DNA from: a virus
Virus genome (UHGV): UHGV-2113617
Strand: one strand, 5' to 3'
Length of the DNA: 64,000 nucleotides
Shown: positions 1 to 64,000 of the stretch, piece by piece
Layout of the letters: each line of letters begins with the position of its first letter
How positions within the stretch are numbered: position 1 is the first letter of the stretch
Notes under the pieces: generated by a model
What the model was told of the DNA's origin: nothing
Database searches by the model: none
The model's input: only the letters and a program-made list of their open reading frames with translations
Made by a program: the position numbers and the translations under genes

Positions 1-149
1 CGACTGATTTAATTAAAGAAGAAAAAATCGCTATCGCTCGTAATTTCTTAATCGAAGGTGAAGAACCTGATGACGAGGATGATGACGAGGATGATGACGA
101 AGACGACAAAAAAGACAAAGACTCTGACGAAGACGAGGATGATGAATAA
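1..149 (+). CDS. 67: 3' end of prohead core protein gene (gp67-like), partial at window edge
   Basis: Open frame entering from window start, stop TAA at 147-149; very acidic D/E-rich tail; lies directly upstream of 68/21/22/23 as in the T4 head cluster. Confidence 0.5.
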
Positions 150-574
150 TGCTTCTGATCCCTGAAACTCATGAATTAGTTCTCGAGAATGTCGAAGCAC
201 TTATTCCTGAAGCACAGGGTCGCTTTGACGAATTGTCTTCTGCTTTAAATAAAGACGATATAAATACAATTGTCGAGAATATGCTTGATGATGAAACTGA
301 TTTAGCGGTTGCATTAGCTTCTATTAATGAAAATATGCCGTTAAATGAATTCATTGTTAAGCACGTTTCAGCTCGTGGTGAAATTACACGTACTAAAGAC
401 CGCAAAACACGCGAACGTAATGCATTTCAAACCACTGGGCTATCTAAAGCAAAACGTAGACAAATTGCTCGCAAAGCTACCAAAACGAAGATTGCCAATC
501 CAGCAGGTCAATCTCGTGCTCAGCGTAAGCGTAAAAAAGCTCTTAAACGCCGTAAAGCATTAGGATTAAGCTAA
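149..574 (+). CDS. 68: prohead core protein gp68
   Basis: 141 aa ORF, same length and position as T4 gp68; start overlaps upstream stop (TAATG); basic C-terminus. Confidence 0.6.
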
Positions 575-1212
575 TGAATGAACCCCAATTACTAATTGAA
601 ACTTGGGGTCAACCTGGCGAAATTATTGATGGTGTGCCAATGCTTGAATCCCACGATGGAAAAGACTTAGGTTTAAAACCTGGTTTATACATCGAAGGAA
701 TATTCATGCAAGCAGAAGTCGTCAATAGAAATAAACGTCTTTATCCAAAACGCATATTAGAAAAAGCGGTAAAAGACTATATTAATGAGCAAGTTTTAAC
801 TAAACAAGCTCTCGGAGAATTAAATCATCCTCCACGCGCTAATGTTGACCCGATGCAAGCCGCTATCATTATAGAAGATATGTGGTGGAAAGGAAATGAC
901 GTATACGGACGAGCTCGTGTTATTGAAGGTGACCATGGTCCTGGAGATAAATTAGCAGCTAATATTCGTGCCGGATGGATTCCAGGAGTTTCTTCTCGTG
1001 GATTAGGTTCATTGACTGACACAAATAAAGGTTATCGTATCGTAAACGAAGGATTCAAATTAACTGTAGGTGTTGATGCAGTATGGGGTCCAAGTGCTCC
1101 AGATGCATGGGTAACTCCTAAGGAAATTACCGAATCACAGACGGCGGAAGCCGATACAAGTGCCGATGACGCCTATATGGCTCTCGCAGAGGCCATGAAA
1201 AAAGCGTTATAA
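574..1212 (+). CDS. 21: prohead core scaffold protease gp21
   Basis: 212 aa, same as T4 gp21; sits between 68 and 22; start overlaps upstream stop. Confidence 0.85.
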   Translation: MNEPQLLIETWGQPGEIIDGVPMLESHDGKDLGLKPGLYIEGIFMQAEVVNRNKRLYPKRILEKAVKDYINEQVLTKQALGELNHPPRANVDPMQAAIIIEDMWWKGNDVYGRARVIEGDHGPGDKLAANIRAGWIPGVSSRGLGSLTDTNKGYRIVNEGFKLTVGVDAVWGPSAPDAWVTPKEITESQTAEADTSADDAYMALAEAMKKAL

Positions 1213-1242
1213 ATATTATTATCTAAACAACAGGACTACAAA

Positions 1243-2052
1243 ATGCTTAAAGAACAACTGATTGCTGAAGCGCAAAAAATTGATGCTTCCGTTGCTCTTG
1301 ATAGTATTTTCGAATCAGTTAATATTTCTCCGGAAGCAAAAGAAACTTTCGGCACTGTATTCGAAGCTACCGTCAAGCAGCACGCCGTTAAATTAGCTGA
1401 ATCTCATATCGCTAAAATTGCTGAAAAAGCAGAAGAAGAAGTAGAAAAAAATAAAGAAGAAGCCGAAGAAAAAGCTGAGAAGAAAATCGCTGAGCAAGCT
1501 TCTAAATTCATCGACCATCTTGCGAAAGAATGGCTCGCTGAAAATAAATTAGCAGTTGATAAAGGCATCAAAGCCGAACTGTTTGAATCCATGCTTGGTG
1601 GATTAAAAGAGCTCTTTGTTGAACACAACGTTGTTGTTCCAGAAGAATCAGTTGATGTTGTGGCTGAAATGGAAGAAGAGCTGCAAGAACATAAAGAAGA
1701 ATCAGCTCGTCTGTTCGAAGAACTCAATATGCGCGACGCATATATCAATTATGTGCAGCGTGAAGTGGCATTGAGCGAAAGTACTAAAGATCTGACTGAG
1801 TCTCAAAAAGAAAAAGTCTCTGCTCTGGTCGAAGGTATGGATTATTCAGATGAATTCTCAAATAAATTGAGTGCCATCGTAGAAATGGTGAAGAAGTCTA
1901 ATAAAGATGAAAGCACTATTACTGAGAGTATAAATACTCCTGATACTGAAGCAGCCGGACTGAATTTCGTCACTGAAGCTGTAGAAGATAAAGCTGCACC
2001 TGGTGCAGAAGATATTGTAAGTGTATATGCGAAAGTCGCATCTCGTTTCTAA
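1243..2052 (+). CDS. 22: prohead scaffolding core protein gp22
   Basis: 269 aa, E/K-rich coiled-coil-like composition, same length and position as T4 gp22. Confidence 0.85.
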   Translation: MLKEQLIAEAQKIDASVALDSIFESVNISPEAKETFGTVFEATVKQHAVKLAESHIAKIAEKAEEEVEKNKEEAEEKAEKKIAEQASKFIDHLAKEWLAENKLAVDKGIKAELFESMLGGLKELFVEHNVVVPEESVDVVAEMEEELQEHKEESARLFEELNMRDAYINYVQREVALSESTKDLTESQKEKVSALVEGMDYSDEFSNKLSAIVEMVKKSNKDESTITESINTPDTEAAGLNFVTEAVEDKAAPGAEDIVSVYAKVASRF

Positions 2053-2070
2053 TTTTAAAGGTTAACACAA

Positions 2071-3636
2071 ATGACTATCAAAACTAAAGCTGAACTTTTG
2101 AACAAATGGAAGCCATTACTGGAAGGTGAAGGTTTACCGGAAATTGCTAATAGCAAACAAGCGATTATCGCTAAAATCTTTGAAAACCAGGAAAAAGATT
2201 TCCAGACAGCTCCAGAGTACAAAGACGAAAAAATCGCTCAGGCATTTGGTTCTTTCTTAACAGAAGCTGAAATCGGTGGTGACCACGGTTACAACGCTAC
2301 TAACATCGCTGCAGGTCAGACTTCTGGCGCAGTAACTCAGATTGGCCCAGCTGTTATGGGTATGGTACGTCGTGCTATTCCTAACCTGATTGCTTTCGAT
2401 ATTTGCGGTGTTCAGCCGATGAACAGCCCGACTGGTCAGGTATTCGCACTGCGCGCAGTATATGGTAAAGACCCAATCGCTGCCGATGCTAAAGAAGCAT
2501 TCCACCCAATGTATGGTCCAGATGCAATGTTCTCTGGTCAGGGTGCTGCTAAGAAATTCACTGCTTTAACTGCTGGCGCTACTACTGTCAAAGGTGACAT
2601 CTATACTTACTTCTTCCAGGAAACTGGTACTGTATATCTGCAAGCTTCCGCTGTAGTAACAATTAGTTCAAGCGCCGATGACGCAGCTAAATTAGACGCC
2701 GAAGTTAAAAAACAAATGGAAGCTGGTGCACTGGTAGAAATCGCTGAAGGTATGGCTACTTCTATCGCTGAACTTCAGGAAGGTTTCAACGGTTCTACCG
2801 ATAACCCATGGAATGAAATGGGCTTCCGTATCGATAAACAAGTTATCGAAGCTAAATCTCGCCAGCTGAAAGCTGCTTACTCTATCGAATTAGCACAAGA
2901 CCTCCGCGCTGTTCACGGTATGGATGCTGATGCTGAACTGTCTGGTATTCTGGCTACCGAAATCATGTTGGAAATCAACCGCGAAGTTGTTGATTGGATT
3001 AACTACTCAGCTCAGGTTGGTAAATCTGGTATGACCCTGACTCCGGGTTCTAAAGCTGGTGTATTTGACTTCCAGGATCCGATTGATATTCGTGGTGCTC
3101 GCTGGGCGGGTGAATCCTTTAAAGCTCTGTTGTTCCAGATTGACAAAGAAGCAGTTGAAATTGCTCGTCAGACTGGTCGTGGTGAAGGTAACTTCATTAT
3201 CGCTTCCCGTAACGTAGTTAACGTTCTGGCTTCAGTTGATACTGGCATTTCTTATGCTGCACAGGGTCTGGCTACCGGCTTTAACACTGATACTACCAAG
3301 TCAGTATTTGCTGGTGTTCTGGGTGGTAAATACCGTGTATATATCGACCAGTATGCTAAACAGGATTATTTCACTGTAGGTTATAAAGGTCCGAACGAAA
3401 TGGATGCTGGTATTTACTATGCTCCATATGTAGCTCTGACTCCGCTGCGTGGTTCCGATCCGAAGAACTTCCAACCAGTAATGGGATTCAAAACTCGTTA
3501 CGGTATCGGTATCAACCCATTCGCAGAATCCGCTGCTCAGGCTCCGGCTTCTCGCATCCAGAGCGGTATGCCTTCTATTCTGAATAGCCTTGGTAAAAAC
3601 GCTTACTTTAGACGTGTATATGTTAAAGGTATCTAA
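2071..3636 (+). CDS. 23: major capsid protein gp23
   Basis: 521 aa, N-terminus MTIKTKAELLNKWKPLLEGEG matches my recollection of T4 gp23; head-gene context. Confidence 0.95.
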   Translation: MTIKTKAELLNKWKPLLEGEGLPEIANSKQAIIAKIFENQEKDFQTAPEYKDEKIAQAFGSFLTEAEIGGDHGYNATNIAAGQTSGAVTQIGPAVMGMVRRAIPNLIAFDICGVQPMNSPTGQVFALRAVYGKDPIAADAKEAFHPMYGPDAMFSGQGAAKKFTALTAGATTVKGDIYTYFFQETGTVYLQASAVVTISSSADDAAKLDAEVKKQMEAGALVEIAEGMATSIAELQEGFNGSTDNPWNEMGFRIDKQVIEAKSRQLKAAYSIELAQDLRAVHGMDADAELSGILATEIMLEINREVVDWINYSAQVGKSGMTLTPGSKAGVFDFQDPIDIRGARWAGESFKALLFQIDKEAVEIARQTGRGEGNFIIASRNVVNVLASVDTGISYAAQGLATGFNTDTTKSVFAGVLGGKYRVYIDQYAKQDYFTVGYKGPNEMDAGIYYAPYVALTPLRGSDPKNFQPVMGFKTRYGIGINPFAESAAQAPASRIQSGMPSILNSLGKNAYFRRVYVKGI

Positions 3637-3662
3637 TCTTTGACGATAGAAACGCAATTTTA

Positions 3663-3692
3663 GGGAACCTTCGGGTTCCCTTTTTCTATTTT
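3663..3692 (+). terminator. intrinsic terminator after gene 23
   Basis: GGGAACC-TTCG-GGTTCCC hairpin followed by TTTTTCTATTTT. Confidence 0.75.
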
Positions 3693-4387
3693 ATACGATA
3701 GCAATCAGGCATATCATCCGCATTTATCCAATTGCGAATAGTTTTAGGACTAACTTTAAAATGCTCCGCTGCGTAATCAGGATTATCAAATTTGACACCC
3801 TTTATACATATTGGAATAAATTTTTTAATACCGCTAAGTTTTTCAGAAATAGCTTTACGATGTGAAATCGATATAGGTTTATTTTTTCGTGGATGAACAT
3901 GTGTTTTATAATATTCATTGCGCCCTTTAACTCGCTTCGCGATAGTTTCATCAGATTGCTTAACGCCTGTTTTTGCCTTTGATATTTTTCGTTTAGCTTC
4001 CACAGTCATTCCTTCTTTTGTTCGTATTGATAACATATTACGATATGAAGGATCTTGCAAATGAACTATAACTGGATTTCCTCTACCACCAATAGCAGCA
4101 TTATAAGTATCAGTTCTCATAACGAATTCCTCATTGACTAGTAAAGCTTCCATTTTATACATCTCCTCAGATGAGGAGAAAGAATAAAGAATTTCTTTTT
4201 TAAAGTTATGAATACCATATTTTTTGATGGATTTTTTGATGTTTACGCCAGAACCCATATAACCATCGTTTTCGTCAAGAGTAGCATGAGCTCCGATGTA
4301 AATTTTTCCATTGATGATATTAGTAATTTGATATATTAAATATTTCATTTTAAACACCACTCCATTTGTATATGAATATAATATCAT
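3686..4387 (-). CDS. segD: GIY-YIG homing endonuclease (SegD-like) between genes 23 and 24
   Basis: 233 aa; N-terminal KYLIYQITNIINGKIYIGAH GIY-YIG motif; free-standing between 23 and 24 as T4 segD. Confidence 0.7.
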   Translation of the reverse strand: MILYSYTNGVVFKMKYLIYQITNIINGKIYIGAHATLDENDGYMGSGVNIKKSIKKYGIHNFKKEILYSFSSSEEMYKMEALLVNEEFVMRTDTYNAAIGGRGNPVIVHLQDPSYRNMLSIRTKEGMTVEAKRKISKAKTGVKQSDETIAKRVKGRNEYYKTHVHPRKNKPISISHRKAISEKLSGIKKFIPICIKGVKFDNPDYAAEHFKVSPKTIRNWINADDMPDCYRIK

Positions 4388-4412
4388 ATTACTTTGGTCT
4401 TGTAAATAACTT

Positions 4413-4420
4413 TATAAATA
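4413..4420 (+). promoter_or_regulatory. late promoter (TATAAATA) for gene 24
   Basis: Exact TATAAATA about 28 nt upstream of the gp24 ATG. Confidence 0.7.
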
Positions 4421-4447
4421 GTATTATATTTCAACAAGGAAAATACA

Positions 4448-5731
4448 ATGGCTAAAATCAACGAACTTCTGCGCGAATCAACCACAACGAATAGCAACTC
4501 AATCGGTCGCCCAAATCTCGTTGCTTTGACTCGCGCTACCACTAAATTAATATATTCTGACATTGTAGCAACGCAAAGAACTAATCAACCTGTTGCTGCT
4601 TTTTATGGTATCAAATACCTTAATCCAGATAACGAATTTACTTTTAAAACTGGTGCTACTTACGCTGGCGAAGCTGGGTATGTAGACCGAGAACAAATCA
4701 CAGAATTAACAGAAGAGTCTAAATTAACTCTCAATAAAGGCGATTTATTCAAATATAATAATATCGTTTATAAAGTATTAGAAGATACACCATTTGCTAC
4801 CATTGAAGAAAGCGATTTAGAATTAGCTCTTCAGATTGCAATTGTTCTTTTAAAGGTTCGTCTATTTTCTGACGCAGCGTCAACGAGCAAATTTGAAAGC
4901 TCTGATAGCGAAATTGCGGATGCTAGATTCCAGATTAATAAATGGCAAACCGCAGTTAAATCTCGTAAACTTAAAACTGGCATCACAGTTGAATTAGCAC
5001 AAGATTTAGAAGCAAATGGATTCGATGCTCCTAATTTCTTGGAAGATTTGCTTGCAACTGAAATGGCGGATGAAATCAATAAAGATATTCTACAGTCTTT
5101 GATTACAGTATCAAAACGCTATAAAGTTACAGGAATTACTGATACTGGATTCATTGATTTGAGTTATGCATCTGCACCTGAAGCTGGTCGTTCATTATAC
5201 CGAATGGTATGTGAAATGGTTTCACATATCCAAAAAGAATCAACTTATACAGCAACGTTCTGTGTTGCTTCAGCTCGTGCCGCTGCGATTCTTGCTGCAT
5301 CAGGTTGGTTAAAACATAAACCAGAAGATGATAAATATCTTTCACAAAATGCCTACGGATTCTTAGCTAATGGTTTACCGCTTTATTGCGATACTAACAG
5401 CCCATTAGATTATGTAATCGTTGGCGTGGTAGAAAATATTGGCGAAAAAGAAATTGTTGGATCAATTTTCTATGCTCCGTATACAGAAGGTCTTGACTTA
5501 GATGACCCTGAACATGTAGGTGCATTTAAAGTTGTAGTTGATCCAGAAAGTTTGCAGCCATCTATCGGTTTATTAGTTAGATATGCTTTATCTGCAAATC
5601 CTTATACTGTAGCAAAAGATGAAAAAGAAGCAAGAATAATTGATGGTGGAGACATGGATAAAATGGCGGGTCGTTCAGATTTGTCTGTTTTATTAGGTGT
5701 TAAGCTACCAAAAATTATCGTTGATGAATAA
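4448..5731 (+). CDS. 24: capsid vertex protein gp24
   Basis: 427 aa, same as T4 gp24; gp23-like fold expected; preceded by late promoter. Confidence 0.9.
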   Translation: MAKINELLRESTTTNSNSIGRPNLVALTRATTKLIYSDIVATQRTNQPVAAFYGIKYLNPDNEFTFKTGATYAGEAGYVDREQITELTEESKLTLNKGDLFKYNNIVYKVLEDTPFATIEESDLELALQIAIVLLKVRLFSDAASTSKFESSDSEIADARFQINKWQTAVKSRKLKTGITVELAQDLEANGFDAPNFLEDLLATEMADEINKDILQSLITVSKRYKVTGITDTGFIDLSYASAPEAGRSLYRMVCEMVSHIQKESTYTATFCVASARAAAILAASGWLKHKPEDDKYLSQNAYGFLANGLPLYCDTNSPLDYVIVGVVENIGEKEIVGSIFYAPYTEGLDLDDPEHVGAFKVVVDPESLQPSIGLLVRYALSANPYTVAKDEKEARIIDGGDMDKMAGRSDLSVLLGVKLPKIIVDE

Positions 5732-5737
5732 AACAAA

Positions 5738-5763
5738 GGGACCTTTCGGTCCCTTTTTATTTA
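5738..5763. terminator. bidirectional intrinsic terminator between gene 24 and rnlB
   Basis: GGGACC-TTTC-GGTCCC hairpin flanked by A-run upstream and T-run downstream, usable on either strand. Confidence 0.7.
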
Positions 5764-6765
5764 ACTTACCAATTCAATCCAAGCCGGACGAAGTACATCT
5801 TGTACCATTTTAACTAATTCCTTTTTAACCAAAGAAGGATTATCCGCTTGAGTTATAGTAATACCTTCACGAGAAGTTTCTTCCAAAATATCTTGAACAG
5901 TTAGTCCCATCACCTTTCCAAAATCTTTTGGACCAATTTCACCAATTTTAGAAATAACGTTATTTACTCGGTTCAGTGTAACGTAGCAAGCTAAAATTCC
6001 CACCAATTTGTTATCAGCTTCTGACAGTTCAACTTTAGCTTTAATAGGCTTATCAGACTTTTTCTTTTCACTAAATTTAGAATTCTTGCATTTAATCGCT
6101 ACGCGATTGCCATTAGGCATCCAAGAAGGATAACAAGGTTTCAATACATAACCTTCAGCGGTAAATACTTCGCCTTTTGCTTCGGCATTCCAAACACATT
6201 TATTTGCATCAACTAATCCAGCATGGTCTACTGTAAAATTATAATCTTGAACGACAGAATCTAAATCATTTGGCAATTTAATAAGCTCTTCAAATTTACC
6301 GCGACCTAAAAGTGGAGCCATTTTAAATTTAAATGTATTACAGAATGATTCCATCATATAATCATCGACATAAGTCACATCACCGCTTTCGGTAGTAACA
6401 ATAATGTCAAATACATAAAAATCTTTATCACCATAATCGACATTCTTCTGAATGCCAGGTCCAGCGAATTCACCGAAGACTTGATAAGATACAACTGCCG
6501 AAGTTTCCATAATATCTTGTACTGCTTTAATGGAATCAGCATAATTCTTTAAAATAATTTCATACCCAAAGAAATCTTCAACAGGAAGAATAGGACCAGT
6601 ACGTTTAGCACAAGTTGCTTTATCGCGTTCAATAATCAGTGAGAAATTTGTGCCATGAATCTTTTCACGAGCTACCCATTCGCCGCCAGTCAATCCTAAA
6701 CTGTAAAGTTTTTCAATGAATTTAGAATTGTAATGATTTTCAAGACTGCTATACTTTTTAAACAT
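5761..6765 (-). CDS. rnlB: RNA ligase 2 (Rnl2)
   Basis: 334 aa, same as T4 Rnl2; nucleotidyltransferase lysine motif KIHGTNF near N-terminus. Confidence 0.85.
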
Positions 6766-6774
6766 AATTAATCC

Positions 6775-7053
6775 TCAAAATGTAATTTCTAACCAATCAC
6801 CATCACGCTGATCACTATTGACTTTAAAGCTAAATCCTTCTTTTCTCAGCCAATCACCAATTTCTTCAGTAATCAATTTATCACGAGCAGTACAATAATA
6901 ACTAAAATATGTTTTACCTTGTTCAGCTGCTTTATTAGCAAGTTCCGAAAAATCTTTAATAAAACACTCTAGTTTAAACTGTTTACTTTTAAGTGCTTTT
7001 TCGCGTAATTGATTAGCAAAAGATTCATTTTCATAAAGATCATACTGTTCCAT
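6775..7053 (-). CDS. hypothetical protein (T4 24.2-like position)
   Basis: 92 aa ORF tightly packed between rnlB and the next gene. Confidence 0.5.
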   Translation of the reverse strand: MEQYDLYENESFANQLREKALKSKQFKLECFIKDFSELANKAAEQGKTYFSYYCTARDKLITEEIGDWLRKEGFSFKVNSDQRDGDWLEITF

Positions 7054-7255
7054 TTTTCACCTTCTTATTAATATGTCTTTTTCTATAGACAACTTTTTCT
7101 CGAGTCTCAAATTTATTCTTAGCAGTCATAGCTCGAGCCCATAATACAGCCACTTCCTTTGCCTGTAAGTTCAATTCACGAGCAATTTCAATGAATGACT
7201 TTCCAGACTCATGGAGTGTAAACACCACAACCTCAGTTCTCATAATCAATCTCAT
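7040..7255 (-). CDS. hypothetical small protein, possible helix-turn-helix
   Basis: 71 aa ORF; segment SGKSFIEIARELNLQAKEV resembles an HTH. Confidence 0.45.
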   Translation of the reverse strand: MRLIMRTEVVVFTLHESGKSFIEIARELNLQAKEVAVLWARAMTAKNKFETREKVVYRKRHINKKVKNGTV

Positions 7256-7323
7256 GTTATCGAGTTGATGCCATTATATACATCGTTTTCTGATTGTGTT
7301 TTGTGTGCTTTCAAAATGAAGAA

Positions 7324-7339
7324 AGGGGCCGAAGCCCCT
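7324..7339 (-). terminator. GC hairpin downstream of hoc
   Basis: AGGGGC-TTCG-GCCCCT hairpin immediately after hoc stop, followed by TTCTTCATTTTG on the minus strand. Confidence 0.45.
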
Positions 7340-7343
7340 GAGA

Positions 7344-8762
7344 TTATGGATAGGTATAGATGATACCAGTTTCTAAAGCAGTTTTATGAATGATGTATCC
7401 ATTACGCGATTCTTGAACATCAACTTCTGGATAGTCTTTCATCATCTTCTGAAGAGTGTAACGATGCAGGTAGTATTTACTGTCTGGATCTTCAGTTTTC
7501 CAATCTTTACCTTCTTCAGTCATTTTTTGGATTTCATCCATAACCCACCAACCGCACCAGATATAAGCTGAGCTACGATGTGGAAGAGGATGAACATAAG
7601 GTAATTCACCTTCTGGTTCCGGAGCAACTTTATCAGTCACTTGAACTTGACCTGTGGCTTTAACTGTTTTACTATCATAGTCAGTTGCTGTAACGACAGC
7701 AGTAACTTCAATAGTTTGACTTCCAATAGATGAGGTATCAACAGTATATACGTTAGTTGACCCTTCTACAGGAGAAGAATCTTTCTTCCATGAGTAAGTA
7801 ATTTGTGCTGCTTCAGGTGCGCCAGTAACATTAGCAGTAAATGTAGCCGAAGCATCTTGCTGAACATTAATAGAAGGAGGAGTCAATGTAACCTGTGGAT
7901 TCATTGTCTTCTTATTAACCGTTAATGATACTTCATTAGAAGTAACTGTTTTTGCGTCGTAATCCGTTGCTGTTACTTGGGCTATACATTTAATTTTTTT
8001 AACTCCAGCCACAGTTGGAGTATAGTTAAATGTAGAGTTAGTTTCTCCACCAACTTGTGAATCATCTACATACCACTGATACGTAGCAGACGCTCCATCA
8101 GGTTGAGAAGCTAATGCAGCAGTAAATTGAACCGGGGTTCCAATTACTCCAGCAGCAGGACTAGCAGGAGTTACTGCCAAGGTAGTTGTCTGCGTCTTTT
8201 TATTAACAGTCAGTGACACTTCATTAGAAGTAACTTCCTTTGTATCATAATCTGCCGCGGTTACTTGAGCTACACACTTAATTGTTTTAACTCCGCTTGT
8301 AGTAGGAGTATAATTGAATGTAGCAGAAGTTGCTTCGCTCACAGGAGAACCGTCAACGTACCATTGATACGTAGCAGATGCGCCCGATGGCTGTGAAGCT
8401 AAGGCAGCAGTAAATTCAACAGCTGTTCCGATTACTCCTTCTGGAGGACTATTAGGAGTTACAGCTAAGGTAGTTGTCTGTGTCTTATTTTGAACTGTGA
8501 TAGTTGTACTAATTTCAGCTGTTTCAGCATCAGTATCTGGAACTGGGTTTGTTGCAACTACTTTAATAGTTTTTAAACCGGCAGGTCCTTTTAGTACATA
8601 ACTAAAAGTTGCAGATGTTTCTTCCTGTGGAACATCATCTACAGTCCAAGCATATGTAATAGGTCCATCTCCAGTTTGACCACTGGGTGTAGCAGTAAAC
8701 TGCTGAGTCTGATCTATAACTCCAGTAGGTGTTTTAGGAGTTATATCAACTGTAAAAGCCAT
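7344..8762 (-). CDS. hoc: highly immunogenic outer capsid protein Hoc, extended form with an extra Ig-like domain
   Basis: 472 aa against 376 aa recalled for T4 Hoc; conserved C-terminal capsid-binding region (PEPEGELPYVHPLPHRSSAYIWCGWW); internal near-identical 96 aa tandem repeat. Confidence 0.85.
   Translation of the reverse strand: MAFTVDITPKTPTGVIDQTQQFTATPSGQTGDGPITYAWTVDDVPQEETSATFSYVLKGPAGLKTIKVVATNPVPDTDAETAEISTTITVQNKTQTTTLAVTPNSPPEGVIGTAVEFTAALASQPSGASATYQWYVDGSPVSEATSATFNYTPTTSGVKTIKCVAQVTAADYDTKEVTSNEVSLTVNKKTQTTTLAVTPASPAAGVIGTPVQFTAALASQPDGASATYQWYVDDSQVGGETNSTFNYTPTVAGVKKIKCIAQVTATDYDAKTVTSNEVSLTVNKKTMNPQVTLTPPSINVQQDASATFTANVTGAPEAAQITYSWKKDSSPVEGSTNVYTVDTSSIGSQTIEVTAVVTATDYDSKTVKATGQVQVTDKVAPEPEGELPYVHPLPHRSSAYIWCGWWVMDEIQKMTEEGKDWKTEDPDSKYYLHRYTLQKMMKDYPEVDVQESRNGYIIHKTALETGIIYTYP
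7911..8486 (-). repeat. tandem direct repeat of about 288 bp x2 inside hoc, encoding duplicated Ig-like domain
   Basis: Protein residues about 93-187 and 189-284 are near-identical (KTQTTTLAVTP...SNEVSLTVNK); DNA copies visibly similar. Confidence 0.8.
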
Positions 8763-8771
8763 AAGTTATCC

Positions 8772-9452
8772 TTATTTTAATGTTACGAAAGAAGAATTGC
8801 GTGTTTCACGAATTAGAACTGATCCGTCACGATTAATGTAGTAAATTAAGCTAAATAAAGTTTGATGCGCCGACGCGTGTTCAAAACTAGTTGGGTGAGA
8901 TTTCCAATCCGGAGTTTCAGCAATCCACTGGTAAATCCACCAAGGAACCGTGCAAAATCCTGGATTTTTTCCAATCAGCTGAAGATTCGGACTAAAGTTT
9001 TCCGGAAGAGTAAATACAGACGGCTTTTCAGATTCAATAATCTCAGCTACAGCCTGTTCGAATTTTTCTTCAACAAAAGGAGTATCTTCAATCAAAACAT
9101 TGGTATTTTCAGGAATTTTATCCGTTTCTACTACTTCAATTTTAATGTCAGATTTAACCGGAGAATCAATCAGAAGTGCTGCTTCTGGATTGACTTCTTC
9201 ATCGTCATATTTTAACCCTTCTGCGGCATCAGCAGCATCAATTAAGTCTTTAATAGATAACCCATCAGTCTCTGGCATAGGTTCACTAGCGAGCTTCTGG
9301 AGGGCTTCTTCAATATCAATAACGATATTATCAAAAGATTTATTCTTTTTGACCTTTATACCAATCTGTTCAGCATATTCAGCTAATTTAGCTTTAGCTT
9401 CTTTATTATCATCAAGAGCCTTCAGCTCTGCAATATAATCTTTATCTATCAT
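8772..9452 (-). CDS. inh: inhibitor of prohead protease (Inh)
   Basis: 226 aa, same length and position (between hoc and uvsW) as T4 inh. Confidence 0.65.
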   Translation of the reverse strand: MIDKDYIAELKALDDNKEAKAKLAEYAEQIGIKVKKNKSFDNIVIDIEEALQKLASEPMPETDGLSIKDLIDAADAAEGLKYDDEEVNPEAALLIDSPVKSDIKIEVVETDKIPENTNVLIEDTPFVEEKFEQAVAEIIESEKPSVFTLPENFSPNLQLIGKNPGFCTVPWWIYQWIAETPDWKSHPTSFEHASAHQTLFSLIYYINRDGSVLIRETRNSSFVTLK

Positions 9453-9465
9453 AATATTTCCTCAG

Positions 9466-9473
9466 TATAAATA
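9466..9473 (+). promoter_or_regulatory. late promoter (TATAAATA) upstream of uvsW
   Basis: Exact TATAAATA about 30 nt upstream of the uvsW ATG. Confidence 0.65.
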
Positions 9474-9502
9474 TAGATATATTTATTACATGGTATTTAG
9501 AC

Positions 9503-11014
9503 ATGACTGACATTAAAGTACATTTTTATGATTTTAGTCACGTGAGAATTGATTGTGAAGAAAGTACATTTCATGAACTCCGTGATTTCTTTAGCTTTGA
9601 AGCTGATGGGTATCGTTTTAATCCGAAGTACAAATATGGTCATTGGGATGGACGAATCCGTCTTTTAGATTATAATCGCCTTCTTCCATTCGGCTTAGTC
9701 GGGCAAATTAAAAAGTTCTGTGATAACTTTGGCTATAAAGCTTGGATTGACCCACAGATTAACGAAAAAGAAGAATTATCAAGAAAAGATTTTGATGAAT
9801 GGCTTTCTAAATTAGAAATCTATTCAGGAAATAAAAGAATTGAACCGCATTGGTATCAAAAAGATGCAGTGTTCGAAGGATTAGTTAATCGTCGTAGAAT
9901 TCTTAATCTTCCAACATCCGCAGGTAAATCCTTAATTCAAGCTTTGCTTGCGCGTTATTATTTGGAAAATTATGAAGGTAAAATTCTTATCATTGTTCCA
10001 ACAACTGCTTTAACAACTCAGATGGCTGATGACTTCGTTGACTATCGTTTATTCAGTCATGCAATGATAAAGAAAATCGGCGGCGGAGCATCAAAAGATG
10101 ATAAATATAAAAATGATGCACCGGTAATTGTTGGTACATGGCAAACTGTAGTAAAACAACCAAAAGAATGGTTCTCACAGTTTGGAATGATGATGAATGA
10201 TGAATGCCATCTTGCCACAGGAAAAAGTATTTCATCTATCATATCAGGTTTAAATAACTGCATGTTCAAATTTGGTCTATCGGGTTCATTACGTGATGGC
10301 AAAGCTAATATCATGCAGTATGTTGGAATGTTTGGTGAAATATTTAAGCCAGTAACGACTTCTAAATTAATGGAAGATGGACAAGTAACTGAGTTAAAAA
10401 TTAATAGTATTTTTCTTCGTTATCCTGATGAGTTCACTACTAAATTAAAGGGAAAAACTTACCAAGAAGAAATAAAAATTATTACTGGGCTCAGTAAAAG
10501 AAATAAATGGATCGCTAAATTAGCTATTAAACTTGCGCAAAAAGATGAAAACGCTTTTGTCATGTTTAAACATGTATCACATGGTAAAGCTATTTTCGAT
10601 TTAATTAAAAATGAATACGATAAAGTTTATTACGTATCAGGGGAAGTTGATACCGAAACTCGAAACATAATGAAAACCTTAGCTGAAAACGGTAAAGGAA
10701 TAATTATAGTAGCTAGTTATGGTGTATTTTCTACTGGTATTTCAGTTAAAAATCTGCATCACGTTGTTTTAGCACACGGTGTTAAATCTAAAATTATTGT
10801 ATTGCAAACAATAGGTCGTGTATTACGTAAGCATGGTTCTAAAACAATCGCAACGGTCTGGGACCTCATAGATGACGCGGGCGTAGTTTCTAAATCAAAA
10901 ACATCTTCTAAAAAATACTCGCATTTAAACTATCTTTTAAAACATGGACTTGATCGTATTCAGCGTTATGCTGATGAGAAGTTTAATTATGTGATGAAAG
11001 AGGTTAAACTTTGA
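9503..11014 (+). CDS. uvsW: UvsW DNA/RNA helicase
   Basis: 503 aa; DExH box (MMMNDECH); length and position match T4 UvsW. Confidence 0.9.
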   Translation: MTDIKVHFYDFSHVRIDCEESTFHELRDFFSFEADGYRFNPKYKYGHWDGRIRLLDYNRLLPFGLVGQIKKFCDNFGYKAWIDPQINEKEELSRKDFDEWLSKLEIYSGNKRIEPHWYQKDAVFEGLVNRRRILNLPTSAGKSLIQALLARYYLENYEGKILIIVPTTALTTQMADDFVDYRLFSHAMIKKIGGGASKDDKYKNDAPVIVGTWQTVVKQPKEWFSQFGMMMNDECHLATGKSISSIISGLNNCMFKFGLSGSLRDGKANIMQYVGMFGEIFKPVTTSKLMEDGQVTELKINSIFLRYPDEFTTKLKGKTYQEEIKIITGLSKRNKWIAKLAIKLAQKDENAFVMFKHVSHGKAIFDLIKNEYDKVYYVSGEVDTETRNIMKTLAENGKGIIIVASYGVFSTGISVKNLHHVVLAHGVKSKIIVLQTIGRVLRKHGSKTIATVWDLIDDAGVVSKSKTSSKKYSHLNYLLKHGLDRIQRYADEKFNYVMKEVKL

Positions 11015-11703
11015 ATTATAAATTAATATACGATAATTTAATTAATAGAGCCCAGAATCGGGCTCGCCTTAATGGATACACTGAAACTCATCATATAATT
11101 CCTAGATGTATGGGCGGTACAGATGATAAGTGTAATTTGGTAGAACTAACAGCTGAAGAGCATTTTATAGCTCATAAACTTTTAGCTAAAATTCATCCAA
11201 ACCATTACGGTATAATTAAAGCCGTTATATGTATGGGGATGAATTCAAAGACTCATGAAAGACACGTTAATAAATCTTACGCCTGGGAACGTCGTAAAAT
11301 GGCAGAACTTCAATCAGGTGAAGGTAATCCATTTTACGGAAAACACCATACGGAAGAACATAAACAATATATGTCAAAACTCATGAAAAATCGTCCAATT
11401 ACATGGGGAAGTAAAATTAGTAAAACTAAAAGAATGAACCCAACAAAATGGACTGAAGAAGCTAAAAGATTGCATTCTATCAATCAATCAGGTAAAAATA
11501 ATGGCATGTATGGAAGGAAACATTCCGCTAAATCTATTCAGAAAATTAAAGATAATATGCCAGATAATTCAGGAGCTAATAACCCAGCTGCTAAACCTAT
11601 AGAAGTAAATGGTGTTAAGTATAAATGTATGAAAGACGCTTCTAAAGCTACTGGATTATCAATGTACAAACTAAGAATACTTAGAAAAACAGTTAATTTA
11701 TAA
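11011..11703 (+). CDS. free-standing HNH homing endonuclease with NUMOD-like repeats
   Basis: 230 aa; HNH core ETHHIIPRCMGGTDDKCNLVELTAEEH; probable TTG start with SD AAGAGG 7 nt upstream, overlapping the uvsW stop; paralog of ORF 39023..39733. Confidence 0.8.
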   Translation: MNYKLIYDNLINRAQNRARLNGYTETHHIIPRCMGGTDDKCNLVELTAEEHFIAHKLLAKIHPNHYGIIKAVICMGMNSKTHERHVNKSYAWERRKMAELQSGEGNPFYGKHHTEEHKQYMSKLMKNRPITWGSKISKTKRMNPTKWTEEAKRLHSINQSGKNNGMYGRKHSAKSIQKIKDNMPDNSGANNPAAKPIEVNGVKYKCMKDASKATGLSMYKLRILRKTVNL

Positions 11704-11716
11704 GGGCTTCGGCCCT

Positions 11717-11959
11717 TTGGAGAAAAAGATGTTACTAGAATTTAAACAATTTCTTTATGAAGCTTCTATTGATGAATTTATGGGTAAAATTGCCTCTTGC
11801 CAAACATTAGAAGGTCTAGAAGAACTTGAAGCTTATTATAAGAAAAGAGTTAAAGAAACTGAATTAAAAGATACTGATGACATCTCAGTTAGAGATGCTT
11901 TGGCAGGAAAAAGAGCTGAATTAGAAGATTCAGACGATGAAGTAGAAGAAAGCTTTTAA
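11717..11959 (+). CDS. hypothetical acidic protein (uvsW.1-like position)
   Basis: 80 aa ORF directly after the HNH gene. Confidence 0.5.
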   Translation: MEKKMLLEFKQFLYEASIDEFMGKIASCQTLEGLEELEAYYKKRVKETELKDTDDISVRDALAGKRAELEDSDDEVEESF

Positions 11960-11964
11960 ATTAA

Positions 11965-11995
11965 AAAAGGCCCAACCAAAAAGGAAGGGCCAAAA
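11965..11995 (-). terminator. weak hairpin plus T-run on minus strand downstream of the uvsY operon
   Basis: GGCCC...GGGCC stem with long loop followed by TTTTTTAATTT on minus strand. Confidence 0.3.
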
Positions 11996-12014
11996 CTATA
12001 GACTAAAGGTCACA

Positions 12015-12182
12015 CTATAGCAAAAGTTGTGTTTCATTTAATTGTTCTTCAGAACTTTCTGAAACTGGTAGTTCTTTAATGTAATTATAGCAAGGCCCAG
12101 GATGTACAGGACCTTTGTCTGTTTCAACAACCAATGCAGAATCGATTGGAGTTTTACAGACAACACAAATCTTATCTGACAT
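12015..12182 (-). CDS. small Cys-containing protein (possible zinc ribbon), not in ORF track (<60 aa)
   Basis: 55 aa MSDKICVVCKTPIDSALVVETDKGPVHPGPCYNY...; strong SD GAGGAG 7 nt upstream of ATG. Confidence 0.45.
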   Translation of the reverse strand: MSDKICVVCKTPIDSALVVETDKGPVHPGPCYNYIKELPVSESSEEQLNETQLLL

Positions 12183-12210
12183 GATTGTCTCCTCTAAATT
12201 ATATATCTAT

Positions 12211-12435
12211 TTATATATCTCTCATATGCATATCAATGCCCATATCTTTAGAATAAAAATATTCATCAAGATATCCGGCAAATTTTCCTTTAATATAAAG
12301 TACATCTTCACCGCATGGGTGGTCGGCCAGGATACGAATATCCTGACGCTTGAGATTATACTTTTTCATTAAGAATTGAATTTCCGTTTCGAATTCTTCT
12401 TCATAATTAAAAGCATCGTCAATGCTATATTTCAT
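12211..12435 (-). CDS. hypothetical protein downstream of uvsY
   Basis: 74 aa ORF, start overlaps uvsY stop. Confidence 0.55.
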   Translation of the reverse strand: MKYSIDDAFNYEEEFETEIQFLMKKYNLKRQDIRILADHPCGEDVLYIKGKFAGYLDEYFYSKDMGIDMHMRDI

Positions 12436-12848
12436 TATTTTCCAGCCTCAAATGCTCGCATGTCTTGAATATGCTTAATAGCAAATCCGCGTGATTTAAT
12501 AGCATCAAGAGCTCTGCTACAGAAATCCAATAAAATCCCCCAATATTGTAATGAAGTATCAACTTTTAAAACATCCTTATCAGCTGATAGAACTGTCTTC
12601 ATTTCTGATTTCTCGTAACGATCCATACTAAATTCATCACCATCTCCTCGTCCCGAGTAGTAATCTAATTTAGCTTTAAGAGCAACTTTTTTCTGTGCTT
12701 CAATTCTAAGCATTTCCTTTTTAATACTTGAATGCTTATTAAGCCATTTACTATATAACATCACATTATTAGCTGCTTCATACTGTAATTTAGTCGAATC
12801 TATAAACACATCTTTCTTCAATTCTTCTTGAAGATCTTCTAATTTCAT
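12435..12848 (-). CDS. uvsY: UvsY recombination mediator
   Basis: 137 aa, same as T4 UvsY; adjacent to gene 25. Confidence 0.85.
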   Translation of the reverse strand: MKLEDLQEELKKDVFIDSTKLQYEAANNVMLYSKWLNKHSSIKKEMLRIEAQKKVALKAKLDYYSGRGDGDEFSMDRYEKSEMKTVLSADKDVLKVDTSLQYWGILLDFCSRALDAIKSRGFAIKHIQDMRAFEAGK

Positions 12849-12888
12849 ATTGTTCTCTATTCAATTGTTATTGGATGGACTTAGATTC

Positions 12889-12914
12889 ATTATACCACGT
12901 TTATACGTGAAGCA
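12889..12914 (-). promoter_or_regulatory. MotA-dependent middle promoter of uvsY
   Basis: On minus strand AATGCTTCA (MotA box), 15 nt gap, then TATAAT; matches MotA box centred near -30 plus sigma70 -10. Confidence 0.65.
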
Positions 12915-13313
12915 TTATACTCTGTTACTAGAAGCCAGTTGCAGTTTTATCTGCTCAATATCATCAGGGTTATCGATGACCGAAAAGCGTATTTCTACTA
13001 TAAGAGTATAATCATCATAAACTGGTATTACATTAACTGCTAATTTATCAATACGCGGCTCATAGTTTCTTACTGCGCTTTCGATGTTACGCTCAACTGT
13101 ATCAGCAGTAAGAGGAGTCATATTCTCAAAAAGTTGATCAGATAAATCGCATCCAAATTCTGGGTCAAATGGCCTTGACCCTTTTCTGGTTGTAATAATT
13201 CCCAAAAGGCTATTTTTAATTGACCTTAATCCAAGAGATCTAGAAACATCTTTGTCCCAATCCATTTTCATTTCTGGGTCAATGTCAGAATAAAGCTTAT
13301 TAATATTTGCCAT
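12915..13313 (-). CDS. 25: baseplate wedge protein gp25
   Basis: 132 aa, same as T4 gp25. Confidence 0.85.
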   Translation of the reverse strand: MANINKLYSDIDPEMKMDWDKDVSRSLGLRSIKNSLLGIITTRKGSRPFDPEFGCDLSDQLFENMTPLTADTVERNIESAVRNYEPRIDKLAVNVIPVYDDYTLIVEIRFSVIDNPDDIEQIKLQLASSNRV

Positions 13314-13939
13314 TACAATAGCTCAAAGAATTCTTTGAGTCCTCTTATTACATGAGCGTGAGTTTTTCCACACTCTGGACACTTAATTGGAACAGCCAAA
13401 TAAACAGTAGGCTTTAAAAGCATATCTTTTATAGCTACAATATCTGACTCTGTGATGATAGAATATAAATCTTCCAGTTCCTTTTCATTTAAGTCTTCAA
13501 CTGGAATGCTTTCCCCGTTAGCATGAATCGTTTCTATGCATGATACTATCATGTGGGCTATATTTTTATCATCAAAAATTTTAGGGTAATGGAACTTAAT
13601 TTTAATGTCACCCAGTGTATACCAGAGGTCTTCTGGTGCATCTATTTGTGTATGTAATAGATTTATATGGGTTGGTATTTCAGTTCCGCAGGTGCACTTC
13701 CAGGAGTTTTCGTGATTAACTTCTCCAAGAGAGTGTGCCCATAAATGAATCAGCAGTAGTTCTGATTCTTGGCGGTTTAAATCTTTTGCATTTGTGCAGT
13801 CTTTGATTAGCTTTTTAACAATCTCTTCGACTGAACCGTTCTTTTTAGCAGTAATAAGTTCTAGATATTCTTTAAGAGTAAATGCGCGACAGTTGATTAT
13901 TTTAGAACCAACTCTCACGTCAAATTTGTATTCATACAT
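13313..13939 (-). CDS. 26: baseplate hub protein gp26
   Basis: 208 aa, same as T4 gp26. Confidence 0.8.
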
Positions 13940-13960
13940 ATTTAGCTCCTTTATTTATCA

Positions 13961-13972
13961 TATTTATAAATA
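13961..13972. promoter_or_regulatory. divergent late promoters sharing palindromic TATTTATAAATA
   Basis: TATAAATA reads on plus strand (13965-13972, toward gene 51) and on minus strand (13961-13968, toward gene 26). Confidence 0.65.
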
Positions 13973-13989
13973 GAATAAAAGGAGCATCT

Positions 13990-14739
13990 ATGGCAAACAT
14001 TATTCGTTGTAAATTACCAGATGGTGTTCATCGTTTTAAACCATTTACGGTAGAAGATTATCGAGATTTTTTGTTAGTTCGAAACGATATAGAACATCGG
14101 TCACCACAAGAACAAAAAGAAATAATTGCTGACTTAATTGCCGATTATTTTGGAGACTATCCGAAGACTTGGCAACCATTTATATTTTTGCAGGTATTTG
14201 TAGGGTCAATAGGTAAAACTAAAGTACCGGTCACATTTGTATGTCCAAAATGTAAAAAAGAAAAGACAGTTCCATTTGAAATATATCAAAAAGAATTAAA
14301 GGAACCTGTTTTTGATGTAGCTAATGTTAAAATTAAATTAAAGTTTCCTTCTGAGTTTTATGAAAATAAAGCAAAGATGATTACTGAAAATATTCATTCT
14401 GTTCAAGTAGATGAAACATGGTATGATTGGAAGGAAATTAGTGAATCAAGTCAAATAGAACTTGTTGATGCCATCGAGATAGAAACATTAGAAAAAATTC
14501 TCGATGCAATGAATCCTATTAATTTAACATTGCATATGTTCTGCTGTGATAAGTATGTAAAAAAATACACTGATATAGTAGATGTGTTTAAGCTATTAGT
14601 TAACCCAGATGAGATATTTACTTTTTATCAAATTAATCACACACTTGTAAAAAGTAATTATAGCTTAAATTCAATAATGAAAATGATTCCTGCCGAGCGC
14701 GGATTCGTATTAAAACTGATTGAGAAGGATAAACAATAA
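13990..14739 (+). CDS. 51: baseplate hub assembly catalyst gp51
   Basis: 249 aa, same as T4 gp51. Confidence 0.8.
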
Positions 14740-15914
14740 TGAGTATGTTGCAACGCCCAGGATATCCAAATCTCAGCGTTAAATTATTTGATAGCTACGA
14801 CGCTTGGAGTAATAATAGATTTGTTGAATTAGCTGCTACTATTACCACATTAACTATGCGGGATTCTCTTTATGGCCGAAATGAAGGAATGCTGCAGTTT
14901 TATGATTCTAAAAACATTCATACAAAAATGGATGGAAATGAAATAATTCAGATTTCTGTAGCTAATGCAAACGATATTAATAATGTTAAAACAAGAATTT
15001 ATGGATGTAAGCATTTTTCCGTATCAGTAGATTCAAAGGGTGATAACATCATTGCTATTGAATTGGGAACTATTCATTCTATAGAAAATCTTAAATTTGG
15101 CAGACCGTTTTTTCCTGATGCAGGTGAATCTATAAAGGAAATGCTTGGTGTCATTTATCAAGACCGCACACTATTAACTCCAGCAATAAATGCTATAAAT
15201 GCTTATGTTCCTGATATTCCGTGGACTAGCACATTTGAAAACTATTTGTCATATGTCAGAGAAGTTGCTCTAGCTGTAGGAAGTGACAAATTTGTATTTG
15301 TATGGCAAGACATCATGGGAGTTAACATGATGGATTATGATATGATGATAAATCAAGAACCATATCCAATGATTGTCGGTGAGCCATCTTTAATAGGTCA
15401 ATTCATCCAAGAATTAAAATATCCATTAGCATATGATTTCGTTTGGTTGACTAAATCGAATCCTCACAAACGTGACCCAATGAAAAACGCTACTATCTAC
15501 GCGCATTCATTTTTAGATTCTTCATTGCCAATGATTACTACAGGAAAAGGTGAAAACTCTATTGTAGTGTCAAGGTCAGGTGCTTATTCTGAAATGACTT
15601 ATAGGAACGGATACGAAGAAGCTATTCGTCTTCAAACTATGGCGCAATATGACGGCTATGCTAAATGTTCTACTGTCGGTAATTTTAACTTGACTCCTGG
15701 CGTTAAAATTATTTTTAATGATAGTAAAAACCAATTTAAAACGGAATTTTACGTTGATGAAGTTATTCACGAATTATCCAATAATAATTCAGTAACTCAT
15801 CTATATATGTTCACTAATGCAACGAAACTGGAAACAATAGACCCAGTTAAGGTTAAAAATGAATTTAAATCTGATACTACCACTGAAGAAAGTAGTTCTT
15901 CCAATAAGCAATAA
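14739..15914 (+). CDS. 27: baseplate hub protein gp27
   Basis: 391 aa, same as T4 gp27. Confidence 0.85.
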
Positions 15915-16392
15915 AGAAGTTTCTATTCCTAAAATGGGTCTTAAACACTATAACATTTTAAAAGATGTTAAAGGTCCTGATGAAAATTTAAAACTTCTTA
16001 TTGATTCTATTTGTCCGAATTTATCACCGGCAGAAGTTGATTTCGTTTCTATTCATTTATTGGAATTTAATGGAAAGATTAAATCTCGTAAAGAAATAGA
16101 TGGTTATACTTATGACATTAATGATGTCTATGTATGCCAAAGATTGGAATTTCAATACCAAGGAAATACATTTTATTTTAGACCTCCTGGAAAATTTGAA
16201 CAATTTTTAACTGTGAGCGATATGTTATCCAAATGCTTGCTTAAGGTCAATGATGAAGTTAAAGAAATTAATTTTCTTGAGATGCCAGCATTCGTTTTAA
16301 AATGGGCAAATGATATTTTTACAACTTTAGCAATTCCTGGCCCTAATGGTCCAATAACCGGAATTGGCAATATTATTGGATTATTTGAATGA
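15859..16392 (+). CDS. 28: baseplate hub distal subunit gp28
   Basis: 177 aa, same as T4 gp28; overlaps gene 27 end. Confidence 0.8.
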
Positions 16393-18161
16393 AAAAGCCA
16401 CAAGAAATGCAAACGATGCGTAGAAAAGTTATTTCAGATAATAAACCAACACAGGAAGCGGCTAAATCCGCTTCCAATACTTTATCTGGACTTAACGATA
16501 TATCTACGAAATTGGATGATGCTCAAGCTGCTTCTGAATTAATTGCTCAAACTGTCGAAGAAAAATCGAATGAAATAATTGGAGCAATTGACAATGTAGA
16601 AAGCGCAGTGAGTGATACTACTGCTGGTTCTGAGTTAATTGCTGAAACTGTCGAAATTGGCAACAATATTAATAAAGAAATCGGTGAATCACTCGGGAGC
16701 AAATTAGATAAATTAACAAGTTTACTAGAGCAAAAAATTCAGACAGCCGGAATTCAACAAACAGGAACTAGTTTAGCTACGGTTGAAAGCGCTATTCCTG
16801 TTAAAGTTGTTGAGGATGATACATCTGAATCTGTGGGTCCTTTATTACCGGCTCCTGAAGCAGTTAATAATGATCCTGATGCTGATTTTTTCCCTACCCC
16901 TCAGCCAGTTGAGCCCAAACAAGAATCGCCAGAAGAAAAACAGAAAAAAGACGCATTTAACTTAAAATTATCTCAAGCTTTAGATAAATTAACAAAGACT
17001 GTTGATTTTGGATTTAAGAAATCCATTTCAATTACTGATAAAATATCAAGCATGTTATTTAAGTATACCGTCAGTGCTGCTATTGAAGCTGCTAAAATGA
17101 CTGCAATGATATTGGCTGTTGTTGTTGGAATAGACCTGTTGATGGTTCATTTCAAATATTGGTCAGATAAATTTTCACAGGCTTGGGATTTGTTCAGTAC
17201 AGACTTTACTAAATTCTCTAGCGAAACCGGAACATGGGGTCCTTTATTACAGAGCATCTTTAGTTCTATTGATGAAATTAAAAAATTCTGGGAAGCGGGA
17301 GATTGGGGCGGTTTGACGGTAGCTATTGTAGAAGGGCTTGGAAAGGTTCTTTATAATTTAGGAGAACTTATTCAGCTTGGAATGGCTAAATTATCTGCGG
17401 CAATTCTTCGAGTTATTCCTGGTATGAAGGATACCGCTGATGAAGTAGAAGGAAGAGCGCTAGAAAATTTCCAAAATACTACAAATGCTTCTCTTAACAA
17501 AGAAGACCAAGAAAAAGTTGCAAACTATCAATATAAAAGAATGAATGGAGAACTTGGTCCGATAGCAAAAGGACTAGACAAAATTGCGAACTGGAAAACT
17601 CGTGCATCTAACTGGATTCGTGGTGTTGATAATAAAGAAGCACTAACGACTGATGAAGAGAGAGCAGAGGAAGAAGAAAAATTAAAGCAACTTTCTCCGG
17701 AGGAAGCTAAAATTGCTTTAATGAAAGCTAATGAAGCTCGTGCTGCTATGAATCGTTTTGATGAATATGCTGATTCAGCTGATATGAGTAAAGACTCAAC
17801 AGTTAAATCAGTTGAAGCTGCCTATGAAGACCTTAAAAAACGGATGGATGACCCGGATTTAAATAATTCACCGGCAGTTAAAAAAGAACTTGCTGCTAGA
17901 TTTTCTAAAATTGATGCTACTTATCAAGAGCTCAAGAAAAATCAGCCTAATGCCAAACCTGAAACTTCTGCTAAATCTCCAGAAGCAAAACAAGTCCAGG
18001 TAATAGAAAAGAACAAAGCACAACAAGCTCCTGTTCAACAAGCATCTCCTTCAATCAATAATACTAATAATGTTATTAAGAAAAATACTGTCGTTCATAA
18101 TATGACACCCGTAACGAGCACGACTGCTCCTGGTGTATTTGATGCGACTGGAGTTAATTAA
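16389..18161 (+). CDS. 29: baseplate hub / tail length determinator gp29
   Basis: 590 aa, same as T4 gp29. Confidence 0.85.
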   Translation: MKKPQEMQTMRRKVISDNKPTQEAAKSASNTLSGLNDISTKLDDAQAASELIAQTVEEKSNEIIGAIDNVESAVSDTTAGSELIAETVEIGNNINKEIGESLGSKLDKLTSLLEQKIQTAGIQQTGTSLATVESAIPVKVVEDDTSESVGPLLPAPEAVNNDPDADFFPTPQPVEPKQESPEEKQKKDAFNLKLSQALDKLTKTVDFGFKKSISITDKISSMLFKYTVSAAIEAAKMTAMILAVVVGIDLLMVHFKYWSDKFSQAWDLFSTDFTKFSSETGTWGPLLQSIFSSIDEIKKFWEAGDWGGLTVAIVEGLGKVLYNLGELIQLGMAKLSAAILRVIPGMKDTADEVEGRALENFQNTTNASLNKEDQEKVANYQYKRMNGELGPIAKGLDKIANWKTRASNWIRGVDNKEALTTDEERAEEEEKLKQLSPEEAKIALMKANEARAAMNRFDEYADSADMSKDSTVKSVEAAYEDLKKRMDDPDLNNSPAVKKELAARFSKIDATYQELKKNQPNAKPETSAKSPEAKQVQVIEKNKAQQAPVQQASPSINNTNNVIKKNTVVHNMTPVTSTTAPGVFDATGVN

Positions 18162-18169
18162 GGAATAAT

Positions 18170-19264
18170 ATGGCAATTGTTAAAGAAATAACTGCTGATT
18201 TAATTAAAAAGTCCGGTGAGAAAATTTCAGCCGGACAGAGTACTAAATCAGAAGTAGGAACTAAAACATACACTGCCCAGTTTCCAACTGGGCGTGCTAG
18301 TGGTAATGACACTACAGGGGACTTCCAGGTAACAGATCTATATAAGAATGGATTATTATTTACTGCATACAATATGTCATCTAGGGATTCTGGAAGTCTT
18401 AGATCGATGAGATCTAACTACTCTTCTTCATCTTCGAGTATTTTACGTACAGCCAGAAACACTATCAGTAATACAGTATCAAAACTGTCAAATGGATTAA
18501 TATCAGATAATAATTCAGGAACAATAAGTAAAGCTCCTGTCGCAAACATTCTTTTACCAAGATCTAAATCCGATGTTGATACATCATCACATAGATTTAA
18601 TGATGTTCAAGAAAGTCTTATCAGTAGAGGTGGAGGAACTGCTACTGGTGTGCTAAGTAATATTGCTTCAACTGCAGTATTTGGGGCACTGGAAAGTATA
18701 ACACAAGGTATAATGGCTGATAATAATGAACAGATTTATACGACAGCCAGAAGTATGTATGGCGGCGCTGAGAATAGAACTAAAGTGTTTACATGGGATT
18801 TGACTCCACGTTCAACAGAAGATTTAATGGCTATTATTAATATCTATCAATATTTTAACTATTTTTCTTATGGTGAAACGGGCAAATCTCAATATGCTGC
18901 TGAAATAAAGGGGTATTTAGATGATTGGTATCGTTCTACGTTAATTGAACCTTTATCTCCGGAAGACGCAGCTAAAAATAAAACACTATTTGAGAAAATG
19001 ACATCGAGTTTAACTAACGTTCTAGTAGTTTCAAACCCGACAATTTGGATGGTGAAAAACTTTGGTGCAACATCTAAGTTTGATGGAAAAACGGAAATAT
19101 TTGGCCCATGCCAAATACAAAGCATCAGATTTGATAAAACGCCTAATGGTAACTTTAACGGATTAGCTATTGCTCCAAACCTCCCTAGTACATTTACTCT
19201 TGAGATTACTATGAGAGAAATTATCACGTTAAACCGTGCTTCTTTATATGCGGGGACTTTTTAA
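18170..19264 (+). CDS. 48: baseplate-tail tube junction protein gp48
   Basis: 364 aa, same as T4 gp48. Confidence 0.85.
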   Translation: MAIVKEITADLIKKSGEKISAGQSTKSEVGTKTYTAQFPTGRASGNDTTGDFQVTDLYKNGLLFTAYNMSSRDSGSLRSMRSNYSSSSSSILRTARNTISNTVSKLSNGLISDNNSGTISKAPVANILLPRSKSDVDTSSHRFNDVQESLISRGGGTATGVLSNIASTAVFGALESITQGIMADNNEQIYTTARSMYGGAENRTKVFTWDLTPRSTEDLMAIINIYQYFNYFSYGETGKSQYAAEIKGYLDDWYRSTLIEPLSPEDAAKNKTLFEKMTSSLTNVLVVSNPTIWMVKNFGATSKFDGKTEIFGPCQIQSIRFDKTPNGNFNGLAIAPNLPSTFTLEITMREIITLNRASLYAGTF

Positions 19265-20229
19265 TGTATTCTTTAGAGGAATTTAATAATCAAGCAATAA
19301 ACGCAGATTTCCAACGTAATAATATGTTTAGCTGTGTTTTTGCGACAACTCCATCAACTAAAAGCTCTTCGTTGATAAGTTCAATTAGCAACTTTTCTTA
19401 TAATAACTTGGGTCTAAATTCAGATTGGTTAGGATTGACTCAAGGCGATATTAATCAGGGAATTACCACGCTAATTACAGCTGGCACACAAAAACTGATA
19501 AGAAAATCAGGGGTTAGTAAATATCTTATTGGTGCCATGAGTCAACGTACAGTTCAAAGTTTATTGGGCTCATTTACAGTTGGTACATATTTAATTGACT
19601 TCTTTAACATGGCATATAACTCATCTGGATTGATGATATATTCGGTAAAAATGCCAGAGAATAGATTATCCTATGAAACTGACTGGAACTATAATTCCCC
19701 TAATATTCGTATAACTGGGAGAGAATTAGACCCTTTGGTTATTTCATTTAGGATGGATTCAGAAGCATGTAATTATCGTGCGATGCAAGACTGGGTTAAT
19801 GCTGTTCAAGACCCGGTAACTGGATTACGTGCTTTACCGCAAGATGTTGAAGCAGATATTCAAGTTAATCTTCATGCTCGCAATGGATTGCCTCATACTG
19901 CGGTGATGTTCACTGGATGCATTCCGGTGTCAGTGAGCGCTCCTGAGTTATCATATGATGGAGATAATCAAATAACTACATTTGATGTTACTTTTGCGTA
20001 TAGAGTCATGCAGGCTGGAGCAGTTGATAGACAAGCTGCGCTTGAATGGCTTGAATCTGCTGCTATAAACGGTATTCAAAGCGTTCTCGGAAATAGTGGA
20101 GGTGTTACTGGACTATCTAATTCGCTTTCACGACTTAGTAGATTGGGAGGAACTGCTGGAAGCATTTCAAACATTAATACTATGACGGGAATTGTCAATT
20201 CGCAAAGTAAAATATTAGGAGCAATATAA
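19264..20229 (+). CDS. 54: baseplate-tail tube initiator gp54
   Basis: 321 aa, matches T4 gp54. Confidence 0.85.
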   Translation: MYSLEEFNNQAINADFQRNNMFSCVFATTPSTKSSSLISSISNFSYNNLGLNSDWLGLTQGDINQGITTLITAGTQKLIRKSGVSKYLIGAMSQRTVQSLLGSFTVGTYLIDFFNMAYNSSGLMIYSVKMPENRLSYETDWNYNSPNIRITGRELDPLVISFRMDSEACNYRAMQDWVNAVQDPVTGLRALPQDVEADIQVNLHARNGLPHTAVMFTGCIPVSVSAPELSYDGDNQITTFDVTFAYRVMQAGAVDRQAALEWLESAAINGIQSVLGNSGGVTGLSNSLSRLSRLGGTAGSISNINTMTGIVNSQSKILGAI

Positions 20230-20233
20230 CAAT

Positions 20234-20263
20234 GGGGACCTTTCGGTCCCCATGTTTTTATTT
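20234..20263 (+). terminator. intrinsic terminator after gene 54
   Basis: GGGGACC-TTTC-GGTCCCC hairpin followed by ATGTTTTTATTT. Confidence 0.75.
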
Positions 20264-20548
20264 ACGGAATGAAATAAAAGCAGCAACTGAAGCAACTAAA
20301 CTGTCTTCAATATAAACTTCAATTTTTACCGGAGCTTCTGACTCAAATTTACCTGTTACTACACCTTGGAAAATGCTTTCAGTCTGTTCTGGCTTTGAAA
20401 AATTTTCAGAAGGAAAAATTCCGAACTTTTTATCTGTTCCAAAAATTTTGATAAATTCATCATAAACTGCTTCATTAAAAGCGTTATCAGCAGGAATAAC
20501 GCCTTCAACTACAAGTTCTTGACCTAAAAAGCGCAAAGAAGATTTCAT
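20258..20548 (-). CDS. hypothetical protein (alt.-3-like position)
   Basis: 96 aa ORF with SD GAGGA 8 nt upstream. Confidence 0.5.
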   Translation of the reverse strand: MKSSLRFLGQELVVEGVIPADNAFNEAVYDEFIKIFGTDKKFGIFPSENFSKPEQTESIFQGVVTGKFESEAPVKIEVYIEDSLVASVAAFISFRK

Positions 20549-20579
20549 TTTGTGTTCCTCATGTTATGTCAGTAAGATT

Positions 20580-20609
20580 ATTATAACACAACACGAGGGA
20601 CTTGTAAAC
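20580..20609 (-). promoter_or_regulatory. early promoter (GTTTAC -35, 18 nt spacer, TATAAT -10)
   Basis: Minus strand GTTTAC(20604-20609)...TATAAT(20580-20585); part of a ~50 bp module repeated at 35143..35195. Confidence 0.55.
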
Positions 20610-22666
20610 TACATCTTGAACTTTTTAGACATTCCGTTGATGTTAACCAAAGAAGCCAAGATTTGAGAAACTTCGTTTTCCTCTTCTTTTGATTCTTCTA
20701 CAAGGAATTGGTTAAATCCAGTCATTGGACGAACTTCACCAGTTTCCATTAGATGGTCGCCATCATATACCGATTCTTCTAATTGTTCAGAAGGAGGAAC
20801 GATTGTGCCTTCGATTAGATACTTGTTATAAGCAGTTTCTTTCATCATGTACGTACTCACTTTATTAATCTTCAGCAAAATTCCACGTGGTAAAATAACT
20901 TCAGCTTCTGATGGAAATCCTGATAAATGACCTGGAACGATAACTTTAATTCGCTCAGCCCCTTTAATTACCATACCTACGCTAGTTTCAGCATCTTCAT
21001 TCGCATAAGCAGAGTGACTGCCCATATGCATCAAATCTTCTGCGTCAACTGAACCTTCTCCTTCACCAGAAAATACTGCACCGGAATCATCTAGAGCCAT
21101 ATAGTTTTTACCATACTCACCGAAGATATTTGGTTTAAGCGATGTAGATACGAAGTTCTTGAAGTAGAACATTTTATTTTCAATATTATGACGTAAAGTT
21201 TTAAAGGTAACTTCTTGCCCACGATAAAGTGTAGTTCCTGGAGGAAGAACTGATCCTTTGGCAAAGGCAGAATCCATTGTCTCGATGTGTTTAATAGCTC
21301 GTTCCATATATTCTTCACGGGTAGAATCCGGTTTACCTAAAAGGAACGAGTTCATTTCAACATATGAATCTGCACAATAATCTTCAATTACATCAGACTC
21401 AGCCTGAGTTAATCCTTTTGGAGTTACTTCAGTACTTGCATATTCATACGCTTGAGAAGCAGACTCATTAATCAATTTATAAACGCCATTCATGACAAAT
21501 TGAACAATAGCTACCTTTTCATCTGGCGTGGCTTTAGAACCTTTAACTAAATCATTGATAATTTTCTTAATAACATCAAAGCTATTAGAAATATTAATGT
21601 CAGCAAGATCACTTAAAATTTTATCAGTTTTATAATCAAAAAATTCTTTATTCTTTAAATATTCTTGAGAACCTTGATATGTTATATCGCTCTGTAACTT
21701 GATAGATGGATCACGTAAACGTGCATGAGCCAATGCAATATGATTTCGGAAGCTTTCTAGTTCATAATCGCTAGATTTAAAACGAGAAGCGCTTCTCATA
21801 CCACCGATAGCTCCTTTGCTGAAGTTTGAACCAACCTGAATAACGCCAGAGTTCATTGGTCCTTCTGCTTTATATACCGGAACTTTAGATTCAAACTCTT
21901 GATATTTCTTAGCAGCGAAGCTATCACCCTGAAGTGAAGCATCGACAGTAGAATATTGAGCTTGTGCTGCTAATCGACGACTAATTTTAGTTTTCTGAAT
22001 AACAGCTTGATCCATACGCTTATCATTTTCTAAAGCGATAGAAGCAGCAACAGCGACAGCTTTAGGAACAGCATTACCTGTTTTAACATCTACATAAACA
22101 TCACCAACCTTTGATTCAACTTTTGTGAATAACTCAGTTGAAATAGGAGGTACACCTGGAATGTCTTCTAAATTGGCATTTTTACGGTAAACCATAATAT
22201 ATGCATATTTCTTATCATAGTCCCAGATTTCCTTTAAAAGAACATATCGACCTGCTCCTTTAGTACGCACTAAACGATCGGCAATAACTTGCATTTGACG
22301 AGCTGCACCGTTTGTTTTACTCTTTAGTACGCGGAATAAGCATGCGTCAATTTTGTACTGTTTCATTGTCTGAAGAGCAGTATCAAAAACCGCATTAATG
22401 ACACCAATTGGATTTCCACCCAAGTTTTTAAGTTTAACTAATGATAGTTTCTCATTAACACCTATCATTACGATATGCATCATTTTATCGCCTGGCTTAA
22501 CGTTTTTATTTGTATCACCGCCAGAGGTGTATGTACAAAATCTAAATCCAGGAAGCACGCTTTCTTCACCGGCTTGAATAGCAAAAATTTGAGGTATTTT
22601 ATGCTTAGGATTTAAGTTAACAACCGGCGCCGAAGCGCCGTCAAATAATTCTGTAATAAGTTCCAT
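20609..22666 (-). CDS. Alt-family ADP-ribosyltransferase paralog (downstream copy)
   Basis: 685 aa; N-terminus near-identical to upstream paralog; R-S-EXE-type motifs (YRGQ, FVSTSL, SEAEVILPRG). Confidence 0.8.
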   Translation of the reverse strand: MELITELFDGASAPVVNLNPKHKIPQIFAIQAGEESVLPGFRFCTYTSGGDTNKNVKPGDKMMHIVMIGVNEKLSLVKLKNLGGNPIGVINAVFDTALQTMKQYKIDACLFRVLKSKTNGAARQMQVIADRLVRTKGAGRYVLLKEIWDYDKKYAYIMVYRKNANLEDIPGVPPISTELFTKVESKVGDVYVDVKTGNAVPKAVAVAASIALENDKRMDQAVIQKTKISRRLAAQAQYSTVDASLQGDSFAAKKYQEFESKVPVYKAEGPMNSGVIQVGSNFSKGAIGGMRSASRFKSSDYELESFRNHIALAHARLRDPSIKLQSDITYQGSQEYLKNKEFFDYKTDKILSDLADINISNSFDVIKKIINDLVKGSKATPDEKVAIVQFVMNGVYKLINESASQAYEYASTEVTPKGLTQAESDVIEDYCADSYVEMNSFLLGKPDSTREEYMERAIKHIETMDSAFAKGSVLPPGTTLYRGQEVTFKTLRHNIENKMFYFKNFVSTSLKPNIFGEYGKNYMALDDSGAVFSGEGEGSVDAEDLMHMGSHSAYANEDAETSVGMVIKGAERIKVIVPGHLSGFPSEAEVILPRGILLKINKVSTYMMKETAYNKYLIEGTIVPPSEQLEESVYDGDHLMETGEVRPMTGFNQFLVEESKEEENEVSQILASLVNINGMSKKFKM

Positions 22667-22669
22667 GAT

Positions 22670-24766
22670 TTATCCTTGAACGAACTTGTAAGGCATGTTT
22701 GTAATATCTATGCAAGACGCAATAATTCCGAGAGATGATTCTACTTTCTGTTTAACATTTGATGAAACAAATGATGCAAAGTCAACTTTGTCTTCTATTT
22801 CAATATCATCTATCATTGCAACTACTTCACCAGTTTCCATTAGACGGTCACCGTCATAAATTACTGATTCGGTGAGTTCTTCCGTAGTCATAACTTCAGC
22901 TTGAATGAGTTTTGTATTATTAGATGTTGTTCCGTCATTATTAGAAGCATCAGTTATTTTATTAACTTTGACCATCAATCCGCGCGGTAGAATAACTTCA
23001 GCTTCTGTTGCTATTCCGAGATTTCCTGGATATACAACATTAACTTTATGAGCTCCATCAATAGCCCATCCTATTTGAACTTTAACGTATTCAGGATTTT
23101 CTTTATACGCTCTTATTTCGTTTGGATTAATAGTTATTCCTTCTTCATTTTTATCAACTGTTAATTCATTACGAGCTTCTGGTTCTAAAAGACCGATACC
23201 AGCATGTGTAATTCCAAAACGCCCAAAAATGATAGGAGTTAAAGAAGTAGATACAAAATTTCTGAAATAGAACACTTTATTTTTAACTAGCGCTTCGTAT
23301 ATAGGAGCAGTCATACTTTGAGCACGATAAACTGTAATGCCTTCTGGTATACGGTCACCATTTTCAAAAGCTGAATCTAAATTATTTATCGCAGATTCAA
23401 TTTCTTTTTCACTCATTACATCATATCGTTCTGGATTGTAGCGGCCTAAAAGAAGATTATTGATGTCAGTATATCCTGATCCACAATATTCTCTAATGCC
23501 GCGCTTTTGTGATGGAGTATATTTAGAACCATCACGGGCAATAGTAATATCAATCATTGGACCTGCACCAATTCCAGAAAAACTATAAATCATTCGTTTG
23601 AGGAATTTAGTTTTTGCTGCGTTCCAGGAATTTTTAGTTATTTCTTCCCAGACTTCATCTGGCTGCCCTTTACGAGTTTTATTATGTCTATCAAGCCAAT
23701 TATCTTTATATTCTTCAAAGAATTTATTAACAGCTGCTGCGTATTTCTCTAAACATTTTATTGAAGTAGTTGGTTCATTTTTAATCGCATTAAGAATTAC
23801 ATCTTTAATTTTTTCAGAAACTTCATTAACCTCACTTTTTGAAAAGAATTTATAGTCATAGTGAAGTTCATCTGCGGTTCCTTCAGCAATAATTTTTGCT
23901 GCCTTAGTTTTAGAAGCTAATGAATTAATTCCAAGCTTCATTTCTTCTGCTTCTGGAATTAAAGGAGCAGTAGCAGGTTTATTGAAATTAGCTGCAGTAG
24001 ATTCATACTTCTGGAATAATTCGCTTTCAAATCTAGAAGATTCTAATGATTGACTTTGCGCAATTGCTCTACGGGAAATTTTAACTTTAACGATTACAGC
24101 TTGGTCAGAACGTTTATCATTTTCTTGCGCAATAGATGCTGCAATCGCCTCATTTTTAGTTACTTGAGCTCCGGTATCTTTATTGATATAAACATCGCCG
24201 ACTTTCGATTCAACTTTAGTAAAGAGCTCGGTACTAATTTCCGGAACTCCTGGAATGTCTTCTAGTGATACATTTTTGCGATGTATAAGAATATATGCAT
24301 ACTTTTTATCATAATCCCAGAGTTCCTTAAGAAGGACGTATCTGCCACCTGAACGACTACGGATAAGTCTATCAGCAATAACTTGAATTTGTCGAGCTTG
24401 ACCGGCAGTTTTAGACTTAAGAATACGAAGCATACAAGCATCAATTTTATACTGACGCATTGTTTGCATTGCAACAGTAAAAACCGAATTGATATAATTA
24501 ATTGGGCTTGGACCAAGACCTTTCAATTTAGCAATTGAACCTTTAGCGGTTAATGTAAAAGGAACAATATGCATCATTTTATCGCCCATCTTTAAATCAC
24601 GATTAGTATCACCTCCAGATGTATAAGTACATAAACGAAAGCCTGGTTGTTCAATTGCATCATCAACATGAACTGAAAAAATTTGCGGTATTTTCTTCTT
24701 TGGATTTAAGTTTGTAATCGGAAGAGTAGTATCTTCGTCAAATAATTCTGTAATTAGTTCCATCAT
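22670..24766 (-). CDS. alt: Alt ADP-ribosyltransferase (packaged, late-expressed)
   Basis: 698 aa; ART motifs (YRAQ, FVSTSL, TEAEVILPRG); late promoter TATAAATA just upstream. Confidence 0.8.
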   Translation of the reverse strand: MMELITELFDEDTTLPITNLNPKKKIPQIFSVHVDDAIEQPGFRLCTYTSGGDTNRDLKMGDKMMHIVPFTLTAKGSIAKLKGLGPSPINYINSVFTVAMQTMRQYKIDACMLRILKSKTAGQARQIQVIADRLIRSRSGGRYVLLKELWDYDKKYAYILIHRKNVSLEDIPGVPEISTELFTKVESKVGDVYINKDTGAQVTKNEAIAASIAQENDKRSDQAVIVKVKISRRAIAQSQSLESSRFESELFQKYESTAANFNKPATAPLIPEAEEMKLGINSLASKTKAAKIIAEGTADELHYDYKFFSKSEVNEVSEKIKDVILNAIKNEPTTSIKCLEKYAAAVNKFFEEYKDNWLDRHNKTRKGQPDEVWEEITKNSWNAAKTKFLKRMIYSFSGIGAGPMIDITIARDGSKYTPSQKRGIREYCGSGYTDINNLLLGRYNPERYDVMSEKEIESAINNLDSAFENGDRIPEGITVYRAQSMTAPIYEALVKNKVFYFRNFVSTSLTPIIFGRFGITHAGIGLLEPEARNELTVDKNEEGITINPNEIRAYKENPEYVKVQIGWAIDGAHKVNVVYPGNLGIATEAEVILPRGLMVKVNKITDASNNDGTTSNNTKLIQAEVMTTEELTESVIYDGDRLMETGEVVAMIDDIEIEDKVDFASFVSSNVKQKVESSLGIIASCIDITNMPYKFVQG

Positions 24767-24786
24767 ATCCTCTCTAGTGTTTATTC

Positions 24787-24794
24787 TATTTATA
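24787..24794 (-). promoter_or_regulatory. late promoter (TATAAATA) for alt
   Basis: TATAAATA on minus strand about 20 nt upstream of the alt ATG. Confidence 0.65.
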
Positions 24795-24800
24795 AAATTA

Positions 24801-24816
24801 AAGGCCCGAAGGCCTT
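24801..24816 (-). terminator. GC hairpin between gene 30 cluster and alt
   Basis: AAGGCC-CGAA-GGCCTT hairpin followed on minus strand by T-rich TAATTTTATAAATA. Confidence 0.4.
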
Positions 24817-25004
24817 TAGTAATCTAGTGGTAAGAGAGTACGATATATTTCAAACTTTGGTCCTTTTTCATAGGCATCAAATGTTTCTGTAAATTTATTA
24901 TAAGCATATGCATCTACAAATTCGAGAATGACTTGTGATACAGAAGTAGAAACATCTCCACCTTCTTTTTGAGCTACGACAATTGTTTCTAAGTAAGCTT
25001 TCAT
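24816..25004 (-). CDS. hypothetical small protein
   Basis: 62 aa ORF, start overlaps ligase stop. Confidence 0.45.
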   Translation of the reverse strand: MKAYLETIVVAQKEGGDVSTSVSQVILEFVDAYAYNKFTETFDAYEKGPKFEIYRTLLPLDY

Positions 25005-26461
25005 AGATCAGTTACCTCATGAAAATCACCAAATACATCCTCGAATGTATTAGCTTTAGTTTTATCTTCACGTAAACGAATCGCAATCGGAAGAAATAAT
25101 TTAACGTAATCAGTGCGGCCATCAGATTTTAACCAACCGTTGCATTCGCACTCTAGAATTTTTCCAATATAATAATTTTGGTTTTCCATAATGCGAGTAC
25201 GGTCAAGTTCATGCGATTTTACACCGGCTTTATCTTTTAAGCCTGAACCAGCATTTACTTTAATTTTTCCACACTCTGATTCAAGAATAAATCCACCTGC
25301 TTTAGTAGGGTCTTTACGGTGAGGATAAATTCCTACAATTTTTAAATCAACATCAATTACTTCTTTAAATTTATAAAGATTTTTTGAACGAGCATTTTCC
25401 CACAATCCATCGGTATTTTTGAGAATAATACCTTCAAGACCTTGGTCAATATATTTTTTATAAATTACCTTAGCTTCATCTAGGTTATTTACTACTTGGT
25501 TTTCAATTAAAATTACTTTATCATATCCTGATGTCATTTGTTCTAGTTTAGAAAAACGTACATCATATTTTAAACGAAACGCCGGAAGACCGTATATTTC
25601 TACCAACGGAACATAATCCCAGACCTGAAACTTCATACATTGGGCTTCTTTTTCTGAAATAGTTCCCTTTAAAGATTTATTAGCGATTCCATTAGAAGCA
25701 GTACGAGATTCAGCTACTTCGGCAAACTCTTTAGCTTTACTGATTTCAGAAGCATCAAAAAGAAAATCTAGGCCTTCTGGTTCCTTTTTAACTTGCTCAT
25801 GGTATACCAATTCGCCATCGATTAACACGCCTTCTGGATGAATCTGGCGGGCTTCAGCAGTCATTTTGATTAACTCTTCCTTAAGAAGATCTAATCCTAG
25901 GTATTCATTGCCAGCTCGCGATAAAAGACGAACATCATCTAATTCATCACCTCGGACTTCAGCAAAACACCGAGCTCCATCTGCTTTTAACTGCGCAAAA
26001 GCTGGAAATTTGATATTCTTACTAATGCCTTTTTCATCATAAGAACTTGCAAGCATTTGAGGTTGTTCAGGAATTAAACCTGGCCAAACTTTGTTTGCAA
26101 TAGATACTGAAGCACCGCATTCAAGGTCTCGCATCATAACTCGACGTAGTACTTCAACATCATCCTTTTTACCATCGGTGATATATCCAGTTAATTCCTC
26201 AATTGCTGCATTTCCAGTCAATTTCCGAGTAGCTAACGTAAATTCAATAAAGTCAAGCATATCGGTAATGGTCAGCATTCCAAAACTCTGGGTAGCAATA
26301 CCAGGTTTAGGCCATTTCTTGATATAATACTGTAACCCACGAGAATAAGTCAGACGATATACTCGTTTAAGCAATTCATTATCTTTATTCTTTTCAAGAA
26401 TTGCTTGCTTCTGCTTAGTTGATCCAATAGATGCTATTTCATTCAGAATTTTAAGAATCAT
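25001..26461 (-). CDS. 30: ATP-dependent DNA ligase gp30
   Basis: 486 aa; adenylation motif KADGARC; length and position as T4 ligase. Confidence 0.9.
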   Translation of the reverse strand: MILKILNEIASIGSTKQKQAILEKNKDNELLKRVYRLTYSRGLQYYIKKWPKPGIATQSFGMLTITDMLDFIEFTLATRKLTGNAAIEELTGYITDGKKDDVEVLRRVMMRDLECGASVSIANKVWPGLIPEQPQMLASSYDEKGISKNIKFPAFAQLKADGARCFAEVRGDELDDVRLLSRAGNEYLGLDLLKEELIKMTAEARQIHPEGVLIDGELVYHEQVKKEPEGLDFLFDASEISKAKEFAEVAESRTASNGIANKSLKGTISEKEAQCMKFQVWDYVPLVEIYGLPAFRLKYDVRFSKLEQMTSGYDKVILIENQVVNNLDEAKVIYKKYIDQGLEGIILKNTDGLWENARSKNLYKFKEVIDVDLKIVGIYPHRKDPTKAGGFILESECGKIKVNAGSGLKDKAGVKSHELDRTRIMENQNYYIGKILECECNGWLKSDGRTDYVKLFLPIAIRLREDKTKANTFEDVFGDFHEVTDL

Positions 26462-26727
26462 TGTTCATCCTTCAGAGTTTGATTTACATTTCTATTATAA
26501 ATCAATTCATCATTAAGCTCAGGCAAAGACTTATGATATGTAGTTCTAACTTTATTTCCTTGCATCCAGTGCTTGACGTAAATGAAACCTTGCTCTACAC
26601 ATTTTTTAAAAATTCGTTCATCCTTTTGAGCACGGAACTCTGGATTACATCTAAAAAATTGATTTACGTGACCGTAATCACGTGTAGTATTACCTTCATT
26701 TTCATAAATAGTGTGAACAACAAACAT
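26458..26727 (-). CDS. hypothetical protein (30.1-like)
   Basis: 89 aa ORF translationally coupled to neighbours. Confidence 0.5.
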   Translation of the reverse strand: MFVVHTIYENEGNTTRDYGHVNQFFRCNPEFRAQKDERIFKKCVEQGFIYVKHWMQGNKVRTTYHKSLPELNDELIYNRNVNQTLKDEQ

Positions 26728-27590
26728 TAGAATGCTCCTTGGAAAATATTATCACCACTAGTAAGTCTATTAAAATACCCTGCGTCGCCAGGCTTAGTAT
26801 AACTCCACGTATGGAATGGATTCATATGATACGGGTGTGTATAATATGGATTATATGGATGCGTATAATATGGATTATAAGGATTAAATCCAGGAGTTCT
26901 CCAGGTTGTATTCCAACGAAAAGAATCGTTTTTAACCATCTTCTCAATCACATCTTTTATAGCTTTTTCACTATCAAAACTTTCTTTATTTTCCTTCGGT
27001 GAAAAAAGCTTATTTTCTACATCATTCCATGTATAAACTCGCTGAGCAGTTTTTGGAATATTATCACGCTCCCCTCGAGCCATCCAATAAACAGGAACAT
27101 TTAATATTTCACTCGCATGATCGCAGTGATGAGCGAGATCGTCAATATAACAAATTACGTTATATTTCTCTTTTGCCTTTTTGAACAGCTCTTCTTTTGA
27201 AGAATCATGACCACACATCATTACTTCTGAGAAGGCACTAGGAAAAAGAGCATTCAAATTAAACTGACGATTCAACAGAGCGTCAATAGAATCACCCAAT
27301 GCTGTAACAGCTACAAAATTATAATCTTCTTTTAATTTGTTAATTACACACAGGGCATCTTTATACGGAGACAAGTAACGAATAAAATCTGAACGATTGT
27401 ATTTTTCAATTAACTTGACGCCAAGTTCTTCATCACAATTAAAGAGTTTACCTGGAGAAATAAATTTCTCATCTTGGATCATTTTTAAAATATGTTCTAA
27501 CGGAAGATTATATTTCTGAGCAAAATAAGGAAGGCCTGATTGCCAGCTTAAACATACTCCATCAATATCAGTTAAAATAGTAGGCTTCAT
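26727..27590 (-). CDS. HAD-superfamily phosphatase (5'-nucleotidase-like) with C-terminal Tyr/Pro-rich repeat
   Basis: 287 aa; N-terminal DIDGV motif typical of HAD/5'(3')-deoxyribonucleotidase; C-terminal YNPYYTHPYNPYYTHPY. Confidence 0.6.
   Translation of the reverse strand: MKPTILTDIDGVCLSWQSGLPYFAQKYNLPLEHILKMIQDEKFISPGKLFNCDEELGVKLIEKYNRSDFIRYLSPYKDALCVINKLKEDYNFVAVTALGDSIDALLNRQFNLNALFPSAFSEVMMCGHDSSKEELFKKAKEKYNVICYIDDLAHHCDHASEILNVPVYWMARGERDNIPKTAQRVYTWNDVENKLFSPKENKESFDSEKAIKDVIEKMVKNDSFRWNTTWRTPGFNPYNPYYTHPYNPYYTHPYHMNPFHTWSYTKPGDAGYFNRLTSGDNIFQGAF
26834..26885 (-). repeat. short tandem repeat (~24 nt x2) encoding YNPYYTHP
   Basis: gtataatatggattata... repeated in the DNA. Confidence 0.6.
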
Positions 27591-28045
27591 AGAGAGTCTC
27601 TTAATAGGTTTAACACATCAATAAATTCAGCTTCGGTTAGTATTGTATCATCTTTTGTTAGACCACTAGCCATGCTGTGCTTCAAAACTTTTCCTTTCGA
27701 GGCTTGTAATGCATCACGAAAGCCCTTGTTTTGGATTGCTGCTTCAAAATATGCATTTGTGTATAATTCTTTCCACGCTGGAGAGTATCTTGAAAACGGA
27801 ACTCCAAGCCAGAAGAGGGTTCCACGGTCCTGAGCTCTTGCATAAGCTCGTCCAGCTTGTTGGGCGGAAAGCCCGGATAACCCAAATATACGACGTTGTT
27901 GTTCAACATTTTTCACCTTACACCCTTGGAGAAATCCTTCGAGACCTCCAAATTGGATACCATCCATAACGAAAGGCCATTGGGCGAAATTGCTTAATGC
28001 GCATGATGGCCATCTAAAATTGCTTCTAATCTCTAACTCAGACAT
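27587..28045 (-). CDS. NADAR (YbiA/DUF1768)-like protein
   Basis: 152 aa; segment LSNFAQWPFVMDGIQFGGLEGFLQGCK resembles the YbiA core FSNFAAWPIKVDGKTWPTSEHYFQAQKF. Confidence 0.55.
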   Translation of the reverse strand: MSELEIRSNFRWPSCALSNFAQWPFVMDGIQFGGLEGFLQGCKVKNVEQQRRIFGLSGLSAQQAGRAYARAQDRGTLFWLGVPFSRYSPAWKELYTNAYFEAAIQNKGFRDALQASKGKVLKHSMASGLTKDDTILTEAEFIDVLNLLRDSL

Positions 28046-28049
28046 TTTA

Positions 28050-28337
28050 TTAAAATCTCATCTGAAACCCGTGTGATTTAACATTACCGCCGCCAATATC
28101 AGAAATGTTAATTTCACGCGCAATTGAAGGGTCAATGTCAATTTCACGATTGAGTTTAGTGATAGCTAAAGTATCACGGCCATTTACAGTACGGAACTCT
28201 AAAGGGCAGACTACATTAACGTAGTTTTTAATCGATTCACTGGTAGGCTGCAAATGAGCAGGAAGGTCTTTAGGCGCCTTAGAGAAAACCACTTCACAGA
28301 AATTTTTACGGGTATCAAAATAAGTAGTCATAAACAT
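28050..28337 (-). CDS. hypothetical protein
   Basis: 95 aa ORF with SD GAGGA upstream. Confidence 0.5.
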   Translation of the reverse strand: MFMTTYFDTRKNFCEVVFSKAPKDLPAHLQPTSESIKNYVNVVCPLEFRTVNGRDTLAITKLNREIDIDPSIAREINISDIGGGNVKSHGFQMRF

Positions 28338-28353
28338 AGTATTTTCCTCAGTA

Positions 28354-28380
28354 AGGGGCCGAAGCCCCTATTTTATTTTA
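28354..28380 (+). terminator. GC hairpin with T-run on the plus strand inside a minus-strand gene cluster
   Basis: AGGGGC-CGAA-GCCCCT followed by ATTTTATTTTA on plus strand; on minus strand the same hairpin is followed by an RBS, not a U-run. Confidence 0.4.
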
Positions 28381-28755
28381 AATATCAAATTCGTTAAGAA
28401 CTACATCAAAGATTGCTTCAAGATGCTCAGGTTTAGCTCTGTTACTCAGAATATGACGAATCCAAGTTTTAACCAGAAGCTTGCGATTAACGCCATTCCA
28501 GCAAGGATGAGTACCTAAATCGCGTTGACGGAAATCATCATCTAATGCGATTTTAAAAGAAGAACCTTCTTTCGTGATTGAAACCGTGATGCCATTTTCA
28601 AATCGCATATAAACGTAGTTAGGAGTCATATACTGTTCAATTTCGCATACTGATCCATTTTGATGTTTCCAAAGGCAAATAGTATCAATAGAACCTGCAA
28701 TACCGTTAGAAACATATTTACGTTCAAAGTTGATGTAGTTCATTTTATTCTCCAA
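28378..28755 (-). CDS. hypothetical protein
   Basis: 125 aa ORF. Confidence 0.55.
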   Translation of the reverse strand: MENKMNYINFERKYVSNGIAGSIDTICLWKHQNGSVCEIEQYMTPNYVYMRFENGITVSITKEGSSFKIALDDDFRQRDLGTHPCWNGVNRKLLVKTWIRHILSNRAKPEHLEAIFDVVLNEFDI

Positions 28756-28768
28756 GATGTTTAATTGC

Positions 28769-28808
28769 GGTACAGGTATATAATATCATATCCTGTACCA
28801 AAGTAAAC
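28769..28808 (-). promoter_or_regulatory. early promoter with inverted repeat bracketing the -10
   Basis: Minus strand GTTTAC(28803-28808), -10 TATTAT; inverted repeat GGTACAGG/CCTGTACC (28769-28776 / 28792-28799). Confidence 0.45.
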
Positions 28809-28810
28809 AA

Positions 28811-29143
28811 TTATTTTACTACTTTCCAATGCTGCATGTCAAGTTTACCAACTTTTTTCATCTTCTCAATTAAGCGTTCGGCACGTTGGCGAGCTGTAAC
28901 ATAATACCATTCACCTAATTCATTTTGTTCAATTTTTCCAACGATTACTGTATTCAATTCATAAATCCAACCAGTAAAGAAATTATGAACTTGAATTGTA
29001 AAGGTGAAATCTGTTCCCATACCTTCTGTTGTTTCTACTTCAATAATATCACCTTCAACTGCCATTAAGAACCACATAGTTTCATCATATTTACCGTTGA
29101 AGCATTTAGTTTTAACTGCAGCGTTCAGATTAATCGTTTTCAT
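28811..29143 (-). CDS. hypothetical protein
   Basis: 110 aa ORF with SD AAGGAG. Confidence 0.55.
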   Translation of the reverse strand: MKTINLNAAVKTKCFNGKYDETMWFLMAVEGDIIEVETTEGMGTDFTFTIQVHNFFTGWIYELNTVIVGKIEQNELGEWYYVTARQRAERLIEKMKKVGKLDMQHWKVVK

Positions 29144-29165
29144 TTTATTCTCCTTTGTTTGTGTA

Positions 29166-29200
29166 AGATAATACTATCACAAAGGAACCGTACTGTAAAC
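29166..29200 (-). promoter_or_regulatory. candidate early promoter
   Basis: Minus strand GTTTAC (29195-29200), 18 nt, TAGTAT. Confidence 0.35.
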
Positions 29201-29218
29201 AACTTTGTGCAATCTTTG

Positions 29219-29248
29219 GAAAATAAAAAAGGACTCCCGAAGGAGTCC
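29219..29248 (-). terminator. intrinsic terminator (minus strand)
   Basis: GGACTCC-TTCG-GGAGTCC hairpin followed by TTTTTTTATTTT on minus strand, directly after the stop of ORF 29254..29472. Confidence 0.75.
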
Positions 29249-29253
29249 TCAAC

Positions 29254-29472
29254 TTATGCTTTCTGCTTACCAAAACGAGAAGCATCATCTCGAAGAACCG
29301 CACGTGCTCGGCGCATGATCTTCTCAACAGTTTGATTGATACGAGAGTTCGACCCACGCTTGTAGCCAGCGCGTTTAGAATCACCAACTTTCTTTTCAAC
29401 TGCTTTCTTTGCTTTAGCTTGTTTTGCCATTATAAATTCTCTTTTAAATGAAAATGCAGGACTTATTGGCAT
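29254..29472 (-). CDS. small highly basic protein
   Basis: 72 aa Lys/Arg-rich ORF; preceded by about 200 nt ORF-free leader. Confidence 0.5.
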   Translation of the reverse strand: MPISPAFSFKREFIMAKQAKAKKAVEKKVGDSKRAGYKRGSNSRINQTVEKIMRRARAVLRDDASRFGKQKA

Positions 29473-29675
29473 TGCCTGCGCAAGCCCTCAAGGGGAACAT
29501 AGGTTTTTTGATATTTAACGACCAGGATAACCATAAACCCGTCATCATTCACATTCAAGAGGTACACCGTAAAACTGCCGGGGTCTTAAAACTATAATGA
29601 TTCGCAAATCATTAATCAGACAGTTCGACGGCTCCTCGATTTTAGCTCACACTAAGGCAGTGAATCTCCAATAAA

Positions 29676-29924
29676 TTACTTCAGTGTTACCACAAAGTGA
29701 CGAACTGCTTTTCGTGCAGCAGAAGCCAGAGGCTTAGCATATTTAAGTTCATCTTTTTCCTGAAGCTCAGCAGCTAATGCAGTTTGAGCAGGATTCAGAT
29801 GTTTGAAATAACGCAGGATTTCAAGAGCTTCGGCTTCAACATCAATAGATGCGCCATAGTTTTCGTGACCATTATTCCATGCGTTTCGTTGCAGTTCAAG
29901 AGCGTGTTGTAATTGTTTAATCAT
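29676..29924 (-). CDS. rIII: rIII lysis-inhibition accessory protein
   Basis: 82 aa, same length and position (next to gene 31) as T4 rIII. Confidence 0.65.
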   Translation of the reverse strand: MIKQLQHALELQRNAWNNGHENYGASIDVEAEALEILRYFKHLNPAQTALAAELQEKDELKYAKPLASAARKAVRHFVVTLK

Positions 29925-30071
29925 TTAAAAATTCTCGTTAGAGATTAAAACTCGGTAGTCACGTTCTTCTGAATTTCATCTTCTTTCGACAGATCTCTCA
30001 GTTGTAGACTACCACGTAGAATTGTTCGGTTAACTTATTATTCCGACACCCAATTCATATTATTATTTATA

Positions 30072-30407
30072 TCACTTATAAAGACACGGAATAGCTTTAT
30101 AATGACAGGTAACGAATTTTTGTTTAATTTCTTTTGGCTGCTTAAGACCCAGAGCTACAAAAGGATGCGGAACGTTTCGAATTTGACCAACTGGAAGAGA
30201 AGTCAAATCACCAACTTCACAAAAACCTTCAGGAACATCAGGACCGACAGAGTGAATTACACACAGTTCAGGAACTTCACCTTGAACACGTTTACCGATA
30301 ATAAGTCCTGATTCTGTAACTTCTTCATCACCGGCTTGTGCAGGTTCAGAAACTAAAATAACATATTCACCTACAGCACGAATTGGTAGCTGTTGTACTT
30401 CAGACAT
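30072..30407 (-). CDS. 31: co-chaperonin gp31 (GroES-like)
   Basis: 111 aa, same as T4 gp31. Confidence 0.85.
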
Positions 30408-30463
30408 CGTTTTTCCTTTTTGTTAACAGATGAATTAATAATAACAAATAATTCTTAAAGCAT

Positions 30464-30772
30464 TTATTTACCAATAAATTGAAGCAAATGCTCAACTTTC
30501 ATACCATTAACGGAAATCAATTTGTCAATAGAAAAACCTCGCCATGCACCAAGCTCAACATCAAATACCGGAATCATGTCAGTAGATTCTTTCCGAGTAG
30601 ATTCAGTCAATTTACCAGTTTGCATGGTTGGCATAAAGTCTGCATCACGAGTACCTTTCATAATACGAATAGTACCATCAGATTTTTCAAAAACTACGTT
30701 TGAAACACCCATGGACAATTTAGTTTTCAAAATTTCACGAATTGCTACTTTCTGCTCAGTTGTCAGTTTCAT
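30464..30772 (-). CDS. hypothetical protein (31.1-like)
   Basis: 102 aa ORF. Confidence 0.55.
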   Translation of the reverse strand: MKLTTEQKVAIREILKTKLSMGVSNVVFEKSDGTIRIMKGTRDADFMPTMQTGKLTESTRKESTDMIPVFDVELGAWRGFSIDKLISVNGMKVEHLLQFIGK

Positions 30773-31009
30773 TTATTTACCTATCACAGTTTTAATATGA
30801 GTTGTTCCACGTTCTTTAAGAGTGGAAAGCAGTTTTTGGCATTTTTCTAAATCAGATTTCCAACTATACTGTTTATCAATACAAACCCAGTTTGACTTAT
30901 AATACTGCTTCCATTTAGAGAAAAAATATTTCTTATACTCTACAGCAAATGAAATGTTCTCATTAGAATAAGAACTAATTGCTGTGAGCTTTACCAAACG
31001 AAATTTCAT
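30773..31009 (-). CDS. hypothetical protein (31.2-like)
   Basis: 78 aa ORF coupled to cd. Confidence 0.5.
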   Translation of the reverse strand: MKFRLVKLTAISSYSNENISFAVEYKKYFFSKWKQYYKSNWVCIDKQYSWKSDLEKCQKLLSTLKERGTTHIKTVIGK

Positions 31010-31590
31010 TATTCACCACAGAATTCGTTGATATTTTCCCAGTTTAACTTATTCAAGTTTTTCTTAGGAACATTAAACACTTCAATACCTGCATTTCGCA
31101 GAATATCATCCCAGCCAGGTTTATTTTTATCGTATGTTTCACAATAAACTAGCTTTTTAATACCAGATTGAGCTATCGCTTTTGCGCAATCTGGACAAGG
31201 AGAAAGTGTTACATACATAGTAGCACCTTCAATAGAAGAACCATTTCGTGCAGCAAACAAAATTGCATTTAGTTCAGCATGAATTTCATTTTTAGATGAC
31301 CATTCCGAGTGAGCACTACGATGTTCTTTCGCCAAGACAAAACGATCAGTTGAACCAAATGATACACATTCAGGCTTATGGCCTTGAATGATAGTGTGTT
31401 TAGGCTTATTCAACAACCATCCTTGCTCAGCAGCATAATCACAACAGTTCACACCCCCTGCGGGTGAACCATTATACCCAGTAGAAATAATACGTCCATT
31501 CTTTTCAATTACTGCTCCTACCTTCCAGGAGCAACATTTTGATTCCTGCGATACTAAATATGCAATTTGAAGTACTGTACTCGCTTTCAT
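31009..31590 (-). CDS. cd: dCMP deaminase
   Basis: 193 aa; zinc-binding HAELNAI...PCPDCAKAI cytidine/dCMP deaminase motif. Confidence 0.9.
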   Translation of the reverse strand: MKASTVLQIAYLVSQESKCCSWKVGAVIEKNGRIISTGYNGSPAGGVNCCDYAAEQGWLLNKPKHTIIQGHKPECVSFGSTDRFVLAKEHRSAHSEWSSKNEIHAELNAILFAARNGSSIEGATMYVTLSPCPDCAKAIAQSGIKKLVYCETYDKNKPGWDDILRNAGIEVFNVPKKNLNKLNWENINEFCGE

Positions 31591-31925
31591 TTCATAATCA
31601 CCAGATAAGCAGATTTAGTAGTTTCAACACGATAAATTTCGTGACGAAGTTTAGTTATACTTTTAATAACAGAACTAATTATATTCTGCCCATCTTTAAA
31701 GCGGTTTTTCTTATCAATAAAAACTGCGCCAACCATCTTTTTGTGAAGCTCAACTGGATACTTCGTCACAATAATAGCATCATACACAGAAGGATGAATA
31801 CTATTCACCAGAGTATCATTCATTAAAGTTATTCTAATGAACTTTGCTGTTTCAGAGTCAAGCGCTCTATGATCACCAGTATCGTTTTCAAGACAATTAT
31901 CAATTATATCAGTTAAATTCATCAT
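31587..31925 (-). CDS. hypothetical protein (cd.1-like)
   Basis: 112 aa ORF. Confidence 0.5.
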   Translation of the reverse strand: MMNLTDIIDNCLENDTGDHRALDSETAKFIRITLMNDTLVNSIHPSVYDAIIVTKYPVELHKKMVGAVFIDKKNRFKDGQNIISSVIKSITKLRHEIYRVETTKSAYLVIMK

Positions 31926-32161
31926 AGTACGCCATACACCCTTTGTGCTTCAACTAATCCATCAAAATCCAATTTAAGATGCGATATTTGATCGCCATCA
32001 CCTGGATTCACAATTACTAATACTGAACGAGGAGTTTCGGTAATAACACGAACCGATGTTTCTGGAAATCGTTCAGAAACCTTATTTACCAATTCCTGAG
32101 CAAATAGTTTAACTTTTTCTTGGAATTCTTTAACAGTAATTGGTTTTTCACTTAGCAGCAT
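31922..32161 (-). CDS. hypothetical protein
   Basis: 79 aa ORF downstream of an early promoter. Confidence 0.5.
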   Translation of the reverse strand: MLLSEKPITVKEFQEKVKLFAQELVNKVSERFPETSVRVITETPRSVLVIVNPGDGDQISHLKLDFDGLVEAQRVYGVL

Positions 32162-32181
32162 TTTGTTTTCCTCATTTGTTT

Positions 32182-32220
32182 GGTAGAGCTATAATATCAC
32201 AACTCTACCGTAAAGTAAAC
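32182..32220 (-). promoter_or_regulatory. early promoter with inverted repeat bracketing the -10
   Basis: Minus strand GTTTAC(32215-32220), 18 nt, TATTAT; inverted repeat GGTAGAG/CTCTACC (32182-32188 / 32203-32209). Confidence 0.45.
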
Positions 32221-32222
32221 TA

Positions 32223-32528
32223 TTAAATTGCTTTGAATTCTGCTGTCTGCGATTCAAAACGAATATCGCCTTTGATGACTAGCTCAGCATCAAGACCGAA
32301 TACAACAATGATATGCGCGGAACCTGGATACAGCGTAATGGCAACAGAATCCACCTGGTCTGGAAGCAAAGTGTTCAATACATGAGTCACTTGAGCGTGG
32401 ATTCGAAGCTCAGCTGCGTTATCAAGTTTTTCAAACATATTATTAGCGATAATTTGGCTAAACACTACTTCTACGATTTTAGAGTAAGTCGGAAACATAT
32501 TTACCTCACATAATTTTCTTCGAGCCAA
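32223..32528 (-). CDS. hypothetical protein
   Basis: 101 aa ORF. Confidence 0.5.
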   Translation of the reverse strand: MARRKLCEVNMFPTYSKIVEVVFSQIIANNMFEKLDNAAELRIHAQVTHVLNTLLPDQVDSVAITLYPGSAHIIVVFGLDAELVIKGDIRFESQTAEFKAI

Positions 32529-32562
32529 TTAATAATAGTCCAAGTTTCATGGTGCCAAGCCA

Positions 32563-33763
<1,201 letters not shown>

Positions 33764-33767
<4 letters not shown>

Positions 33768-33994
33768 TTATTTTTCTCAACTAATGATTGAATATAATCA
33801 TGTAGGTCTTTAGATGCTTTACCCCACTTATTTTGATATTCATTTTTGAGATTAGCACGTGATTGAGCTAATAAAACATCATTAGTTGGAGGTAAAGATT
33901 CTAATCGCTGAATCTGGCGTCCATAAATCATTGCAGCCATCTCGGATTCATAAATCAATCCTTTGAGATGTTCAAATTGATGCCATGAAATCAT
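33764..33994 (-). CDS. hypothetical protein
   Basis: 76 aa ORF. Confidence 0.5.
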
Positions 33995-34290
33995 TTACAT
34001 TTATCCTCTTTTAGCTCTTGACGATAATAACATATCATAGTTTTCTGGTCATGTACATATCGTTTTACATCATTAAGCCAAATACGAAATTCCTGGGAAT
34101 CTTCAAATGGCATACCGACCCAAGCTTTACCATCGATAACTTTAACTTGCCAAGATAGTTTAGCTTCATCATATGACTTTATTTGTACAGGCCAATTAGG
34201 ATGAACTGTTTCTTTCTTTACTTCTAGAGGCTTTGTCGAACAACCAACTAGAAGACCAATAGATAATATTACTGCTGATAGTTTAATCAT
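33991..34290 (-). CDS. putative lipoprotein
   Basis: 99 aa; N-terminal signal peptide with lipobox LVGC. Confidence 0.55.
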   Translation of the reverse strand: MIKLSAVILSIGLLVGCSTKPLEVKKETVHPNWPVQIKSYDEAKLSWQVKVIDGKAWVGMPFEDSQEFRIWLNDVKRYVHDQKTMICYYRQELKEDKCK

Positions 34291-34640
34291 TTAGAAAGGT
34301 CCTGGATGTCTTCTGCGAACTTGTTGAAGGAGTTGTTGATTTGTTTTTCAACCAATCCTGGCTTATGAGCCACCACATCCGCCTTCTTTGCGTCTTTGCG
34401 CAGTTTTTCATTTTCACGCTCAATAGCAGCAATTGCCTCACGATTTTTATTATTCATCGCATCAATATAATTATACTGAATTCGCAAATTATTTAATGCT
34501 AAGGCGTTTTCATTGGCCGTTTTTGTAATTTCTACAACAGACGTTTCTAATCTTTCAATTTTATTTTTTAAAATTAAAGAAGTTCCGCCTAATGCAATTA
34601 CAATTAATAGCAAACCTGTTGTCGTATTACTTAATTGCAT
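34287..34640 (-). CDS. putative membrane-anchored protein
   Basis: 117 aa; N-terminal hydrophobic helix then coiled-coil-like region. Confidence 0.5.
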   Translation of the reverse strand: MQLSNTTTGLLLIVIALGGTSLILKNKIERLETSVVEITKTANENALALNNLRIQYNYIDAMNNKNREAIAAIERENEKLRKDAKKADVVAHKPGLVEKQINNSFNKFAEDIQDLSK

Positions 34641-35137
34641 AAAGTTTTAATAACCTCTATAATATCGTCTTGAGAAAGACCGTTAATTAAAATATGATGT
34701 TCAGCCGGAGATTTAGAAATTTTAAAGCATGCCTCAACATCTTCTGCCATATCCGATGCACTACGATTTGGATTACTAATCCCAAGGCGGTGTTTTCCCG
34801 TCAAAGGATTAACAATAATGTAGCATTTACAACTATTGATATGAACATTAGGTTGAGTCTGATTAATGAACACTTCACAATCATACTTAGCGAGTTGATT
34901 TTCTAAAAAGACTTTCATCTCTTCAACCGCATCAGGAAGCATATCACGGGCTTGCTCAAGACGACGATTTCGATATTCTTTAATGGTCGTTTTCCGCTTG
35001 ACTTGCTTAGCTAAATCTTTCTTAAGATCAGTGATATATCCAACTCGACGATTTCCTTTGAATACAGAAATCCCATCTGTAGTATCACCGTATGCTTCAA
35101 CGACCATTTCAGTAGTAATAAGTTGTAAATCCATCAT
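34631..35137 (-). CDS. alc: Alc transcription terminator for unmodified (C-containing) DNA
   Basis: 168 aa ORF (T4 Alc 167 aa, probably from second Met); position between pseT region and rnlA. Confidence 0.65.
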   Translation of the reverse strand: MMDLQLITTEMVVEAYGDTTDGISVFKGNRRVGYITDLKKDLAKQVKRKTTIKEYRNRRLEQARDMLPDAVEEMKVFLENQLAKYDCEVFINQTQPNVHINSCKCYIIVNPLTGKHRLGISNPNRSASDMAEDVEACFKISKSPAEHHILINGLSQDDIIEVIKTLCN

Positions 35138-35165
35138 GAAGTCCTCATGTTATGTCAGTAAGATT

Positions 35166-35195
35166 ATTATAACACAACACGAGGGACTTGTAAAC
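35166..35195 (-). promoter_or_regulatory. early promoter (GTTTAC, 18 nt, TATAAT) for alc
   Basis: Minus strand GTTTAC(35190-35195)...TATAAT(35166-35171); near-identical copy of module at 20555..20609. Confidence 0.55.
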
Positions 35196-35198
35196 AGC

Positions 35199-36786
<1,588 letters not shown>

Positions 36787-36813
36787 AATAAAATGGGCCT
36801 TGCGGCCCACTCC

Positions 36814-37992
36814 TTAAAAATATTTTTTAAAACTCATCATAACTTTATCATCAACATCATTATCAATCTGTGCTACAAGGTAAGATGACAGTTCTACTTC
36901 TTGCGGCGCGGATTGAACATTATCAGAATTAAGGTATTCACGAATCCAAGGATATGGATGTTTAACCGGAGCATCGGTAATTGGGCATGGAAGACCGCAC
37001 TGTTTCATACGAGATACAGTTAAGTAATCAATAAAGCTCCACATGCTATTTGTATTTAATCCAGGAACATCGCCATCTTTAAATAAATGAACTGCCCAGT
37101 CTTTTTCTTGACGGTTAACTTCCATGAAAATATCAACTGCTTCTTGTTCACACTCTTGGGCAATTTTACCCCATTCATCACCATCAGTACCGGATTGAAG
37201 CTGACGAATAATATATTGGGTGCCTTTAAGGTGGAGCTGCTCATCACGAGCAATGAACTTCATAATCTTGGCATTACCTTCCATGATTTCCATATTCTTG
37301 TGGAAGTTAAAGGTACATGCAAAAGATACATAAAAACGAATAGCTTCTAAGGCATTAATAACGTGCAAACAGAGGTAAAGAGATTTCATTAGCTCACGCT
37401 TCCAATATGTCTCATGCTCAATAGCATCTTCAATAACGTCTTCGTCTGCATTAATTTCTTTTTGGTATTCGATATCAGCTTTAGCGTTTTCCCAATAACG
37501 GGTTTTAGTCAGAACATCATCATAATAGCGTCCAATGGATTCAGCACGTTTCATAATAGCTTCATCTAATACAATTTCATCAAATACCTTCGATGGATCA
37601 GTATAAAGATTTCGCATGATATGTGTATATGAACGGCTGTGAATAGTTTCACTAAAAGTCCACGTAGCAACCCATGTATCAAGGCTTGGGTCTGAAATTA
37701 ATGACATAAGTACAGCAGACGGCGCACGACCCTGAATGCTATCCAAAAGTGATTGATACTTCAGATTATTAGTAAAAATATTTTGCTGATACTGAGGAAG
37801 CTTATTAAACTGTGCAGCATCCATCATTAAGTTTACTTCTTCAGGACGCCAGAAAAATGATAAGGACTTCTCTGTAAGTTCTTCAAATACTCGATGCCGT
37901 TGAATATCATAACGTGCAATACCAAGACCTGAACCAAAAAACATAGGTTCTTTTAAAACATCAACTGGATTTGTATTAAAAACTGTGCTCAT
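36814..37992 (-). CDS. nrdB: ribonucleotide reductase small subunit, uninterrupted (no intron)
   Basis: 392 aa continuous ORF, class I RNR beta with di-iron ligand-like motifs; T4 NrdB recalled as 388 aa. Confidence 0.9.
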   Translation of the reverse strand: MSTVFNTNPVDVLKEPMFFGSGLGIARYDIQRHRVFEELTEKSLSFFWRPEEVNLMMDAAQFNKLPQYQQNIFTNNLKYQSLLDSIQGRAPSAVLMSLISDPSLDTWVATWTFSETIHSRSYTHIMRNLYTDPSKVFDEIVLDEAIMKRAESIGRYYDDVLTKTRYWENAKADIEYQKEINADEDVIEDAIEHETYWKRELMKSLYLCLHVINALEAIRFYVSFACTFNFHKNMEIMEGNAKIMKFIARDEQLHLKGTQYIIRQLQSGTDGDEWGKIAQECEQEAVDIFMEVNRQEKDWAVHLFKDGDVPGLNTNSMWSFIDYLTVSRMKQCGLPCPITDAPVKHPYPWIREYLNSDNVQSAPQEVELSSYLVAQIDNDVDDKVMMSFKKYF

Positions 37993-38043
37993 AAATTTTC
38001 CGCTTAGTTAATAGTTAGTGACTCGTCCGTGAGTCAAATTATA

Positions 38044-39033
38044 TCATAATTTACAGGATGAACAATCTTCAGCTTTTGGAGTTTCTATTTCATAATCATC
38101 AGTACCAGAACCATCGCGGGTATTATGATAATAGAAATTTTTTCCGCCAAAATACCAAAAATACAAAAGGTCATCAATCATTACAGACATTGGAACCTTT
38201 CCTTTTGGAAAAATCTGCGGGTCATAATATGTATTCGCTGAAGCTGATTGACATACCCATTTAAGCATAATAGCTACCTGCGTAAGATAAGGTTTATTAC
38301 CTTTCTTAGCTAATTTCCATGTATAATCATAGAGGTCTATGTTATGTTCAATATTGGGCACGACTTGATTAAAGGAACCCTCTTTTGATTCTTTAACCGA
38401 GACTGGTCCACGTGGAGGCTCGATACCGTTTGTACTGTTAGAAACTTGGGAAGATGACTCACATGGCATAAGTGCTGATAATGTGCTATTACGGATGCCA
38501 AAGAGCTTAAGGTCTTCCCGCAGCGACGACCAGTCACAAACGTATTTTGGAGCTGCGATTTGGTCAATCTTTTTATTGTACCAGTCGATAGGTAATTCGC
38601 CTCGAGACCAACGAGTGTCTGAATAATATTCGCAAGGTCCTTTTTCTTTGGCGAGTTTAATGGATGCTTTAATGAGTCCATACTGTAATCTCTCAAATAG
38701 TTCATGTGTTAAATCGTTAGCATCTTCATAAGAAGCAAAGTTACTTGCCAGCCAAGCTGCATAGTTAGTAACACCTACGCCAAGGTTTCGACGCTTTTTA
38801 GCTTTTTCTGCTTCAGGAACTGGATATCCTTGGTAATCCAACAGATTATCAAGAGCACGAACTTGAACTTCTGCCAATTCATTAATTTTATCTTGGTCTT
38901 GCCAATCGAAGTTATCCAACACAAATGCGCTAAGGGTACAAAGCCCCACTTCTCCCTTGTTTTCAATAACTTCTATTGTAGTATACTCATCATCTTCGTA
39001 AAATTCATCTACAAATTCATAATCAATATTCAT
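38044..39033 (-). CDS. nrdA: ribonucleotide reductase large subunit, C-terminal fragment
   Basis: 329 aa; from residue ~24 (KGEVGLCTLSAF...) matches the class Ia NrdA region after the NLCxEI active site; own ATG, 23 aa leader not matching NrdA. Confidence 0.85.
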   Translation of the reverse strand: MNIDYEFVDEFYEDDEYTTIEVIENKGEVGLCTLSAFVLDNFDWQDQDKINELAEVQVRALDNLLDYQGYPVPEAEKAKKRRNLGVGVTNYAAWLASNFASYEDANDLTHELFERLQYGLIKASIKLAKEKGPCEYYSDTRWSRGELPIDWYNKKIDQIAAPKYVCDWSSLREDLKLFGIRNSTLSALMPCESSSQVSNSTNGIEPPRGPVSVKESKEGSFNQVVPNIEHNIDLYDYTWKLAKKGNKPYLTQVAIMLKWVCQSASANTYYDPQIFPKGKVPMSVMIDDLLYFWYFGGKNFYYHNTRDGSGTDDYEIETPKAEDCSSCKL

Positions 39034-39733
39034 TTAATTCTTCTACCTTTTTTCTAGTAATTCCTAAAGCTTTAGATGCTCGATGTATTGATTGATATTC
39101 TATACCGTTTATTTTTACAGCAATTAAGTTATGGGGTTTTAATCCCTTTGGATGAGGTTTACTGACGAAAACTAAATTATCAAGCTCTGAAATCTTATCC
39201 AATTTCTTACACTTAAATCCTTTGTGATGCGCCCGTTTACCTTTACAAACGGCTGACATCGCAGATGGATTTAAATTATGCTCTTTACAAAATTCGTTAA
39301 GACCTCGATGAATTTCCTCATGACCATCTGGAAATGTAAACACCCAAGACGTTTGAAGTCGAGATTTAACTTCTGGAGACATAGGAATACCTTTGTTCCA
39401 GGCCGGTTTGCCTTTATTATTTTCAGATACAGAAATAGCCAATTTTCTTCTAAGCCATCCATGACGTTTATTAGTGTTCTTTCGTTCAATATTATCTTCA
39501 GAATAAACACACATCATATTAGCGGCAAATATCAATTTATGATTATCTGGATATATCTTTACTAATAATTGATGAGCTATGTAATGCTCTTCTGGTGTCA
39601 AATCTACCAGGTTTTCTTTTGTATCAGAACCACCAATACACAGAGGTATAATATGATGTGATTCGGTATAGCAATCTAATTTTCTGTTCTTAGCTTTAGA
39701 AATAAGGTTATTGTAAATTTTAGAATAATCCAT
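39023..39733 (-). CDS. HNH homing endonuclease inserted within nrdA
   Basis: 236 aa; HNH core ESHHIIPLCIGGSDTKENLVDLTPEEH; own SD AAGAGGAAAAG; N-terminus paralogous to ORF 11011..11703. Confidence 0.8.
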   Translation of the reverse strand: MDYSKIYNNLISKAKNRKLDCYTESHHIIPLCIGGSDTKENLVDLTPEEHYIAHQLLVKIYPDNHKLIFAANMMCVYSEDNIERKNTNKRHGWLRRKLAISVSENNKGKPAWNKGIPMSPEVKSRLQTSWVFTFPDGHEEIHRGLNEFCKEHNLNPSAMSAVCKGKRAHHKGFKCKKLDKISELDNLVFVSKPHPKGLKPHNLIAVKINGIEYQSIHRASKALGITRKKVEELNEY

Positions 39734-39778
39734 AACTTTTCCTCTTGTTATGGATTATTTATTAACGGTCTGTGTACT

Positions 39779-41212
39779 TTATTTGCTTTGAATTATACCG
39801 CCAGGATTAGCTTCATAAAACTTAGCTACATCCGACTTCTTAATTTTAATTAAACGGGTTTGTTGACTATTCACATCATTTGTTGGAATAGCAATTTCAC
39901 AACACAAGTTACTCTGACGAATAGGTGCCTTTTCACGAATAAACGGAGTATAATTATTCGTATTATCAATGAACTGCACATAAATCCTTGCTGTTCCTGA
40001 TCGTTCAGTCATGAGTAATTCAAATAGTTCACGGGCTTTAATACGCTTTTTGCGAATATTAGGGTCTTTTTCTGCTGCTTCGTATAATTCGCGGAAACGG
40101 TCTTGGTCTTTAAAATAAGAATAATAAAGCTCGCCACCCATTTCATGCGGACTAAACAAAGTAATGTAATCGTTCTTTCCGAATCGTTCCATCATTAGGT
40201 CATTCAGCTGAACACCATAATCCATATGACGGATACGGTTTTCTTCTACACCTTTGTTATTTTTCAAAACGAGAAGATTTTCAACTTCCAAATGCCAAAT
40301 AGGATAATAAGCAGTAGCAGCGCCGCCACGAATTCCGCCCTGTGAACATGATTTAACAGCAGTCTGAAAATGTTTCCAAAAAGGAATAACGCCAGTATGA
40401 CGTACTTCACCTGTGCCAATCTTAGAACCTTCGGCACGAATCATACCAACGTTAATACCGATTCCGGCTCGTTTAGAAATATACTCAACAATTGAAGCAG
40501 AAGCTTTATTGATAGACTTCAGCGAATCACCTGCTTCAATAACAACGCATGAACTAAACTGTCGAGTTGGAGTACGACATCCAGCCATAATAGGAGTTGG
40601 CAATGAAATCTGTCGAGTAGATACTGCTTCATAAAAACGAATAACATGTTTTAATCTGTCAACAGGTTCATCTTGATGCAATGCCATTCCAATAGTCATA
40701 AATGCAAACTGTGGAGTTTCATAAATTTGACCAGTGGTTTTATCTTTAACGAGATATTTTTCTTTTAATTGCATCGCCCCGGAATAAGTAAATTCCATAT
40801 CCCGCTCGTGCTTAATTTTTGATTCTAAAAATGTAATTTCTTCTGCAGAATATTTTGACAACAATTCAGGGTCGTATTTACCTTCATTTACACAGTAAGA
40901 AATATGGTCAATAAATGAACGTGGTTCATATTGCCCGTAAACATGCTTACGAAGAGCAAACATTAAACAGCGTGCAGCTACGTATTGATAATCAGGCTCT
41001 TCAACTGAAATAGAATTCGCAGCAGCCTTAATTACAATGGTTTGAATGTCATCAGTGGTCATTCCATCGCGGAGATATGATTTAATATTTTCATATAATT
41101 CATAAGGATCTACAGATGTTCCTTCAGCTGCCCAAGATAAAACTTTAATAATTTTTTGTGGGTCAAAGCTCTGAGAAACACCACTACTTTTGATAACATT
41201 AATTAATTGCAT
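39779..41212 (-). CDS. nrdA: ribonucleotide reductase large subunit, N-terminal fragment
   Basis: 477 aa; ATP-cone N-terminus, ends just after SNLCCEIAIPTNDVN, then 29 non-homologous codons and a stop. Confidence 0.85.
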   Translation of the reverse strand: MQLINVIKSSGVSQSFDPQKIIKVLSWAAEGTSVDPYELYENIKSYLRDGMTTDDIQTIVIKAAANSISVEEPDYQYVAARCLMFALRKHVYGQYEPRSFIDHISYCVNEGKYDPELLSKYSAEEITFLESKIKHERDMEFTYSGAMQLKEKYLVKDKTTGQIYETPQFAFMTIGMALHQDEPVDRLKHVIRFYEAVSTRQISLPTPIMAGCRTPTRQFSSCVVIEAGDSLKSINKASASIVEYISKRAGIGINVGMIRAEGSKIGTGEVRHTGVIPFWKHFQTAVKSCSQGGIRGGAATAYYPIWHLEVENLLVLKNNKGVEENRIRHMDYGVQLNDLMMERFGKNDYITLFSPHEMGGELYYSYFKDQDRFRELYEAAEKDPNIRKKRIKARELFELLMTERSGTARIYVQFIDNTNNYTPFIREKAPIRQSNLCCEIAIPTNDVNSQQTRLIKIKKSDVAKFYEANPGGIIQSK

Positions 41213-41529
41213 AAGTCCTCAACTTGAAAATCGTCTTTAAACAATCGGTTAACTATATGAGCTATTATATCACCATGACACGGCTTTGGTTTACATGTGC
41301 ATCCTAGCCTCATTCCACGTAAAGGCTCTAAATGTGCTTTAGTTATTTCTCCGGATTTAATTCGACGTATAAAATCTTTTTTAAATAATTCAATGGCAGC
41401 CTCCCGGCTGCCAGCATCTTTACCGACGTAATTTCCCCAAAATGTACCGCGGTGAATATTAACATCAAAGTCGGATTTGTATTTATTCACTACCCGGCAT
41501 AGACGGCCCACGCTGGAATAATTCGTCAT
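41203..41529 (-). CDS. hypothetical protein (nrdA.1-like position)
   Basis: 108 aa ORF with CxC...H motif. Confidence 0.5.
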
Positions 41530-41758
41530 ATTGTTTTTCCGTTAAAACAGTAATATCGTAGTAACAATCAGAAGAAGTTTTAACTGTGGAAATTTTATTA
41601 TCAAAATACTCACGAGTCATTTTATGAGTATAATATTTTTTGCCATAAATTATAATAGGCTGATTTGGTCCTGGAACTTCTAACTCGCTTGGGTTAGGAA
41701 GTGTAAAAAGAACTACACCAGAAGTATCTTTAAATCGTAAAATCATATATCCTCGCAA
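41483..41758 (-). CDS. hypothetical protein (nrdA.2-like position)
   Basis: 91 aa ORF overlapping the next gene start. Confidence 0.45.
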
Positions 41759-41769
41759 TTAAATTAAAA

Positions 41770-42081
41770 TTACACCGCCATTTTTCCTTTCAAGACACCA
41801 TGGGACTGATAATCTTTAAGAACGAAATCTTTAGGCCTGAGTTTAAGAACATATTCCAATTGTTCTTTAGTAGAAAGATAGCGGAATTTATAAGGCAATC
41901 CGCCTATTATCAGTTCACAAAGCTCTTTAGGTTCACGACGCAAAATTTCTTTACATTGTTCTACGTGATTCATATAGATATGAGTATTACCACCAGAAAA
42001 TATCAAATCTCCTGGAATAAGATTACACATCTTAGCTACAATATGAACTAACGCAGCGTACGAGGCAATGTTGAATGGAAG
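41770..42081 (-). CDS. td: thymidylate synthase exon 2
   Basis: Begins CTTCCATTCAAC (LPFNIA...) directly after the intron terminal G; 103 codons to stop. Confidence 0.9.
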   Translation of the reverse strand, partial: LPFNIASYAALVHIVAKMCNLIPGDLIFSGGNTHIYMNHVEQCKEILRREPKELCELIIGGLPYKFRYLSTKEQLEYVLKLRPKDFVLKDYQSHGVLKGKMAV

Positions 42082-43097
42082 CATTATGTTCAGATAAGGT
42101 CGTTAATCTTATCCCGGAATTATATCCAGCTGCATGTCACCATGCAGAGCAGACTATATCTCCAACTTGTTAAAGCAAGTTGTCTATCGTTTCGAGTCAC
42201 TTGACCCTACTCCCTAAAGGGATAGTCGTTAGGCATTTATGTAGAACCAATTCCACTTATCAGATTTTACACGGTAAGTAACTAATCCGGATGAAATTTC
42301 AAAATGTCTAGCTGCGTCAGCTGCACATTCAAAAATAACCCCATCACATGAAATCTTTTTAATATTACTAGGCTTTTTACCTTTCATCTTTTCTGATATT
42401 TTAGATTTAGTTTTGTCTGAATGCTTATGATTAAAGAATGAATTATTTTCGCCTGAACGATTTCTGCATTTACTACAAGTATAAGCAGAAGTTTGTATAC
42501 GAACCCCACATTCACAAAACTTATGGGTTTCTGGATTCCAACGCCCATTTTTGCTTCCGGGTTTACCGTAAAGAGCTTTCCGACCATCAGAGCCAAGCTT
42601 AAGCATCTTAGCTTTAACAGTTTCAGAGCGTTTCTTAATAATTTCTTCTTTTAATGGATGTACAGAATATGTATCACCAAACGTTGCATCAGCAATATTG
42701 TATCCATTAATTTTAGAATTAAGCTCTTTAATCCAAAAATTTTCTCGTTCAATAATCAAATCTTTCTCATATGGAATTTCTTCCAAAATAGAGCATTCAA
42801 ACACATTACCGTGTTTATTAAAAGACCTTTGAAGTTTTATAGAAGAATGGCATCCTTTTTCTAAGTCTTTAAAATGCCTCTTCCATCTCTTTTCAAAATC
42901 TTTAGCACTTCCTACATATACTTTATTGTTTAAAGTATTTTTAATCTGATAAATTCCACTTTTCATAAATACCTCTTTAAATATAGAAGTATTTATTAAA
43001 GGGTAGTCCTACAATTTAGCACGGGATTGTCTACTAGAGAGGTTCCCCGTTTAGATAGATTACAAGTATAAGTCACCTTATACTCAGGCCTCAATTA
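42082..43097 (-). mobile_element. group I self-splicing intron in td (1016 nt) carrying I-TevI
   Basis: Starts TAATTGAGGCCTGAGTATAAGGTGACTTATACTTG after exon-1 ...TTGGGT and ends ...AACATAATG; matches my memory of the T4 td intron ends and length. Confidence 0.85.
42229..42966 (-). CDS. I-TevI: intron-encoded GIY-YIG homing endonuclease I-TevI
   Basis: 245 aa; N-terminal MKSGIYQIKNTLNNKVYVGSAKDFEKRWKRH GIY-YIG domain, C-terminal zinc finger and DNA-binding region. Confidence 0.9.
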   Translation of the reverse strand: MKSGIYQIKNTLNNKVYVGSAKDFEKRWKRHFKDLEKGCHSSIKLQRSFNKHGNVFECSILEEIPYEKDLIIERENFWIKELNSKINGYNIADATFGDTYSVHPLKEEIIKKRSETVKAKMLKLGSDGRKALYGKPGSKNGRWNPETHKFCECGVRIQTSAYTCSKCRNRSGENNSFFNHKHSDKTKSKISEKMKGKKPSNIKKISCDGVIFECAADAARHFEISSGLVTYRVKSDKWNWFYINA

Positions 43098-43646
43098 ACC
43101 CAAGAAAACATCTACAGAACGTTGATACCACTGCAAATCCAAATAGCCATTACGCACATTAAACTGATAGAACATATGACAGGGCGGTAATGCCATTTGA
43201 TTGATTTCAGCTGGATTCCATGCTGAAACGATTTGACGTCGATCAGTTGGTAATTTTTTAATACGATCAATAGTTTCAACTAATTGGTCCACACCGCCGA
43301 AATCACGCCATTGTTTACCGTATATAGGACCAAGTTCACCACTATGATATCCTAAATCTTTTGCTTGGTTTTCGTAATTTTCATCCCAGACTGTTTTGCC
43401 TTGAATTAATGAATCGTGTTGAATTAATCGTAAATCATTGACATTTGTGCTTCCTGATAAAAACCAAAGGAGCTCAGCAATGCAAGCTTTCCAGGCGAGC
43501 TTCTTAGTTGTTACTGCAGGAAAACCTTTACTTAAATCCCAGCGTAATTTAGTACCGAACAAGGCAATTGTTCCTGTGCCTGTTCGATCATCTGTTTCAT
43601 AGCCATTTTCAAAAATGTCTTTAATTAAATCTTGGTATTGTTTCAT
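43098..43646 (-). CDS. td: thymidylate synthase exon 1
   Basis: 183 codons ending ...VFLG at the intron 5' splice site. Confidence 0.9.
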
Positions 43647-43683
43647 TTAGTACCTTATATAAATTATAATACATTTTATGAAG

Positions 43684-44049
43684 CTAAATAATCAATGGTT
43701 TAGCATCAAATTTTCTTTCAATTTCAGGTGTGAAATATAATTCTTTACCGCGTTTGGAAAAGCGACCAATAATATGATAATTATTCTCATCAAACGTAAT
43801 ATTGCCAATATCCATAGCTTTCAACCAAATATCGATATTTCTGTCAAGCTTTATATCAAAATTCCAATACGGAGAACTATTACCGAAAATACTGCAAGCG
43901 GATTCAGTGAAACAACTGCTATAAATCTTGTCTTTAGGAACTACTAATTGATAGACGCCTTTAATAAACTGAGGACCCTGCCATTTTGGTTGTTTTGCGT
44001 CTTTTTCTAATAGAATAGGATAATAATTAAAGTTCATATTTTCCGCCAC
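43684..44049 (-). CDS. hypothetical protein between frd and td
   Basis: 121 aa ORF with plausible start; no recognisable motif. Confidence 0.5.
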   Translation of the reverse strand: MAENMNFNYYPILLEKDAKQPKWQGPQFIKGVYQLVVPKDKIYSSCFTESACSIFGNSSPYWNFDIKLDRNIDIWLKAMDIGNITFDENNYHIIGRFSKRGKELYFTPEIERKFDAKPLII

Positions 44050-44057
44050 GCGTTATT

Positions 44058-44642
<585 letters not shown>

Positions 44643-44885
44643 TCAAAACCCCCTTTCAATAAACCATTCAGCGGCTTTATTAGCATCAAAGAATAATTCT
44701 TCATATGTCTTTTCTTTGTTTTCAAAAACTGTCACACAAACACGTTGACATTCTCCACAGTATTCTTCTGACATACTCAAAGCGTCAGAAAACATTTCAT
44801 TAAATTCATTTAAATCAGGATTATGCAATGCGTTAAAAATTGCATAATCGAATTCATCATTCATAAATTCAAATACAAAAATCAT
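44643..44885 (-). CDS. hypothetical protein (frd.1-like)
   Basis: 80 aa from internal Met with SD AAGGA; chosen over the 143 aa form that overlaps the upstream gene by 179 nt. Confidence 0.4.
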   Translation of the reverse strand: MIFVFEFMNDEFDYAIFNALHNPDLNEFNEMFSDALSMSEEYCGECQRVCVTVFENKEKTYEELFFDANKAAEWFIERGF

Positions 44886-44895
44886 ATTATTTTCC

Positions 44896-45138
44896 TTAAA
44901 CAGACTTTTTCGCAATTTTCCAATCAGCTTTAAACTGTTCAACGTCAGAATGGTAAATCCAGAATCCTGCGCTTTCTCCATCCTCATAAAGAGGGCATCC
45001 ATCGCATTCATCTTCCCATCCCATATCACGTAAAAGTTGTTCAGCTTTTTCAACAAGTTCAGAATCTTTACCAATGATATTAAAATACCATTTACCTTTA
45101 ACTTCTGAATCTTTGATGCTCTGACGTTGTAATCTCAT
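44896..45138 (-). CDS. hypothetical protein (frd.2-like)
   Basis: 80 aa from MRLQRQ with strong SD AAGGAG 6 nt upstream; longer 99 aa form lacks an RBS. Confidence 0.45.
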   Translation of the reverse strand: MRLQRQSIKDSEVKGKWYFNIIGKDSELVEKAEQLLRDMGWEDECDGCPLYEDGESAGFWIYHSDVEQFKADWKIAKKSV

Positions 45139-45195
45139 TTTATTCTCCTTAGTTGATAAGGCTATAGTATCACTACTATAGCCCGTTGTAAACAA

Positions 45196-45456
45196 TTATT
45201 TTTGAATTTTATCGAGCCACTTACCAAGCTTAATCATTTCTTTAGTAGCCTTTTCCATACTTCTGAACTTAACCAATAGAGGATAGGTATCGACACCCAT
45301 AACTAAACTGGTTACAAGACTGTGTTCACCCACAAGCCATAACGAATACGTTTGAATATCGAGTCCGTAATTTCTGTCTTTATGGACCCGTACACCCATC
45401 ACTTCAAATTTCTCACTAGCTTTTTCTACCGCATCCAGGAAATCATCTTTAGTCAT
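45196..45456 (-). CDS. hypothetical protein
   Basis: ORF in track (100 aa); start at second Met avoids overlap with upstream gene. Confidence 0.4.
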   Translation of the reverse strand: MTKDDFLDAVEKASEKFEVMGVRVHKDRNYGLDIQTYSLWLVGEHSLVTSLVMGVDTYPLLVKFRSMEKATKEMIKLGKWLDKIQK

Positions 45457-45457
45457 A

Positions 45458-45859
45458 TTAGGCCTTAAAAGTTTTTCGCAAAAGTTCAATGATTTCATCT
45501 ACATTGTTTTCGTCTACAATGCAGTGAATTTTTGTTACGCCAGAAACCTTGTCTTCGACTTCATCTTCTTCAGAAGTCGGTTCTTTATACTCGCGGAAAC
45601 AATAAAACTCTTCTTCACTAAGTTCAAAATAATCATCACCTATGCCATCATCATTATAGATTTCGCCATTAGCACAAATGATTTCGGTTACATAATCAAA
45701 GCCATCTAAACTTGATATTGATTTAACTTCAAACCAACCGCCATTTTCTTGAATGATGCTGACCATATTAGCATTTGATGAACTAATATCAATGAAAGAT
45801 TTAATACGGTGTGGATTTAACTCATATTTTTTGCCGATTTCCATTTTGATTTTCCTCAT
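45458..45859 (-). CDS. hypothetical acidic protein
   Basis: 133 aa ORF. Confidence 0.5.
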   Translation of the reverse strand: MRKIKMEIGKKYELNPHRIKSFIDISSSNANMVSIIQENGGWFEVKSISSLDGFDYVTEIICANGEIYNDDGIGDDYFELSEEEFYCFREYKEPTSEEDEVEDKVSGVTKIHCIVDENNVDEIIELLRKTFKA

Positions 45860-45889
45860 TTTAACGGGACTGTAATAGCCCCTTGATAA

Positions 45890-46117
45890 TTATTGTTCAA
45901 TCAGTCCCATATAAAATTCTGCGTCTTCAGCATCCATGCCATCGCAATATTCATTAGCCATAAAGCGGGTGAGGTCTTCAAGAGGACCTTCAATAACGAT
46001 TTGAATACTCCAAAACTTAGAATCTTGTACGCTTGTGATACTAAGTTCAGGATAACGATTACGAATAATTTCTTCAATATATTCAAAATCAACGATGTCA
46101 ATATCAACTTTAGCCAT
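45890..46117 (-). CDS. hypothetical acidic protein
   Basis: 75 aa from MAKVDIDIV with SD GAGGA 8 nt upstream; downstream of early promoter. Confidence 0.5.
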
Positions 46118-46160
46118 ATTATTTTCCTCTTTAATCATCAGCAGTATTGCCGATAGTTGT

Positions 46161-46190
46161 ATAGTACCATAGAAGAACAGAGATGTAAAC
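46161..46190 (-). promoter_or_regulatory. early promoter (GTTTAC, 18 nt, TGG-TACTAT)
   Basis: Minus strand GTTTAC(46185-46190) and TACTAT(46161-46166) with TGG extension; same layout as the motA promoter. Confidence 0.5.
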
Positions 46191-46210
46191 AGTTTTGTGA
46201 AAAATTTTTG

Positions 46211-46239
46211 AAATAAAAAAGGGGACCTCTAGGGTCCCC
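46211..46239 (-). terminator. intrinsic terminator after gene 32
   Basis: GGGGACC-loop-GGTCCCC hairpin followed by TTTTTTATTT on minus strand. Confidence 0.7.
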
Positions 46240-46261
46240 AATTAATTAGTAATATAATCTA

Positions 46262-47170
46262 TTAAAGGTCATTCAAAAGGTCATCCAGGTCCGTGTCATC
46301 AGCACTAGATGAACTGCCAGAGCTTGAGCTCATAAAATCATCTTCAGTTTTTGTTTTGAAGTCATCAACATTAAATGCATCCAAATCATCAGCAACTTTA
46401 TCAGCTTTCTTAGCGGCAGTTGCTGCGGCACCACCCATAGCAGCAGTTCCCATAACTTGACTGAACTTAGTGCTCAGTTCTTCAAACGATTTGAATTTAT
46501 CTTTAGAAGTCATTTCAGAAAGGTCAACCATTTGTTCGAACAGTTCTTTCTGGAAAGATTCATCATCAATGTTTGGAATCGCAGATTGATTCAGGAATTT
46601 AGATTCGTCGTAGTTACTAAAACCAGAAACTTGTTTAACTTTCAGTACAAAGTTAGCACCTTCCCACGGACAAGTTACATCAACCGGAGTTTCACCCATT
46701 TCAACATCAACTGCAATCATTGCGTTGATTTTATCCCAGATTTTCTTACCGAAACGGTATTTAAATACTTTACCTTCATTTTCTGGAGCAGCTGGGTCTT
46801 TTACTACAAGAATGTTAGCCCAGTAAGAAGTTTTACGTTTAACAAGACCGTACTCTTTATTGTCAGTGTTGTACAAATCATTTTTATTGATGTACTGACA
46901 TACTGGACAAGAATCGTAATCACCGTAGGTAGATGAGCATGTTTCGATATACCATTTACCATTTTTCTTGAAACCGTGATTTACAAGAAGTGCAAATGGT
47001 GCTTGTTCATCATTTTTAGACGGAAGAAAACGAATTACTGCTTGACCGTTACCCGCATTGTCGAGTTTCAGTTTCCACTCGCCTTTATCTTCAGAAGAAA
47101 AACCACCTTTATTTCCAGCCAGTTTAGCCATTTGCGCAGCGAGTTCAGCAGTAGATTTACGTTTAAACAT
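46262..47170 (-). CDS. 32: single-stranded DNA-binding protein gp32
   Basis: 302 aa; N-terminus [17 protein letters not shown], Zn-binding Cys/His cluster, acidic C-terminus [22 protein letters not shown]. Confidence 0.9.
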
Positions 47171-47206
47171 TTTTATTTCCTTTTTAATTTAATTTAATTT
47201 AATAAC
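47171..47206 (-). promoter_or_regulatory. gene 32 translational operator (AU-rich UUAAA repeats at the RBS)
   Basis: Minus strand TTATTAAATTAAATTAAATTAAAAAGGAAATAAAAATG just before the gp32 start. Confidence 0.7.
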
Positions 47207-47229
47207 AGTTGGTGCTATGACACTTTACC

Positions 47230-47859
47230 TCATAGCTGGCATAATTCGCAATACTCTGGGTCTTCGAGAGGTATCCAACCTGAATTGAAATACTTTACCA
47301 TCGATTTAGCAGTTGTATCAGTTATATTTATATTACCTTTAACTCTTCGCCATCCAGGAGTTTTACCGTACAGATTAGAGGATAATAACACATAATTCTC
47401 GTAAGCAATATGAGATAATTTCCAAGACTCTATATTAGCTCGTGATGTTTTCCAAGGTCTAAAATCGTCACGGTTCATATAATTAGCCAATCTCATATGC
47501 TCTCTAACTTCCGGGTCTTTGGCTGGATGAGTTTCACCACTCACACCAAATCCGCCACCGGCATATACCAGATTAAAATAGTCTGGATTATCTCTGGCAT
47601 TTACTTCAAGTTGGTATTTTCGCTCTGCTTCAATAACATCCAAATCATCATCAATTTGAATTATTTTAACGCTCGGTTTTTGAAGCATTACCGCATTTAA
47701 AAATCTTTTTTGTTTACACGAACTCCAGTATTCCTTTCCGGAAGAGTCATATATTATTCCATTCTCAAATGAGCAATTTAATTTACTGCCGATATAGTAG
47801 TACGGCGGAGTCTTATTTTTGATACGGTCTTCAAATGTAAACCAATATACTATATTCAT
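47230..47859 (-). CDS. segG: putative homing endonuclease (SegG-like) between genes 32 and 59
   Basis: 209 aa; N-terminal YYYIGSK GIY-YIG-like motif; same position as T4 segG. Confidence 0.55.
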   Translation of the reverse strand: MNIVYWFTFEDRIKNKTPPYYYIGSKLNCSFENGIIYDSSGKEYWSSCKQKRFLNAVMLQKPSVKIIQIDDDLDVIEAERKYQLEVNARDNPDYFNLVYAGGGFGVSGETHPAKDPEVREHMRLANYMNRDDFRPWKTSRANIESWKLSHIAYENYVLLSSNLYGKTPGWRRVKGNINITDTTAKSMVKYFNSGWIPLEDPEYCELCQL

Positions 47860-47860
47860 A

Positions 47861-48514
47861 TTAATACTTACAGGATTTCACAGTTTCAATGAAAACACTT
47901 TTAGCTTTCTGTGAATCAATATTTAAAATTTTTCTATAAGCCTTTAACTTTATAGAATAATTATTCCAGACTAAATTATCAGTCTGTTCATCATGTTTAT
48001 CGATTATATTTAAAAACGAATCAAGCAAGATAAACGTCTCAAACGAAATTATATTCGATTGAAGTAGTTTAAAAATATAACTTGATTGAACTTTTGGATT
48101 ATACTCAAAGATTTCTTTAAAAGCAGAAACTTCAACTTTTTTACTAAAATAATAAATGTTGCGAATATCTTCTTCAAACTTAAATTTAATTTGCTTTAAG
48201 CGTCCGATATATTCACGATAAAACACAAGTGCATCAGCGTCAGAGATGTCACCAATCCAAGCATCTTGGTTAGCAACAAGATTGCTTATAAAGATTAAAG
48301 CAAGTTCCTTTAATTTATATTTTTCTGATAACTTCTGGAAAAAATACTTATCCCTTCGCTTTTGATAAGCGGCATCAGACACCCGCATGCACCAATTATA
48401 CTTAATTACATCATACTTTCCATTCATGTGTTGTTTTATCATTAAGTATAATTTATAAACTGATTTACCATCAATATATCTTTCACCACCAGCAGGCATG
48501 CGGAGTTTAATCAT
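47861..48514 (-). CDS. 59: helicase loader gp59
   Basis: 217 aa, same as T4 gp59. Confidence 0.85.
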   Translation of the reverse strand: MIKLRMPAGGERYIDGKSVYKLYLMIKQHMNGKYDVIKYNWCMRVSDAAYQKRRDKYFFQKLSEKYKLKELALIFISNLVANQDAWIGDISDADALVFYREYIGRLKQIKFKFEEDIRNIYYFSKKVEVSAFKEIFEYNPKVQSSYIFKLLQSNIISFETFILLDSFLNIIDKHDEQTDNLVWNNYSIKLKAYRKILNIDSQKAKSVFIETVKSCKY

Positions 48515-48849
48515 AGTAGAAAATCTAATGTATTAGTTTTTTCACAACGAACAACAGAAGGACGTAAAAGATTTTCGTCAATGGCTTCTGACTGAATTTT
48601 TTCAATTATACCCGAAGGAATAAATTTAGCAAATTGAGTTTCAGGAATAGAATTTTCTTCTAAAAATGCTGTTGTAGCTTCAAGATAACTCATTCCAAAC
48701 TCTTCTACCATTTTTTCAATAATAAATCCATTTTCTTGACGATCAAGAAGCTTTGCTATTTCATCCTTTTCTTTCTTAATTGAAAGTTCTTTTTCTGAAA
48801 GACCGGTCTCATCGACCGGACGAATATCATTTAGAGAAAACTGTGTCAT
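48511..48849 (-). CDS. 33: late promoter transcription accessory protein gp33
   Basis: 112 aa from MTQFSL... (T4 gp33 112 aa). Confidence 0.8.
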   Translation of the reverse strand: MTQFSLNDIRPVDETGLSEKELSIKKEKDEIAKLLDRQENGFIIEKMVEEFGMSYLEATTAFLEENSIPETQFAKFIPSGIIEKIQSEAIDENLLRPSVVRCEKTNTLDFLL

Positions 48850-49096
48850 AAAGTTCAACTACCTCTTCAGTTTCAGCTTCAAACACATCACGGTTATCTT
48901 TATGATACAAAGCTAAAAGACGATTAAACATCTTACCATCAACGCCAAGTTCATCTTTGGCACGAATTCGAATATCTTTAATCAGTTCATTATAACCGGA
49001 AATTTTCAGTTTATGATCAGATGCTTCTTTGATAAATTTAGCCAAGTCTTCGCCATGGATAGCTTCATCAAATTCAACCATTTCTTTTTTAGCCAT
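48827..49096 (-). CDS. dsbA: dsDNA-binding protein DsbA
   Basis: 89 aa, same as T4 DsbA. Confidence 0.7.
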   Translation of the reverse strand: MAKKEMVEFDEAIHGEDLAKFIKEASDHKLKISGYNELIKDIRIRAKDELGVDGKMFNRLLALYHKDNRDVFEAETEEVVELYDTVFSK

Positions 49097-49104
49097 TATT
49101 CACC

Positions 49105-50022
49105 TCAAAATTCATTAATGCTATTAGTTAATTTAGAAAGACCCGCTTTTACAAAATATGAATAAATTTTGCCACGCGGCGGTAATTTATATGAATTATA
49201 GTAATTCACAATGTTTGAAGCAATATTATCAGGAATATAATCAAAATCAATTAGAACTAAATTTTCTTTGTATCGATTGTATTCAGATTCGGTGAGAAGC
49301 ACCTTAGCTTGCTCACGGTCATTAGCAATAGCTTCAACAATAGATGTTTTCATTGAAGGAGTTCGTTCACCTTCAACTCTGGTAAACCAAAAGTCAGATC
49401 GTACTTTAACTGAAGCAACGTTATCCTTTTTGTCGCCTTTAAGGATTTTAGTCATGCAATCAATTTCAGCAGAACCGCTTTTAATTTTAACCCATTTCTT
49501 ATGCATCGGTGACCATTGCTTAACATTTGGATACTTGTGAAGTTGAGTAAAGTCACCATCCGATGAAATGATTAAAATTTTATGTCCTTCTAAAGAGAAC
49601 TTTTTAACAAGCACAGCAATGTGGTCATCTGCTTCATACTTATCAATATCCATAACAATGTATGGCATATAAGCTTTCAATTCATCTATAACTTTATGAC
49701 TGGATTCAAAATAACCTTCCCAGTCCCAAGTAGATTCTTCTCGTGCTTTTCCACGGTTTTTCTTATAATAATAAGCAAAATCACGACGCCAGTATCCGGA
49801 TTTTGCGTTATCGATACACAATACAATTTTAGTGTATCCAAGAGTTTTTGCTTTTTTGACATTAAACTTAATTGAGTTCAATATCAAATGACGAACCATT
49901 GATAAGTTAATTTTTTCTTTATCTGGAAAGTTTACTAAAGCAGTTGAAAGCGCAATTTGACTAAAGTCAATTAAGCAAATTCCTTCTTTGTAATCTTCAT
50001 CCAGCATCATTTCTAAATCCAT
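49105..50022 (-). CDS. rnh: RNase H (5'-3' exonuclease)
   Basis: 305 aa from MDLEMMLDEDYKEG...; position and length match T4 rnh. Confidence 0.9.
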   Translation of the reverse strand: MDLEMMLDEDYKEGICLIDFSQIALSTALVNFPDKEKINLSMVRHLILNSIKFNVKKAKTLGYTKIVLCIDNAKSGYWRRDFAYYYKKNRGKAREESTWDWEGYFESSHKVIDELKAYMPYIVMDIDKYEADDHIAVLVKKFSLEGHKILIISSDGDFTQLHKYPNVKQWSPMHKKWVKIKSGSAEIDCMTKILKGDKKDNVASVKVRSDFWFTRVEGERTPSMKTSIVEAIANDREQAKVLLTESEYNRYKENLVLIDFDYIPDNIASNIVNYYNSYKLPPRGKIYSYFVKAGLSKLTNSINEF

Positions 50023-50083
50023 ATGAACCTCGTTCAATTAGTGAGATTTCTATTATATACCATCCAAATCTTAAAGTAAACAA

Positions 50084-50091
50084 GTATAAAT
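50084..50091 (+). promoter_or_regulatory. late promoter (TATAAATA) for gene 34
   Basis: Exact TATAAATA about 36 nt upstream of the gp34 ATG. Confidence 0.7.
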
Positions 50092-50126
50092 ACTTATTAT
50101 TGAAAACACAATAGGAGCCCGGGAGA

Positions 50127-53100
50127 ATGGCCGAGATTAAAAGAAAGTTCAGAGCAGAAGACGGTCTGGACGCAGGTGGCGATAAAATAATCAACGTAGC
50201 TTTAGCTGATCGTACCGTAGGAACTGACGGTGTTAACGTTGATTACTTAATTCAAGAAAACACAGTTCAACAATATGATCCAACTCGTGGATATTTAAAA
50301 GATTTTGTAATCATTTATAATAATCGTTTTTGGGCAGCAACGGATAATATTCCAAAACCTGCTGGAAGTTTTAATAGAATTCGTTGGAAAGCATTGCGTA
50401 CTGATGCCGTATATACAACCGTATCATCTGGACCGTATCAATTAAAATCCGGAGAAGCAATTTCAGTAGATACATCAGTTGGTAATGACATTGAGTTTAA
50501 TTTACCACCTTCTCCGCTTGATGGAGAAACCGTAATAATTCAAGATATTGGTGGAAAACCTGGTATAAATCAGGTTAAAATAAATTCTTCAAATCAGAGT
50601 ATTATTAATTTTAGAGGTGAACAGGTACGTTCAGTTCTAATGACTCATCCAAAGTCACAAATGATATTCATTTTTAATAATCGTTTGTGGCAAATGTATG
50701 TTGCTGATTATAGCAGAGAAGCTGCGATTGTTACTCCATCGACTGCATATCAAGCACAATCTAATGATTTTATCGTGCGTAGATTTACTTCCGCTGCGCC
50801 GATTAATATTAAACTTCCGAGATTTGCTAATCATGGCGATATTATTAATTTCGTTGATTTAGATAAATTAAATCCACTTTATCATACAATTGTCACGACA
50901 TATGATGAAACGACTTCAGTACAAGAAGTTGGAACTCATTCTATTGAAGGCCGTACATCGATTGACGGTTTCTTGATGTTTGATGATAATGAAAAATTGT
51001 GGAGATTGTTTGACGGGGATAGTAAAGCACGTTTACGCATTATAACAACTAATTCTAATATTCGTCCAAATGAAGAAGTTATGGTATTTGGTGCGAATAA
51101 CGGAACAACCCAAACAATTGAACTTCAGCTTCCAACCGATATTTCCATTGGTGATACTGTTAAAATTTCCATGAATTACATGAGAAAAGGACAAACAGTT
51201 AAAATCAAAGCTGCCGGTGAAGATAAAATTGCTTCTTCAGTTCAATTGCTGCAATTCCCAAAACGCTCAGAATATCCACCTGAAGCTGAATGGGTGACTG
51301 TCCAAGAATTAGTTTTCAATGGTGAAACTAATTATGTTCCGGTTTTACAACTTGCTTATATAGAAGATTCTGACGGAAAATACTGGGTTGTACAACAAAA
51401 CGTTCCAACAGTTGAAAGAGTTGATTCTTTAAATGATTCTACTAGAGCAAGATTAGGCGTAATTGCTTTAGCTACACAAGCTCAAGCAAATGCTGATTTA
51501 GAAAATTCTCCACAAAAAGAATTAGCAATTACACCAGAAACATTAGCTAATCGTACTGCCACAGAAACTCGTAGAGGTATCGCAAGAATAGCAACTACTG
51601 CTCAAGTGAATCAGAACACCACATTCTCTTTTGCTGATGATATTATCATCACTCCTAAAAAGCTGAATGAAAGAACTGCCACAGAAACTCGTAGAGGCGT
51701 TGCTGAAATTGCCACACAGCAAGAAACTAACGCAGGTACTGATGATACTACAATCATCACTCCTAAAAAGCTTCAAGCTCGTCAAGGTTCTGAATCATTA
51801 TCTGGTATTGTAACCTTTGTATCTACTGCAGGAGCTACTCCAGCTTCTAGTCGTGAATTAAATGGTACAAATGTTTATAATAAAAACACTAATAATTTAG
51901 TTGTTTCGCCTAAAGCTTTGGATCAGTATAAAGCTACTCCAACCCAACAAGGTGCAGTAATTTTAGCAGTTGAAAGTGAAGTAATTGCTGGGCAGAGTCA
52001 AGAAGGATGGGCAAATGCGGTTGTAACGCCAGAAACGTTACATAAAAAGACATCAACTGATGCAAGAATTGGTTTAATTGAAATTGCTACGCAAAGTGAA
52101 GTTAATACAGGAACTGATTATACTCGTGCAGTCACTCCTAAAACTTTAAATGACCGTAAAGCGACTGAAAGTTTAAGTGGTATAGCTGAAATTGCTACAC
52201 AAGTTGAATTCGACGCAGGCGTCGACGATACTCGTATCTCTACACCATTAAAAATTAAAACCAGATTTAATAGTACTGATCGTACTTCTGTTGTTGCTCT
52301 ATCTGGATTAGTTGAATCAGGAACTCTCTGGGACCATTATACCCTTAATATTCTTGAAGCAAATGAGACACAGCGTGGTACACTTCGTGTAGCTACACAA
52401 GTTGAAGCTGCTGCAGGAACATTAGATAATGTTCTAATAACTCCTAAAAAGCTTTTAGGTACTAAATCTACTGAAGCACAGGAAGGCGTTATTAAAGTTG
52501 CAACTCGGTCCGAAACTGTAGCTGGAACGTCAGCAAATACTGCTGTATCCCCAAAAAATTTAAAATGGATTGTGCAGAGTGAACCTACTTGGGCAGCTAC
52601 TACCCTGGTAAGAGGTTTTGTTAAAACTTCATCTGGTTCAATTACATTCGTTGGTAATGATACAGTTGGTTCTACGCAGGACTTAGAACTATATGAGAAA
52701 AATAACTATGCAGTATCACCATATGAATTAAACCGCGTATTAGCAAATTATTTGCCGTTAAAAGCAAAAGCTGTAGATAGTAATTTATTAGATGGTTTAG
52801 ATTCACTCCAGTTCATTCGTAGGGATATTGCGCAGACGGTTAATGGTTCACTAACCTTAACACAGCAAACGAATCTGAGTGCCCCTCTTGTATCATCTAG
52901 TACTGCTACGTTCGGTGGATCAGTTTCGGCAAATAGTACATTAACTATTTCTAATACTGGAACAGCAACTCGTCTGATTTTTGAGAAAGGACCTCAAACT
53001 GGGACGAACCCAGCTCAAACGATGACAGTCAGAGTGTGGGGAAATCAATTCAGCGGTGAATCGGACACAACACGTTCTACTGTATTTGAAGTTAGTGATG

Positions 53101-53996
53101 AAACGTCTAGTCACTTTTATTCTCAGCGCAATAAAACTGGTAATATAACATTTAATATAAACGGTACAGTAACGCCGATAAATGTGAATGCTTCAGGAAC
53201 ATTGAATGCGAATGGCGTTGCAACATTTGGTAGTTCAGTTACTGCTAATGGCGAACTTATCAGTAAATCATCGAATGCTTTCAGAGCAATAAATGGTAAT
53301 TATGGATTCTTTATTCGTAATGATGGTACTAACACCTATTTTATGCTTACTGCATCTGGTGATCAGACCGGTGGATTTAATGGATTACGTCCTTTAACTA
53401 TTAATAATGCATCTGGTCAAGTAACGATTGGTGAAAGCTTAATCATTGCCAAAGGTGCTACTATAAGTTCAGGTGGTTTAACTGTTAACTCGAGAATTCG
53501 TTCTCAGGGTACTAAAACTGCTGACCTATACACCCGTGCGCCAACATCTGATACTGTAGGATTCTGGTCAATCGATATTAATGATTCAGCCACTTATAAC
53601 CAGTTCCCGGGTTATTTTAAGATGGTTGAAAAAACTAATGAAGTGACTGGGCTTCCATACTTAGAACGTGGCGAAGAAGTTAAATCTCCTGGTACATTGA
53701 CTCAGTTTGGTAACACGCTTGATTCGCTTTACCAAGATTGGATTACTTATCCAACGACTCCAGAAGCACGTACCACTCGCTGGACACGTACATGGCAGAA
53801 AACTAAAAACTCTTGGTCAAGTTTTGTTCAGGTATTTGACGGAGGTAACCCTCCTCAACCTTCAGATATAGGAGCGATCCCATCTGATAATGGAATAATA
53901 GGTAATCTTACTATTCGCGATTTCTTGCGAATTGGTAATGTTCGCATTATTCCTGACCCAGTGAATAAAACTGTTAAATTTGAGTGGATTGAATAA
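50127..53996 (+). CDS. 34: long tail fibre proximal subunit gp34
   Basis: 1289 aa, same as T4 gp34; internal repeated motifs (TPKKL..R.ATE..RG...IAT). Confidence 0.95.
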   Translation: MAEIKRKFRAEDGLDAGGDKIINVALADRTVGTDGVNVDYLIQENTVQQYDPTRGYLKDFVIIYNNRFWAATDNIPKPAGSFNRIRWKALRTDAVYTTVSSGPYQLKSGEAISVDTSVGNDIEFNLPPSPLDGETVIIQDIGGKPGINQVKINSSNQSIINFRGEQVRSVLMTHPKSQMIFIFNNRLWQMYVADYSREAAIVTPSTAYQAQSNDFIVRRFTSAAPINIKLPRFANHGDIINFVDLDKLNPLYHTIVTTYDETTSVQEVGTHSIEGRTSIDGFLMFDDNEKLWRLFDGDSKARLRIITTNSNIRPNEEVMVFGANNGTTQTIELQLPTDISIGDTVKISMNYMRKGQTVKIKAAGEDKIASSVQLLQFPKRSEYPPEAEWVTVQELVFNGETNYVPVLQLAYIEDSDGKYWVVQQNVPTVERVDSLNDSTRARLGVIALATQAQANADLENSPQKELAITPETLANRTATETRRGIARIATTAQVNQNTTFSFADDIIITPKKLNERTATETRRGVAEIATQQETNAGTDDTTIITPKKLQARQGSESLSGIVTFVSTAGATPASSRELNGTNVYNKNTNNLVVSPKALDQYKATPTQQGAVILAVESEVIAGQSQEGWANAVVTPETLHKKTSTDARIGLIEIATQSEVNTGTDYTRAVTPKTLNDRKATESLSGIAEIATQVEFDAGVDDTRISTPLKIKTRFNSTDRTSVVALSGLVESGTLWDHYTLNILEANETQRGTLRVATQVEAAAGTLDNVLITPKKLLGTKSTEAQEGVIKVATRSETVAGTSANTAVSPKNLKWIVQSEPTWAATTLVRGFVKTSSGSITFVGNDTVGSTQDLELYEKNNYAVSPYELNRVLANYLPLKAKAVDSNLLDGLDSLQFIRRDIAQTVNGSLTLTQQTNLSAPLVSSSTATFGGSVSANSTLTISNTGTATRLIFEKGPQTGTNPAQTMTVRVWGNQFSGESDTTRSTVFEVSDETSSHFYSQRNKTGNITFNINGTVTPINVNASGTLNANGVATFGSSVTANGELISKSSNAFRAINGNYGFFIRNDGTNTYFMLTASGDQTGGFNGLRPLTINNASGQVTIGESLIIAKGATISSGGLTVNSRIRSQGTKTADLYTRAPTSDTVGFWSIDINDSATYNQFPGYFKMVEKTNEVTGLPYLERGEEVKSPGTLTQFGNTLDSLYQDWITYPTTPEARTTRWTRTWQKTKNSWSSFVQVFDGGNPPQPSDIGAIPSDNGIIGNLTIRDFLRIGNVRIIPDPVNKTVKFEWIE
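51525..52560 (+). repeat. degenerate tandem repeats within gene 34
   Basis: Repeated ~40 aa motif ITPKKLNERTATETRRGVAEIATQ... at least 6 times; DNA-level similarity between copies. Confidence 0.6.
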
Positions 53997-54004
53997 GAGG
54001 TATT

Positions 54005-55120
54005 ATGGAAAAATTTATGGCAGAGTTTGGACAAGGATATGTCCAAACGCCATTTTTATCGGAAAGCAATTCAGTAAGATATAAAATAAGCATAGCGGGT
54101 TCTTGCCCGCTTTCTACAGCAGGACCATATGTTAAATTTCAGGATAATCCTATCGGAAGTCAAACGTTCGACGCAGGTCTTCATTTAAGAGTTTTTGACC
54201 CTTCTACAGGAGCATTAGTTGATAGTAAGTCATATGCTTTTTCTACTTCAAATAATACTACATCAGCTGCTTTTGTTAGTTTCATGAATTCTTTGTCAAA
54301 CAATAGACTTGTTGCTATATTAACTAGTGGAAAGGTTAATTTTCCTCCTGAAGTGGTATCTTGGTTAAGGGGAGCAGGAACTTCAGTTTTTCCATCAGAT
54401 TCCGTATTGTCAAGATTTGACGTATCATATGCTGCTTTTTATACTTCTTCTAAAAGAGCTATTGCATTAGAGCATGTTAAACTAAGTAATAGAAAAAGCA
54501 CAGATGATTATCAAACTATTTTAGATGTTGTATTTGATAGTTTAGAAGACGTCGGAGCTACGGGATTTCCTAAAAGAACATATGAAAGTGTCGAGCAATT
54601 TATGTCAGCGGTTGGTGGAACTAATAACGAAATTGCGCGATTACCAACTTCAGCTGCTATAAGTAAACTATCTGATTATAATTTAATTCCTGGTGATGTT
54701 CTTTATCTTAAAGCACAGTTATATGCTGATGCTGATTTACTTGATCTTGGAACTACAAATATATCCATTCGTTTTTATGATGCATCAAATGGATATATTT
54801 CTTCAACACAGGCTGAGTTTACTGGACAAGCTGGATCTTGGGAATTAAAGGAAGATTATGTAGTTGTTCCTGAAAATGCAGTCGGATTTACTATATATGC
54901 GCAGAGAACTGCTCAAGCTGGTCAAGGCGGTATGAGGAATTTAAGTTTTTCTGAAGTGTCAAGAAATGGTGGCATTTCAAAACCTGCCGAATTTGGCGTC
55001 AACGGTATTCGTGTTAATTATGTCTGTGAATCGGCTTCACCTCCAGATATAATGGTACTTCCTACACAAGCCTCTTCTAAAACTGGCAAAGTGTTTGGGC
55101 AAGAATTTAGAGAAGTTTAA
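54005..55120 (+). CDS. 35: long tail fibre hinge connector gp35
   Basis: 371 aa (T4 372 aa). Confidence 0.85.
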   Translation: MEKFMAEFGQGYVQTPFLSESNSVRYKISIAGSCPLSTAGPYVKFQDNPIGSQTFDAGLHLRVFDPSTGALVDSKSYAFSTSNNTTSAAFVSFMNSLSNNRLVAILTSGKVNFPPEVVSWLRGAGTSVFPSDSVLSRFDVSYAAFYTSSKRAIALEHVKLSNRKSTDDYQTILDVVFDSLEDVGATGFPKRTYESVEQFMSAVGGTNNEIARLPTSAAISKLSDYNLIPGDVLYLKAQLYADADLLDLGTTNISIRFYDASNGYISSTQAEFTGQAGSWELKEDYVVVPENAVGFTIYAQRTAQAGQGGMRNLSFSEVSRNGGISKPAEFGVNGIRVNYVCESASPPDIMVLPTQASSKTGKVFGQEFREV

Positions 55121-55125
55121 ACTGA

Positions 55126-55150
55126 GGGAGCCTTCGGGTTCCCTTTTTCT
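55126..55150 (+). terminator. intrinsic terminator after gene 35
   Basis: GGGAGCC-TTCG-GGTTCCC hairpin followed by TTTTTCTTT. Confidence 0.7.
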
Positions 55151-55151
55151 T

Positions 55152-55159
55152 TATAAATA
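55152..55159 (+). promoter_or_regulatory. late promoter (TATAAATA) for genes 36-37-38
   Basis: Exact TATAAATA directly after the terminator, about 24 nt upstream of the gp36 ATG. Confidence 0.7.
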
Positions 55160-55182
55160 ATATTAAAATAAAGGGGCATATA

Positions 55183-55872
55183 ATGGCTGATTTAAAAGTA
55201 GGTTCAACTGTAGGTGGATCTGTCATTTGGCATCAAGGAAATTTTCCATTGAATTCAGCCGGTGACGATGTACTCTACAAATCATTTAAAATATATTCAG
55301 AATATAATAAACCGCAGGCAGCTGATAACGATTTCGTTTCTAAAGCTAATGGTGGCACAAAGTCTGGAGGTTTCCAAAAAGAAGTAGAATTTAAAGAAGG
55401 CGTTAAGATTTCTGCAACGTTTTCTCGTGGTTCAGACCTGAATGGGTTATATTCTGGCAATGGAGATGGAGCTTCCAGAGAAAAAGCTAACATGGATTTA
55501 CATTCATGGTACGGCATTGGTATTTGGAACACATGCACAGGTGATGGGATCCAGGGACGCACAATCTGGTTTAATGCCAGGCGTGGTACAATTGAAACAG
55601 TTGGCGATATTGTTTCGGGCCGACAAGTTATTTCTAATGCTTCAGTACCGACCGGCCCAGCACACTTAACTCGCAAAGATTATGTCGATGGAGCAATAAA
55701 TACTGTTACGACAAATGCAAACTCTAGAGTGTTACGATCTGGTGACACTATGACAGGTAATTTAACTGCGCCAAACCTTTTTTCACAGAATCCTGCATCT
55801 CAACCTTCACACGTTCCACGATTTGACCAAATCGTGATTAAGGATTCTGTTCAAGATTTCGGCTATTATTAA
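55183..55872 (+). CDS. 36: long tail fibre distal connector gp36
   Basis: 229 aa (T4 221 aa); N-terminus [25 protein letters not shown]. Confidence 0.85.
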
Positions 55873-55880
55873 GAGGACTT

Positions 55881-58800
55881 ATGGCTACTTTAAAACAAAT
55901 ACAATTTAAAAGAAGCAAAACTGCAGGTCAACTTCCTGCTGCTTCAGTATTAGCCGAAGGTGAATTGGCTATTAATTTAAAAGATAAAACAATTTTCACA
56001 AAAGATGACTCAGGCGATGTTATAGAATTAGGTTTAAAATATGGAGGAACAATTGATGGTTCTTTAACTGTTAATGGAAATATAATTGGAAATTTAACAG
56101 GTAACGCTGCAACTGCAACGAAATTAAAAACAGCACGAAAAATTAATGGTATATCCTTTGATGGGTCAAAAGATATCACGCTAACTCCATCTGACATAAA
56201 TGTCAATAGCACAACGTTTATAAAAAATAACGGCGAATTACCTGTTGATGCTAATTTAGATACGTATGGGCCTGTTGAAGAATATCTTGGAGTTTGGTCG
56301 AAATCTACTTCAACAAATGCGCAACCGGCAAATAAATTCCCAGAAGAAAATGCCGTAGGTGTACTAGAAGTATTTGTGACCGGTCAATTTGCTGGTACTC
56401 AGAGATATACTGTAAGATCTGGTAACGTATATGTTCGATCATTGTCTGCTAAATGGAACGGTGTTAACGGTCCGTGGGGAGTTTGGCGTAATGTTCAAGC
56501 GTCAACTCGTCCACTTTCACAAACGATTGACCTTGATAGTTTGGGAGAATTAGAACATTGCGGCTTATGGCGAAATAGTTCAAGTTCTATCGCATCGTTT
56601 GACCGTCATTATCCAGAAGAAGGAGCAGCCGCACAAGGATTTTTGGAAATTTTTGAGGGTGGTTTATACACAAGAACTCAACGTTATACAACTAGATTTG
56701 GTGTTGTTTATACTCGCTGTCTTGCTGCTGCATGGGATGCTTCCGCGCCTAAATGGGGACCGTGGCAACAAGTCGGTAATGTCACACCAGCGACTTTCTA
56801 TGACGGAAACCTGAATGATTTTAAAACTCCTGGGTTATATAATATTTTAGGCACTGATGCCGTTATTAATTGTCCTACAGGCGAAGGTTTACCAGCCGTT
56901 ATTGTTGGTTTGCTGGAAGTTAAACAGCGTGCTTCTGGTGGTGCTATTTTCCAAAAATTTACTACTGCCGGAACAGGTGCAACTACTCGCGGACGTATTT
57001 TTGAGCGTGCATATACTAATGGTACTTGGGGTACATGGAACGAAGTATATACATCTTACTCTCTGCCAATTACTTTGGGTATGGGTGGTATTAAAACTCA
57101 ATTAGCGGAGCTAGATTGGCAAACATTTGATTTTGTTCCTGGTAGTATGTTTAGCGTTCCTTTGAACAAAATAAAGAACATGCCAGCAAATATGGATTGG
57201 GGTACAATTGACGGAAACTTGGTTATGTTTTCTGTCGGTCCTAGCGAACATACTAGCACAGGGCGTACTGTTCAGGTTTGGCGTGGTACTGTATCCCAGA
57301 CAAACTACCGTTATTTTGTCGTTCGTGTATTCGGTAATTCAGGAAATAGAACTTGCACAGTTCGTCGCGTTGTTCTTGAAGATGGTCGCCACAAATGGAC
57401 AGCGCAACAAGATTTTAATGGCGCAGTTAACTTCGGTGCTCCTACCAATTTTAACTCTACTGTTAACCTTAATAACACTACCACTTTTAAAACAGAAGTT
57501 AAATTTCGCTCATTGAATGCATTCCGTATGTATGGCGGAAAATTTGGTACAATTTTCCGTAATGATGGAGAGAGTCTTTATATTCTTTCTACCGACGAAG
57601 ATGACCAAGATGGAAACTTTAATACAAATAGACCTTTCCGTTATGAATTAAGAACTGGCGATGTTACTTTAGGTGGTGCTAGTGGTGCTAACGTTTTAAA
57701 ATTAAAACGTGATTCTCTCACCGCATTTTTTGGCGGTGATATTAACATGAAAGGCTTGCTGACTTTTGATGCCGGACGTTTAGGATCACGAGATTATTTT
57801 AAATTTAACCATTGGGGTGATAGTAATAATGCTCGTGATAACATCATCCAGTTAGAAGATAGTCAAGGCGCCCATTTTTCCACTGAACGTACTTTAGCGA
57901 CAGGTGCAATTAAAACTCGTTTCTTTGGCGAAACATTCACTGATGGTACATTATACCTAAATCAGATGAATAATAGCTCTGAACGATTCTCTATTAATAA
58001 TTGGGGAAATTCAGAAGTTGGTCGCGAGGCAGTGATGGAAGTCGGTGATTCCAAAGGTTATCACTTCTTTACTGCACGCAGGACAGATAACAGTTTGATG
58101 TTTGATGTTGCTGGCGATTTTACTGTGCATGGATCTTCCGGGATTACTATCAAAACCTCTACTGGTGCTCGCCACATCTGGTTTAGAGATGATAGCGAAT
58201 CGGAAAAGGCTGTTATCTGGGCTACAGATGATGGTATTTTACATATGCGAAATAATCATGGGGGTTCATTTAGTCATCACTTCCAGGGTGCAATGATTAA
58301 AGTGGGAGAGCGTGTTCCTTATGCCGGAGATCGAGGGCTTATTCGCGGTGAAGTTTCTGGTGGTGCTTATGTGAATTGGAGAGATCGCCCTGCTGGTTTG
58401 TTGCTTGACTGTCAACAAAGCGTTGATAGTGCTCATGCTATTTGGAAAGCGGTTGATTGGGGGCGTAACTACATCGCTGCTCTGGACGTTCATTGTCCCG
58501 GTGATAGTAATAATACTGCGGCAGCGGTTCTTCATGTTCAGGGTGCTGATTATCAATTCCATGCAAGTGGAGAATTTCATGCCACTGGTAACGGAAACTT
58601 TAACGATGTTTATATTCGTTCCGATCGTCGCCTCAAAGAAAACATCGAAGATTATATAGGAAATGCAACTGATTTAATCGGTAAACTGAAAGTTAAAACC
58701 TACGATAAAGTTAAATCATTATCCGACCGTGAAATTATCGGTCATGAGATCGGCATTATCGCGCAGGATTTACAAGAAATATTACCAGAAGCGATTAATA

Positions 58801-58973
58801 TTTCGAAAATTGGCAATCTTGATAAACCAGACGAAGTTCTGACAATTTCTAACTCCGCTGTGAATGCTCTTTTAATTAAGGCCATTCAGGAAATGAGTGA
58901 AGAAATTAAAGAATTAAAAACGCCTTTCTTCACTAAAATTGCTCGCAAAATTGGTAAATACTTTAAATTCTAA
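55881..58973 (+). CDS. 37: long tail fibre distal subunit gp37
   Basis: 1030 aa (T4 1026 aa); conserved N-terminus [35 protein letters not shown]. Confidence 0.9.
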
Positions 58974-59006
58974 TAACAAGGGGCAATGCCCCTTTGGAGA
59001 TAAATT

Positions 59007-59789
59007 ATGGCAGTAGTTGGTGTTCCTGGTTGGATTGGTAGTTCATCCGTAAATGAAACAGGACAACGATGGATGAGTCAAGCGGCTGGTCAATTAAGAT
59101 TAGGTGTTCCTTGCTGGATGAGTCAATTTGCAGGTCGCTCAAGAGAAATTATTCATACACTTGGAGCAGATCATAACTTCAATGGTCAATGGTTCCGAGA
59201 TAGGTGTTTTGAGGCAGGTAGTACACCTATAGTGTTTAATATCACTGGAGATTTAGTATCATATTCTAAAGATGTTCCTTTATTCTTCATGTACGGAGAT
59301 ACACCGAATGAATATGTTCAACTGAATATACATGGTGTAACGATGTATGGCCGTGGCGGTAATGGCGGTAGCAATAGTCCTGGCTCAGCTGGGGGTCATT
59401 GTATTCAAAATGATATTGGTGGGAGACTAAGAATTAATAATGGCGGAGCTATTGCTGGCGGCGGTGGCGGCGGCGGTGGCGGATATTATTCTCCTTTTTC
59501 ACAAATGAGATTGACCTTTGGCGGTGGTGGCGGTCGTCCGTTTGGCGCGCCGGGCGGATCTATTGATATGCAATCAGGAGCAACTGCTGGTACTATTTCT
59601 GCACCAGGCTCAGGGTCTGTGAACGGTATCTATAGCGGCGGGTCTGGTGGTGAAGTTGGCTCCGCAGGAGGTAGATGTAATATTCGTGGTCAAGGATATG
59701 AATACGATGGCGGTGCTGCTGGTTATGCCGTCATAGGGTCTACACCGACATGGCAAAACGTTGGAGCAATATATGGTCCAAGAGTATAA
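59007..59789 (+). CDS. 38: T2-type tail fibre tip adhesin gp38 with glycine-rich motifs
   Basis: 260 aa with poly-Gly blocks ([24 protein letters not shown]); differs from the 183 aa T4 gp38 chaperone type. Confidence 0.75.
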
Positions 59790-59819
59790 TTTGAATAAAT
59801 ATCCTTAAAAGGAGGGTCT

Positions 59820-60476
59820 ATGGCAGCACCTAGAATATCATTTTCGCCCTCTGATATTCTGTTGGGTGTTCTAGATCGCTTGTTCAAAGATAACGCTACC
59901 GGGAATGTTCTTGCTTCCCGGGTAGCTGTCGTAATTCTTTTATTTATGATGGCGATTGTTTGGTATAGGGGAGATAGTTTCTTTGAGTACTATAAGCAAT
60001 CAAAGTATGAAACATACAGTGAAATTATTGAAAAGGAAAGAAATGCACGCTTTGAATCTGTCGCCCTGGAACAACTCCAGATAGTTCATATATCATCTGA
60101 GGCAGACTTTAGTGCGGTGTATTCTTTCCGCCCTAAAAACTTAAACTATTTTGTTGATATTATAGCATATGAAGGAAAATTACCTTCAACAATAAGTGAA
60201 AAAACACTTGGAGGATATCCTGTTGATAAAACTATGGATGAATATACAGTTCATTTAAATGGACGTCATTATTATTCCGACTCAAAATTTGCTTTTTTAC
60301 CAACTAAAAAGCCTACTCCCGAAATAAATTACATGTACAGTTGTCCATATTTCAATTTGGATAATATCTATGCTGGAACAATAACCATGTACTGGTATAG
60401 AAATGATCATATAAGTAATGACCGCCTTGAATCAATATGTGCTCAGGCGGCCAGAATATTAGGAAGGGCTAAATAA
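59820..60476 (+). CDS. t: holin T
   Basis: 218 aa, single N-terminal TM segment (VAVVILLFMMAIVWY), same as T4 T. Confidence 0.85.
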   Translation: MAAPRISFSPSDILLGVLDRLFKDNATGNVLASRVAVVILLFMMAIVWYRGDSFFEYYKQSKYETYSEIIEKERNARFESVALEQLQIVHISSEADFSAVYSFRPKNLNYFVDIIAYEGKLPSTISEKTLGGYPVDKTMDEYTVHLNGRHYYSDSKFAFLPTKKPTPEINYMYSCPYFNLDNIYAGTITMYWYRNDHISNDRLESICAQAARILGRAK

Positions 60477-60749
60477 TTATTTGTTCGTATACATCTCTAG
60501 ATATCGATATACACCCTCAAAACCCTCGTTGAATTCGTCGATGAGGGTTTTCTTATCTTCTTGAGTTAATTCAGAAACAATTTTACGGAATGAATTCTGA
60601 TTTAACTTTCTACCTTCATGCGTTACTCCAATCTCATTCAGAAATGCAATAAAATTAGCACGATTCTCAACAATATCTTCTCTGGAAAATTTAATCAAAA
60701 TAGACGCAACAGTAATAATTTCACGAACTGTATCAATGTTTTTATTCAT
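60477..60749 (-). CDS. asiA: anti-sigma70 factor AsiA
   Basis: 90 aa, matches T4 AsiA in length and position. Confidence 0.85.
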   Translation of the reverse strand: MNKNIDTVREIITVASILIKFSREDIVENRANFIAFLNEIGVTHEGRKLNQNSFRKIVSELTQEDKKTLIDEFNEGFEGVYRYLEMYTNK

Positions 60750-60761
60750 TAACTATACCAC

Positions 60762-60914
60762 TCAATTAGCTGACTTTATTATAATATCATCAGACACTTG
60801 ATTTGTAAACTGGTCTGTGTTATTTTCTTCAAAAATTTTTTCTACGAATTCCTTGAACGACTCACGTTCCTGAGCTACATTATGCTCGATTACCTTTTCA
60901 AGATTATGACTCAT
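60762..60914 (-). CDS. small hypothetical protein (not in ORF track)
   Basis: 50 aa ORF MSHNLEKVIEHN..., ATG overlaps upstream stop (ATGA). Confidence 0.35.
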   Translation of the reverse strand: MSHNLEKVIEHNVAQERESFKEFVEKIFEENNTDQFTNQVSDDIIIKSAN

Positions 60915-61189
60915 TCGAAATAATCTTCAATTTCGTAATCATGGACATAAAACATTATAGTTTTTAATACATCATCAATACTTTTTCCTGGAGCTGGAAT
61001 TACGTAAAAATATCCCGCCTTTGAGTTATCTTTATAAGTTCCAATCAAGAAATCGTTATTATTGCGATGTAGTTCTTCAATTAATTCATTAACAATTAAG
61101 CGGTATAAATTTGGTAAAAACTTATATAGCTTTTCTAGAATATCAATTTTGATTGTGTATTGAACCACAGATTGAGAATCAATAATCAT
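60911..61189 (-). CDS. arn: anti-restriction nuclease Arn
   Basis: 92 aa acidic protein, same length and position as T4 Arn. Confidence 0.55.
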   Translation of the reverse strand: MIIDSQSVVQYTIKIDILEKLYKFLPNLYRLIVNELIEELHRNNNDFLIGTYKDNSKAGYFYVIPAPGKSIDDVLKTIMFYVHDYEIEDYFE

Positions 61190-61272
61190 AGACCTTCCCT
61201 TTATGTTTCTGTTTGCGATTAGATTCTTTAAACGCTTTCTTCTTATCTTTATGAACAGAAGCTTTATTAAAA

Positions 61273-61491
61273 TTATGTTTTGCGACTAAATTGTTCATAG
61301 TGCTGAATTACCTCTCTTAAACATTTGCATGTGAATGAAAACTTTTTAGCTACACCACATTCAAATATATGTTCTCTTAAATCACGTGTGTCAGTATATC
61401 CCATCTCAACAATAAAATGCCGTATTAGATTTTTATCTTTATCATTGAGAGAGTTAAAATAATCGGATTTTGAATTAATTTCCCTGGCCAA
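61273..61491 (-). CDS. hypothetical protein (arn.1-like)
   Basis: 72 aa ORF. Confidence 0.5.
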   Translation of the reverse strand: MAREINSKSDYFNSLNDKDKNLIRHFIVEMGYTDTRDLREHIFECGVAKKFSFTCKCLREVIQHYEQFSRKT

Positions 61492-61771
61492 ATTGAATCA
61501 CCTTCAGTTGACGTTTTAGCTCTTTTATCATCTCTTCGTTCATCGCAATATAAAGATCACGTAAAGCAGGTTTTAGCATTCCATTTATTGGGGAACTAAA
61601 TGGACATACATAATCTTTTCCTACGAGCTTTTTAGTGAATTCCATGTCACAAAACTGAAATGCAGGTTCATTAGCATAAATTCCCCACTTGGTTGACATC
61701 ATTTTATTGGCATATTCCAATGCTTGGATTTGATTAGTAATTCCATCAATTTGAAACTTTTTAATATTCAT
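61475..61771 (-). CDS. hypothetical protein (arn.2-like)
   Basis: 98 aa ORF. Confidence 0.5.
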   Translation of the reverse strand: MNIKKFQIDGITNQIQALEYANKMMSTKWGIYANEPAFQFCDMEFTKKLVGKDYVCPFSSPINGMLKPALRDLYIAMNEEMIKELKRQLKVIQFGQGN

Positions 61772-62232
61772 TAGTAAAGGTCCTCAGAGTAAAGTTCTTT
61801 TTCACTACCACCGCGTTCAATATGTACTTGTCCAGCGTAAGTTGCAATAATCATTGCTTCTTCACGTGTCCAATAATTACTATATTGGTCAATAAACCCT
61901 TGATCATCATCACAAACTTGCTGAGTAACTAATTGAGGTTTAACTACATCTAAAACTTCGGCCATATCTTTAGAATAATGACGAGCACCCGGAATAATAA
62001 GAGTTCGTCCATCTTTTAATTTAAAACGGTTGGCGGCACAAACAATTCGTCGTTGATACTTTTGGTTTTCATCCCAGTATGCAGACTGCCAACAGATTTC
62101 AGGAACTTCTTTTAGAATATCTTCTTCTGTGCATTTATAACCATGTGCTTTAAATTTTTCAACAAGACTTTCTGGAGTTTCACGAGATAAAGGAACATTC
62201 AGCATTTTTAAACGATTAATAAATGGATTCAT
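61771..62232 (-). CDS. hypothetical protein (arn.3-like)
   Basis: 153 aa ORF. Confidence 0.5.
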
Positions 62233-62573
62233 TTAAACCATCCTTTAATACGCTGCCACAAAGTTTTCTGTTGAGCTTTGTTAACACCAATTGAGCGAAT
62301 AACTGGTTGAGATTCCTGGAATTCTTTATAATCAGCAAGGTAAATTTCGTAAGCTGCATCCGTGAATGAACTTATCGCTGCCATGAAGTTTTTACGTACA
62401 CCACCAGGAGCTATTCCGTTAGGTAATTCAGAATTTTCACGAATAATTAAATATAACCCAGTTCTAACCTTAACAATAGTTCCAAGATAAGCCCCATGGT
62501 ACCAGATATCCCACCCCTCTTGAGTGGGTTCTGCACAGCGACGAAGTTCATTGATAATTTCTAACTTGTTCAT
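62229..62573 (-). CDS. hypothetical protein (arn.4-like)
   Basis: 114 aa ORF. Confidence 0.5.
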
Positions 62574-62583
62574 TATTTATTCC

Positions 62584-63219
62584 TCACAGTTCAGATGCTA
62601 CGGTGATTACAGCTTCAATGTTTTCTGCCGAGCGTTTAATGTCAAGATACACATTACCGTTTTTAGCGATTTTACATGACATTCCGATATCAGTAAATTT
62701 CTGAATATGATGTTCCATCATTTTGTATCCAAAAATTCGCATATTTCCATTGTTGTTAATTTCAAAATTACGAATTCCGTGAGTGCGTTTTTCTAAAATA
62801 GCGAGATAGTTACTACGATAAGTTTCAACCTTTTTAAGAACAAATCCATTTTCATCTAAAAGTTTTAACATGAAGTCTTTATCTTCTTCCATATCAGAAG
62901 TAATCTCACGAGCTTTACGAGTTGCTCGTTTTTTCAGCAGTTCAGGAGCGTTTTCCTGTGCGTATAAAGTTGCTGCATTTGAAATAATATCCTGAGCTTC
63001 ACCCGTAATGATTAATCCATCACCAGATTTCTCTACCAGGCCTTTTTTAATCAATACACCAATATTACTATTAACTACTGCATTACCTAAATCTGGATGC
63101 ACCTCACGAACTTCTGCAGCTGTAATGAAATCTTTCTTAGCAATGGTAATTAAAATCGCAGCAGTTTTTTCATTCAGAACATCGTTAGAAGCTTTGATGA
63201 TGTAAGTTACTTTAGACAT
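62584..63219 (-). CDS. motA: MotA middle-transcription activator
   Basis: 211 aa, same as T4 MotA; N-terminus MSKVTYIIKASNDVLNEKTAAIL. Confidence 0.9.
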   Translation of the reverse strand: MSKVTYIIKASNDVLNEKTAAILITIAKKDFITAAEVREVHPDLGNAVVNSNIGVLIKKGLVEKSGDGLIITGEAQDIISNAATLYAQENAPELLKKRATRKAREITSDMEEDKDFMLKLLDENGFVLKKVETYRSNYLAILEKRTHGIRNFEINNNGNMRIFGYKMMEHHIQKFTDIGMSCKIAKNGNVYLDIKRSAENIEAVITVASEL

Positions 63220-63259
63220 TTTCTAATCTCCGTAATTCTGTATCAGTAGTTGATAGTTG

Positions 63260-63289
63260 TATAGTACCACAGTATGCTTTGGTTGTAAA
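63260..63289 (-). promoter_or_regulatory. early promoter of motA (GTTTAC, 18 nt, TGG-TACTAT)
   Basis: Minus strand GTTTAC(63284-63289) and TACTAT(63260-63265); same layout as promoter at 46161..46190. Confidence 0.55.
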
Positions 63290-63310
63290 CCGTTTTGTGA
63301 AAAAATTTTT

Positions 63311-63341
63311 GAAATAAAAAAGGGAGAGCCTCGGCTCTCCC
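63311..63341 (-). terminator. intrinsic terminator upstream of the motA promoter
   Basis: GGGAGAGCC/GGCTCTCCC hairpin followed by TTTTTTATTTC on minus strand. Confidence 0.7.
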
Positions 63342-63346
63342 TAAAA

Positions 63347-63496
63347 TTACTGCATGACTGTGATAACTGTCATGATAACACGTTGAATGCCGAACGCAAG
63401 AAGACCTCCTGCTACAGCTGGAACAACACCTAAACCCGCTAGTAAAATGCCACCAGATACTAATGCAGCGCTTGTAATACCTATGAATGGACTCAT
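63347..63496 (-). CDS. small hydrophobic membrane protein (not in ORF track)
   Basis: 49 aa MSPFIGITSAALVSGGILLAGLGVVPAVAGGLLAFGIQRVIMTVITVMQ; ATG overlaps upstream stop. Confidence 0.45.
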   Translation of the reverse strand: MSPFIGITSAALVSGGILLAGLGVVPAVAGGLLAFGIQRVIMTVITVMQ

Positions 63497-64000
63497 TTGA
63501 TTTCCTCTAAATCTTTAGTGTATTCGGTAACTACATCAGTAGTTTTCCAATATTCGTTTTCTTCTTTCTTAGCTTTAGCTTCTTCAGCAAGTTTCTTTGC
63601 TTCGTCGGAAGTCATATGAAAAATATTCATTCCAACTAGTTTATCAACATAAGAAGAATACATATCAATTTTAGAAAGTTCTTCGGTCAGTTCTTTGCGA
63701 GTTTTACCTTGCACAACAATTTCACCTGAAATTACTTTCTTAATGAAATGTGCCTTGGCAAAGGCTAAACGAAATGCTGATTCAGTTTCTTTGATTTTGT
63801 TATCAATTCGTTTTTGGACATAAGTTTTACGAACTTCAACGAAGTCTTTAATTAAATCAACTACGTTATCGTAAACTTGCAGCTTTCCTTTCTCATTAAT
63901 GACTGTAATATTCTGAGAACGACGCTCAATCAACCCGAAGTCTTTCATAATTTTTGCATGACGTTCTTCTTCGTTATCGCTCAAAGAATATTCTTTACGG
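63493..64000 (-). CDS. 52: 3' end of DNA topoisomerase II medium subunit gene (gp52-like), partial at window edge
   Basis: ORF running off the window end; position next to motA matches T4 gene 52; identity inferred from synteny only. Confidence 0.5.
   Translation of the reverse strand, partial: RKEYSLSDNEEERHAKIMKDFGLIERRSQNITVINEKGKLQVYDNVVDLIKDFVEVRKTYVQKRIDNKIKETESAFRLAFAKAHFIKKVISGEIVVQGKTRKELTEELSKIDMYSSYVDKLVGMNIFHMTSDEAKKLAEEAKAKKEENEYWKTTDVVTEYTKDLEEIK

Follow-up and report, generated by a model that had tools for sequence, protein, structure and literature searches.

The window analysed here, a stretch of 64,000 nucleotides of the virus genome UHGV-2113617, carries a hoc gene whose product has one immunoglobulin (Ig)-like domain more than Hoc of phage T4. 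Rather than being a fresh copy, this domain is a paralogue of domain 2 that diverged long ago. We assign a probability of about 0.85 to the explanation that this is a normal, intact hoc for a protein of four Ig domains, the extra unit of which stems from an ancient duplication followed by recombination.

The gene is a minus strand open reading frame (ORF; 7344..8762) and specifies the highly immunogenic outer capsid protein. A first-pass annotation, made from the sequence alone, had called it hoc. We confirmed this assignment by a phmmer match to T4 Hoc (PDB 5vf3 chain Z; E 7.9e-214), Ig-type Pfam matches and T4-like neighbouring genes. The same annotation had given the protein as longer than that of T4, and the ORF length (472 amino acids, aa) and PDB entry (376 aa) bear this out. 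The two proteins align in two blocks. Residues 1-103 of the window Hoc match residues 1-103 of T4 Hoc, and residues 189-472 match residues 93-376. Hence, one 96-aa unit of the window protein has no counterpart in T4.

Gene order around hoc is as in T4, judged from the T4 annotation and the Pfam labels of an identical contig. The inh gene (8772..9452) is upstream, and genes 24.3, 24.2 and rnlB are downstream. The uvsW gene is divergent from hoc and begins at position 9503. The hoc stop codon is followed by the hairpin sequence AGGGGC-TTCG-GCCCCT and then a run of T residues. This is likely to be an intrinsic terminator; a terminator is annotated at the equivalent place after hoc of phage NBG2. 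We also searched the minus strand upstream of hoc for the T4 late promoter sequence TATAAATA. There was no match nearby, the nearest on this strand being at position 12208, and the number of TATAAATA matches across the window was not above chance.

Some features of the neighbouring genes differ between phages. The homing endonuclease gene segE sits between inh and uvsW in T4 and in Yersinia phage PST. In the window, the inh-uvsW spacer (9453..9502) is 50 nt in length and lacks segE. Directly following uvsW (503 aa) is a plus strand ORF (11011..11703) of 230 aa with a TTG start codon. In a metagenome contig encoding an identical Hoc, the gene matching this ORF lies between uvsW and uvsW.1 and has a Pfam match to NUMOD3, which is of homing endonuclease type. 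The ORF is probably a mobile endonuclease insertion. The gene 24.3 homologue (7040..7255, minus strand) encodes 71 aa in the window, compared to 56 aa (171 nt) in T4 and 67 aa in other relatives. For this gene, the choice of start codon or the length differs among phages.

Tandem Repeats Finder identified one array in hoc (7906..8486) with a period of 288, 2.0 copies, 77% matches and a score of 696. The sole family of direct repeats in the region 7000..9200 pairs positions 7906-8193 with 8194-8481, at an ungapped nucleotide identity of 76%. The tandem repeat is far above chance, is in frame and does not interrupt the ORF. In the protein register, residues 93-188 align with residues 189-284 and 76 of 96 positions are identical. 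The first-pass annotation was right about these coordinates and about the unit length of 96 aa or 288 nt. Its identity of ~85% was somewhat high, since we measured 79% for protein and 76-77% for DNA. It had also attributed the additional Ig-like domain to an in-frame tandem repeat. The repeat search, the Pfam matches, the T4 alignment and an AlphaFold2 (AF2) model all agree with this, and the domain repeated is domain 2. The resulting layout is described in Table 1.

Table 1. Domains of the window Hoc and sequence features of the hoc gene (aa, residues of the 472-aa protein).
Feature	Residues	Coordinates	Strand	Basis
Domain 1, Ig-like	1-92	8487..8762	-	AF2 strands, pLDDT 85-94
Domain 2 copy 1, lineage A; unit missing from T4	93-188	8199..8486	-	HMM match 93-188; loop GSPVSEATSA
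Domain 2 copy 2, lineage B; orthologue of T4 domain 2	189-284	7911..8198	-	aligns with T4 Hoc 93-188; loop DSQVGGETNS
Copy 1/copy 2 junction, …SNEVSLTVNK/KTQTTTLAVTP…		8159..8238	-	translation; diagnostic 80-nt probe for at least two domain-2 copies
Domain 3, Ig-like (I-set/Ig_3)	285-380	7623..7910	-	Pfam Ig_3 289-355 and I-set 289-374; AF2 strands 290-376, pLDDT ~90
C-terminal capsid-binding domain	381-472	7347..7622	-	aligns with T4 Hoc 285-376
Terminator-like GC hairpin and T-run		7324..7339	-	scan match AGGGGCTTCGGCCCCT + TTCTTCATTT, directly after the hoc stop codon

Four Pfam families scored above their cut-offs. These were PKD (42.8 bits, cut-off 23.5), Ig_3 (31.7, cut-off 30), Ig_2 (29, cut-off 27) and I-set (26.4, cut-off 23.7), and the matches fall on the domain-2 units and domain 3. 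The AF2 model, for which the input was 24 homologues, has four all-beta domains spanning residues 1-378 with a pLDDT of ~90. The two copies of domain 2 are predicted by this model to be independent beta-sandwich domains. The C-terminal domain was modelled with low confidence because the alignment was shallow. Comparison of the model with the PDB, using Foldseek, returned strings of four Ig domains (Dscam, Sidekick-2 and ICAM-5 D1-D4) and the RB49 Hoc fragment 3shs (E 6.4e-10 for 3shs). The differences between copies cluster at unit positions 46-55, corresponding to the two loops listed in Table 1, and in a few other patches. In copy 1, this loop stretch (residues 137-147) is located between strands in the AF2 model.

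We estimated divergence by the Nei-Gojobori method. Copy 1 and copy 2 of the window gene differ with dS 1.02, dN 0.14 and dN/dS 0.14, where a dS near 1 across 96 codons is noisy and near saturation. Purifying selection acts on both copies. Against orthologous copies in other phages, the dS was 0.22-0.41. Copy 2 differs from copy 2 of Shigella phage ESh26 with dS 0.22, and from that of phage mobillu with dS 0.26. For copy 1, the dS was 0.26 with copy 1 of ESh26 and 0.41 with copy 1 of mobillu; taken together, copy 1 of ESh26, mobillu and T4_ev151 spans 0.26-0.41. Comparisons with T4 gave a dS of 0.32 for domain 1 (84% nucleotide identity, dN 0.14), 0.29 for copy 2 against T4 domain 2 (90% nucleotide identity), 0.32 for domain 3 and 0.19 for the C-terminal domain (96.4% nucleotide identity, dN 0.004). 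A between-copy dS of 1.02, set against 0.19-0.32 between the window and T4, indicates that the copies split several-fold earlier than the window and T4 genes. The pattern extends to the window protein and 120 cluster representatives. Here, first copies shared a mean identity of 0.88 with one another and second copies 0.86, compared to 0.80 for first against second copies. In 30 of 31 two-copy Hoc proteins, each copy resembled the units at its own position in other phages more than it resembled the adjacent copy.

The domain-2 units fall into three lineages, A, B and C, which we called from the central segment of the unit (positions 44-69). They are told apart chiefly by a single loop region. 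Lineage A comprises first copies. Lineage B comprises second copies and the sole domain 2 of T4, JS09 and RB68. Lineage C comprises third copies and the sole domain 2 of UTI-E4, Geo and ESh30. Within lineages, dS was 0.20-0.52 (A), 0.19-0.55 (B) and 0.12 (C), compared to 0.70-1.8 between A and B. We then tallied arrays in 121 proteins, namely the 120 cluster representatives and the window Hoc. Single units were of type A in 54 proteins, B in 18 and C in 9. Arrays of two units were AB (25 proteins), AC (3), BC (1) and AA (1), and those of three units were ABC (3), A?C (3) and ABA (2). The order A-B-C was therefore broken only by the two ABA arrays and the one AA array among 121 proteins. None of the 121 proteins classified had a BA, CA or CB array. 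The window hoc is an AB array and T4 has B alone.

The ends of the unit are conserved (KTQTTTLAVTP … SNEVSLTVNK), and stretches of 14-18 nt within them are identical in the two copies. When the N-terminal, central and C-terminal segments were classed separately, the units proved to be widely scattered mosaics and clean classes were obtained in the central segment only. The flanking thirds have thus been heavily shuffled between lineages. Hence, A, B and C are strictly defined by the central segment only, and tree-like orthology of units is an approximation. Domain 2 of T4 has a B-type centre but an ALS signature at its C-terminal end, which is commoner in first copies. Such a mosaic unit is not predicted by a single unequal-crossover deletion from an A-B gene.

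The two-copy gene is widespread. In a megablast search with the window hoc, 679 phage records matched and 596 of these covered at least 80% of the gene; many contain a 1419-nt hoc with 90-99% identity. Full-length coverage in this search was rejected as a counter of two-copy genes, since the split pieces of single-copy genes joined to give 100% coverage and there was no discrimination. Conversely, the junction probe listed in Table 1, used at a threshold of E<1e-13 that half-matches cannot pass, matched 229 phage records in a single piece. For 24 records the probe matched at two places. Taking each extra place as one extra junction, these double matches are consistent with a three-copy hoc (568 aa). 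A three-copy gene of 1707 nt was confirmed in ESh26 and T4_ev151. In a spread sample of 60 rows, 19 of the 50 full-length matches were ~1419 nt and 31 were ~1131 nt. Among the best 120 clusters from a large protein collection, 80 proteins were 376 aa in length, 29 were 472 aa and 9 were 567-570 aa. About one third of sequenced relatives carry the two-copy form, a fraction that is only indicative, given the sampling bias of both the cluster representatives and the GenBank isolates. The hoc gene of T4_ev240 has one copy of domain 2. The names T4_ev151 and T4_ev240 suggested a laboratory-evolution pair, and we discarded this idea as the records hold nothing to support it.

These data bear on how the array arose. 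The first-pass annotation had considered the duplication to be recent. A tandem duplication that was recent, in frame and confined to this phage lineage would account for two adjoining units that are in frame and exactly 288 nt each. It does not account for copies that are just 76% identical in nucleotide sequence with a dS of 1.02, or for the nearer orthologues that each copy has in other phages. Furthermore, when Hoc length was surveyed in close relatives, the same domain count was routine; the two-copy gene is found in the 229 deposited phage records with the junction, including a Mosigvirus. We regard a recent origin as highly improbable and the earlier reading fails. An expansion of the repeat during assembly, against which the annotation had cautioned, has the presence of a repeat in its favour and nothing else. 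The copies differ at ~68 of 288 positions (24%), so that reads can be placed unambiguously without collapse. In addition, the exact 472-aa protein of the window is encoded on six metagenome contigs, and hundreds of separately deposited phage records share the structure. The divergence of the copies and the six contigs lead us to exclude an assembly artefact, the chance of which is negligible.

A more serious alternative is that the A-B array was built by out-of-register (unequal) recombination between the divergent single-copy A and B alleles of co-infecting phages, and then spread. Single-copy genes are the majority and are of A, B and C types. The conserved unit ends, with their identical runs of 14-18 nt, could support such recombination, and hoc has clearly been exchanged between lineages, as the contrast between mobillu and RB69 illustrates. 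However, lineages separated by a dS of ~1 would still require that the alleles split very long ago or that a duplication came first. The near-invariant A-B-C order also implies one or very few founding events either way. In practice, this account differs from our best explanation just in how the events are ordered, and we consider it unlikely. Our preferred reading remains an ancient duplication followed by recombination. Most likely, one or two ancient in-frame tandem duplications of domain 2 would have founded the array. Homologous recombination between units would later have brought about deletion, re-expansion and shuffling, and segments of hoc would have been swapped among co-infecting T-even phages. 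The co-linearity of the arrays is in line with such a history.

Some hoc genes outside the main survey are informative in their own right. The Mosigvirus phage mobillu (MN850622.1, 1501..2919 of the locus) has a two-copy, Tequatrovirus-like hoc that is 90.6% identical to that of the window. For RB69, also a Mosigvirus, the match of hoc to the window gene is confined to the C-terminal 19% of the latter. The comparison indicates that the Ig part of hoc has moved across genus boundaries. A feature annotated as 'repeat_region' in mobillu was evaluated as a possible annotation of the domain repeat and rejected; it is 28 nt inside hoc. In phage T2 (NC_054931.1, 301..1417 of the locus), hoc is split into two short annotated ORFs. 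The two-copy hoc region of Yersinia phage PST (975..2394 of the locus) is 1420 nt long with a premature stop in frame 1, and its annotation covers the 3' part only. These cases reflect either decay of hoc in some relatives or frameshifts from sequencing.

In T4, cryo-EM shows that Hoc's C-terminal domain binds the centre of each gp23* hexamer, with 155 copies per capsid, and the Ig-like domains project as a fibre of ~180 Å (PMC10385173). The window Hoc would also bind the centres of gp23 hexamers through its C-terminal domain, because this domain is almost identical to that of T4. Its fibre would be one Ig domain longer. Dividing 180 Å among four domains, we estimate an increase of roughly 4-4.5 nm on the 18 nm of T4. 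We infer that the longer fibre carries two domain-2 surfaces. These would be non-identical, with differing loops, and could adhere weakly to mucin glycans or to the surfaces of bacteria. Adhesion of Hoc Ig domains to mucin glycans and to Escherichia coli surfaces has been reported. For Hoc of PNJ-9, contact with MUC2 and fucose was mapped to residues S183, L184 and T185 of the domain-2 motif NEVSLT (PMC11853027). At the sequence level, NEVSLT is present in both window copies (residues 180-185 and 276-281) and in 13 of 13 domain-2 units from seven hoc genes compared. It is plausible that the extra domain alters adherence or display.

We tentatively raise a broader possibility, which we think rather doubtful at present. 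Domain 2 may be an adhesin cassette of variable copy number. In such a scheme, lineages A, B and C would differ mainly in one exposed loop and be kept in T-even populations by balancing or diversifying selection. One to three co-linear copies would be switched by recombination at the conserved unit ends, thereby adapting the reach of the fibre and its specificity for glycans or surfaces to different gut niches. If so, the A-B gene of the window would be one functional state of the switch.

T4 nanoparticle vaccines use Hoc as their main platform for display, and the protein has been proposed to mediate the adherence of phages to mucus. Hoc fibres with three, four and five Ig domains, built from three old variants of domain 2, occur naturally and are ready-made scaffolds of differing length. 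The same series is a natural experiment on mucus adherence as a function of fibre length or domain-2 type. The window hoc itself is a routine allele of a class found in hundreds of deposited genomes and marks no recent evolutionary event.

The feature seen in the window is already known. Variable Ig number has been published, and the 472-aa form is annotated as Hoc in hundreds of genomes. In our literature search on domain-2 duplication in Tequatrovirus Hoc, we found only general statements on variable Ig content and a three-domain variant; no explicit description of an ordered A-B-C polymorphism of one to three domain-2 copies among close T4 relatives was found. The A-B-C polymorphism is a modest observation in comparative genomics and not a new kind of system.

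Comparison with known forms of Hoc places the window protein precisely. It shares with T4 Hoc (376 aa; PDB 5vf3 and 8t1x) the position of the gene, the layout of D1, D2, D3 and a C-terminal capsid-binding domain, a C-terminal domain that is 96% identical in DNA sequence, and a copy 2 orthologous to T4 domain 2. Unlike T4 Hoc, the window protein has a lineage A paralogue between D1 and the T4-type D2, making it 472 rather than 376 aa in length. Its architecture and length are identical to those of the 472-aa Hoc of deposited T-even phages such as OES_C-1/2/3, ECO07P4, vB_EcoM_IME340, NBG2, PP01 and mobillu, with 90-99% nucleotide identity across the entire gene. The annotations of these deposited forms read Hoc, Hoc-like head decoration protein or PKD domain protein. 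The window gene differs from them by point differences only and is one more allele. Three-copy Hoc proteins of 568-570 aa (for example, those of Shigella phage ESh26, T4_ev151 and UGKSEcP1/2) share the A and B units and their order, but a lineage C unit follows B in these proteins and not in the window. More widely, 650 Hoc homologues with up to 10 Ig domains have been described (Fokine et al. 2023, PMC10385173), and the Hoc of PNJ-9 is a variant without domain 3 (PMC11853027). The family with variable Ig number includes RB49 Hoc (3shs) and Hoc of Serratia phage Muldoon, which has 10 Ig domains. In contrast to this wider family, the variation described here is a polymorphism of one to three copies of a single domain among very close relatives.

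Follow-up and report, generated by a model that had tools for sequence, protein, structure and literature searches.

What kind of element is the HNH endonuclease reading frame that adjoins uvsW in this virus, how does it sit in its host gene, and does it bear the marks of a homing endonuclease gene? The window analyzed here is a 64,000-nt stretch of the virus genome UHGV-2113617. Free-standing homing endonucleases are classically found in T-even phages, and the presence of one more adds little conceptually. What the locus provides is definition: an exact 689-nt insert, an empty site and a linked tract in uvsW, with a predicted target core and two candidate immunity changes. Natural controls are available as carriers, non-carriers, the mosaic phage LH2 and orthologs in three other groups.

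Placement of the cassette in the uvsW 3′ end

The features of the locus are as follows.

9466..9473, + strand: exact match to the T4 late-promoter consensus TATAAATA, 30 nt 5′ of uvsW
9503..11014, + strand: uvsW helicase gene, 503 aa (Pfam UvsW_N, E 3.9e-43; ResIII, DEAD and Helicase_C)
10879..10993, + strand: endonuclease-linked diverged tract at the uvsW 3′ end, candidate target/immunity region and co-conversion tract
11000..11688, + strand: inserted cassette, exactly 689 nt relative to empty sites, in which ATGAAA is joined to ACAGTTAATTTATAA
11000..11014, + strand: substitute UvsW C-terminus GAGGTTAAACTTTGA (E-V-K-L-stop), which also holds the GAGG and the overlapping TTG of the HNH gene
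11011..11703, + strand: HNH homing-endonuclease ORF, 230 aa, TTG start, intact
11689..11703, + strand: resident uvsW tail ACAGTTAATTTATAA (T-V-N-L-stop), now the in-frame end and stop of the HNH ORF
11704..11715, + strand: hairpin GGGCTTCGGCCC with a 6-bp stem and a UUCG loop, between the HNH stop and the uvsW.1 ribosome-binding site
11729..11959, + strand: uvsW.1, 76 aa, a separate conserved gene (Pfam UvsW-1, E 1.5e-30)

The reading frame is intact and runs as the initial annotation had it. That annotation placed the gene after uvsW and referred to the uvsW-uvsY interval, and the placement needs refinement. The insertion point falls within the last five codons of uvsW, for which the cassette supplies a replacement tail, and the gene lies between uvsW and uvsW.1. 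Flanking anchors are 780 nt apart in nine of nine carriers and 91 nt apart in nine of nine non-carriers; the insert measures 689 nt in all nine carrier loci examined, with a boundary that is ambiguous by a few A's.

UvsW ends in KEVKL-stop in carriers and in KTVNL-stop in non-carriers. Its length is unchanged by the insertion; two of its last four residues are altered, and the linked tract upstream adds a few substitutions. The resident tail, now downstream, has exactly the sequence in which uvsW ends in every non-carrier Tequatrovirus, and an HNH ORF that ends in the resident uvsW tail was confirmed in Dhakavirus (PSD2002 compared with QL01). The overlapping arrangement of tail, Shine-Dalgarno sequence and TTG, AAAGAGGTnnnnnTTTGAA, is also found in Dhakavirus PSD2002, in Bp7 and in an uncultured relative. 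An insertion into coding sequence is in this way made nearly harmless, the replacement C-terminus doubling as the ribosome-binding site of the invader. The empty site consists of the uvsW stop, a 25-nt spacer and uvsW.1 with its own ribosome-binding site. The insertion leaves uvsW.1, its ribosome-binding site and the hairpin as they were, and since the hairpin is identical in carriers and non-carriers it is native and not part of the insert.

The TTG start codon (11011-11013) overlaps the uvsW stop TGA (11012-11014) as cTTTGA, and a GAGG Shine-Dalgarno sequence lies at 11000-11003, 7 nt 5′ of the TTG. The proposal that this TTG is the start, overlapping the uvsW stop and preceded by a good Shine-Dalgarno sequence, is upheld because the codon is kept in all nine Tequatrovirus copies examined, the corresponding codon is ATG in the Jiaodavirus and Morganella orthologs, alignment with T4 MobB, MobC, MobD and MobE begins at residue 1, and a later start would lose H27/H28. 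The downstream ATG (M34), annotated as the start in W143, was rejected, since a protein begun there would lack the invariant H27/H28 and since the first codon of the orthologs corresponds to the TTG. Promoter-less cassettes and overlapping stop and start codons are typical of the free-standing endonucleases of T4 (PMC2988022).

Ahead of the uvsW-HNH-uvsW.1 string, the late-promoter match is the only element that resembles a promoter. None belonging to the HNH gene itself was detected, and a scan of 9300..12300 for sigma-70-like sites and terminators returned none above chance. The late promoter at 9466 presumably drives transcription of the HNH gene together with uvsW. An RNA hairpin that would mask the HNH ribosome-binding site and TTG was considered and dropped as a conserved regulator. 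Its stem, AAGUUUAAUU paired with GGUUAAACUU over 10-11 bp, has a folding energy of -9.4 kcal/mol, which places it at about 1.3% of shuffles; in a longer context its z-score is only -1.36, and the Dhakavirus, Jiaodavirus, Morganella and metagenomic orthologs form it weakly or not at all.

The predicted endonuclease and its relatives

Three regions can be distinguished in the protein.

11089..11175, + strand: HNH catalytic motif, H27/H28, N42, H51 and H55 (ETHHIIPRCMGGTDDKCNLVELTAEEHFIAH)
11290..11376, + strand: NUMOD3 motif, residues 94-122 (Pfam PF07460, E 7.7e-14, two matched stretches in the protein)
11479..11658, + strand: predicted C-terminal DNA-binding region, residues 157-216, I-TevI-like

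H28, N42, H51 and H55 are invariant in a family alignment of 42 sequences. The Pfam HNH match (E 0.0079) falls below the gathering score, and PHROG 655, "homing endonuclease", matches the protein with E 1.6e-61. A group II intron maturase has an HNH that aligns with this motif. An AF2 model with a mean pLDDT of 87.4 has a strand-strand-helix at residues 25-61 with pLDDT >90, and Foldseek matches the model to Cas8-HNH with a probability of 0.94. Alignment and model together indicate that the N-terminus is an HNH (His-Asn-His, beta-beta-alpha-metal) motif. To this is fused what is predicted to be a distinct C-terminal DNA-binding region, which matches PDB entry 1i3j in sequence (phmmer, E 0.006) and in fold (Foldseek to 1i3j_A, probability 1.00, TM(target) 0.50) and shares 31% identity with the I-TevI of the window itself (E about 1e-8). 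The second NUMOD3 stretch reported by Pfam is probably located around residues 157-182.

BLASTP searches over the HNH domain retrieved all five T4 Mob proteins: MobE (52% identity over 106 columns, E 7e-32), MobB (44%, 2e-26), MobD (59%, 1e-25), MobC (45%, 1e-19) and MobA (67% over 21 aa). By these matches the protein is a homolog of MobA-E, and its gene is free-standing, with neither intron nor intein, at the edge of host genes. It is classified as an ordinary member of the known T4 Mob/HNH type and as a predicted homing endonuclease.

MobE of T4 is a free-standing HNH endonuclease encoded between nrdA and nrdB that nicks nrdB and mobilizes itself along with the defunct I-TevIII intron. Among T4 proteins it matches the HNH domain best, and its gene, like the one described here, is free-standing, promoter-less and co-oriented with an upstream gene of DNA metabolism. 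MobE differs in being 141 aa long, without the long NUMOD3/helix-turn-helix C-terminal part, and in having its target in nrdB, not in the uvsW region. The mobE start also overlaps the upstream stop, as UAAUGA (PMC2988022), compared with UUUGA here; unlike mobE, the uvsW cassette replaces the last codons of its host gene and borrows the host's stop. The minor-groove helix and helix-turn-helix of the I-TevI DNA-binding domain resemble residues 157-216, but I-TevI is a GIY-YIG enzyme with a zinc-finger linker and is intron-encoded, whereas the protein encoded in the uvsW cassette has an HNH domain, lacks the linker and is free-standing. The same overall plan, an N-terminal HNH followed by helical DNA-binding modules that end in a helix-turn-helix, is seen in I-HmuI, the intron-encoded nicking HNH enzyme of Bacillus phage SPO1; sequence and Foldseek searches recovered no match of the HNH protein to I-HmuI.

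The window holds a second gene of this family, which splits nrdA.

39779..41212, - strand: nrdA-a, the nrdA piece upstream of the HNH split
39023..39733, - strand: second Mob-family HNH gene, 236 aa
38044..39033, - strand: nrdA-b, the nrdA piece downstream of the HNH split

The coordinates first given for this gene are correct and its strand is minus. The HNH gene at uvsW had been described as a second copy of the family that split nrdA. Common membership of the Mob family and PHROG 655 holds for both proteins; a close pair they are not, with 33% identity over 240 columns (BLASTP, E 7e-35), and they are no closer to each other than either is to T4 MobE, MobB and MobD. The reported N-terminal likeness was reproduced by alignment, in which the first ~60 residues are far more alike than the rest. 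The C-terminal DNA-binding regions differ, and a Pfam I-HmuI NUMOD-like domain is present in the nrdA paralog. The effects on the host genes also differ: the nrdA insertion yields two large pieces, of 477 and 329 aa, that must reassemble, whereas uvsW stays whole. Friedrich et al. reportedly found in 2007 that the mobE insertion of Aeh1 splits nrdA. The uvsW insertion resembles both of these in lying in coding sequence and in creating new termini in the host protein.

Distribution and the linked tract in uvsW

Among about 500 Tequatrovirus records, 49 (~10%) carry the HNH gene at exactly the uvsW 3′ site. T6, PST, ACG-C40 and HY03 are among the carriers, and the gene is mostly annotated as "homing endonuclease"; this annotation already exists in T6 and about 48 other public records. 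The other records, about 90%, lack the gene, and the junction of uvsW and uvsW.1 is uninterrupted in T4, T2, RB32, RB51 and others, in agreement with the earlier statement that T4 is not known to have an endonuclease gene at this position. Among close relatives the gene is polymorphic, present or absent at one fixed site. The uvsW-uvsW.1 junction is also the site of orthologs, with 55-70% identity, in Jiaodavirus (13 records), Dhakavirus and a Morganella phage, and of a further ortholog in a metagenomic contig. The insertion had been called lineage-specific and mobile; the second term fits, and the first does not, given a patchy distribution within Tequatrovirus and orthologs in other groups. 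The full-text literature searched, whose incomplete coverage means that absence is no proof, contained no paper on an endonuclease at the uvsW 3′ site and no cleavage, nicking or inheritance experiment on the HNH protein.

Phages isolated on E. coli, Yersinia, Shigella and Salmonella have copies of the gene that share 96.4-99.9% identity. In nine of nine copies examined the ORF is intact; the BF15 copy has a frameshifting 4-nt deletion. Copies differ by 19 synonymous and 2-5 non-synonymous changes, with a pN/pS of 0.03-0.10. Between genera, the endonuclease and UvsW diverge in parallel (69/77, 59/72 and 55/64% identity, respectively), a pattern that fits long residence as well as frequent transfer. 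Further upstream, uvsW has two different backgrounds, and each includes carriers as well as non-carriers.

Nine carrier loci were compared with nine non-carrier loci. All 29 fixed differences are at positions -120 to -6 from the insertion point, and the remaining 1370 nt on the upstream side and 1000 nt on the downstream side contain none. At -109 to -50 divergence is 34% between the groups versus 0.6-2% within them. Most changes in the tract are silent, and the most consistent convert TAC GTA to TAT GTN at -9 and -6. The tract is 69% identical between carriers and non-carriers, compared with 76% over the same tract between T2 and a Klebsiella Jiaodavirus. Its donor was not found: its identity to the other genera sampled, with or without the gene, is 59-72% throughout, and carrier haplotypes of different genera may share ancestry and so are not independent replicates. 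The distal half of the tract is also found without the HNH gene, in four non-carrier records (LH2 and three OES_C phages), and LH2 is a mosaic. A precise-loss allele, with the carrier-type proximal flank at an empty site, was not found among about 440 records, in which the best full-length matches reach 93%. Instead of determining immunity, the tract could simply have hitch-hiked with the cassette out of the original donor.

The segE gene, which lies between inh and uvsW at the other end of the same gene and has a patchy distribution of its own, served as a positive control. PMC2988022 lists SegE among the active endonucleases, with uvsW as its target. The same signature accompanies it: fixed differences within uvsW, mostly silent, are confined to the first ~139 nt beside segE. 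SegE differs from the HNH element in its catalytic family (GIY-YIG), in lying on the 5′ side of uvsW and in being absent from the window. Carriage of the HNH gene is independent of segE, and all four combinations exist. Where both are present, uvsW is bracketed by unrelated, independently assorting elements, segE 5′ and the HNH gene 3′, which makes it a convenient locus for the study of gene conversion driven by nicking Mob enzymes.

Homing and alternative explanations

Taken together, the sequence comparisons make it highly probable that this is a free-standing Mob-type homing endonuclease gene that has colonized the 3′ end of uvsW, with homing as its predicted mechanism. Transcription would begin at the late promoter at 9466 and include uvsW, and, because the TTG start is weak, translation of the HNH gene would proceed at a low level by coupling to termination of uvsW. 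In a mixed infection with a phage that lacks the gene, the enzyme would bind the uninterrupted uvsW 3′ end and nick or cut it. Recombination-dependent repair, with the carrier genome as template, would then transfer the cassette to the recipient along with the ~120 nt of uvsW beside it. Immunity of the carrier allele would come about through interruption of the site, through alteration by the clustered silent substitutions, among which TAC GTA to TAT GTN is the most consistent, or through both. For nicking or cutting of the gene-less allele, the linked tract and its counterpart at segE are indirect evidence; the haplotype block on different backgrounds, the mosaic LH2 and the lack of a recombinant with a carrier flank at an empty site hint at preferential inheritance with co-conversion. 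How nicking Mob enzymes drive gene conversion was named as an open question in a 2010 review (PMC2988022).

A more specific version of this scheme can be put forward tentatively. A portable left-end module may have the junction of uvsW and uvsW.1 as its conserved landing pad; in this module a substitute tail K-E-V-x-(L/I)-stop carrying the ribosome-binding site and TTG is followed by the HNH domain. This module would be joined to at least two C-terminal types, the 230-aa NUMOD3/helix-turn-helix protein here and a 260-aa MobD-like protein in Bp7. Whereas other free-standing endonucleases of T4 cut at a distance of hundreds of base pairs, the recognition site here might span the insertion point, with the core AAATTTAAYTACGTAATGAAA common to non-carrier alleles of three genera, and immunity might arise from the insertion plus the two silent changes at TAC GTA.

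The low pN/pS shows that some function is kept, not that the function is homing. The gene could be a resident former homing endonuclease, no longer mobile and retained for another role such as marker exclusion or repair or regulation tied to UvsW and UvsW.1; its patchiness would then reflect ancient acquisition, loss and ordinary recombination. The parallel divergence of endonuclease and UvsW suggests long co-residence of this kind, and for several T4 Mob genes no target has been demonstrated (PMC2988022). We nevertheless regard this as unlikely. The carrier haplotype block is found in different uvsW backgrounds, independently of segE, and the copies are nearly identical across phages from four bacterial hosts. 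Simple loss would be expected to leave a precise-loss allele, and the ~440 empty sites contain none. Marker exclusion itself follows from endonuclease cutting, so this explanation overlaps with homing. The gene might instead be an inert or decaying passenger that is moved by general recombination without nuclease activity of its own. T4 carries such relics in its defective mobA and I-TevIII, and both the frameshift in BF15 and the weak TTG start are in keeping with decay. This is very improbable in view of the pN/pS, with 19 silent changes tolerated, the invariant catalytic residues, the intact ORF in nine of nine loci and the ribosome-binding-site and start architecture kept in three genera.

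Homing by a free-standing gene is also to be preferred over an intron-encoded endonuclease within a single uvsW gene, a reading that we consider barely credible. It derives from GenBank records of G8, G28, PST and Metamorpho, with labels such as group I intron endonuclease, uvsW-A/uvsW-B and a joined helicase CDS, and from an old T4 record that fuses uvsW and uvsW.1 into a 587-aa CDS. The fused record reflects a sequencing error, and uvsW.1 is a distinct ORF in T4 relatives (PMC1524935, PMC6486255); the T4 strain 147 sequence has the uvsW stop. No Rfam family, group I and II introns included, matches 10300..12400 at E ≤ 1, and at empty sites uvsW has its own stop and uvsW.1 begins 25 nt later. 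A group I intron-encoded endonuclease was rejected on these grounds, the flanking ORFs being two genes. The public labels "mobD", "uvsW-A/B", "group I intron endonuclease" and "GIY-YIG", and the truncated start in W143, are corrected by the present analysis.

Structure and insertion site of the uvsW-linked HNH gene

The window is a segment of a Tequatrovirus (T4-like) genome in which a 230-aa ORF lies between uvsW and uvsW.1. The features are from the ORF listing, where the third is a short ORF, identified as uvsW.1 when read from its ATG.

9503..11014, plus strand, uvsW
11011..11703, plus strand, uvsW-linked HNH ORF, 230 aa, TTG start
ATG at 11729, plus strand, uvsW.1, 76 aa (Pfam UvsW-1, E 1.5e-30)

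The initial annotation described a 230-aa HNH/NUMOD protein whose TTG start overlaps the uvsW stop behind a Shine-Dalgarno sequence, and the sequence confirms this. The junction reads ...ATG AAA GAG GTT AAA CTT TGA ATT AT..., the TTG starting at 11011 runs into the uvsW stop (11012-11014) and follows GAGG by 7 nt. The product matches Pfam NUMOD3 (E 7.7e-14) and PHROG 655 'homing endonuclease' (E 1.6e-61). Its Pfam HNH match is weak and sub-threshold (E 0.0079), and residues 157-216 resemble the I-TevI DNA-binding domain (PDB 1i3j, E 0.006). H28, N42, H51, and H55 are invariant across 42 aligned homologs. The AlphaFold model built on this 42-sequence alignment (mean pLDDT 87.4) has a strand-strand-helix at residues 25-61 and a strand-strand-helix-helix C-terminus. 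This is an uncharacterised free-standing HNH homing-endonuclease gene of the Mob family. The reading in the initial annotation is supported apart from four points: the strand of the paralog, how distant the paralogy is, lineage specificity, and the exact insertion point.

Nine loci carrying the gene (carriers, the window included) were compared with nine lacking it (non-carriers). The anchor-to-anchor distance is 780 nt in all nine carriers and 91 nt in all nine non-carriers; the insert is exactly 689 nt, window 11000..11688. The gene had been placed after uvsW; it does lie at the uvsW 3' end, but the exact insertion point is inside the last five uvsW codons. The empty site reads ...TAC GTA ATG AAA / ACA GTT AAT TTA TAA GGGCTTCGGCCC (slash, insertion point). 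The native UvsW C-terminus, ...YVMKTVNL-stop, is ...YVMKEVKL-stop in carriers, and the five new codons (GAG GTT AAA CTT TGA) hold the GAGG and TTG of the HNH gene. The HNH ORF ends ...LRKTVNL-stop, so its last codons and its stop are those of the resident uvsW tail, read in frame. The insert leaves a UUCG hairpin, the ribosome-binding site of uvsW.1, and uvsW.1 itself unaltered.

No intron family matches were found around the HNH gene, and no promoter-like site stands out in the region; an exact late-promoter consensus is located 30 nt before uvsW. A hairpin burying the HNH ribosome-binding site and TTG was predicted in the Tequatrovirus copy only, is not conserved, and is not relied on. We infer that the gene, whose start overlaps the upstream stop, is probably a promoter-less cassette. 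A review reports this design for mobE and a number of further T4 endonuclease genes and interprets it as a low-expression device (PMC2988022).

Distribution among phages

T4 has no gene at this junction, in line with the initial annotation; the uvsW/uvsW.1 fusion in its reference record is a known sequencing error (PMC1524935; PMC6486255). The proposed lineage specificity does not hold, given the distribution of the gene in T4-like phages and its orthologs at the same junction in other genera. Megablast of the ORF recovers the full gene in 49 phage records at 96.4-99.9% identity, including T6, PST, ACG-C40, HY03, EC121, and W143, with E. coli, Yersinia, Shigella, and Salmonella as hosts. The uvsW/uvsW.1 junction occurs in about 500 records, making carriers roughly 10%, where both counts include RefSeq/GenBank duplicates. 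The gene is already in public records, T6 among them, and mostly labelled correctly. Its commonest label is 'homing endonuclease'; others are 'mobD' with 'uvsW-A/uvsW-B' (PST), 'group I intron endonuclease', and 'hypothetical protein'. Our literature search found no paper describing it. In the W143 record (L018 2608..3201) the gene is begun at an internal ATG and the catalytic histidines are lost. The Metamorpho record (L028) assigns it to GIY-YIG and treats uvsW plus uvsW.1 as a single spliced CDS. The BF15 copy (MW822007) has a 4-nt deletion. The uvsW.1 of IME339 (L011 2463..2753) is 291 nt vs 231 nt in other Tequatroviruses (+60 nt).

Full-length orthologs in a protein-database search form a graded series (55-70% identity). 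The four that were checked come from Jiaodavirus phage pzk-kv6-1, Dhakavirus PSD2002, Morganella phage Rgz1, and a metagenomic contig; each is flanked by uvsW and uvsW.1. Klebsiella Jiaodavirus phages have a 69%-identical ortholog at this junction (13 records), with its ATG overlapping the uvsW TGA and its stop overlapping the uvsW.1 ATG; the Jiaodavirus empty site is AAT CTA TGA TT. In PSD2002 the UvsW C-terminus is KEVQI-stop, overlapped by a TTG, and that of the endonuclease is ...MKQVDL-stop; the non-carrier Dhakavirus QL01 identifies KQVDL-stop as the native UvsW tail. The junction in Dhakavirus Bp7 (L035 524..1306) is occupied by a distinct Mob-like HNH gene (260 aa), with a MobD-like C-terminal region and the same left end (AAA GAG GTG CAG CTT TGA ATT ATC AG: substitute tail KEVQL-stop, GAGG, TTG). 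The presence of a different gene at the same place argues that the junction is a recurrent landing site, repeatedly colonised by Mob-type genes.

Selection and the linked uvsW tract

Each of the nine Tequatrovirus copies is an intact ORF beginning with TTG. In pairwise comparisons synonymous changes reach 19, vs 2-5 non-synonymous changes (pN/pS 0.03-0.10). Fixed differences were sought in 18 loci after removing the insert and aligning 1490 nt of 5' flank and 1000 nt of 3' flank. All 29 sites separating carriers from non-carriers fall at -120..-6 relative to the insertion point (window 10879..10993), with none elsewhere in the aligned sequence. Divergence in this tract reaches 34% between groups and is about 1% within them. 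Over the last 126 nt, carriers and non-carriers are 69% identical; T2 and a Klebsiella Jiaodavirus phage are 76% identical in the same tract. The changes are mostly silent, with a short stretch of altered protein sequence (VVSKSKTSSKKYSH in carriers, VKPKSANTKKKYVH in non-carriers). In Tequatrovirus, Jiaodavirus, and Dhakavirus alike, non-carrier alleles contain AAATTTAAYTACGTAATGAAA, and TAC GTA is replaced by TAT GTN in every carrier allele of all groups. Further upstream there are two uvsW backgrounds, both common to carriers and non-carriers; the block has therefore been placed onto different backgrounds.

Four non-carriers, LH2 and OES_C-1/2/3, have the distal half of the carrier-type tract. 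In the LH2 mosaic (L020 1990..2200), carrier-type sequence (-125..-72) switches cleanly to the non-carrier type (-70..0), and the uvsW 3' ends of OES_C-1/2/3 are mosaic in the same way. Such a pattern would be expected either from a short conversion tract that stopped before the gene or from an ordinary crossover. A chimeric query yielded about 440 full-length matches with identities of 90-95%, in none of which were carrier-type proximal variants joined to an empty site.

As a positive control, the same comparison was made for segE at the other end of uvsW, where a similarly bounded tract emerged. segE lies directly 5' of uvsW in T4 (L001 2058..2675), T6, PST, and EC121, and is absent between inh and uvsW in the window (9453..9502). 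Fixed uvsW differences between segE carriers and non-carriers are confined to the first ~139 nt and are mostly silent. SegE figures among the active endonucleases in the review, with uvsW as its target gene (PMC2988022), so the footprint of the HNH gene is that of a proven free-standing endonuclease, at the 3' rather than the 5' end. All four segE/HNH-gene combinations occur among the loci fetched, so the two are independent elements.

In the proposed mechanism, the HNH enzyme would nick or cut a target site in uvsW, either across the insertion point or in the -125..-72 stretch, and recombination-dependent repair would copy in the gene along with the adjoining uvsW tract. The tail-swap architecture, sharply bounded linked tract, and multi-genus landing site make this a neat system for experiments more than an unexpected find.

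Relationship to the nrdA-splitting HNH gene

38044..41212, minus strand, split nrdA region
39779..41212, minus strand, NrdA-a, 477 aa, matches T4 NrdA residues 1-449
39023..39733, minus strand, second HNH gene, 236 aa, splits nrdA
38044..39033, minus strand, NrdA-b, 329 aa, matches T4 NrdA residues 452-754

The NrdA-a and NrdA-b matches bear out the initial annotation's claim that a second HNH gene splits nrdA; the gene is where it was reported, but on the minus strand. The split falls a few residues past the NLCCEI motif, at T4 NrdA positions ~449/452. NrdA-a and NrdA-b each have a new ~27-residue tail, and the stop region of the HNH gene overlaps the nrdA-b start. The arrangement is similar to the Aeh1 mobE/nrdA genes-in-pieces.

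The suggested paralogy of the two HNH genes is partly upheld. Both products belong to PHROG 655 and are alike near the N-terminus, as noted earlier, with much higher similarity over the first ~60 residues, but overall identity is only 33% (E 7e-35). They also carry different C-terminal modules: the uvsW-linked protein has NUMOD3 and an I-TevI-like domain, the nrdA-splitting one an I-HmuI NUMOD-like domain. The uvsW-linked HNH domain is 52%, 44%, 59%, and 45% identical to those of T4 MobE, MobB, MobD, and MobC, respectively. These comparisons indicate two Mob-family members and no special pair.

Elsewhere in the window, nrdB (36814..38043, minus strand, 392 aa) is unbroken, with no I-TevIII intron, and its gap to nrdA-b is only 51 nt, leaving no mobE at the T4 position. 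td (region 41770..42966, minus strand) is interrupted, with an I-TevI gene at 42229..42966 (minus strand). hoc (7344..8762, minus strand) encodes 472 aa vs 376 aa (1131 nt) in T4, with an additional internally repeated Ig-like segment; hoc genes of equal length occur in ime09 and SholemSchwarzbard.

Follow-up and report, generated by a model that had tools for sequence, protein, structure and literature searches.

The alt region of the virus genome UHGV-2113617 (the window is the whole 64,000-nt stretch of DNA that was analysed) contained two intact, adjacent genes, AltA and AltB. They are best explained as a pair of arginine ADP-ribosyltransferases within the conserved alt region of T-even phages, which are probably made late, packaged in the head, trimmed by gp21 and injected, and which probably have different host targets. 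T2, T6 and most other T4-like coliphages have an intact pair as their ordinary architecture; this was already known, and the locus itself is a matter of routine annotation. T4 is the exception, because most of its second gene has been lost.

Gene order and expression signals

The order of genes was that of the Tequatrovirus (T-even) alt region, i.e., DNA ligase, alt.1, a hairpin and late promoter, AltA, AltB, an early promoter, alt.-3, a terminator and gene 54 (Table 1). The pair took the position typical of its family, between DNA ligase/alt.1 and alt.-3/gene 54 and behind a late promoter, and the locus matched, at 98% DNA identity, Tequatrovirus genomes whose deposited annotation reads "Alt-like RNA polymerase ADP-ribosyltransferase (x2)". 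An initial annotation of this DNA had described two co-oriented ORFs of 698 and 685 aa separated by 3 nt, and this description was borne out, the spacer being ATC. The AltA ORF opens with ATG-ATG, and the spacing of a GAGG Shine-Dalgarno sequence fits the second of these better; the resulting 697-aa start is also used in the annotations of T2, T6 and NBG2. The conserved neighbour on the 3' side of AltB, alt.-3, lies outside the ADP-ribosyltransferase (ART) pair.

Table 1. Features of the alt region, in window coordinates
Feature	Position	Strand	Remarks
AltA, T4 Alt orthologue	22670..24763	-	697 aa from second ATG; 698 aa from first ATG at 24766
AltA domains	N-terminal 24044-24763; central helical 23528-24043; ART 22886-23527; C-terminal tail 22673-22885	-	
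AltB, full-length Alt paralogue	20609..22666	-	685 aa; intact form of T4 alt.-1 + alt.-2
AltB domains	N-terminal 21950-22666; central helical 21422-21949; ART 20792-21421; C-terminal tail 20612-20791	-	
Terminator-like G+C-rich hairpin and T-run, end of alt.1	24799..24818	-	8-bp stem TAAAGGCC/GGCCTTTA
T4-type late promoter consensus TATAAATA	24787..24794	-	perfect match, upstream of AltA
Gene junction AltA/AltB	22667..22677	-	SD AAGGA 22677-22673, TAA 22672-22670, spacer ATC 22669-22667, then AltB ATG
AltB stretch deleted in phage T4	20629..22328	-	about 1,699 bp, AltB nt ~339-2038
A5 run (AAT AAA AAC, AltB codons 53-55)	22497..22507	-	site of T4 / L010 -1 frameshift
Strong sigma-70-like promoter	20580..20608	-	TTTACA-17-TATAAT with TG, 11/12 matches, directly 3' of AltB stop
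alt.-3 (DUF5498)	20258..20548	-	PF17602, 1.4e-64; T4 annotation
Bidirectional terminator hairpin, alt.-3 / gene 54	20232..20253	.	hairpin prediction

The late promoter that had been placed before the upstream gene was confirmed as a single perfect copy of TATAAATA; the coding strand has no other from 20500 to 24900. Since the window contained this motif only about 1.5 times as often as expected from shuffling, the late-promoter call rests on its position and its conservation with T4. The T4 alt gene has the same late promoter arrangement, the same upstream hairpin and likewise two start ATGs, and it is late by transcriptome and proteome (PMC9697503). The hairpin that ends alt.1 would shield both alt genes from early transcription upstream, and the sigma-70-like promoter beyond AltB delimits the late alt unit on its 3' side and drives alt.-3.

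Between AltA and AltB, neither a MotA-type site nor a perfect late box was found. Internal promoters for AltB were also considered and rejected, as the search gave only sigma-70 matches at chance level, late boxes with one mismatch and one poor MotA-like site. The Shine-Dalgarno sequence of AltB overlaps the AltA stop codon, with the genes 3 nt apart, and this layout suggests that their translation is coupled. Both genes would be transcribed late, as a single, translationally coupled message.

Domain plan, catalytic motifs and packaging features

Both products belonged to the Alt family of ADP-ribosyltransferases, as first proposed; each matched phrog_802 over its full length (AltA residues 1–696, 2.6e-271; AltB residues 1–685, 8.5e-255) and contained PF03496 (ADPrib_exo_Tox; Pfam, 3.4e-37 and 2.3e-20, respectively). 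Matches to PF26846 (Tevenvirinae_ADPRT) were precomputed on cluster representatives at least 97% identical and on the same genes of contig L010. Four parts were recognised in both proteins: a family-specific N-terminal alpha/beta domain (PF26846), an all-helical central domain of ~170 residues, an ART domain of the C2/C3-type (R-S-E), and a poorly ordered C-terminal tail. The AF2 model of AltA (pLDDT 81) was matched by Foldseek to Vis, CDTa, Ia and C3. AltB had no direct sequence match among solved structures; searches of NCBIfam and PADLOC returned no match.

The R-S-EXE motifs were retained in both copies, as the initial annotation had stated, and the catalytic glutamate was lost in neither. 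AltA carried R480, S505-T-S507 and E587-A-E589, and AltB carried R482, S507-T-S509 and E587-A-E589; these columns were invariant, or nearly so, in an alignment of 72 family sequences, and R and ExE aligned with those of CdtA. In T4 Alt, the substitution E577A abolishes activity (PMC11404850); if counting starts at the first of T4's two ATGs, this residue corresponds to the second ExE glutamate. Both proteins share their catalytic fold and the R / S-T-S / E-x-E residues with C2/C3-type toxins (Vis, C3bot, iota Ia, CDTa, VIP2, Certhrax). In the ARTT, E-x-E denotes arginine specificity and is also found in Vis and in binary toxins that modify actin; both proteins should modify arginine because they have E-x-E rather than Q-x-E. 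The enzymes of binary toxins (VIP2 / iota Ia / CDTa / C2-I) share the C-terminal R-S-E ART with the pair, but AltA and AltB have neither the N-terminal ART-like adaptor domain nor the pore-forming B partner.

AltA and AltB were 41% identical (BLASTP, E = 2e-157), but identity was unevenly distributed: it reached 68% for residues 1–238, against about 12% for the central and 32% for the catalytic domain. The first ~200 residues had been called near-identical, which overstates this value, although the peptides quoted were indeed conserved islands within that region. The divergence reported for the central and C-terminal regions was upheld, and was greatest in the central region and, within the catalytic domain, in the part that faces the substrate. 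Profile-profile comparison gave the central domains a 4.5% probability of homology, and the segment between STS and ExE was 6–15% identical. Given that these portions are unrelated, the two enzymes most likely act on different host proteins.

Features expected of head-packaged proteins were kept in both copies at the level of motifs, in agreement with the earlier suggestion. The propeptide MELITE was identical in AltA, AltB and T4 Alt; Glu6 was invariant, with L/I at P3, in the 72 family sequences, and the C-terminal motifs L-x-E631 and L-M-E641 were conserved in the family alignment. Judged by motif, both proteins had the elements of gp21 sites, i.e., [L/I]-x-Glu at the propeptide end plus C-terminal sites. 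A T4 head contains about 40 copies of Alt, which gp21 cleaves at either end (PMC9026906); the record X15811 gives 6 residues removed. By the same route, AltA and AltB may both enter the prohead core via the shared N-terminal region, be trimmed by the gp21 prohead protease after Glu6 and at the [L/I]-x-E sites near the C-terminus, and be injected with the phage DNA. T4 Alt is injected, and modifies RNA polymerase alpha (Arg265) and other host proteins; modification of RNA polymerase alpha by AltA, as the orthologue of T4 Alt, is plausible. Literature searches found no study of the second paralogue, whether functional or proteomic, nor any report of AltB in virions, cleaved, injected or active.

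An exhaustive search for the PF26846-type N-domain recovered only 69 representatives, nearly all of them N-terminal to PF03496, with two lacking a Pfam match downstream. A role as a general delivery module fused to other effectors, like MuF, was not supported, the domain being found in essentially this family only.

The second gene in T4 and other relatives

Whether T4 has a second full-length copy had been left undecided. It does not, so that the refuting condition attached to the initial annotation formally fails to apply, but it keeps a decayed remnant of this very gene, which speaks against a lineage-specific gain. T4 alt.-1 and alt.-2 (NP_049810, NP_049809) lie at the same position after alt and behind the same 3-nt spacer as AltB, and were 95–98% identical to AltB residues 1–56 and 62–116, as against 56–62% identical to Alt. 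These comparisons show that AltB is the intact version of a gene that T4 has kept only as alt.-1 and alt.-2. Two changes set the T4 sequences apart from AltB, namely a deletion of 1,699 bp and a -1 frameshift within an A5 run. The deletion is flanked by imperfect 9-bp direct repeats (CTAAAGAGT / CTAAAAAGT), and was interpreted as a 1.7-kb microhomology deletion. The frameshift, which splits the gene into alt.-1 and alt.-2, was common to T4 and the metagenome contig L010, an intermediate; such an allele in the decay of AltB is still in circulation. A natural frameshift allele consisted of a 624-aa ORF without the first 61 residues (cluster P0005, 36 members), and its persistence indicates that AltB tolerates, or drifts towards, loss of the N-terminal propeptide. 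As T4 does without it, AltB would be dispensable on laboratory E. coli. The T4 database annotation of alt.-1/alt.-2 as 'an old duplication of the first part of gene alt', and the T6 entry cited below, make better sense as the decay of a gene that was once full-length.

AltA shared its position, promoter, propeptide, domain plan and catalytic motifs with T4 Alt (NP_049811), and was 70% identical to it overall (about 100% / 33% / 65% / 90% by domain). It is the T2/T6-type allele of 697 aa, not the T4-type allele of 682 aa, and differs from T4 Alt in the central (33%) and ART (65%) domains. Hypervariability of the upstream Alt was rejected; although more than 100 clusters were apparent, 101 of these were 96–99.6% identical to T4 Alt, and there were few discrete alleles. 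AltB had the whole architecture in common with T4 Alt at 42% identity, but its central domain was unrelated and its ART domain 32–35% identical.

The maps of T2 and T6 showed the same pair of 2094-nt and 2058-nt genes, and their second Alts (BBC14817, and AXN58232, described as an 'apparent insertion in alt.-2') had the length of AltB and a dN of about 0.01 against it. The second Alt of ime09, annotated 'alt.-2', was the positional orthologue of AltB in identical synteny. The pair was also present, in the same synteny, in Citrobacter phage Ursula and in JS98 (Dhakavirus), where it is annotated alta/altb. JS98 altb was the positional orthologue of AltB, but its effector domains were only 44–63% identical and its N-domain was closer to JS98 alta than to AltB. 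The part of AltB deleted in T4 was found at a minimum of 95% identity in about 402 phage records, and the T4-type deletion junction in about 91. Since T4 retains a remnant while T2, T6 and ~400 genomes have the intact pair, the lineage-specific event was a loss in T4, not a gain in the window phage.

Age of the duplication and alternative explanations

Both genes are under strong purifying selection, with dN/dS of 0.03–0.06, like ligase and gp54. In an NJ tree of the N-domain, the paralogues of a given genome grouped together (bootstrap 94% and 100%), whereas for the rest of the protein the JS98 partner of AltA was alta and that of AltB was altb (bootstrap 100%). Because effector portions from different genera cluster according to gene position, the duplication is old; the effector split predates the divergence of Tequatrovirus and Dhakavirus, and the N-domains track their own genome. 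Third-codon-position identity of the paralogues was near saturation (0.35–0.6 in the N-domain) and the longest DNA word they shared was 21 nt. Both observations argue against recent gene conversion of the N-domain, and its likeness may reflect old conversion, co-adaptation or module exchange.

These results bear upon the novelty implied by the initial annotation, namely a recent lineage-specific duplication peculiar to the window phage. The lack of a full-length second copy in the T4 reference would accord with this, but it is refuted by the pair in T2, T6, JS98, Ursula and about 400 other records, by the AltB remnant in T4, by near-saturated third positions and the 21-nt shared word, and by trees that put the split before the divergence of genera; moreover, the alt duplication was already noted in papers of 2006 and 2014 (PMC1524935, PMC4177764). 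It is very improbable that AltB is a pseudo-enzyme or purely structural head-core protein. T4 Alt has also been described as a core protein (PMC11404850) and the Pfam score of AltB is below that of AltA, but R482, S507-T-S509 and E587-x-E589 are intact and fall in invariant columns, and purifying selection extends over the whole AltB gene.

Redundancy is an unlikely alternative, in which AltB would modify the same targets as Alt (RNA polymerase alpha and other Alt substrates) and serve to raise the injected dose. The two proteins have their domain plan, arginine-type E-x-E motif and operon in common, and redundancy would explain why AltB could be lost without cost in T4, as well as its absence from T4 and about 91 genomes. 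However, central domains without detectable homology and a dissimilar STS-to-ExE segment (6–15% identical) oppose it, and effector lineages that stay separate across genera (100% bootstrap), each with dN/dS of about 0.05, would be unexpected for a mere dosage duplicate. It is also unlikely that AltB is made late but left unpackaged, acting on host or phage proteins in the producing cell. In its favour, proteomic evidence of packaging was not found in the literature, and the allele without residues 1–61, and so without the propeptide, is fairly common (P0005). Against this, AltB has the MELITE propeptide of Alt, with Glu6 invariant in 72 family members, and its conserved C-terminal [L/I]xE sites are kept; its N-domain co-varies with that of its own genome's Alt, and is of a type essentially restricted to the Alt family and always N-terminal.

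The preferred reading, a packaged and injected pair with different targets, may be extended, though only tentatively. As a second injected effector, AltB could act on a host target of its own, not RNA polymerase alpha but, e.g., a translation, RNA-decay or anti-phage defence protein. Its stepwise loss in the T4 lineage would then contribute to the known differences in behaviour that separate T4 from T2/T6 on wild hosts, and co-variation of the N-domains within a genome would mean that both dock at a common site in the prohead core. If true, the locus would be a two-cargo packaging module, the effector part of which is exchanged between phages.

The second enzyme, AltB, is intact and strongly conserved, yet no characterisation of it was found in the literature; T2 and T6 provide ready genetic systems for its study. 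T4 is atypical in that most of its relatives encode, and perhaps inject, two Alt enzymes, and conclusions about Alt that are based on T4 may miss half of the system.

The tandem alt genes and their expression signals

The initial annotation proposed two adjacent, co-oriented, full-length genes of the Alt family of ADP-ribosyltransferases (ARTs), here called AltA (upstream) and AltB (downstream), separated by 3 bases. This was borne out by the ORF list and by Pfam and PHROG matches. Both proteins matched Pfam ADPrib_exo_Tox and, over their full length, the PHROG 'Alt-like RNA polymerase ADP-ribosyltransferase', and they could be aligned with each other from end to end (41% identity, E = 2e-157).

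Features of the alt locus and catalytic residues of its two products
Feature	Position	Strand	Description
alt.1	3' end upstream of AltA	minus	62-aa ORF; Pfam Phage_blade
Hairpin	24818-24799	minus	G+C-rich, with T-run
Late promoter	24794-24787	minus	TATAAATA consensus, perfect
AltA ORF	22670-24766	minus	698 aa from first ATG (ORF list)
AltB ORF	20609-22666	minus	685 aa (ORF list)
Sigma-70-like promoter	20580-20608	minus	TTTACA-17-TATAAT with TG, 11/12 matches; directly after AltB stop
alt.-3	downstream of AltB	minus	96 aa; DUF5498
Bidirectional terminator	20232-20253		faces gene 54; common to alt.-3 and gene 54
AltA catalytic residues	R480, S505-T-S507, E587-A-E589		
AltB catalytic residues	R482, S507-T-S509, E587-A-E589		

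The late promoter placed before the upstream copy was likewise upheld. On the minus strand, AltA is preceded in turn by the end of alt.1, a hairpin, TATAAATA, a GAGG Shine-Dalgarno sequence and ATG-ATG; from hairpin to start codons, this order is identical in T4, where alt is a late gene in both transcriptome and proteome (PMC9697503). Fourteen copies of TATAAATA were observed in the window against 9.3 expected, and a match on its own is therefore weak evidence for a promoter; the copy before AltA is, however, the sole perfect match from 20500 to 24900 on the coding strand. The AltA product most likely comprises 697 aa and starts at the second ATG (24763), because the spacing is better there and because the same start is given in the T2, T6, NBG2 and T4 records. 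The ATG-ATG start is present in the window (24761-24766) and in the T4 record NC_000866 (L001 9501-9506), and may be the source of mismatches in the literature, i.e., a propeptide of 6 or 7 residues and a catalytic glutamate numbered E577 or E576.

At the junction between the genes, AAGGA lies within the final AltA codons and is followed by TAA, ATC and ATG, a layout typical for translational coupling. The near-consensus sigma-70 promoter beyond the AltB stop would serve alt.-3, and since a bidirectional terminator also lies beyond that stop, the late unit is predicted to consist of precisely two large genes, AltA and AltB. The alt.-3 promoter is kept in T4 despite the neighbouring deletion. 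Elsewhere in the window, the gp30.2 homologue (26727-27590, minus strand) contains a 24-nt tandem repeat (26839-26884, 1.9 copies, 95% match), through which the peptide YNPYYTHP occurs twice; the C-terminus of T4 gp30.2 is different there.

The second alt gene in T4 and in other phages

AltA was 70% identical to T4 Alt overall, with values of 100% for the N-domain, 33% for the central domain, 65% for the ART domain and 90% for the tail. AltA is the T4 Alt orthologue, having the same N-domain and another allele of the effector part (i.e., the protein downstream of the N-domain). Whether T4 has a second full-length copy was left to be looked up in its reference; it has none. The site is occupied instead by alt.-1 (61 aa) and alt.-2 (67 aa), which were 95% and 98% identical to residues 1-56 and 62-116 of AltB respectively, with identity to either Alt at just 56-62%. 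DNA comparison located two lesions in T4: one A is missing from an A5 run in codons 53-55 (equivalent to 22497-22507 in the window), and 1,699 bp are deleted, from nt ~339 to ~2038 of AltB (window ~22328-20629), where the imperfect repeats CTAAAGAGT and CTAAAAAGT mark the two ends. A metagenome contig (ERZ28665598 scaffold_183; L010 2819-4875) has T4's A5-to-A4 -1 frameshift and a linked substitution without the deletion, and so the T4 state is the stepwise product of an intact gene. This frameshift allele is predicted to encode ORFs of 61 aa and then 624 aa, with overlapping stop and start; the longer product belongs to a cluster of 36 members. The T4 record (L001 7066-7451) describes alt.-1 and alt.-2 as "an old duplication of the first part of gene alt", while the T6 record MH550421 (L007 3302-5359) describes the intact gene as an "apparent insertion in alt.-2". 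Both descriptions are misleading: they concern one full-length paralogue, which has decayed in T4.

The novelty implied for the duplication was not sustained. Many Tequatrovirus genomes in the databases match the region at 97-98% DNA identity, and two Alt-like genes are listed in their records. T2 and T6 have the same pair (2094 nt and 2058 nt, 3-nt spacer). The synteny is shared by JS98 (Dhakavirus), where the genes are annotated as alta and altb, and the pair recurs in Citrobacter phage Ursula; a single Alt gene is present in Klebsiella phage KPV15 and in Acinetobacter phage PhT2. The part of AltB missing from T4 was found in ~402 phage records at a protein identity of at least 95%, and the contiguous T4-type junction in ~91. 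Given these records, and alt duplications in print from 2006 (PMC1524935) and 2014 (PMC4177764), the two-gene arrangement is standard and already known. The alt locus of the window represents the normal T-even state, and that of T4 a derived, degraded one.

Domain organization and catalytic residues

Identity between AltA and AltB was 68% over residues 1-238, for which 'near-identical' was an overstatement; the divergence reported for the central and C-terminal regions was confirmed, at 12% for residues 239-415, 32% for the catalytic domain and 44% for the tail. AlphaFold2 models based on a 72-sequence alignment (mean pLDDT 80.5 and 81.3) had a common domain plan: the N-domain is an alpha/beta fold ending near residue 195, after which come linker helices, a central domain made up of helices alone (~250-410), the ART domain (~415-625) and a low-confidence tail. 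Foldseek matched the AltA model to Vis, CDTa, Ia and C3, and its catalytic Arg and Glu-x-Glu aligned with their CdtA counterparts. The ART motifs are retained in both proteins, as claimed, with R, S-T-S and E-A-E at aligned columns; the Arg, the Ser-Thr-Ser and the two glutamates vary little or not at all in the family alignment. Within the R-S-E clade, Glu-x-Glu rather than Gln-x-Glu in the ARTT motif marks arginine-specific enzymes. T4 Alt loses its activity with the E577A substitution (PMC11404850); E577 would be the second Glu of the motif, provided that the count of residues begins at the upstream ATG.

Loss of the catalytic Glu from one copy was named as the sign of a pseudo-enzyme, and both glutamates are kept in AltA and AltB alike. 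Among the window, NBG2, T2 and T6, dN/dS (Nei-Gojobori) was 0.027-0.054 for AltB and 0.027-0.063 for AltA, the same range as for DNA ligase and gp54. These low values, with every catalytic residue intact, argue against AltB being a pseudogene or pseudo-enzyme.

Evolution of the modules and predicted role of AltB

Neighbour-joining trees of the N-domain and of the downstream region had conflicting topologies. The former united AltA, AltB and T4 Alt (94% bootstrap) and JS98 alta with altb (100%), whereas the latter joined JS98 alta to AltA, and JS98 altb to AltB together with the downstream Alt gene of Ursula (100% each). On these trees, the two effector lineages predate the genera, while the N-domain tracks the genome. 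This N-domain pattern could reflect older conversion, co-adaptation to a common partner, or effector modules having been swapped among phages. Recent gene conversion between the window paralogues was excluded by third-codon identity near saturation and a longest common DNA word of 21 nt, encoding LMETGEV. Effector-module exchange was seen directly in the T4-type and T2/T6-type Alt alleles. The upstream Alt of Tequatrovirus occurs as discrete alleles, a T4-type of 682 aa (NC_000866; L001 7455-9503) and a T2/T6-type of 697 aa (window 22670-24763), and the T4-type is also found beside an intact AltB, e.g., in vB_EcoM_G9062. This mixture indicates that the effector module has been swapped independently of the second gene.

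Central domains fell into at least three sequence classes (48/72, 15/72 and 5/72), and in profile-profile comparison, those of AltA and AltB had a homology probability of 4.5%. The N-domain family had 69 representatives among 1.84 billion proteins, nearly always N-terminal to an ART domain, and for this reason the N-domain appears to be Alt-specific; a role as a general cargo adaptor was not supported. Two distant N-domain carriers, P0234 (485 aa) and P0235 (541 aa), had no downstream Pfam match, and this part may be a divergent ART or another effector domain.

T4 Alt is made late, enters the prohead core (~40 copies per head), is cleaved at both ends by the prohead protease gp21, and is ejected into the host (PMC9026906; PMC9503650). 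AltB shares the exact MELITE propeptide with T4 Alt; Glu6 was invariant in 72/72 family members, with Leu/Ile at P3, and both proteins have two conserved [L/I]-x-Glu sites ahead of a disordered tail. AltB would be co-transcribed and co-translated with AltA and, because these features are held in common, would be packaged, trimmed and injected as Alt is. It may then ADP-ribosylate arginines in a set of host proteins differing from that of Alt, since the parts that differ are the central domain and the stretch from STS to ExE (6-15% identity between AltA and AltB over this stretch). A literature search found no experimental paper on AltB. What value the finding retains lies in this protein, an enzyme of T2 and T6 that is well conserved and probably injected.

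Follow-up and report, generated by a model that had tools for sequence, protein, structure and literature searches.

The open reading frame (ORF) at 27587..28045 on the minus strand of the window, the whole 64,000-nt stretch of Tequatrovirus (T4-like) DNA analysed here, is an ortholog of T4 gene 30.3, now adfN, and most probably (at about 93%) encodes a small NADAR-fold enzyme of a single domain that frees guanine of ADP-ribose, letting the phage replicate despite the DarTG1 defence system. The window allele has the gene identity, the fold and the conserved catalytic residues of T4 gp30.3 together with an intact C-terminus. The enzymatic role of gp30.3 and its action against DarTG1 were already published in 2024-2025, and nothing reported here is new beyond those papers.

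Phage crosses located the DarTG1 resistance of T2 and T4 in gene 30.3 (Johannesman et al., Nat Commun 2025, PMC11825919; preprint PMC11257639), and the gene was renamed adfN, for anti-DarT factor NADAR (PMC11825919). For T-even phages to overcome DarTG1, T4 AdfN, a guanine-specific DNA ADP-ribosylglycohydrolase, is both necessary and sufficient, as shown with the T4 and T2 alleles (PMC11825919).

Locus and gene order

The 2.4-kb stretch round the ORF matches 738 phage records with a top identity of 97%. Comparison with the T4 reference record places the ORF in a run of minus-strand genes comprising DNA ligase (gene 30, 25001..26461), gene 30.1 (26458..26727), gene 30.2 (287 aa, 26727..27590), the ORF itself, gene 30.6 (28050..28337) and gene 30.7 (28378..28755). 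The order and strand of ligase, 30.1, 30.2 and 30.3 are identical in the window, T4, JS98, PhAPEC2, AV109, PSD2002 and MLF4, and since the gene order agrees with the T4 reference record, the ORF is gene 30.3. On the other side of the ligase gene lie two tandem, full-length Alt-type ADP-ribosyltransferase genes on the same strand, both matching PF03496 (685 aa, 20609..22666; 698 aa, 22670..24766), with alt.1, also on the minus strand, between them and gene 30 in the listed order. The Alt paralogs, spanning 20609..24766, are 3-5 kb away, a few genes from the ORF as was originally described. In T4 there is one alt gene, and alt.-1 and alt.-2 are short leftovers of an ancient duplication.

T4 genes 30.4 and 30.5 are absent from the window, where a clean 390-bp gap has its junction at 28046-28052. 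Consequently, gene 30.6 abuts gene 30.3, and its stop codon is followed 4 nt downstream by the start of adfN. One or both of the missing genes are retained in most relatives, and Salmonella phage Manna (PP987310.1) has the same 30.6/30.3 junction as the window, in one piece. A scan for promoters and terminators returned generic consensus matches only (18 found versus 12.5 expected), none of them specific to 30.3. The sole clear stem-loop of the scan, the GC-rich AGGGGCCGAAGCCCCT followed by a T-run at 28354-28369, occupies the interval separating 30.7 from 30.6 and, read on the coding (minus) strand, immediately precedes the 30.6 start. This element is conserved in T4 and may serve in RNA stability or as a terminator.

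At the downstream end of adfN, the start of gene 30.2 overlaps the adfN stop by four nucleotides (ATGA), and the two genes are translationally coupled. Tequatrovirus, Mosigvirus and Dhakavirus all retain this overlap. The product gp30.2 carries a HAD-phosphatase motif I (TDIDGV) and weakly matches a PHROG for polynucleotide kinase, while its sequence matched nothing in Pfam, in NCBIfam or, at E<=1, in PDB. Compared to T4, its C-terminal Pro/Tyr/His-rich tail contains an extra 10-residue repeat (YTHPYNPY...).

Reading frame and selection

The ORF runs from an ATG to a stop codon over 152 codons, and its product is identical to T4 gp30.3 at 149 of 152 residues (98%). All three differences are conservative, with S, A and M at positions 60, 67 and 125 of the window protein versus A, S and I in T4. 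The dN/dS of adfN is 0.04-0.11 against six Tevenvirinae alleles, ratios that show strong purifying selection.

The gp30.3 proteins of the Mosigvirus phages AV109 and PhAPEC2 are annotated in GenBank as 126 aa, starting at an internal Met. In both sequences the full 152-codon frame (301-759), which also encodes the N-terminal strand and the SNF motif, is open and conserved, and the annotated starts are probably wrong.

Inside adfN a 75-aa ORF in another frame (27682-27909, minus strand) corresponds to gene 30.3' as annotated in T4. This frame is open in the window, T4 and MLF4, interrupted by stops in JS98, AV109 and PhAPEC2, and without its ATG in PSD2002. Within the overlap, adfN shows no drop in synonymous divergence (dS), nor is there any synonymous-site constraint. 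A conserved second gene was therefore rejected, as the frame is broken in relatives and dS is not reduced, and 30.3' is probably not a real gene.

Assignment to the NADAR superfamily

In Pfam, gp30.3 is kept as a family of its own, PF08010 (Phage_30_3), separate from the NADAR/DUF1768 family PF08719. The window protein matches PF08010 at E=7.5e-70 (233.6 bits, gathering cut-off 36) across profile positions 1-138 of 138. It also matches phrog_652 (E=4.5e-51), for which the PHROGs label is 'unknown function'. Searches with the single sequence gave no PF08719 match at E<=1 and no match in NCBIfam or PADLOC. Phmmer against PDB returned no NADAR structure, the lone match (3rjz, E=0.98) being noise. 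The NADAR assignment thus rests on profile and structure evidence. The original prediction had called for an HMM search against NADAR and had named the lack of a significant match as evidence against itself; taken literally, that is what the single-sequence Pfam scan gives, because the protein is filed under PF08010, and the relationship emerges at the level of family profiles and structure.

Altogether 107 homologs were gathered, 63 of which are full-length and were aligned, down to 34% identity. Searched against PDB, the profile of these 63 homologs finds E. coli YbiA (2b3w) at E=0.0057 across the catalytic motif, and hhalign of the family alignment against YbiA gives a probability of 92.6% (E=4.6e-7). 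Eight of the 63 family members match PF08719 individually (best E=1.5e-7), and several metagenomic members were named 'YbiA (DUF1768 family)' by JGI. Three metagenomic members (P0028, P0033 and P0034) are 201 aa long. The AF2 model of the window protein (pLDDT 93.3, pTM 0.88) has the NADAR fold. Sequence-profile, structure-prediction and fold-search tests agree and support the membership of the window protein in the NADAR superfamily.

Catalytic residues and the C-terminal helix

The 152-aa ORF and its motif are present as originally described. The core NADAR motif comprises residues 17-43 (LSNFAQWPFVMDGIQFGGLEGFLQGCK; 27917..27997, minus strand) and aligns column for column with FSNFAAWPIKVDGKTWPTSEHYFQAQK of YbiA. 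The YbiA motif quoted in the original prediction is found verbatim in the PDB 2b3w alignment and in the translation of E. coli K-12 ybiA. Glu36 (codon 27938-27940) and Lys43 (codon 27917-27919), both encoded on the minus strand, are the catalytic residues of this motif. They lie in an E-x-[FY]-x-Q-x-x-K helix and are aligned to the Glu and Lys of the YbiA motif SEHYFQAQK. E36 is invariant in the 63 homologs, and K43 is conserved in at least 90% of them. The profile and structure tests agree in showing the catalytic residues kept. In T4 AdfN, the E36A and K43A substitutions impair the protein, yet partial activity is kept in vivo (PMC11825919).

The third residue of the putative pocket, His123 (27677..27679, minus strand), is located within the last predicted beta-strand (residues 120-123) and is likewise invariant in the 63 homologs. 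Members of the phage (gp30.3) clade have His as the charged residue at this place, those of the YbiA family Glu and those of the BC4488/DarG1 family Asp (PMC11125620). This bears on whether gp30.3 could instead be a YbiA-type metabolic N-glycosidase acting on intermediates of the riboflavin pathway or on other small ribosylated compounds, the kind of role that the E. coli K-12 annotation assigns to YbiA. The residue is His where the YbiA family has Glu, the published phylogeny puts phage NADARs nearest to the DarG1-like clade, and the T4 protein, 98% identical, has been shown to act on DNA and to confer a counter-defence phenotype. Such a metabolic role is consequently very improbable.

The C-terminal alpha-helix (residues 138-151; 27593..27634, minus strand) is predicted at high confidence and is intact in the window protein, which does not differ from T4 over residues 126-152. 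A frameshift truncates AdfN by 15 C-terminal residues in the DarTG1-sensitive phage RB69 (PMC11825919), against which the published strength of the DarTG1 defence is about 5 logs. Truncating T4 AdfN in the same way impairs its activity, and the C-terminal helix is needed for full activity (PMC11825919). Inactive natural alleles are thus known, and several database entries are short at the N- or C-terminus (P0004-P0007 and P0013), so that one may ask whether the window carries a decayed adfN without function, as RB69 does. Against this stand the full-length 152-aa frame, in which none of the conserved residues is missing and the C-terminal helix is present, and the dN/dS of approximately 0.05 versus T4. 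That the allele is a relic of this kind is highly improbable.

Activity during infection

ADP-ribose is taken off DarT1-modified DNA in vitro by T4 AdfN (PMC11825919), which answers positively the de-ADP-ribosylation assay that had been suggested for the window protein. The phage NADAR hydrolyses guanosine-ADPr and not thymidine-ADPr (Toxins 2024, PMC11125620). In the same study, the construct named 'E. coli T4 phage NADAR (gp30.3)' is given as spanning residues 1-208, versus 152 aa in the T4 record (PMC11125620). Plating on DarTG1 hosts, another of the suggested assays, is rescued by T4 AdfN (PMC11825919), and no interaction between T4 AdfN and DarT1 was detected by two-hybrid analysis (PMC11825919).

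For the T4 ortholog, the published work shows the following course of events. In an infected cell with DarTG1, the DarT1 toxin ADP-ribosylates guanine bases in phage DNA and blocks replication. AdfN hydrolyses the N-glycosidic bond that joins ADP-ribose to guanine, probably by means of an E36/K43/H123 pocket, so that the base is restored and replication proceeds. The protein acts as an 'orphan antitoxin', a mimic of DarG1-like type IV antitoxins that leaves the toxin itself unbound. The window allele, with its three conservative substitutions, is expected by analogy to behave like the 98%-identical T4 protein, and its phage would then resist DarTG1 during infection. The original proposal of a NADAR (YbiA-like) enzyme for DarT counter-defence is in this way borne out by the profile and structure tests together with the 98% identity to T4 AdfN (PMC11825919).

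Expression of the phage NADAR, which had been expected to relieve DarT toxicity, did not rescue uninfected E. coli from DarT1 (PMC11125620). Full activity of AdfN is confined to T-even infection, non-T-even phages are barely helped by it, and DNA hypermodification was excluded as the reason for this restriction (PMC11825919). As there is no rescue outside infection and little help to non-T-even phages, a 'free-standing glycohydrolase' is not the whole story. One proposal would be that AdfN needs a phage-encoded partner, for which the HAD-motif-containing, phosphatase-like gp30.2 is a candidate, the two forming a two-step repair module for ADP-ribosylated DNA. However, no gp30.2 relative was found beside the distant gp30.3 homologs P0044 and P0088, which belong to two unrelated contig families (adjacent ORFs, BLASTP E>=0.4). 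This argues against an obligatory AdfN-gp30.2 pair, and we regard the proposal as unlikely. The P0044 contig family, which includes one contig of 308 kb that is probably genome-scale or from a jumbo phage, has NUDIX and Thg1-like genes approximately 2.6-5.3 kb downstream of the gp30.3 homolog. Speculatively, a NUDIX protein encoded near a NADAR could process the freed ADP-ribose.

The original prediction also offered the alternative that gp30.3 modulates the phage's own ADP-ribosyltransferases (ARTs). It would then edit modifications made on host proteins or RNA by the Alt paralogs, ModA or ModB, rather than those of a host toxin. Two full-length Alt-type ARTs (PF03496) 3-5 kb away and full activity during T-even infection only are what such a role would lead one to expect. 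However, what has been published is activity towards guanine-ADP-ribose in DNA and a DarTG1-specific phenotype, whereas the target of Alt is established to be arginine in proteins, as is also annotated in the T4 record. In T4 the distance from Alt to 30.3 spans unrelated genes (ligase, 30.1 and 30.2), and in the contigs of the distant gp30.3 homologs no ART gene occurs in the 5 kb that were read to each side. Editing of Alt/Mod modifications, in favour of which there is proximity alone, has found no support and is quite improbable. Removal of toxin-derived ADP-ribose from guanine in phage DNA is the preferred reading of gp30.3.

Comparison with known systems

The closest counterpart of the window protein is T4 gp30.3/AdfN (PF08010), which it resembles in length, in E36, K43 and H123, and in its position next to 30.2, followed by 30.1 and the ligase gene. 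The loci differ upstream, where T4 has 30.4 and 30.5 as neighbours.

The DarG1-type NADAR of Geobacter lovleyi (PDB 8bat) has 219 residues versus 152 in the window protein, shares 14% identity with it and has Asp in the last strand where the window protein has His. In uninfected cells, DarG1 cannot be replaced by AdfN. The neighbours gp30.2, gp30.6, gp30.7 and gp30.1 gave no DarT match by Pfam or PHROG. With no adjacent DarT gene, adfN would act like DarG1 but is an orphan rather than a member of a toxin-antitoxin system.

E. coli YbiA (PF08719; PDB 2b3w) is approximately 21% identical to the window protein and has Glu versus His in the last strand. In contrast to adfN, it is encoded in a LexA-controlled host operon and has no role in countering DarT1.

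AdfA (T4 gp61.2) and AdfB serve the same purpose as AdfN, i.e., escape from DarTG defence. They are, however, non-enzymatic binders of DarT toxins without a known fold family, whereas AdfN is an enzyme acting on modified DNA.

Implications

The assignment, which had otherwise been established through phage crosses and biochemistry, was also arrived at by a reading of the sequence alone. In hundreds of database records the product of gene 30.3 is a 'hypothetical protein', and these entries could be renamed AdfN. The phage from which the window derives should be predicted to be DarTG1-resistant.
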